A stretch of DNA of 25,364 bases from an uncultured Candidatus Saccharibacteria bacterium (GCA_964415715.1 CAYQBK010000044.1:1-25364); one strand, 5' to 3'. Positions 1 to 25,364 are shown, numbered from the stretch's first letter. Translations and numbers: made by a program. Notes: a model not told the origin generated them from the letters alone.

Positions 1-853
1 AGCGCATGGAGAAAAACAACTCTCGATGGACGTGATGATGACCGAGAAGTACAACCCTGTCAGTAAGAGTACAAAACGACTCGATAACGATGTTCATGAT
101 GCCTTGCGAGCGCTTGGCATCGACGAATCAGATTTATACAGGATTACCGCTCCCGAGATTCCCGATATGCTATTAACTCAGGCTAGCAGATTCTCAGAAT
201 CTATAATCTCCACTGAGCGTACATGGGGACTCGTTGTTAATAGGGGTAAAATCGTACAATCTACCGAGAACTTCAAGGGATTCGGAGGCGATGCTAATCA
301 CGCCGTATCGTATATTGCTGAGGAGCGTGTTGGTCCTACGCTGGTACTTCTGGCAATATCTCAACTACTGCTAGTCCTAGAGGCCCAATATGCGAAGTTA
401 CGTGATGGCGCACAACTTCAACACAAAAAGTTCAAAGTAAGGAGTGTTGGAAATTTAAGTGGCATCGTCCTTGATTCGAGCCTTACTCTTGCCAGTATTC
501 GACAAGATGTTGCTAATCTCCGACGGCATAAGCGATGGTTTGAGGGCGCTAATTTTGTGATGAGGATTGCACCGGTCTTTGCCGCAAAATTCAAACCCAA
601 AGAGAAAAAACCGATAGACTTCTTTGATGATGTTATGGATCGCAATGACGAGACTTTCAAAAGGCTGTCGAAGCTAGATAGCGATTACAGGGATATTCTC
701 ACGACTATATCTCAACTTGGAGCAACAGGAACTGATATCAAAACGAGTCGCTGGGCGCTGGCAGTATCGGCATTATCGCTAATAGTTGCTATTATTGCAT
801 TATACGTATCGTACAAAACGGGCGTACCACCGAGTGCGATGGGAGGAAAATAA
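1..853 (+). CDS. Hypothetical protein with C-terminal coiled coil and single TM helix; probably 5'-truncated by the window edge
   Basis: Frame is open from position 2 to TAA at 851-853. Hydrophobic C-terminal segment WALAVSALSLIVAIIALYVSY. No family motif recognised. Confidence 0.7.
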   Translation, partial: AHGEKQLSMDVMMTEKYNPVSKSTKRLDNDVHDALRALGIDESDLYRITAPEIPDMLLTQASRFSESIISTERTWGLVVNRGKIVQSTENFKGFGGDANHAVSYIAEERVGPTLVLLAISQLLLVLEAQYAKLRDGAQLQHKKFKVRSVGNLSGIVLDSSLTLASIRQDVANLRRHKRWFEGANFVMRIAPVFAAKFKPKEKKPIDFFDDVMDRNDETFKRLSKLDSDYRDILTTISQLGATGTDIKTSRWALAVSALSLIVAIIALYVSYKTGVPPSAMGGK

Positions 854-1260
854 TGAACATTTATCTGGATATTGATGGCGTACTATTGGCCAACGACAAA
901 GAAGCTGCGCGTCGCGCAGATAAGTTTTTGCAAGCTGTTTTGGAGAAGTATCCCGATTCAACATACTGGCTGACAACGCACAACTGGAGGGGTGAAAACA
1001 GAGCAAAAGAAGTGCTTGCTCCACATCTTAATCCCGAAACAGTAGAGTTGCTCGACAAGATTAAACCCTCAGAGTGGAATGATCTAAAGACTGACGCAAT
1101 AGATTTCGAGCAAGACTTTCTGTGGTTTGATGATGATCTTTGGCCCAATGAGCTTAGTGTGCTTGAAAAACATGAAGCAGTCCAAAACTTTATCATGGTT
1201 GATCTTCATAAAGACCCCGATATGCTCGATAAGCTAACTCAAGTCATCCTCGGTAAATAG
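853..1260 (+). CDS. HAD-superfamily hydrolase-like protein (resembles Swiss-Army-Knife RNA-repair HAD type)
   Basis: Motif I YLDIDGVL, motif II WLTTH, motif IV WFDDDL. Start overlaps the upstream stop (TAATG). Confidence 0.75.
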   Translation: MNIYLDIDGVLLANDKEAARRADKFLQAVLEKYPDSTYWLTTHNWRGENRAKEVLAPHLNPETVELLDKIKPSEWNDLKTDAIDFEQDFLWFDDDLWPNELSVLEKHEAVQNFIMVDLHKDPDMLDKLTQVILGK

Positions 1261-1735
1261 GTACGTACTTCATTGCGTCTGTGAACCGCAGCATCTCCTC
1301 CGCGAGTGTTGATGACAGAATGCGCCTCATAATCTCGCAGCTATCGTTTTGCGAGAGGATATTCAAGCTACCCTCCCACAAAACATCGTCAATTACTGCT
1401 ATCTTGCGGTGGTGCTTTACGGTATAAAGCACCTTGATCCCTAGCTCCTGCATTGCCTGAATGCCGTTCGAAGCCTGTCCAATATACTCTCCATCATGTT
1501 CATCGGGACATCGAGTGTTTACTGTGATCGCTATACCTCTTTGTCGCAGTCCTTCAAAAATCGGCAGTAACTCCTCAATACGCCTTTTCGTGATGAATGG
1601 GCTTTCGATATAGACTCTTTGCCTTGCGTACCGTAAGTCGTCTGTAAATGTTTTGTAGAACGTCCTATTGTCAAAAAGCAGCGAGCTGGCGAGTCCTTGC
1701 GTATCGATCGTACGTGAGAAGAATGACCTAAACAT
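1244..1735 (-). CDS. Phospholipase D-like domain protein (single HKD-type motif, putative nuclease)
   Basis: IESPFIT, then HHRKIAVIDD..WEGSLN. Likely start is ATG at 1735, overlapping the recombinase stop by 8 nt; the ORF track extends it to 1762. Confidence 0.8.
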   Translation of the reverse strand: MFRSFFSRTIDTQGLASSLLFDNRTFYKTFTDDLRYARQRVYIESPFITKRRIEELLPIFEGLRQRGIAITVNTRCPDEHDGEYIGQASNGIQAMQELGIKVLYTVKHHRKIAVIDDVLWEGSLNILSQNDSCEIMRRILSSTLAEEMLRFTDAMKYVPIYRG

Positions 1736-3020
1736 CACTATTCTCCTCGTCTTCATCGTCATCTTCTTTTTCGATGATATCTAAGCTATCTACCCCTATC
1801 AAAGTTCTATAATCGTTCTTGATGCTCAGCCAAGATGACATACTAGGATCCTCGAGATCCTTTTTTGTTGAAATAACAGATTGAGTCAGGCTGTTTTGCT
1901 TGGTTATAACCTTTTGTTTATTAAGCTTATCTTCATCAAGCTTGCGTTTGAGCGGCTCGAGCCACTCGTAAGGGGTTATAGAGACCTTATTATCTTTCAA
2001 AATCGAGTTATAACCTATAGCAAGAAGTATGTCTCGCTTGCGTAGTATGTCACCCGTACGAAACTCTATGGATGCATTGTGTAGAGAATCAACAGTTTTA
2101 CCGACCAACTCGTACCATTTTTTCGAAGTGTCTTTAGCTTTGGCGTGACTTGACCTAGCAGCTTCAAGTTCATTCTTTAATTTTGTGTAACGTCGTGTGT
2201 ATGTTTCTTTGTCAATTATACCGTCTTCTAACATATCAATTAACTTGTCCATCTTTGCTTCAATCTGACTAATTGTGTCATTAATAGAGGTATCTCTTAT
2301 ATTTCGTGACTCTGCTTCTTTTTTAGCAATGATCTTTACGGTTCTTGATCCCCATTCATATAAATCAGTTGGTAGACTATAATCATTTAGTAGCGAATCA
2401 ATTTGATCAAATAGATCTTGCTCACGAGTCACGCCTCGCTGGGTACAGTACTCTCTTTTGTGAGTACAATGGTAATAGTTATAGTAGTTCACTGAGCTGT
2501 TTTTAAGTCGTTTAGATTTTCGTTCAGCCGTAACTGAACACGAACATTCACCGCACACTAGTAAGCCTTTTAATTCAAATACTTTTTTCGAGACATATCT
2601 TGTCCGCCCCTTTTTGCCGAGTATGTTTTGGACTCGCTCGAATTGATCTCTAGATATCATGCGTGGGTAACTTGCAACATACATCTTAGCGGGGTCGTTC
2701 GGATAGTCTGGGTGTGGAATTCTCCCGTAGTATCTTGGGTTTACTAATATCTTATATATCGAGCTTCGCGAAAGTGGACCACCACCGACCTTGTTTCTTT
2801 TTATCGATTTATAACCTTTTTCATCAAGCATGACTTTGATCTCGGCTATCGTGTAACCTTCGAGATACTTTTCGAATATGCTTTTTACATGTTCAAACCT
2901 TTCGGGATCTTTCTCAATAGTCTTTAGCACAGTATTATTGATATATCCTGGAGGTGCTACTCCTGAATGTCCACCATCCTTTAGCTTCTTTCCGACACCT
3001 CTTTTGACATCTTTACTCAA
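1728..3020 (-). pseudogene. Large serine recombinase lacking the N-terminal catalytic (resolvase) domain
   Basis: Starts at LSKDVKRG (end of alpha-E helix). Recombinase domain (APPGY, IYKILVNPRYYG, YPRMISRDQFERVQ), Zn ribbon (CGECSC...YYHC...C) and coiled coil are present. In-frame TAA at 3035-3033 lies only 4 codons upstream. Confidence 0.8.
1801..1832 (+). repeat. Direct repeat copy 1 (core GATGCTCAGCCA at 1821-1832), inside the recombinase 3' end
   Basis: Ungapped 24/32 identity with 6206-6237; last 12 nt identical. Confidence 0.6.
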
Positions 3021-3053
3021 CTTTACCGGATTTTAGTACTGGTCTATAATCGT

Positions 3054-3584
3054 ATGGTGGATATGGTTGTAAAATCTTGGATTTCACCTAAAGTCAAACT
3101 TGGCAAAAGCCCAATTCATGGAGAGGGGCTATTCGCAATTGAGAAAATAGCGAAAAATGAAGTGATCGCATACAAAGGTGGCTATTTGCTTGAAGTGTGT
3201 GATTTTAATAAACTTCCAGACGAGTGCAAAGCTGCAGAGCTGCAAGTTGACGATACTATTTTCCTTGCTCCAAAAAGTAAATCAGAGGCGAAAGGTGTGA
3301 TGGTCGGTATCAACCATTCATGTTCGCCGAATGTCGGTATTTGCGGCCAGATAGACACTACTGCCATGCGTGATATTGAACTTGGTGAAGAATTAACGGG
3401 TGATTATGTGGTTGCATATCAAAATGAGTACTTCAATTTTATGTGCAACTGCGGGTCAAAGGATTGTCGTGGTGTCGTTACATCAGACGACTGGAAAAAT
3501 CCTGAGCTGCAGCAAAGATACAAAGGGTACTTTTCGATGTACTTACAGAAAATGATAGATAATGAAAAACAGGAGAGAAAATGA
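3054..3584 (+). CDS. SET-domain protein-lysine methyltransferase with post-SET Cys motif
   Basis: GEGLFA, INHSCSPN, EELTGDY, post-SET CNCGSKDCRG. TATAAT at 3045-3050 upstream; true start may be GTG 3057 or ATG 3063. Confidence 0.9.
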   Translation: MVDMVVKSWISPKVKLGKSPIHGEGLFAIEKIAKNEVIAYKGGYLLEVCDFNKLPDECKAAELQVDDTIFLAPKSKSEAKGVMVGINHSCSPNVGICGQIDTTAMRDIELGEELTGDYVVAYQNEYFNFMCNCGSKDCRGVVTSDDWKNPELQQRYKGYFSMYLQKMIDNEKQERK

Positions 3585-4333
3585 AAATACTAATTGTAAC
3601 AATGCAGCATGGTAATGAAATATTTGGACAGAGAATTATTGACCATTTTAAGGACTCTAGCGTAGACACGATTATCGCAAACCCAAAAGCTTACGAACAA
3701 AAAAAACGATTCATAGAGACCGATATGAATAGATCATACCAAAGAGACGGCCAAAAAAGCTACGAAGAAAAACGAGCCGATGAAATATACGAGCTTACTC
3801 AAAAATATGATTTTGTCATAGACATTCACACGACCACATCAAATATAGATTTCGTACCTATAGTTGCCCGCATGAATGATCGAGTAAAGCAGGCTTTGTC
3901 ACATTTGCCGAGTGACGAGATTGCTCAAATGGAGTTTACAGGGGTGGATCATTCACTTATAGGCTGCGTAGATGATAGTATCTCTCTTGAGTTTAATGAA
4001 GATTTCGCTAAAACTAAGGAGGCTCTACAGATAGTTGGATCATTGGTCGATGGACTTCAAGAAAATACCTATGGCTCATCTTTGAACAAGATTCTCTATC
4101 ACATCGTTGGCACTATCCCAGAAGATACAAATTTAGACAACGAGCACAATTTTATATTTAGCAAAAACCATGATTACCATCCGTTTCTAATTGGAGAAAA
4201 ACACTACAAGGGATATAAGGGCTTCTATGCCGAGAAGACGTCATCGATACAGCTATATGAAACAGGGGTTGACAAAATTGTTAATTCAACTCTATTAAGA
4301 GAAAAGTTAACGGGTGGCAGAAAGTCTAACTGA
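3581..4333 (+). CDS. Succinylglutamate desuccinylase/aspartoacylase (M14-like Zn hydrolase), paralog 1
   Basis: QHGNE, DMNRSY, DIHTT, SLEF. ATGA overlap with the SET gene and AGGAG SD. Confidence 0.85.
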   Translation: MKILIVTMQHGNEIFGQRIIDHFKDSSVDTIIANPKAYEQKKRFIETDMNRSYQRDGQKSYEEKRADEIYELTQKYDFVIDIHTTTSNIDFVPIVARMNDRVKQALSHLPSDEIAQMEFTGVDHSLIGCVDDSISLEFNEDFAKTKEALQIVGSLVDGLQENTYGSSLNKILYHIVGTIPEDTNLDNEHNFIFSKNHDYHPFLIGEKHYKGYKGFYAEKTSSIQLYETGVDKIVNSTLLREKLTGGRKSN

Positions 4334-4385
4334 TTATGTCTGAAAAGCGCCCAGCAATAAAGAACCATCAAGTGGATATATTGAA

Positions 4386-5108
4386 ATGAAAGTGGGTAGC
4401 GCAGAAAATCAACTTGTGGTGGTCGGATGTCAGCATGGTAACGAACGTTTTGGCAAAGTGGTTATTGACGATGTGAAGGCTGACGCGGAACTTCGCACTC
4501 AAGTCCGAACGATACTTGCAAATGAACGAGCATATGAACTAAACGAACGATGGGTCGACACCGACCTGAATAGGTCGTTTAATCGTGATGACATGTCTGG
4601 CCACGAAGCAGATATTGCACCGCGCGTGCTTAGTGAGAGTCTAAAGTCTAAGTATCTATTAGACGTACATACTACGAAAGCCGACGTGACCTTTATCCCA
4701 ATCGTTACCAGCTTATCAAGAGGCGTACGTTACATCTTAAGTCATTTGGAGACCGAGAATGTCGCTTTCATCAAGGCAGCTGAAGCGCCTAATTCGCTTA
4801 TCGGAAATCATCCTGCGGCAGTTTCATTGGAGTTCGGCGAAGATTATTCTCAGACAGATGAAGCCACTCATATTGCAATCAGCACCATAAGGAGTATTTT
4901 GAGTGGAAGGCAAGGAGTGCACACAAGTAAGAGAGTCTATGAGATTGACAGTCTTATACCAAACGATGCCGAGCCGCTACCAGACGGAATACAGAGTGGC
5001 GAGTTTAGCTCAGGCCATAATGGATATGTGCTTATGCCACGAGCTACAACTTATCAAGGATTTTTAGCCAGAAATGTTTATAATATTGATTTAACGGGTG
5101 GCGAGTAA
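4386..5108 (+). CDS. Succinylglutamate desuccinylase/aspartoacylase (M14-like Zn hydrolase), paralog 2
   Basis: QHGNE, DLNRSF, DVHTT, SLEF. Confidence 0.85.
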   Translation: MKVGSAENQLVVVGCQHGNERFGKVVIDDVKADAELRTQVRTILANERAYELNERWVDTDLNRSFNRDDMSGHEADIAPRVLSESLKSKYLLDVHTTKADVTFIPIVTSLSRGVRYILSHLETENVAFIKAAEAPNSLIGNHPAAVSLEFGEDYSQTDEATHIAISTIRSILSGRQGVHTSKRVYEIDSLIPNDAEPLPDGIQSGEFSSGHNGYVLMPRATTYQGFLARNVYNIDLTGGE

Positions 5109-5120
5109 GGATAAGGTGTT

Positions 5121-6122
5121 ATGACATCACATGAGAGCAGAATTGTAACAGGTATACAACCTACTGGAGAGCTGACAATCGCGAACTACGTAGGCGCGAT
5201 GAAGCCGGTTGTCGAAATGTAAGATAACTTCGAGGGTTCGATTAACCTGTTTGTTGCTGATTTGCACGGTCTGACAGATCAAGAGCCAGACGTGGTGAAC
5301 GCTAATCGTCTCGACACGGTGCGCTCATTCCTCGCCGCTGGTGCCGACCCAGAACGAACGAATATCTATCTCCAAAGCCAAGTTGAAGAACCTACAGTAG
5401 TATTGGCGAATTATATGGACAGGCACACGACAATCTCAGAGCTATTGCGCAACCCGACATTAAAAGACAAGCTCAAATACGATGCCAAAGCAGAATCAAT
5501 CAACGTTGCTCTCGGTCGCTACCCAATCCTTATGGCGGCCGACATATTCGTACAAGACGCCGACAAAGTACCGGTGGGTGAAGACCAATACCCGCATATT
5601 GAGTTCGCTCGTAGGCTCGCTCGCCGATTTAATAATGAATACGGCAAGGGTGAATCAATCATTGTAGAGCCAGAAGTCATAGCAGTTGAAGCGTTAAGGA
5701 TTTTGGCACTGAATGGCGATGGCAAAATGAGCAAATCAAACCCACGCGGTGCAATCTTCCTGAAAGACACCCCAGAAGATGTAGAGGGTAAAATCAAGCG
5801 CGCGAAGACAGATGCGCCAGGCGAAATGAATGACTCGCTTGAAAGCCACTTTACACTCTGTCGCCATCTCTGCAAAGATGAGCAGCAGGCGCAACATCTC
5901 GAGCGGTTCAAAGCAGCACACCTTGACGGTAAACCTATCATGGCCGACTTTAAAAAGTTTATGACGGAACTTGTAAATAACTACTTGGACGAATTCCAAA
6001 CGAATTATAATAGTATCACGCCAAGCGACGTACAAAGTGTGATAACGGATGGTGGTCAACAAGCATTCGACCAAGCATCAGGCGTTGTTGCGCGTGCTAA
6101 ACGAGCTATGGGCGTTATTTAG
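5121..6122 (+). pseudogene. trpS: Tryptophanyl-tRNA synthetase interrupted by one in-frame TAA (codon 34, 5220-5222)
   Basis: From ATG 5121: MTSHESRIVTGIQPTGELTIANYVGAMKPVVEM*DNFEG..., continuing in frame into ORF 5262-6122 with YPILMAADI, VPVGEDQ and KMSKS. HIGH-equivalent TIAN lies before the stop. Confidence 0.9.
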
Positions 6123-6205
6123 AGCCTCGCCGTATGATCTAAAAGTTAATCTTGATCCACTTGAGGTGATTGTGGTTAACTTAGTTACGTAAGCTCTGTA
6201 CAAAA

Positions 6206-6237
6206 AGAGTTCTAATTTCGGCCACGATGCTCAGCCA
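6206..6237 (+). repeat. Direct repeat copy 2 (core GATGCTCAGCCA at 6226-6237)
   Basis: Ungapped 24/32 identity with 1801-1832. Confidence 0.6.
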
Positions 6238-6259
6238 TAAACGAGATTAGTTCGGAATT

Positions 6260-6290
6260 GTCGCCTTTTTTGGGCGACTTTTTCGTTTTT
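6260..6290 (+). terminator. Intrinsic terminator downstream of the SET-trpS operon
   Basis: GTCGCC (6260-65) / GGCGAC (6273-78) stem followed by TTTTTCGTTTTT. Confidence 0.6.
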
Positions 6291-6400
6291 GTTTGTTGCA
6301 TAACAAGAATACCAGAGCTATCGCTCTAGTATTTAGACAAAAAAGGAGAAACTTGTGTCGAACCCAGCTTACCTACTTTATCTTATGCTAAAATTATCAT

Positions 6401-7441
6401 ATGCTTTTCGGTGATAAAATAAAAAATGAAATTAAAAAGCGTTCAGAGATAAATCCCCTGTGGGATTACGACTTACTCGAAACAACTGCCCATAATAGCC
6501 TTGCTGCCTATACTAATACTATAAATGCAGGCAACCAGGAATACCTAAAAGCACTAGTGACTACGCAGTATGCAGAATACGTTGAAGCAATGCTTGCATA
6601 TATGCGAGCTAATGGGTTAAGCGTAAAGTCTGAAAGAAAAATTTGGAGATTTAAAATTACAAAAATATCAGCACCTGAGGATCTTGATAGCTGGTTTATT
6701 GCTGAAGTTGGAGTAAGTAATGAAGATACACTATATGAATACGGCAAAATAGCTAATGAATATGCTGAAAGCGCAGCAGATAATCGTGAAGTATGGCAAT
6801 TTATGCTAAACAATAATCAATGGAAACTGGCTTCAAGAAGCATTGATATTCAATTTTCAAATAAAACTACAACTGAAGCACTAACTGCATTTGCAAATCG
6901 AAATAATTATGTCACTTCTGGATTCACCGAAAATTGGTTTGCCACAAGGGATAGTTGGTTAACCCCAATAGGCAATGCCGATATTCTTTTTTCGGGTGTA
7001 TCGGCATTTGACCGAATGAATAATAATGTTTTGTATCAGATTGCGGAAATAAACAGACAGAATTCAGATGGTTTTGAGGGTTCATATCTTATTGGGCACA
7101 CAAAATTAGCAAAACAATATGAAAAAATTGTAATTATACCAAAAGTACAGATTAGAAATGGTAAAAAAATTGATTCAAAAGACAGAATTGCATTAGAATG
7201 GCCTCAGTTCAATGAAAGATTTTTATTTTATGCCTCATCAACAGAACGAGTAAGTGCCCTTGAGTTGGTCAACCCTAAGTTTATGCAAGAATTATATAAC
7301 ATGAACTCCTTAGCAATTGTAGATATCGTCGGAGATCGAGCATTAGTATTTGTTTATCTAGACAATAATTTACTGACAGAACAAGACATATTACAGATGC
7401 AACAAATTTTGCAAATGGTCGAAAAAGAATTGGCAAAATAA
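6401..7441 (+). CDS. Tim44-like N-terminal domain plus DUF3137-like C-terminal domain protein
   Basis: NTF2-like Tim44 pattern ending EVWQFMLNNNQWKLA. C-terminal LEWPQFNERF...ELVNPKFMQEL. TG-c-TAAAAT 6 nt before ATG. Confidence 0.6.
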   Translation: MLFGDKIKNEIKKRSEINPLWDYDLLETTAHNSLAAYTNTINAGNQEYLKALVTTQYAEYVEAMLAYMRANGLSVKSERKIWRFKITKISAPEDLDSWFIAEVGVSNEDTLYEYGKIANEYAESAADNREVWQFMLNNNQWKLASRSIDIQFSNKTTTEALTAFANRNNYVTSGFTENWFATRDSWLTPIGNADILFSGVSAFDRMNNNVLYQIAEINRQNSDGFEGSYLIGHTKLAKQYEKIVIIPKVQIRNGKKIDSKDRIALEWPQFNERFLFYASSTERVSALELVNPKFMQELYNMNSLAIVDIVGDRALVFVYLDNNLLTEQDILQMQQILQMVEKELAK

Positions 7442-7490
7442 AACTAGTTTACATGCTGGCCGAGCCCAAAGAAACCACATTGGGCTCTAT

Positions 7491-7661
7491 ATGCTTACCT
7501 GGATACAAAGGCACAAAAGAAGACAACAAGACAAGCTAAACAACATACAACTGAACATGTACCAACAGAAATGGGAGGTCATAAAAACCGAGCATCCAGC
7601 TAGCACTGGCTGCTCGTATGCGGGTTTAAGGTGTGAAATGTGTAATTGCTACCAATTTTAG
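7491..7661 (+). CDS. Possible 56-aa small protein with Cys-rich C-terminus
   Basis: MLTWIQRHKRRQQDKLNNIQLNMYQQKWEVIKTEHPASTGCSYAGLRCEMCNCYQF*. Fills most of the intergenic gap; no clear SD or -10. Confidence 0.3.
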   Translation: MLTWIQRHKRRQQDKLNNIQLNMYQQKWEVIKTEHPASTGCSYAGLRCEMCNCYQF

Positions 7662-7684
7662 TAAGTATCTTGTAGTATGTATAT

Positions 7685-8143
7685 ATGAAAGAGCCAGAAA
7701 AAATATTACCAAAAGATAGCTCAGACTATTTGCGGGTCATGACCAAGGCGGTATTTCAGGCAGGATTTAACTGGAAAGTTATTGAAAACAAATGGCCAGG
7801 TTTCGAAGATGTATTTCAGCAATTTGACCCATACAAAGTAGCTACGTTTGATGATGCAAAAATATCAGAAATAACTCAAGACAAACGAATCGTTCGCAAC
7901 AAAAGCAAGATATCAGCCACAGTTCACAACGCCCAAACAATGGTCGAAAAAATAAACAAATATGGTGATTTTGGTAAATATTTAAGCTCGATTGGCGACT
8001 ATGAAACAGTTGTCAAGGAGCTGCGTAAATCGTTCAAATGGTTAGGTGATTTTGGGGCATATTATTTTTTATGGGTTGTCAGCCAACCAGTGCCCAGCTA
8101 CGAAGATTGGTGCAAATCACGTGGCATAAAACCAATGTCGTAA
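7685..8143 (+). CDS. tag: DNA-3-methyladenine glycosylase I family (short variant)
   Basis: FQAGFNWKVIENKWPGF, FDPYKVA, IVRNKSKISATVHNA. Confidence 0.85.
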   Translation: MKEPEKILPKDSSDYLRVMTKAVFQAGFNWKVIENKWPGFEDVFQQFDPYKVATFDDAKISEITQDKRIVRNKSKISATVHNAQTMVEKINKYGDFGKYLSSIGDYETVVKELRKSFKWLGDFGAYYFLWVVSQPVPSYEDWCKSRGIKPMS

Positions 8144-8150
8144 TTTGATA

Positions 8151-8426
8151 TTATGATTCAAGCAATTCTAGCATTTTTTCAATATCTTTATATTTGTCTT
8201 TTGCGACTTCATCAATAATATTAAATACTTTTTGCAAGTCAAGCCCGTCATAAAGCCCCAGAACAACTTGTTTCACAATTAATATTATTTGCTTTTCTGT
8301 TTCAATATCAATCGGAGTTACATGCTCCCCATACCTCGCAGATGCAAAGTACTCTATAAGTTTATCGTCAACCTGTCGTGCTTCATCAAAATAATAGTCC
8401 GAAAAACTTTTAACAAATTCTGCCAT
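8151..8426 (-). CDS. Hypothetical protein (91 aa)
   Basis: ORF with protein-like composition; TAAGCT 5 nt before ATG. No motif recognised. Confidence 0.6.
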   Translation of the reverse strand: MAEFVKSFSDYYFDEARQVDDKLIEYFASARYGEHVTPIDIETEKQIILIVKQVVLGLYDGLDLQKVFNIIDEVAKDKYKDIEKMLELLES

Positions 8427-8548
8427 ATGAAAGCTTACTTCGGAAACCGTTGGTTTGTAATCATTTGAATAGCATGTATCTGGCTGGTTATTTGGAGTCC
8501 AGCGTATGGCAGCATTTCTATCTCGAGCAAAAGTATTACGAGCATATG

Positions 8549-9358
8549 CTAAAAATCCTCTAACGATATGCCACTAAAACCTAATGCTTTTGTGAGCATA
8601 TCACATGCAACCTCTGCCTTATAACTATCAATATTGCGATCCAATAACGTTCTTGACAGTGATTCAATGCAATAAGATACTCTATCATAACCGTCTATCA
8701 ATGAAGTGTCTTCTGTAAACATTTTTGCCAGCGTTTTTTGGGTGTAGGATTTGAACTCTGTCTGATCTCCATTTCTTGATAATCTTCGCGCTTCATCCAA
8801 TAATCGTTCGTTTACACTTGCAGCTATATCAAATGGGAGTAGGCGATAGTCAACTGAAATCACTTGACATGATTTGCTATTTCTAGGTTTAGAAGAAAGG
8901 TTTTCAATATATTTAATTGCACACTTTCTAAGTTTCCTGACTATTGGCCTAAGAACGACTCTTTTTGGATCTGGCGTTGTAGCCGCTAGCGACACTATAT
9001 CAAGATTACTGTCAGTTGCATTCATATCTGTTATGAACTGCACAATCCTAATAAGCACTTCACTCCGACCAGTTTGTGGATCTTCAACCAAAACCCTTTC
9101 TAGCCCAGCAAGTTGTATATGACTATCAACCCAGCTATGTCTATCAAGCTTAATAGGAAGATGCGTAATCTCTTCACAGCGAGTAATCAAACCAAATCCT
9201 TTTTGGATTAGTTGAGCATGCTGTTCATCAATTCCGTATTGCCAAGCTTCAATTCTCTCAATGACGGCCAAATCAAACTCAGCTTGTTTCTCAAAATATC
9301 TAGCTTTCTCTAGCGCATTTTCATCACGCTTACTAGCCACCTCACTCACCCTAGCCAT
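8549..9358 (-). CDS. Hypothetical protein (269 aa)
   Basis: Long ORF; TAGGAT 8 nt before ATG. No motif recognised. Confidence 0.75.
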   Translation of the reverse strand: MARVSEVASKRDENALEKARYFEKQAEFDLAVIERIEAWQYGIDEQHAQLIQKGFGLITRCEEITHLPIKLDRHSWVDSHIQLAGLERVLVEDPQTGRSEVLIRIVQFITDMNATDSNLDIVSLAATTPDPKRVVLRPIVRKLRKCAIKYIENLSSKPRNSKSCQVISVDYRLLPFDIAASVNERLLDEARRLSRNGDQTEFKSYTQKTLAKMFTEDTSLIDGYDRVSYCIESLSRTLLDRNIDSYKAEVACDMLTKALGFSGISLEDF

Positions 9359-9549
9359 ATGTAACCATCCTAACCAATATATGGGCCGTAAATTTAATAG
9401 TACTATATACTGCTATTTGTGATGAATCAAATATTTCCCTGATATCAACACATAGCTTTGTCAAAACACCCAATGCCAACAACACCAAAAATATACCTGT
9501 TATATGTCAATATTTACTTGGACCATGTCTATCTATATAATTACCTCTT

Positions 9550-11436
9550 ATGAAAGCACACGAAATACGAAACGCATATATTAAATTTTTTGAGAATAAC
9601 AGCCATAGTGTTATACCACGATCCAAGCTAGTGCCTGACAATGATCCATCGACACTTTTTACTGGTAGCGGGATGCAACCACTAGTACCCTACCTACTCG
9701 GAGAAAAGAACCCATATGGTACTAGGCTAGTCGACAGCCAACCATGTTTTAGGGCTCAAGATATTGAAGAAGTCGGCGATAACCGTCACACAACTTTTTT
9801 TGAAATGCTGGGCAATTGGAGCTTGGGTGATTATTTCAAAAAAGAACAATTTACAATGATATTTAACTTCCTAACAGATATAGTCGGGCTTGATCCAAAC
9901 AAACTATATGTCACAACATTTATTGGTAGTAGAGAGTTTTCGATCCCAAAAGATACAGAATCTGGCGATATTTGGAAAAAACTATTTGCCGACAAAGGAC
10001 TACAGGCTGATGATGTAGAGATTGGTTCAGAAGAAAATGGTTACAAAATAGGCACACCCAAAGGTGCACGTATTTTTTATTATGATGCCTCAAAAAATTG
10101 GTGGTGCCGAAATGGTAAAATGGCTGACATGCCCGTCGGCGAGCCGGGTGGACCGTCTAGCGAGATATTTTATGAATTTGATTTTGTGGAACATAATACT
10201 GATTATGGGGATAAATGCCACCCCAACTGCGACTGTGGACGATTTATAGAAATAGGTAATAATGTGTTGATGCAATATTCCAAAACAAAAGACGGCTTTG
10301 AACAATTACCCAAAAAAAATATTGATTTTGGTGGTGGTTTAGAGCGAATTGCCATGGCATCAATAGATAGCCCAGATGTGTTCAAGATTAGTTTGCTTTG
10401 GCCAATTATTGAGAAACTAGAAGAAATAAGCAATAAAAAATATGACGGCCATACAAACTCTATGCGAGTTATTGCAGATCATCTAAGAGGTGCAGTGTTT
10501 TTGGCTATGGATGGCGTTGTGCCTAGTAACAAGGAGCAAGGTTATGTTATGCGCCGTATTATGCGCCGAGCGATAAGATTTGCTTTTGATTTGGGTATTG
10601 AACAGGATGTTTGTGAATCAATAATACCTGTAGTCGCTGATATGTATATCGATGACTACCCGGAAATACGCGAAAAAAATGAAACTATAAAGGAAATATT
10701 GAAAAAGGAAGAAAAAATATTTCGGCAGACTTTACGTTCTGGGGTGCGAGAATTCGACCGTATTAGTAAAAATGGCACGATTACCGGTCAAGATATATTC
10801 AAATTGTATGATACTTATGGCTTTCCGGCAGAACTAAGTGCCGAGGAGGCCTATAAAAAACAGATTAAAATATCTGAAAATTGGCGAAAAGATTTTGATA
10901 TCAAAATGGATGAGCAAAGACAACGCAGCAAAACAGCAACAAAGGGTACTTTCAAGGGTGGACTTGCCGACCATAGTCTAATAGTCACCAAATACCACAC
11001 TGCTACACACCTAATGTATCGAGCGCTAAAAATATCTTTGGGTGATCATGTTGTGCAGCGTGGTAGCAATATCACTGCCGACAGATTACGGTTTGATTTT
11101 AGTCACCCAGAAAAAATGACACCAGAAGAAATAAAACAAGTCGAAGAAATAGTTAACGAGCAAATAGTCAAAGATTGGCCGATGTCATGGCGTGAAGAAA
11201 ATACCAAAAAGGCACTGAGCGAAGGTGTGGCTGGTGCTTTCGGTGATAAATATGGTGAAATGGTCAAAGTCTACACTGTTGGCGACCCAGACGGCGAAAA
11301 CTATAGCCGTGAAATTTGCGGTGGCCCACACGTTGAACACACGGGCATACTTGCCGATGGTGGGGTTAAGTTTAAGATACTAAAAGAAGAATCATCGTCC
11401 GCAGGAGTAAGACGCATAAAAGCCGTGCTAATCTAA
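9550..11436 (+). CDS. alaS: Alanine--tRNA ligase, compact form without C-Ala domain
   Basis: TLFTGSGMQP, HTTFFEMLGNWSLGDYFK, IDFGGGLER, editing motifs HTATHL and EICGGPHV. Ends at GVRRIKAVLI. Confidence 0.97.
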   Translation: MKAHEIRNAYIKFFENNSHSVIPRSKLVPDNDPSTLFTGSGMQPLVPYLLGEKNPYGTRLVDSQPCFRAQDIEEVGDNRHTTFFEMLGNWSLGDYFKKEQFTMIFNFLTDIVGLDPNKLYVTTFIGSREFSIPKDTESGDIWKKLFADKGLQADDVEIGSEENGYKIGTPKGARIFYYDASKNWWCRNGKMADMPVGEPGGPSSEIFYEFDFVEHNTDYGDKCHPNCDCGRFIEIGNNVLMQYSKTKDGFEQLPKKNIDFGGGLERIAMASIDSPDVFKISLLWPIIEKLEEISNKKYDGHTNSMRVIADHLRGAVFLAMDGVVPSNKEQGYVMRRIMRRAIRFAFDLGIEQDVCESIIPVVADMYIDDYPEIREKNETIKEILKKEEKIFRQTLRSGVREFDRISKNGTITGQDIFKLYDTYGFPAELSAEEAYKKQIKISENWRKDFDIKMDEQRQRSKTATKGTFKGGLADHSLIVTKYHTATHLMYRALKISLGDHVVQRGSNITADRLRFDFSHPEKMTPEEIKQVEEIVNEQIVKDWPMSWREENTKKALSEGVAGAFGDKYGEMVKVYTVGDPDGENYSREICGGPHVEHTGILADGGVKFKILKEESSSAGVRRIKAVLI

Positions 11437-11461
11437 AACACAACATAATAGGATTTCGTGC

Positions 11462-11491
11462 TTGTTATATGTGGCCTTTTGTGTTTAAATT
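11462..11491 (+). promoter_or_regulatory. Putative sigma70 promoter for the leader-tRNA-Gln transcript
   Basis: TTGTTA (11462-67), 18-nt spacer, TAAATT (11486-91), 5 nt, then ATG 11497. Same leaderless layout as other genes in the window. Confidence 0.5.
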
Positions 11492-11496
11492 AAGTC

Positions 11497-11553
11497 ATGT
11501 TACATATATTTAACCAACAGCAACAGAACATCACGCAGGTAGCGGTTTTTTAA
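11497..11553 (+). CDS. Gln-rich attenuator leader peptide MLHIFNQQQQNITQVAVF (18 aa)
   Basis: ATG TTA CAT ATA TTT AAC CAA CAG CAA CAG AAC ATC ACG CAG GTA GCG GTT TTT TAA. 5 Gln codons of both types, directly upstream of two tRNA-Gln genes. Confidence 0.8.
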   Translation: MLHIFNQQQQNITQVAVF

Positions 11554-11585
11554 ACGTATAGCAAAATATGAACTTTTACACCGCT
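11541..11585 (+). promoter_or_regulatory. Antiterminator hairpin (segments 2:3)
   Basis: AGCGGT 11541-46 pairs with ACCGCT 11580-85; inner TAAA 11551-54 with TTTA 11575-78. Mutually exclusive with the terminator. Confidence 0.7.
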
Positions 11586-11604
11586 CAGCCAGCGGTGTTT
11601 TTTT
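11578..11604 (+). terminator. Intrinsic terminator (segments 3:4) immediately 5' of tRNA-Gln(CUG)
   Basis: ACACCGCT (11578-85), loop CAGCC, AGCGGTGT (11591-98), then T-run to 11604. tRNA starts at 11606. Confidence 0.85.
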
Positions 11605-11605
11605 A

Positions 11606-11679
11606 TGTCTTGTCGTCTAGTGGTAGGACACCTGTTTCTGGAACAGGTAACCTTGGTTCGAATCCAAGCGAGATAGCCA
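11606..11679 (+). tRNA. tRNA-Gln (anticodon CUG)
   Basis: Acceptor TGTCTTG/CGAGATA, G73, encoded CCA. Anticodon stem CCTGT/ACAGG with loop TTCTGGA. T-arm CTTGG-TTCGAAT-CCAAG. Confidence 0.93.
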
Positions 11680-11682
11680 TAA

Positions 11683-11759
11683 TCGGAGGTAGACAAATAG
11701 GTAAAGTCACTTGCCTTTGAAGCAAGAATATGAAGGTTCGACCCCTTCCCTCCGAGCCA
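11683..11759 (+). tRNA. tRNA-Gln (anticodon UUG)
   Basis: Acceptor TCGGAGG/CCTCCGA, G73, encoded CCA. Anticodon stem CTTGC/GCAAG with loop CTTTGAA. T-arm GAAGG-TTCGACC-CCTTC. Confidence 0.95.
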
Positions 11760-11955
11760 ATTCAAAAAATATCATCTCTCGCATTTAGTCACAAAATAGG
11801 TTCGAATAAACTCGTATATGTGAGCCAAATCGTTAAACCTGTTGCAATAACAGAACAGGGTGACATCAAAACAGCCCACTCTTACAATATATTGTAGTTC
11901 ATTACCTGAGAATATGATGGCTGAAGACCATTAGGATTTAGTACTATACCAAAAA

Positions 11956-12561
11956 CTACTTTACCACTGTAGTTTTTGGTCTATCGTAATATGTTGATTT
12001 ACAATAGACTAAAAGTTCTTCAAATATTTCTTGGCATTGGTATGAACAGACCTCTAGTTGTTCATGATGCTTCTTCTCAAAACTGGTGTAACTAATGTTT
12101 ATTTTCTTGTATGGTCGCCAGTTATCTAGATCGGCAAGTATTAGAGCTTGCATTTTGTCAACAGTCCAAACAAAAACCGACTCATCGTCTGCTTTTGTAT
12201 CATAACCGTTTAACAATCTAACAAAGTCTTCAAACTTTACTAATTCTTTACTCAACTTATCGATTGCCCGTGCCTCACGAGCAACTTTCAATTCTCTATC
12301 TTTTTTGCTTGCAAAAGTATTAACATCGCCTGCATATACTTCAGAAAAATCGTGAACTAAGGCATATTTTAATACTTTTGCGATATCCAAATTAAGCTTA
12401 AATTTGTCATTGAGATACCAACACAAAATAGCAACTGAATAGCTATGTTCAACATCATTTTCCGCTCGATCACTGCCCAAAATATCGTGATTTCGATCTA
12501 CTTTTGACAACTCACATATTAATGATTGCAGGATAAAGTGTGTATTATCAGGTTTTTTCAT
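11956..12561 (-). CDS. HD-domain phosphohydrolase, YfbR/HDDC2-like 5'-deoxynucleotidase family
   Basis: ENDVEHSY, ALVHDFSEVYAGD, VDKMQA. Confidence 0.85.
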   Translation of the reverse strand: MKKPDNTHFILQSLICELSKVDRNHDILGSDRAENDVEHSYSVAILCWYLNDKFKLNLDIAKVLKYALVHDFSEVYAGDVNTFASKKDRELKVAREARAIDKLSKELVKFEDFVRLLNGYDTKADDESVFVWTVDKMQALILADLDNWRPYKKINISYTSFEKKHHEQLEVCSYQCQEIFEELLVYCKSTYYDRPKTTVVK

Positions 12562-12599
12562 ATGTCACAAATTATACACATCAAATATAAAATATAATA

Positions 12600-12851
12600 C
12601 TAGCGGTGGGGACAGCCAGGCCAACAACAGGGTCGGCGCTTGCCTGCCATAAGTTCAATAACTACCCTTTCGATATGATTTTGTCTGGTCTCGGGCTTTT
12701 TTGCGCTAGTTACCCAACAAATCTACTCATTGCGCCCAAGCGGTGTCAAATCTTGCCATCGCTCCAACGCAGACTGATCAGATATAAGGGCCATATATAA
12801 ATCGGGCGGAGTATTGTGGCTAGTGCCAGATGCAATATTGACTTTTGTCAT
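12600..12851 (-). pseudogene. YdeI/OmpD-associated family protein with one in-frame TAG (12725-12723)
   Basis: MTKVNIASGTSHNTPPDLYMALISDQSALERWQDLTPLGRNE*ICWVTSAKKPETRQNHIERVVIELMAGKRRPCCWPGCPHR*. The family normally reads RNEWICW. TAAAAT 7 nt before ATG. Missed by the ORF track. Confidence 0.8.
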
Positions 12852-12955
12852 AATAAATATTTTACACCAATCAAACCATAAATCAGTCAATAATTAGTAA
12901 TTATTCACACATTTTTTATGCTAACAATTATTAATAATTAGCTATAATCAATAGC

Positions 12956-13645
12956 ATGACAAAAAACTATTCTCAAATAATCCAAAAATCGTCCAAGTTG
13001 ACTGCAAGGAATCTGCAGAACTGGATCTAAGCCAAACAAATGCAATAATAGAATATAGGCCAGACATAATACTGCTTGAATACCCGAATAATGAGAAATA
13101 TCCTAACATGCAATTAAACAGATTTGGCCCATATGACAAACCTAAGGATATGGTAGATAAACGAACCGCTGATTTTCCATTGACGTACTTAAAATTCACC
13201 CATGGGTAGTTGCAGATACTTATGTGTGGCGAAATATCGCAGAACTTTGGTCAAATGGACATCAGGTACTTACTTAACCTACAGATGGCCCAAGTGAGCT
13301 AACGTCCGAATGGCTTGAAGTATGGAATCAATGTATCCACAAGCAACCAAAAACTGGGTATGGTAGGTCCAAATATATCTTCGTGAGCGTCTTATGGCCA
13401 ATAATATTGACTACATTATGAACAAGCACTCAAATATAGAGAACTCGATGGTGTTGGTATTTTTACAAGATTTTCATTGGAAGCATGTTAAATTTCTGCT
13501 ATCCAAACCAAGTGTCAACGAAATATGGGAATATTATTTTGGCAAGTTTACTTGCGAAATAAATATAGCTAATATTGCCGAAAAAATAAAAATGCTAAAC
13601 CCTGTATTTTATAAATATTGGAAGAAATATAGCGATTTCAGCTAG
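12956..13645 (+). pseudogene. Degraded hypothetical gene (about 3 frameshifts, 2 nonsense codons); ORF 13394-13645 is its 3' fragment
   Basis: TATAAT 12943-48 then ATG 12956. Protein-like segments join across frameshifts: KLFSNNPKIVQVDCKE...PDIILLEYP / IDVLKIHPWVVADTYVWRNI...LT*PTDGPSE / MYPQATKNWVW*VQIYLRERLMANNI. Stops at 13275-77 and 13364-66. Confidence 0.6.
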
Positions 13646-13675
13646 TCGATAAAATATATATGGTATATTAGCTAA

Positions 13676-14260
13676 ATGATATATACAGAAAGATTAGACA
13701 AAGCAATACGCATCGCATCATGGGCCCATGATCAACAAAAACAATATCGCAAAGGTACGGATATACCGTTTATTATCCACCCGTTTAGTGTTATGTTAAT
13801 AGCTAGTGAAGCAACAGCAGATGAAGACACGCTAATAGCCTGTTTACTACATGATGTACTAGAAGATGTTGATGGTAAGATATATAGTTCTGAAAATGTA
13901 TTGGAAGACTTTGGCGATAATGTATTAAAAATAGTCAAAGATGTGACAAAAGATGACAATGCAGGCAACTGGCACCAAATATCCGAAGCTTATGTTGGCC
14001 ATATACGACACAAGGCCTGTGACGAGGCTGTTATCGTTAGCGCATCTGACAAAATCCAAAACCTCATGTCACAGATAATCGACCATCGAACGCATGGTGA
14101 TATCATATGGCAAAGATTCTCTACAAAAAATCCAGATGACCAGGTATGGTTCTATAGCCTAGTGTTAGATGCAATAACTGAAAGAAAAGCACCCCAAATG
14201 CTTATCAACCAACTGTCGCAACAAATAGCAATACTAAAAAATAGATTAGTTACTGGTTAG
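13676..14260 (+). CDS. Stand-alone RelA/SpoT-type HD hydrolase (small alarmone hydrolase/Mesh1-like)
   Basis: RKGTDIPFIIHP, ACLLHDVLED, VKDVTKD, SASDKIQNL. Confidence 0.85.
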   Translation: MIYTERLDKAIRIASWAHDQQKQYRKGTDIPFIIHPFSVMLIASEATADEDTLIACLLHDVLEDVDGKIYSSENVLEDFGDNVLKIVKDVTKDDNAGNWHQISEAYVGHIRHKACDEAVIVSASDKIQNLMSQIIDHRTHGDIIWQRFSTKNPDDQVWFYSLVLDAITERKAPQMLINQLSQQIAILKNRLVTG

Positions 14261-14594
14261 TTACGAACAATGCCAAGCCAACATTCGCAATAGTCAAACC
14301 AAGTATTGTGTAGTATTTAGCATTGGTCGGTTTTTTTCTAGCCAATATCAACAATAATAAGATGATCAAGACAAACAACATTTTTAAGCCAACTATTGGC
14401 ATACGTATTTCTTCTTTGTTTGCCTGTACGAGGCCCGTCAATATAAAACCAGTCACAAGCTGAGTTAATGCACTATGTAACATCAGGTTTGTAACTCGTT
14501 TAGGTTTGGCTTTTAACTGAGCTAAAGTCCCACCTAACAACCCTGCCATGCCTAACAAGTGAATAAAAAGCACTGAGTTTATAGCTATTTCCAT
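14250..14594 (-). CDS. Small four-TM membrane protein
   Basis: Four hydrophobic segments; HLLGMAGLLGG and QLVTGFILTG. Confidence 0.75.
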   Translation of the reverse strand: MEIAINSVLFIHLLGMAGLLGGTLAQLKAKPKRVTNLMLHSALTQLVTGFILTGLVQANKEEIRMPIVGLKMLFVLIILLLLILARKKPTNAKYYTILGLTIANVGLALFVTNQ

Positions 14595-14694
14595 AATAAA
14601 TATTTAACCACAACCAAATATCTTTTACTAATTTAATATGTTGAAAATATTGTGTATCACTAATATACTATTGAGGATAAACTAAGGAGGATAA

Positions 14695-15111
14695 ATGCGA
14701 GGACCAATAGACTATATTGTCGTAGGCTTTGAAGGCAACAAATTTGACGGTAGCATATTACGAGAAATAGCCAGTGCTATCGATAAAGGAATAATATCAC
14801 TTGTGGCAATATCTGGCATTGTCAAAGACCAGCTAGGCAATATAACTATACTAGATATAGAAGACAATAATAATGATGCCGTTTTTGAATTTTACCAAAA
14901 ATATCGGCCGACTGAAAATTTACTAGATGAAGATGATTTTAACGAAGTTGCAGAGATTATAGAACCAGATACATCTGCGGGAATTTTAATTATTGAGCAA
15001 CTATGGGCCAAAGGCCTAAAGAAGGCCTTAATTGATGCCAACGGAACGTTAATTGCTGAAGGCCGAATACATCCAGATGCAGCTAAAGAGTTAGAAAACG
15101 AGGAGGAATAA
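14695..15111 (+). CDS. DUF6325-family protein
   Basis: GPIDYIVVGFEGNKFDG, EQLWA, EGRIHP. SD AAGGAGG at 14684-90. Confidence 0.8.
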   Translation: MRGPIDYIVVGFEGNKFDGSILREIASAIDKGIISLVAISGIVKDQLGNITILDIEDNNNDAVFEFYQKYRPTENLLDEDDFNEVAEIIEPDTSAGILIIEQLWAKGLKKALIDANGTLIAEGRIHPDAAKELENEEE

Positions 15112-15112
15112 T

Positions 15113-15385
15113 ATGCCAGGACTATTAAGAGGCATGGCTCGAACAGCCGTGATAGCAGGAACGGCAACAGCAGTATCTAACAACGTGAGTAGAAGACAGG
15201 CGCAAAGGTGGTCAGCCCAAGAACAGCAATCATATACTACGCAACAACAAGCTGCCCAACCGATCACTCAAAGCGACAACTCAGACATGATGGCAGAACT
15301 ACAACAACTTGCCCAACTGAAAGACCAGGGTATCCTTACTCAAGAAGAATTTGAAGCCAAAAAGAAACAAATATTAGGTATTTAA
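15113..15385 (+). CDS. SHOCT domain-containing protein
   Basis: MPGLLRGMARTAVIAGTATAVSN N-terminus; C-terminal ELQQLAQLKDQGILTQEEFEAKKKQIL. SD AGGAGG at 15101-06. Confidence 0.9.
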   Translation: MPGLLRGMARTAVIAGTATAVSNNVSRRQAQRWSAQEQQSYTTQQQAAQPITQSDNSDMMAELQQLAQLKDQGILTQEEFEAKKKQILGI

Positions 15386-15439
15386 ATATCTATCACATAT
15401 AATTGTCATTTTGGCATAAATGTATGTTATATTTTTAAT

Positions 15440-16375
15440 ATGCCAATAGTTTTAGGAAGCAATACAAGCCCCGATTTTACTAGCAGGCTACAACAGGCTG
15501 GCGTAAGCACTCTAGACCCCAAACATGCCCAGCAACAAGATATACGTCCAGCAAAAATAGGACTATTTAACTTAATGCCGGCCGCTGCCATGGAAGCTAC
15601 CGAGCTACAATGGTTGAGCCGTATAGCGACAACACCAATTTTGCAAATAGAAGTTTTTCTAATAAAGTTTGATAATGACCGAAGAGAAGATCCGGATAGA
15701 AGTAGATCTAAATTGCTAAAAAGCTATAGACCATTGAGTGAAATAAAAGATATTGGTCTTGATGGTTTGATTGTGACCGGTGATAACCAAGAAATAAAAA
15801 GAAACAATAAAAGCTTTTCAAGCAGATTGATAAATCCTGCTGAATTGCCACTGTATGAGTTGGAATATTACGACAAACTAAAAGAGTTAGTGCGGTGGGC
15901 AGATAGTAATGTTAGTTCAACAATTTATTCGTGTCTTGGAGCGCATTTTGCCTTAAATTGTCTATACGGCCTAAGAAGAGGAATCGGCGCAGAGAAAACG
16001 TTTGGAGTCTTTAATCATGACATTATCAACCCTGGATTATTCATGGAGGGCATGGGTGATCATGCGACATCTCCTCATTCGCGTTGGGGCAATATACCAA
16101 CTAGGCAAATTGAAACTCAATCAGATATAGATATATTGGCATTGAATGAGCGCATAGGCTGGTTGGCATTGCAAAGAGTAAATAGTGGCGGTGGTCATGA
16201 CCTACTATTACAGGGTCATCCAGAATACGGAAAGTACGATTTACAGAAAGAAGCAGGCAGAGATGGTGTTGAAACATATGAAGGATCGAGCGAAGGATAT
16301 TGCTGGCCAAGTGACGCAGGAATGCTACATGCCAACTGGATAAACTACGTCTATAACAAATACTCTATGGAGTAG
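15440..16375 (+). CDS. metA: Homoserine O-acyltransferase (MetA/HTS family), divergent
   Basis: IGLFNLMP, DGLIVTG, nucleophile motif SCLGAHFAL, PHSRW, QGHPEY. Confidence 0.85.
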   Translation: MPIVLGSNTSPDFTSRLQQAGVSTLDPKHAQQQDIRPAKIGLFNLMPAAAMEATELQWLSRIATTPILQIEVFLIKFDNDRREDPDRSRSKLLKSYRPLSEIKDIGLDGLIVTGDNQEIKRNNKSFSSRLINPAELPLYELEYYDKLKELVRWADSNVSSTIYSCLGAHFALNCLYGLRRGIGAEKTFGVFNHDIINPGLFMEGMGDHATSPHSRWGNIPTRQIETQSDIDILALNERIGWLALQRVNSGGGHDLLLQGHPEYGKYDLQKEAGRDGVETYEGSSEGYCWPSDAGMLHANWINYVYNKYSME

Positions 16376-16390
16376 CTACCTATATATTGA

Positions 16391-18025
16391 CTAGTATAAC
16401 TCTATATCACGGCGGTTATAACGCCAAACACCCAAAATACATAGCACGACTGATATAGCAATAAATACCCAAAATATGGGCCACTTCACAGCAATAGCTG
16501 GAGCTATAGCTATGTGATGTAGCAGTGAAGTGTCTAATATCCAATGATTCAAATTTAATATTGAGCCTACAATCTCAAGGATAAATGACCAACCTATAAC
16601 ACTATACAAAACAACGCTAGTATATCTTGGTATGAAGCCGAGTGCGAATATGCCAATACCAACTAACAATATAGGAATAGCTACCAAATTTATCACTGAA
16701 CTAATATATTGCCAGCTATCAATAGAAATATTTTGGCTTTTTGTACCTATTAGGCTACCCAAATATATAGCAAGACAAGCTATAAATACACCAATGATAA
16801 TATACAAGGTTTTTACGTTTATGATCGTCAACCTGGCCACTGGCCTAACCAACAAATTGTCAAGATAACCCCTAGCTTCGTCATCGCGAAATTTATTTAT
16901 CTGGCTTGCCACCATAAACATCAAAACAACCATCATTTCTAAAAATATCATACCTAGCATGAGATTTGTTGCATTAGGAGCCCCACTATTAGTTATTTTT
17001 CCTATCTGTTTTTGGATGCCTCCCGACTGACCAATAGCATCCCCAGAAGCTGCCAAAAAAGTGCCAAACGCAATATTGGCAATAAAAAAACCAACCACCC
17101 ATATAGCTAAGCTACTAAAATGCGTACGAGCTATGAATTTTTTTGTATTACCGAGTAACCAATAGTGAGATTTGTATTTTGATTTTTCGCTAACCAAACT
17201 TCCACCATAGTCACGCCGACTAGCAATGAACAGCGAAGCTGCGATCATGAGAAACACCAAGCTCAGTATTGGCAATAGCCAAAAGTAATTTTCAGTAGTT
17301 AGTGGACGAAGTTTTTCTACCCAGCCAAGTGGGCTAAGGCTAGCCAGCCAAGAAGCTTTGTCCGAAATATCACCCAAAGCTCGCAACATAAAACTCAACC
17401 CAAAGAATACCCCAGCCACCCGTAATGCTGTTGACCTAGTTGAGAATATCTGTGAGGTGAACGAACCTACAGATGCGAATAACCAGAATATTAATACCAA
17501 CACTAGTGACATAAACCCCACCCTAGCCACCGACCAATCCAAGCCCTTCAAATGACTAGTCAATATTGTCGCCGAAAAAACTGAACTGAACATTAGTAAG
17601 CTGAGTAGACCAAGAGCCAATAAAACCTGCCCTGTCGCACGTGCAATAGTCGTTTTACCGACTAGTAATAGTTCCCACCTATCTTGTTCTTCGTCACCCC
17701 TAAGTAAGCGAGTGCTGACAAACAAGGCCCAAACAGCCAATATCAAAGTTGCTGTTCCTATGGAGCGCCAAGCGACAAAGCCCTCGACCGTATTGAGCCT
17801 ATCAGGCTTGCCAACCAATGCATTTAATCCAGGATTACTACCAAGAGCAATCGCTGTTGCATTACGTGATTGCGCTGTCGGATATAGGTTAACATAGGCC
17901 GTCATTGACGAAACTATAAGTATTATCATGATTACGCTAACGATGATAAACTGAACTATATTACGACGCAACGTAAAAGCTAGAAAAACAAAATATGACC
18001 TCATGTTGTGGCTACTTTTTTCCAT
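16391..18025 (-). CDS. ABC-2 type exporter permease (fused double-module, antibiotic-exporter type)
   Basis: About 12 TM segments; RGDEEQDRWELLL, LSPLGW, RDDEARGYLDNLLVRPVAR, RYNRRDI. Confidence 0.85.
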   Translation of the reverse strand: MEKSSHNMRSYFVFLAFTLRRNIVQFIIVSVIMIILIVSSMTAYVNLYPTAQSRNATAIALGSNPGLNALVGKPDRLNTVEGFVAWRSIGTATLILAVWALFVSTRLLRGDEEQDRWELLLVGKTTIARATGQVLLALGLLSLLMFSSVFSATILTSHLKGLDWSVARVGFMSLVLVLIFWLFASVGSFTSQIFSTRSTALRVAGVFFGLSFMLRALGDISDKASWLASLSPLGWVEKLRPLTTENYFWLLPILSLVFLMIAASLFIASRRDYGGSLVSEKSKYKSHYWLLGNTKKFIARTHFSSLAIWVVGFFIANIAFGTFLAASGDAIGQSGGIQKQIGKITNSGAPNATNLMLGMIFLEMMVVLMFMVASQINKFRDDEARGYLDNLLVRPVARLTIINVKTLYIIIGVFIACLAIYLGSLIGTKSQNISIDSWQYISSVINLVAIPILLVGIGIFALGFIPRYTSVVLYSVIGWSFILEIVGSILNLNHWILDTSLLHHIAIAPAIAVKWPIFWVFIAISVVLCILGVWRYNRRDIELY

Positions 18026-18893
18026 AATGAGACAAAAATATTTCTTCGAGAGACAGCTCCTTGCAAGTAAATGATAGGGGGTGATGCTTGCTAATAATAC
18101 TTAGCAACTGATCAACAGGTCCAGTGATCTGGCAACTAATCTGGTGCTCAGCTACCTTTAGATCTCTCACGCCTGGTATATGTTCCAAGCTAGGTGGTTT
18201 TGAGGCAAATGTAGCAGTAATATTTAATGAGGTTAGGTGTCTCATAGAATCTAGCGTACCAACCTGAATCAACTCACCCAAACGAAGTATTGCCACTCTG
18301 TCACACAGTGCCTCTACCTCGCTCAGTATATGAGATGATAGAAATATAGTTTGACCATTTGACTTAGCCTCACCTATGCTTTGTCTAAAAGCCTGTTCCA
18401 TCAATGGATCAAGACCACTTGTAGGTTCATCCAATATGAGTATTTTTGATCTGGACATAAGGCCGGCAATCAGATTAAGTTTTTGTTTATTACCCTTTGA
18501 ATACGACCTAACCTTTTTGTTTACATCAAAATCAAACCTTTTTATTAGCTCGGCTTTGTATTTTTCATCAATATTGCCTTTTATGTTTCCTAGTAAATAC
18601 AGTGTTTCTGCCCCAGTTAAGTTTGGCCATAAGTTTGCTTCTCCAGGCACATATGACAAAAACTGATGAGCCTGAATCTTGTTTTTATGTGAATCGATAC
18701 CAAATATTTTTGAACTCCCTGCGGTTGGATTTATCAGACCGAGAATCAATCTGATAGTGGTCGTCTTACCAGCCCCGTTTGGCCCCAAATATCCAATCAC
18801 TTCACCCTGTTTGACTTCAAGACTTAAACCTTTTAAGGCAAAATTAGCACCGTATCTTTTTGTTAGATTTTCAATAACAATAGCATTATTCAT
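18012..18893 (-). CDS. ABC transporter ATP-binding protein
   Basis: Walker A GPNGAGKTT, signature YSKGNKQK, Walker B ILILDEPTSGLDP, H-loop SSH. Confidence 0.95.
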   Translation of the reverse strand: MNNAIVIENLTKRYGANFALKGLSLEVKQGEVIGYLGPNGAGKTTTIRLILGLINPTAGSSKIFGIDSHKNKIQAHQFLSYVPGEANLWPNLTGAETLYLLGNIKGNIDEKYKAELIKRFDFDVNKKVRSYSKGNKQKLNLIAGLMSRSKILILDEPTSGLDPLMEQAFRQSIGEAKSNGQTIFLSSHILSEVEALCDRVAILRLGELIQVGTLDSMRHLTSLNITATFASKPPSLEHIPGVRDLKVAEHQISCQITGPVDQLLSIISKHHPLSFTCKELSLEEIFLSHYGKK

Positions 18894-18990
18894 TGGTTAC
18901 ATTATGCCACATATTGCTCTACTTTTGATAAAACATATTGAAAATCCATGATCAAAAGTATAATAATACTTGTATACATAGGAGGATTTT

Positions 18991-21624
18991 ATGGCGGTAT
19001 CAATATGTGATATATGCAAGGTTAGGCCTGCTGCATACAGAGTAAAGATATCAAGCAATGGGCATATAAGTAATTTGCAAGTGTGTGAAATTGACTATGA
19101 GCGAATGCAAAGAAGCAATGCATTTTCAAGTATTTCAAGCTCATTTGACTCAAGCCAAAATAGTGGATACCAATCACATACCGCAGATGATATAACATCA
19201 CTACTCAATAGCAGTAGCAAAACCGCCATAACAGAAGCAGGTCAAATTGCACTTGAATTTAAACGAGATGAGATAGATACAGAGCACCTTCTATATTCGC
19301 TTGCAAATGATGATATTGTTCAAAATATTCTTAAACAATTTAAACTAAAACCAGACGACCTAAAAGGTTACATTGATGCCAATGCACCAAAAAACACTAA
19401 CCACCAAATCAGCCCTAGTAATATAGTACTATCACCAAGGCTAAAACAAGTTATTGAGCTTGCGCTCGATACAGCTCAAGACATGGGCCACGGTTATATT
19501 GGCCCTGAGCATTTACTTGTTGGGCTTACAGAAGAGTCAGAAGGGATGGCTGGAGAAATCCTAAAAAAATATGGCTTAACTAGCCAAAATATTCGTCAAC
19601 AGATAACAAAGCTTATCGGCAAGGGAGCAAAAAACGGCAAAATAAATGAACAATCTAACACTCCCCAGCTTGATAAATATTCACGAGACTTATCCAAAAT
19701 TGCCAGCAATGGAAAATTAGACCCAGTTATAGGCCGATCCAAAGAAATAGAAAGCACAATAGAAATACTTGCCCGCAGAACAAAAAATAACCCTGTTCTG
19801 ATAGGTGAGCCAGGCGTAGGTAAAACGGCTATTGTTGAAGGCCTCGCCCAAATGATAGTAAGTGGAAAAATTCCACAGATATTAGAAAACAAGCGAGTCG
19901 TTGAACTAAATCTAATCTCAATGATAGCTGGTTCAAAATACCGAGGAGAGTTTGAAGAAAGAATAAAAACAGTTATCGACGAAATAGTTGCCAATCAAGA
20001 AACACTAATAGTTTTTATTGATGAACTGCATACAGTTATTGGCGCTGGTCAAGGTGGTGAAGAAGGTGGAATGGATATTAGCAACATACTTAAACCTGCC
20101 CTGGCTCGTGGAGAACTTCATTTGATAGGAGCAACGACACTCAATGAATATCAGAAATATATTGAAAAAGACTCAGCACTTGAAAGACGATTTCAGCCAG
20201 TCTTTGTACCAGAACCAACCGAAGCACAGACTATTGAAATATTACGTGGCCTAAGAGATAAATATGAGGCACACCACAAAGTTAAAATTAGTGATGAAGC
20301 CATAGTGACAGCCGTAGATTTGTCGGACAGATATATAACAAATAGATTCTTACCAGACAAAGCTATCGACCTTATCGACCAAGCCGCTGCCCGAGTAAGA
20401 ATCAAAGCAGATACCTATACACAGGAAATCAAACAGCTCGATGACGAAATAAATATTCAAAAACGAGAGCACGAATCAGCCAGCACTCACAAAGAGTACG
20501 ATAAAGCCAAAAAACTAAAAAAGAAAATCGATGACCTAAACACCAAACGACAATCTATCGAAGATGAATGGCGCAAGCAAAAAAGTGTCACCAGCAAAGA
20601 AGTCAGCCCCGAAAGTGTAGCTCAAATAGTTAGTTCTATTACTGGAATACCCACTCAAGACCTAACAAAAGAAGAAAAGGAAAAATTGTTACAGCTCGAA
20701 GAAAGATTGCATGAGAGGGTGGTCGGCCAAGACCGAGCAATAGAAGCCGTCGCTGATGCAATCCGCTTAAATCGCGCAGGTTTGACTAGAACGAATCGAC
20801 CAATAGGTAGTTTTATGTTCCTAGGGCCTACTGGGGTAGGAAAAACTGAGTTAGCCAAAGCATTAGCCTGGCAAGTGTTTGGGGATGAATCTGCCCTGAC
20901 CAGAATAGATATGAGCGAATATATGGAAAAACATAATACCGCCCGACTTATTGGGGCTCCCCCTGGCTATGTTGGCTATGACGAAGGTGGGCAGTTAACT
21001 GAAAAAGTTCGCCGAAGACCCTATTGCGTTTTACTGCTAGATGAGCTAGAAAAAGCCCATCCAGATATTCAAAATATACTATTGCAAGTTTTAGATGATG
21101 GTCGCTTAACAGATGGAAAAGGCAGAGTTGTAGATTTTTCAAATACTATAATCATTGCAACATCAAACTTGGGCTCGAAAGAAATCCAGGATAATATCAT
21201 GTCAAAACCCGACAATGATGATAAATCATTAAAAAATATTATTATGCCAATACTGCACAATACTTTTCGGCCAGAATTTATCAACAGGTGGGATGAGATA
21301 ATAGTATTTAAGCCATTGTCGAAACAGCAGATAAAATCAATAGTTGGCATTCAGCTCAACAAAGTTCAGCAAATGGCTTTGGGCCAAAATATTGACCTAA
21401 TTATTGACGAAACTGTTTTAAATCATTTTGCAGACGTAGGCTACGACCCACATTCTGGAGCTAGAGAGCTAAATAGACGCATCCGAACTGAATTAGAAAA
21501 TAAATTAGCCAAGGAGCTACTATCTAGCCAAATAAGCCCAAACCAAACCTTGACAGCAAAATATGACAACAAAAACATATTTTTCGAAAACACAAAACAG
21601 AAAAGATCTACAAAAATAAAATAA
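18991..21624 (+). CDS. clpG: Hsp100 AAA+ chaperone, ClpG/ClpK-like (Zn-binding N1, Clp-repeat N2, two AAA modules)
   Basis: N-terminal C6-x2-C9...C32-x2-D35, Clp repeats (IDTEHLL, YIGPEHLL), GEPGVGKT, FIDELH, GPTGVGKT, LLDELE. No IGF/LGF ClpP-docking loop after TSNLGS. SD AGGAGG at 18980-85. Confidence 0.75.
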   Translation: MAVSICDICKVRPAAYRVKISSNGHISNLQVCEIDYERMQRSNAFSSISSSFDSSQNSGYQSHTADDITSLLNSSSKTAITEAGQIALEFKRDEIDTEHLLYSLANDDIVQNILKQFKLKPDDLKGYIDANAPKNTNHQISPSNIVLSPRLKQVIELALDTAQDMGHGYIGPEHLLVGLTEESEGMAGEILKKYGLTSQNIRQQITKLIGKGAKNGKINEQSNTPQLDKYSRDLSKIASNGKLDPVIGRSKEIESTIEILARRTKNNPVLIGEPGVGKTAIVEGLAQMIVSGKIPQILENKRVVELNLISMIAGSKYRGEFEERIKTVIDEIVANQETLIVFIDELHTVIGAGQGGEEGGMDISNILKPALARGELHLIGATTLNEYQKYIEKDSALERRFQPVFVPEPTEAQTIEILRGLRDKYEAHHKVKISDEAIVTAVDLSDRYITNRFLPDKAIDLIDQAAARVRIKADTYTQEIKQLDDEINIQKREHESASTHKEYDKAKKLKKKIDDLNTKRQSIEDEWRKQKSVTSKEVSPESVAQIVSSITGIPTQDLTKEEKEKLLQLEERLHERVVGQDRAIEAVADAIRLNRAGLTRTNRPIGSFMFLGPTGVGKTELAKALAWQVFGDESALTRIDMSEYMEKHNTARLIGAPPGYVGYDEGGQLTEKVRRRPYCVLLLDELEKAHPDIQNILLQVLDDGRLTDGKGRVVDFSNTIIIATSNLGSKEIQDNIMSKPDNDDKSLKNIIMPILHNTFRPEFINRWDEIIVFKPLSKQQIKSIVGIQLNKVQQMALGQNIDLIIDETVLNHFADVGYDPHSGARELNRRIRTELENKLAKELLSSQISPNQTLTAKYDNKNIFFENTKQKRSTKIK

Positions 21625-21663
21625 GCTGTTAATATATAAATATAAATTAAGCAAAGGAATATT

Positions 21664-21843
21664 ATGCAATTTTTTGGTGCCTTTATGTTACTCGTTCTTC
21701 CGTTATTTTTATTTGTCTGCATCCAAATTATTCGTCAGGGCGAATTTGGAAAAACTATTATTGGGCACATACTAGAGGCAATATTCATAGTCTTTGGCAT
21801 CTCGGCGATTGTAACGGCATTCTATTTACTATTTAGCTTATAA
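21664..21843 (+). CDS. Small two-TM membrane protein (59 aa)
   Basis: MQFFGAFMLLVLPLFLFVCIQIIRQGEFGKTIIGHILEAIFIVFGISAIVTAFYLLFSL*. AAGGAA just upstream; below the ORF-track cut-off. Confidence 0.55.
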   Translation: MQFFGAFMLLVLPLFLFVCIQIIRQGEFGKTIIGHILEAIFIVFGISAIVTAFYLLFSL

Positions 21844-21931
21844 CTTTTTTCAAAACTAAATAGATTTAGAGGCCCAAAACTATAACTGTCTTTTTGAGAC
21901 GATGAATTATACCCGACTTGTATATTAAGTT

Positions 21932-22723
21932 TTAACTTTTTAATAGGTCTTTAATAGAAAAGCCAGATAACATAGCGATGACTAATAACGTCAGCAGTAA
22001 CCCAAAGCTAGCACTGAATTTTTCATGCAAAAATAGTTGAGGATATACGGCAACTAGACTAAACAAAGAAGCAAGTCTGATTGTATTGGCAAAAACCAGG
22101 GTTTGCCTAATCGCAAGGCAAAATATCGCATAAATAAATGCTAGGGAATAAATTAAAAATGGTAAGACTAATAATCTACTTGTATCAAAATAAATAGCAA
22201 CTCTATCTAGTCCATAGATAAGCGTAGACCAGACTATTATACTCCCAACTAAAGCCTGCATGATGGACCAAGTAGAAATAAATATTTTGATAAATATGCT
22301 AGATGGCCATACTGTTGGGTTGAAAAAACTCGAACCTGTCTGCCTAACAATAACCAAACGACAAACAAACCATATAAGTAAAAGTATTGTATATATAAGA
22401 AATGCAGTCGGCCTAAAGAAATAATCATTAGTGCGAGTTATAAATTTGCCAATCTCATCTATAAATAAACCTAGCCCTATGCCTCCTGTTATACAAGCTA
22501 TTGCTTTCTTTGGCTTAACAGACAGGAGCAGATATAAAAATGACGTGGTGATAAATAATCCACCCCACAACATATGAGCAATATGCAAATGTCGGCCACC
22601 CAGTTGCGGATAGCCAGTAATCTCTAGAAATAATCTAGTCAGCAACACCGATGCTGCTGTAGTTATCGTAAAGACATCCAGTAAATGTAACCGATAATTT
22701 TTTAAATTTTTTGCTCTGCTCAA
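21932..22723 (-). CDS. Integral membrane protein
   Basis: RLFLEITGYPQLGGRHLHIAHMLWGG and GLGLFIDEIGKFITRTNDYF motifs; about 8 TM segments. Confidence 0.8.
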   Translation of the reverse strand: MSRAKNLKNYRLHLLDVFTITTAASVLLTRLFLEITGYPQLGGRHLHIAHMLWGGLFITTSFLYLLLSVKPKKAIACITGGIGLGLFIDEIGKFITRTNDYFFRPTAFLIYTILLLIWFVCRLVIVRQTGSSFFNPTVWPSSIFIKIFISTWSIMQALVGSIIVWSTLIYGLDRVAIYFDTSRLLVLPFLIYSLAFIYAIFCLAIRQTLVFANTIRLASLFSLVAVYPQLFLHEKFSASFGLLLTLLVIAMLSGFSIKDLLKS

Positions 22724-22880
22724 TTTGTTCCCTATTCAATATGATTATATATACTATAATAGTATATTGATAGCTAAATCATACAAATCAATTAAAAATA
22801 ATTATACAAACCAGTATGGCATTGTACACATTTAAAACGGAACTATTTATATATACAATCCACCAGCCAATTAATCACTC

Positions 22881-23567
22881 ATGATATACAATCTAATAAA
22901 TCTATTAATCACATTTGGCAGTATTGGGCTATTGCTAGCATTTAGCCCACTTTTAATAACTACTTCTGTAATAGTTGCTATCCGATCAAAGAACCCGATA
23001 TATAATATATTAGCAATAGCCTTAGGTGTCGCCACCCCATTTATATGTTTATTTTTAATAGCTAGTACTTCATTTGGCGCAACTCTACATTTTGACATCA
23101 AAAGCATAAATAAAACATTTACAACTGCACCAATAATACAATTTATTGTAGCCATAATGTTAATAGGTGTCGGAATCGTATATAAATACCCAAAAAACTC
23201 AATACATCACACAAAAGAGCCACACGCTACACCCAAAGAACTATATATATTTAGTAGTATTAGATCGTTATTTAGTGCAACCAATATATTTGCTGCATTA
23301 TTAGCATCAGAGGTGATACGAAATGACGAATACAGTTCCATAGCTGATATATTATTAGTAGTTTGGATAGTGCTAATTGGACTATTACCGTTTATAATTT
23401 TGTTGGGTTTAGTTGTTTTCCGAAGAAACGACCTGTCAAAACTTGAAAATAATCTAAAAAGACTAGATAACAAAAACTATAAACGAGTATTGGCAAATAT
23501 CTTAATAATTGTTGGCTTGATCCTAATCGCTAGTCTACTATTAAATACATTTCACACCAATAAATAG
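22881..23567 (+). CDS. GAP/Sap-like (lipid-addressing) family membrane protein
   Basis: Six TM segments with LysE-like layout (LLAFSP..., ATNIFAAL, LPFIILL). Confidence 0.55.
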   Translation: MIYNLINLLITFGSIGLLLAFSPLLITTSVIVAIRSKNPIYNILAIALGVATPFICLFLIASTSFGATLHFDIKSINKTFTTAPIIQFIVAIMLIGVGIVYKYPKNSIHHTKEPHATPKELYIFSSIRSLFSATNIFAALLASEVIRNDEYSSIADILLVVWIVLIGLLPFIILLGLVVFRRNDLSKLENNLKRLDNKNYKRVLANILIIVGLILIASLLLNTFHTNK

Positions 23568-23604
23568 TATGCATAAGCAATTTTAATATATAATGTAGAA
23601 GTAT

Positions 23605-25296
23605 ATGCAAGATAAACTAAAAATATCCTTGCCAATAATAAAAACTCTTAGAAACTACCACTCATCGTGGTTAAAAAGAGATTTTATAGCTGGTGCAACA
23701 GTGGCCGCTATTGCTATACCCCAAGCTATGGCCTATGCCCAACTTGCCGGGGTACAATTAGCAGCTGGATTGTATGCGGCGCTTATAGCTATGCTAGCAT
23801 TTGCCCTATTTACCACTTCACGCTATGTCACTGTTGGACCTGACGCAGCCATGGCTGCCTTGGCCGGGGCAACCGTAATACCACTTGCAGGTGGGTCTAT
23901 TGAAAGAACGGCAACTTTAGTAGCTATATTATCAATAATCATTGGGGTGTTGTGTCTTATTGCAGTGACTGTAAAATTTAGTTATATATCAGAATTTTTA
24001 TCCCGCCCGATCATGATCGGCTATATGGCTGGTTTGGCGTTGGTTATAATCACATCGCAAATACCAAAATTATTTGGAATTACTAGCCCACCATCACTGA
24101 CAAACTTTTTTGGATCTATCGTATACATATTGTCAAACCTAGGTCACTCATCAATGCTAACTGTTGTATTTAGCTCACTTCTCTTATTGTTGAGTTTTAG
24201 CTTGCAAAGAAAATTTAAAAAACTTCCTGTAGCAATAGTCATACTCATAGGTTCAACACTTGTGTCAATGATCTTTGGCCTAAAAGGTTTAGGTATAGCT
24301 GTGCTTGGTGATATACCAAGGGGGCTACCAGTACCGGAACTTCCTTCGATAAAACTGTATGATTTACAAAGTTTAGTAGTGCCAGCTATCGCAATAACAT
24401 TAATAGCCTATGCTAATACAATAACAATCGGTAAAAGTTTATTAGATAGAAAAAACAGTAACAATATTGATCCAAATCAAGAATTCATTGGTCTGGGGGT
24501 AGCGAATTTTGCCTCGGGTATATTTGGGGGCATTCCAGTCTCTGGAAGCGGCTCACGTTCTGCTGTAAACTATCAAAGTCGTGCTAAAAGCCAAGTGTCA
24601 CAGATATTTGGAGCAATCATCATTGGCATATCACTCGTTGCCCTAACACCATTTTTATCCAACCTGCCGGTAGCTGCCCTGGCTGTAATAATAATTGTTG
24701 CGGTTAGTAACTTGTTTAACTATAAAGAATTTAAACAATTATGGATAGCCTGGCAAAGTGAAGCATTCTTGGCAATAGCTACAATACTAGGCGTGACACT
24801 TCTTGGAATTATCCAGGGACTGTTATTGGCAGTATTTTTATCGATAATGAACTTGATCCGCAAAACAGCTTTTCCAAGTGACGCTGTACTTGGTGTAGCA
24901 AAAGATGGTGCCGTCAGGGATATATCGAGACCCCCCAAAACACACACTATTGATGGACTTATTATGTACCGATTTGATGCACCGCTATTTTTTGGAAATG
25001 CCAGCTACTTTCGAGAGAGAGTCATGTCACTAATATCTGCGTCTGACTCTACAGTAGAGTGGTTCTTATGGGATGCCGAAACTATCACGTCAATAGATTC
25101 TACAGCTGCAAAAATGCTTGTCAATCTCAAAAAAGAGCTCAAGAACAAAGGAGTGATTTTTGCCTTTGCTCGCATGAAGGGCAATGTTAGATCTGTTATT
25201 AGTCACAACCCCGAACTGTATAGAAGCCTTCAAAGCTCGCCACACTATACATCCATTGGCGAGGGTATCGAAGATTTCAAAAAAAGATATATGTAA
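23605..25296 (+). CDS. sulP: SulP/SLC26 inorganic anion transporter with STAS domain
   Basis: DFIAGATVAAIAIPQAMAYA, VGPDAA, NQEFIGLGVAN, GSGSRSAVN, YRFDAPLFFGNA, WDAETITSIDST. Confidence 0.95.
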   Translation: MQDKLKISLPIIKTLRNYHSSWLKRDFIAGATVAAIAIPQAMAYAQLAGVQLAAGLYAALIAMLAFALFTTSRYVTVGPDAAMAALAGATVIPLAGGSIERTATLVAILSIIIGVLCLIAVTVKFSYISEFLSRPIMIGYMAGLALVIITSQIPKLFGITSPPSLTNFFGSIVYILSNLGHSSMLTVVFSSLLLLLSFSLQRKFKKLPVAIVILIGSTLVSMIFGLKGLGIAVLGDIPRGLPVPELPSIKLYDLQSLVVPAIAITLIAYANTITIGKSLLDRKNSNNIDPNQEFIGLGVANFASGIFGGIPVSGSGSRSAVNYQSRAKSQVSQIFGAIIIGISLVALTPFLSNLPVAALAVIIIVAVSNLFNYKEFKQLWIAWQSEAFLAIATILGVTLLGIIQGLLLAVFLSIMNLIRKTAFPSDAVLGVAKDGAVRDISRPPKTHTIDGLIMYRFDAPLFFGNASYFRERVMSLISASDSTVEWFLWDAETITSIDSTAAKMLVNLKKELKNKGVIFAFARMKGNVRSVISHNPELYRSLQSSPHYTSIGEGIEDFKKRYM

Positions 25297-25364
25297 TTAA
25301 TCTTCATTGTGGAATATGATGATATTTGATGTTATATTTAAATATATTAAACAAGGAAGCTCAA

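Follow-up and report, generated by a model that had tools for sequence, protein, structure and literature searches.

The stretch of DNA analysed here (25,364 nucleotides, hereafter the window) comes from an uncultured member of the Saccharimonadales, whose genome of 881 kb and 39% G+C was assembled from wastewater. Downstream of the alanyl-tRNA synthetase gene alaS it contains a compact series of elements on one strand (Table 1): a promoter-like region, a short leader ORF with a run of Gln codons, an intrinsic terminator and two tandem tRNA-Gln genes, followed by a spacer and a convergent gene for an HD-domain protein. An earlier note, made from the sequence alone, had described the two promoter hexamers, the 18-codon ORF, its Gln codons, the terminator, the tRNAs and an alternative pairing of the motif AGCGGT with the terminator, and each of these proved to be in place. 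The hairpin between the tRNA genes and the HD-domain gene is likely to form the end of both the tRNA transcript and the convergent transcript. Two further candidates were set aside: a 14-nt direct repeat on either side of the module (11449-62 and 11932-45, matching at 12 of 14 positions) is at chance level, about 0.9 such repeats being expected, and a 'tRNA-???' reported by ARAGORN at low threshold over 11525-11602 was judged spurious.

Table 1. Features of the alaS/tRNA-Gln locus, with positions counted from the first nucleotide of the window.
Feature	Position	Strand	Basis and remarks
alaS (alanyl-tRNA synthetase, 628 aa)	9550..11436	+	Pfam tRNA-synt_2c and tRNA_SAD; upstream neighbour of the leader
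Promoter-like region (putative promoter): TTGTTA 11462-67, TG 11482-83, TTAAAT/TAAATT 11485-91	11462..11491	+	Read from the sequence
Leader ORF, 18 codons, MLHIFNQQQQNITQVAVF, without Shine-Dalgarno sequence	11497..11553	+	Sequence; ATG 11497, TAA 11551-53
Gln codons CAA-CAG-CAA-CAG (codons 7-10), proposed to be regulatory	11515..11526	+	Sequence; fifth CAG at 11536-38
Segment 2, predicted antiterminator 5' strand, GGTAGCGGT, then T6	11538..11546	+	MFE and prefix folds; pairs with 11580-85 and 11588-90
Intrinsic terminator (segments 3 and 4)	11578..11604	+	8-bp stem 11578-98 with 5 G-C pairs, 5-nt loop, T7; -11.6 kcal/mol
tRNA-Gln(CUG) (tRNA 1)	11606..11679	+	ARAGORN and Rfam, 58.6 bits; U1-A72, G73, encoded CCA
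tRNA-Gln(UUG) (tRNA 2), second copy, phage-like scaffold	11683..11759	+	ARAGORN and Rfam, 65.2 bits
Untranslated spacer with decayed tRNA-like fragments	11760..11944	+	Direct repeats D1, D3 and D4
Two-way hairpin with A/T runs on its flanks	11945..11983	.	Inverted repeat I3; sequence
HD-domain gene, convergent	11956-12561	minus	Pfam HD_3/YfbR-like

The terminator ends 1 nt before the first tRNA gene, as the earlier note had said, and, since no promoter fits between the two, any transcript of the tRNA pair must come through the terminator. Elsewhere in the window genome, a TATAAT-like hexamer stands about 8-20 nt ahead of most tRNA genes, and many are closely followed by a terminator. In a scripted scan, a terminator-like site was found to abut 1 of the 27 tRNA genes in the window genome and none of 102 in the other loci that were fetched, that is, 1 of 129 in total. 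Similarly, a T-run within 10 nt of a tRNA-Gln of the tRNA 1 type was seen in the window genome only, among 401 genomes of the order (0 of the 400 others; the set includes the unpublished genomes G276, G317 and G358, which are merely counted among the non-matching). Two hallmarks of a leader-peptide attenuator, an ORF with cognate codons and a terminator, are cleanly present at the locus. As in trpL, hisL, pheL, leuL and thrL of Proteobacteria, a short ORF carries consecutive codons for the amino acid that would be sensed, and an intrinsic terminator stands ahead of the genes that would be regulated.

A quite different origin of the terminator has to be weighed from the outset, namely that it is inherited and belongs to alaS, or to a short transcript following alaS, and that an acquired tRNA-Gln cassette was inserted behind it; the tRNAs would then be made through leakage only, or hardly at all, and the ORF, the Gln run and the pairing of segment 2 with segment 3 would be fortuitous. 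Consistent with this, no separate terminator for alaS is present ahead of 11578. AlaRS homologues outside the species of the window are at most 76% identical, and in the nearest species, which reaches this value (genome G002), about 110 nt follow alaS before a terminator with the sequence ACACCC-GTA-GGGGTGT and T6, which aligns with segment 2 and the T6 of our locus. Segment 2 together with its T6 resembles the 3' half of a terminator, and it may represent the 3' arm of an alaS terminator in the ancestor, with the terminator at 11578-604 being a second copy. If segment 2 is such a relic, its complementarity to segment 3 would be explained by the duplication of the terminator. We consider this origin plausible from the alignment, and stress that it would provide a route to an attenuator as well as being the basis of the explanation by an inherited terminator.

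The sequence after alaS in G002 also bears on another explanation, since there too a promoter-like element and a structured stretch of about 95 nt precede the terminator. The unit of about 108 nt that runs from promoter to terminator in the window could be an independent small gene for a peptide or a small RNA, with the tRNAs merely lying downstream and with no sensing of codons. The unit has promoter-like and terminator elements, and it gives a weak GcvB-like match (23 bits, E = 0.013). That match falls short of the gathering score of 42 and is probably driven by the terminator, and we rejected the assignment to a known sRNA. A small gene would leave the transcription of the tRNAs unexplained, and its peptide is not conserved between the two forms of the locus described below, apart from N-QQQQ; we judge it an improbable explanation.

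The locus was seen in several independent wastewater assemblies of one species and occurs in two forms, which we term haplotype A (the form of the window) and haplotype B (the form of three assemblies). Samples with the organism come from studies of wastewater and activated sludge; about 20 sequencing runs contain the locus, and no RNA run with it was listed. In haplotype A the two hexamers TTGTTA and TAAATT are separated by 18 nt and agree with the consensus at 8 of 12 positions, which is below the threshold of our promoter scan (9 of 12), so that the scan did not list them; the stretch 11482-91 can alternatively be read as TG-n-TTAAAT. In haplotype B this putative promoter retains GCTTGT, TTTTGTG and TTnAAT. 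The spacing would put the start of the transcript on the A of the leader ATG or on an adjacent nucleotide, and the mRNA would accordingly be leaderless. Leaderless initiation looks common in this genome: a Shine-Dalgarno core precedes only 23% of its long ORFs, and among the genes without one the -10-like hexamers are most frequent at -13/-12 relative to the ATG, which is the signature of leaderless mRNAs. The -10-like hexamer of the leader is at -12 or -11, leaving 5-6 nt ahead of the ATG.

Like attenuators of the trpL and hisL type, the leader contains a segment that can pair with the 5' arm of the terminator and that a stalled ribosome might free and a terminating one mask. In the MFE fold of the leader, AGCGGT (11541-46), extended to GGTAGCGGT, pairs with ACCGCT (11580-85) in the 5' arm and with the loop, as the earlier note had proposed, and the predicted stability of this antiterminator is -11.5 kcal/mol, against -11.6 kcal/mol for the terminator. 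Both haplotypes were folded at equilibrium only, with and without a constraint representing the ribosome footprint. With the A site of the ribosome on the first Gln codon, the antiterminator is the best fold and the mean pair probability of the terminator is 0.01 in haplotype A and 0.21 in haplotype B; with the ribosome at the stop codon, the terminator is predicted in both haplotypes with a probability of about 0.96-0.97. The termination that the earlier note expected from a ribosome at the stop is therefore reproduced by the folds. Its expectation that a stall on the Gln codons would free segment 2 holds, in both haplotypes, for the first Gln codon and fails for the fourth, where the terminator (0.96) is predicted at equilibrium. 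A weak 1:2 helix, which it had placed at 11525-49, is no better than in shuffled sequence in haplotype A (z = +0.55); in haplotype B the predicted 1:2 hairpin has a free energy of -17.2 kcal/mol, which is modest (z = -1.9). When naked and untranslated, the leader of haplotype A is predicted to take the antiterminator fold and that of haplotype B the 1:2 hairpin plus the terminator. From these models the switch appears to be thermodynamically allowed yet marginal, and its behaviour would depend on co-transcriptional kinetics.

T-box riboswitches resemble the proposed attenuator in that a choice between terminator and antiterminator couples the state of a specific tRNA to genes related to translation, and differ from it in that they bind the uncharged tRNA directly and need no translation. 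We searched 11000-12400 against Rfam with E values up to 10 and obtained no match to the T-box leader model, the matches being the two tRNAs and weak unrelated ones; neither a specifier loop nor a T-box sequence is present at the locus. A T-box reading was ruled out by the Rfam result.

The two tRNA genes are not the only source of tRNA-Gln in this lineage. Contig C73 of the window genome carries a canonical tRNA-Gln(UUG) gene that has a TATAAT and a terminator to itself and is matched in 22 of 22 genomes of the family (full-length, and with 89-95% identity in most), and members of the family also have a tRNA-Gln(CUG) of canonical type with its own promoter. The sequence type of tRNA 1 belongs to other families of Saccharimonadales, not to that of the window, with identities of 76-86%. 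For tRNA 2 the identity to tRNA-Gln of Bacillus and Xanthomonas phages is 82-84%, and its type of D-arm is present in phage tRNA arrays in IMG/VR. Judged from these comparisons, the pair is accessory and partly phage-like. This status, together with the canonical gene on another contig, had not figured in the earlier note. Further fragments lie in the spacer behind the pair (11760-11944), where the anticodon arm of tRNA 1, the T-arm side of tRNA 2 and the 3' end of tRNA 2 are copied; no tRNA was called in the spacer at normal thresholds by ARAGORN or Rfam. The accessory status of the pair beside a canonical gene that has its own promoter and terminator throughout the family, the phage-like character of tRNA 2 and the decayed fragments all favour an inherited terminator with a cassette inserted behind it.

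The fragments also agree with the possibility that the pair is silent and decaying, a leftover of a phage or mobile tRNA array that no longer functions and is shut off behind a terminator. Two features of haplotype B point the same way: tRNA 1 carries G7>A, which puts an A-C mismatch into an already weak acceptor stem, and the adjoining HD gene is broken. On the other side, the scores of both tRNAs (58.6 and 65.2 bits) clearly exceed the Rfam threshold of 29 bits, and both keep U1-A72, G73 and CCA. CAG makes up 40% of the Gln codons in the window genome and the assembly contains no other tRNA-Gln(CUG), which would speak for a function; the point is a weak one, because the assembly holds only 27 tRNA genes and the lack of a canonical tRNA-Gln(CUG) can therefore not be read as a real absence. 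We think it quite unlikely that the pair is silent.

The window genome encodes GatB, and no match to GlnS over the family cut-off was found in it. We infer that the organism makes Gln-tRNA(Gln) indirectly, through GluRS and GatCAB, and that the decoding of Gln codons consequently depends on tRNA-Gln, GluRS and GatCAB. Given this dependence, Gln codons would be a sensible sensor.

A comparison of the two haplotypes is informative since they are 97-100% identical over most of 5 kb and differ strongly in one tract, from 11174 to 11535. At fourfold-degenerate sites of alaS, 16 of 39 differ within the tract (about 41%) against 10 of 195 in the remaining gene, while AlaRS within the tract is 98% identical. 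Because 16 of the 39 sites differ, the neutral identity to be expected in the tract is about 0.59, in agreement with the identity of 56-62% in its non-coding part. No separate donor lineage for the tract was found by way of the AlaRS C-terminus of haplotype B, which is 98% identical to that of haplotype A and for which the next best match is 88%.

The leader of haplotype B consists of 16 codons, MFKRCNQQQQYSVGRR, and shares with that of haplotype A its ATG and, as far as the Gln run, its frame. The run itself reads CAG-CAG-CAA-CAG, its sole change being a synonymous CAA>CAG, so that all four Gln codons are kept. Codons 2-5 and all codons after the run are changed, and the two peptides share only N-QQQQ. 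A 5-nt insertion shifts the stop codon to a TAG that overlaps AGCGGT, and a terminating ribosome would for this reason still mask segment 2. By a rough estimate, the probability of retaining the ATG and the four Gln codons under neutrality is about 1e-3. That the ATG, the frame and the Gln codons persist through a neutral divergence of about 41%, and the overlap between stop and segment 2 despite the indel, argues against a terminator that was simply inherited and a fortuitous leader.

The strength of this argument is bounded in several respects. It comes from a single pair, A against B, and a scan statistic computed from block identity alone does not reach significance (p = 0.48). The block of the Gln run has 2 differences in 15 nt, which is intermediate between the tract and the background, and the divergent tract may stop immediately before the run, which would weaken the case for conservation. 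From 11536 on the two haplotypes are identical, so that segments 2-4 and the terminator are unchanged and no covariation signal is possible. In run X5, the sole contig over the site, which is otherwise of haplotype A, has 11498 T>A, by which the ATG becomes AAG, and this is the only allele seen in that run. The start codon of the leader is therefore dispensable in at least one population, as would be expected if the ORF were fortuitous.

The earlier note had predicted in advance that the uORF and its Gln run would be conserved, and this was borne out in haplotype B, the only diverged relative with the locus, and not across Saccharibacteria/CPR. By BLAST, no homologue of the leader was found in 61 relatives and the 401 genomes of the order, where only the tRNA parts match, and in a comparison of synteny none of 22 genomes of the family has a tRNA or HD gene near alaS. 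Scans of IMG/VR for the exact patterns of tRNA 1, tRNA 2 and the leader gave no matches, and a scan of metagenomes with the anticodon arm of tRNA 1 returned only an unrelated tRNA-Gln(CUG) gene without a leader. One phage contig in IMG/VR (L163) has a mini-ORF, MNNLNQQQQE, about 60 nt ahead of two tandem tRNA-Gln genes; it lacks a U-tract terminator, and this lone match is the number predicted by chance.

Runs of at least four CAR codons are rare in the window genome: the 881 kb contain 13, which corresponds to about 0.001 expected per 140-nt stretch, and among the 13 only that of the leader is then followed by a terminator and a tRNA. We extended the scan for four CAR codons upstream of tRNA-Gln to the whole of GTDB (185,579 species genomes) and obtained 48 matches to the pattern, 9 of them with real tRNA-Gln genes. 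These 9 other cases, in which the CAR run is 51-111 nt upstream of the tRNA-Gln, are scattered over phyla, and in most of them the run is in the tail of an upstream protein gene or in no ORF; 2 are in short ORFs and none has a terminator, so that the layout of ORF plus terminator is absent among them. As the scan gave no comparable case, the layout is not a widespread motif, and its occurrence in no other species is in keeping with an inherited terminator and chance. The number of full layouts expected by chance in the 185,579 species genomes is, however, about 0.014 (9 x ~0.2 x ~0.008, from small-number estimates and with independence assumed), which counts against that explanation. Weighing the evidence on both sides, we regard an inherited terminator with a cassette inserted behind it as possible, though rather unlikely.

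From these observations, we propose that the locus may be a ribosome-mediated attenuator that uses Gln codons in a leader peptide to gate two accessory tRNA-Gln genes, a proposal that we hold to be about evenly balanced between right and wrong; the evidence for it is suggestive and comes from one species. Transcription from the weak promoter would begin at the ATG of the 18-codon ORF and give a short, probably leaderless RNA. If Gln codons 7-10 are read fast, the ribosome at the stop would cover segment 2 (GGTAGCGGT), the hairpin 11578-98 would form, and transcription would end at T7, 1 nt before the tRNAs (off). If Gln-tRNA(Gln) is scarce, the ribosome would wait on the first Gln codons and leave segment 2 free to pair with the 5' arm and the loop of the terminator, and RNA polymerase would enter the genes of tRNA-Gln(CUG) and tRNA-Gln(UUG) (on); RNase P would then cut the tRNAs from the leader of about 110 nt. 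The outcome would be a negative feedback loop in which the supply of tRNA-Gln is set by the speed at which its own codons are read. The layout described in the earlier note fits this reading; its 1:2 helix and its stall on the fourth Gln codon do not, nor do the ATG>AAG variant and the lack of wider conservation. Somewhat more guardedly still, we suggest the general idea that the bacterium gauges the supply of a tRNA by translating that tRNA's codons, the speed of the ribosome opening a terminator before extra copies of the tRNA gene. The attenuator may be a recent assembly, in which a duplication of the alaS terminator was combined with a tRNA-Gln cassette derived from phage.

Control of bacterial tRNA genes is usually described as acting on the promoter, in response to growth rate and through the stringent response. 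We searched the literature for leader-peptide attenuation of tRNA genes, or for a tRNA gene gated by its own codons, and found no published case, in line with the earlier note, which had known of none. The idea that tRNA-Phe genes of E. coli have an attenuator-like leader was not confirmed for pheV, which was checked directly and has none. The attenuators of the trpL and hisL type regulate biosynthetic enzymes, whereas the genes at our locus are tRNA genes, and the locus is further unlike them in that it is probably leaderless, has no Shine-Dalgarno sequence, lacks the 1:2 hairpin in one haplotype and is known from a single species. A closer parallel is the pheST operon of E. coli with its pheM leader, where attenuation likewise controls a component of translation that is sensed through the codons of its own amino acid. 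The product of pheST is a synthetase, whereas that of our locus is a tRNA, and the sensor would therefore read the abundance or charging of the very molecule that it controls.

As far as sampled, the locus is confined to one species, and a conserved family would be a stronger example. If the attenuator is real, it would represent the application of a known mechanism, leader-peptide attenuation, to a new target, tRNA genes. It would also offer a worked example of how an attenuator can originate, through the duplication of a terminator and the arrival of a newly acquired gene, and it would mean that tRNA pools could be tuned for each isoacceptor through direct feedback from the speed of decoding.

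Comparing the window with L117, a locus of the diverged haplotype B found in wastewater assemblies, and with L118, we observed two co-occurring strains that are 97-100% identical outside a set of divergent tracts with sharp edges (see table), one of these edges, at about 11535, falling inside the leader ORF. The sharply bounded tracts between both strains indicate mosaic recombination. The leader start codon also varies: a Logan contig from wastewater sequencing run X5, haplotype A (the form of the window) in all other respects, carries T>A at 11498, a natural allele that turns the leader ATG into AAG and is the only one seen at this position in the run (k-mer depth 4.7). The HD-domain (YfbR-like) gene adjoining the tRNA module is split in haplotype B, where its pieces measure 73 and 111 aa (L117:6400-6735; L133:1767-2320), and it is therefore probably a pseudogene there. 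The serine-recombinase-like gene and the extra synthetase gene in the upstream part of the window fit a variable, island-rich region.

Features in the window and in phage contig L163
Feature	Position	Context
Serine-recombinase-like gene	1728-3020	Recombinase and Zn_ribbon_recom domains
Extra TrpRS/TyrRS-class gene	5262-6122	upstream part of window
Divergent tracts, sharp edges	8287-8573; 11174-11535; 12669 onward	window vs L117/L118
Degraded 3'-end copy, GAGCCAA(A/T)TC	11822-31	spacer 11760-11944
Degraded anticodon-arm copy of tRNA-Gln(CUG)	11837-53	spacer 11760-11944, after tRNA-Gln(UUG)
Degraded T-arm-side copy of tRNA-Gln(UUG)	11909-20	spacer 11760-11944
Mini-ORF MNNLNQQQQE	L163:1667-1699	about 60 nt before two tandem tRNA-Gln(UUG) genes

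The tRNA pieces in the spacer that follows the tRNA pair suggest that an older tRNA copy or array has decayed there. Elsewhere in the same genome, the canonical tRNA-Gln(UUG) gene (contig C73:8877-8951) has its final 22 nt exactly repeated about 170 nt downstream (C73:9119-9140); the same arrangement occurs in genomes G001, G004 and G019, and partial tRNA copies lie upstream of several further Saccharimonadales tRNA-Gln loci. These end repeats and partial copies look like att-type duplications left by elements integrating at tRNA-Gln.

The IMG/VR phage contig L163 (IMGVR_UViG_3300036760_000302) carries a tRNA array of His, Ser, Ser, Tyr, four Leu and two Gln genes, with a glutamine-rich mini-ORF before the Gln pair; this mini-ORF is followed by a hairpin lacking a U-tract. 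In the nearest species (locus L011 of G002), alaS is followed by the promoter-like element TGGTATAAA, a long hairpin and a terminator, immediately past which the next gene begins; this stretch could represent either a small transcript or a 3' UTR with structure.

Across the whole window genome, a Shine-Dalgarno core accompanies only about 23% of long ORFs, and in genes without one, -10-like hexamers peak at -13/-12 relative to the ATG. Together, these two observations point to leaderless mRNAs being widespread in this Saccharibacterium.
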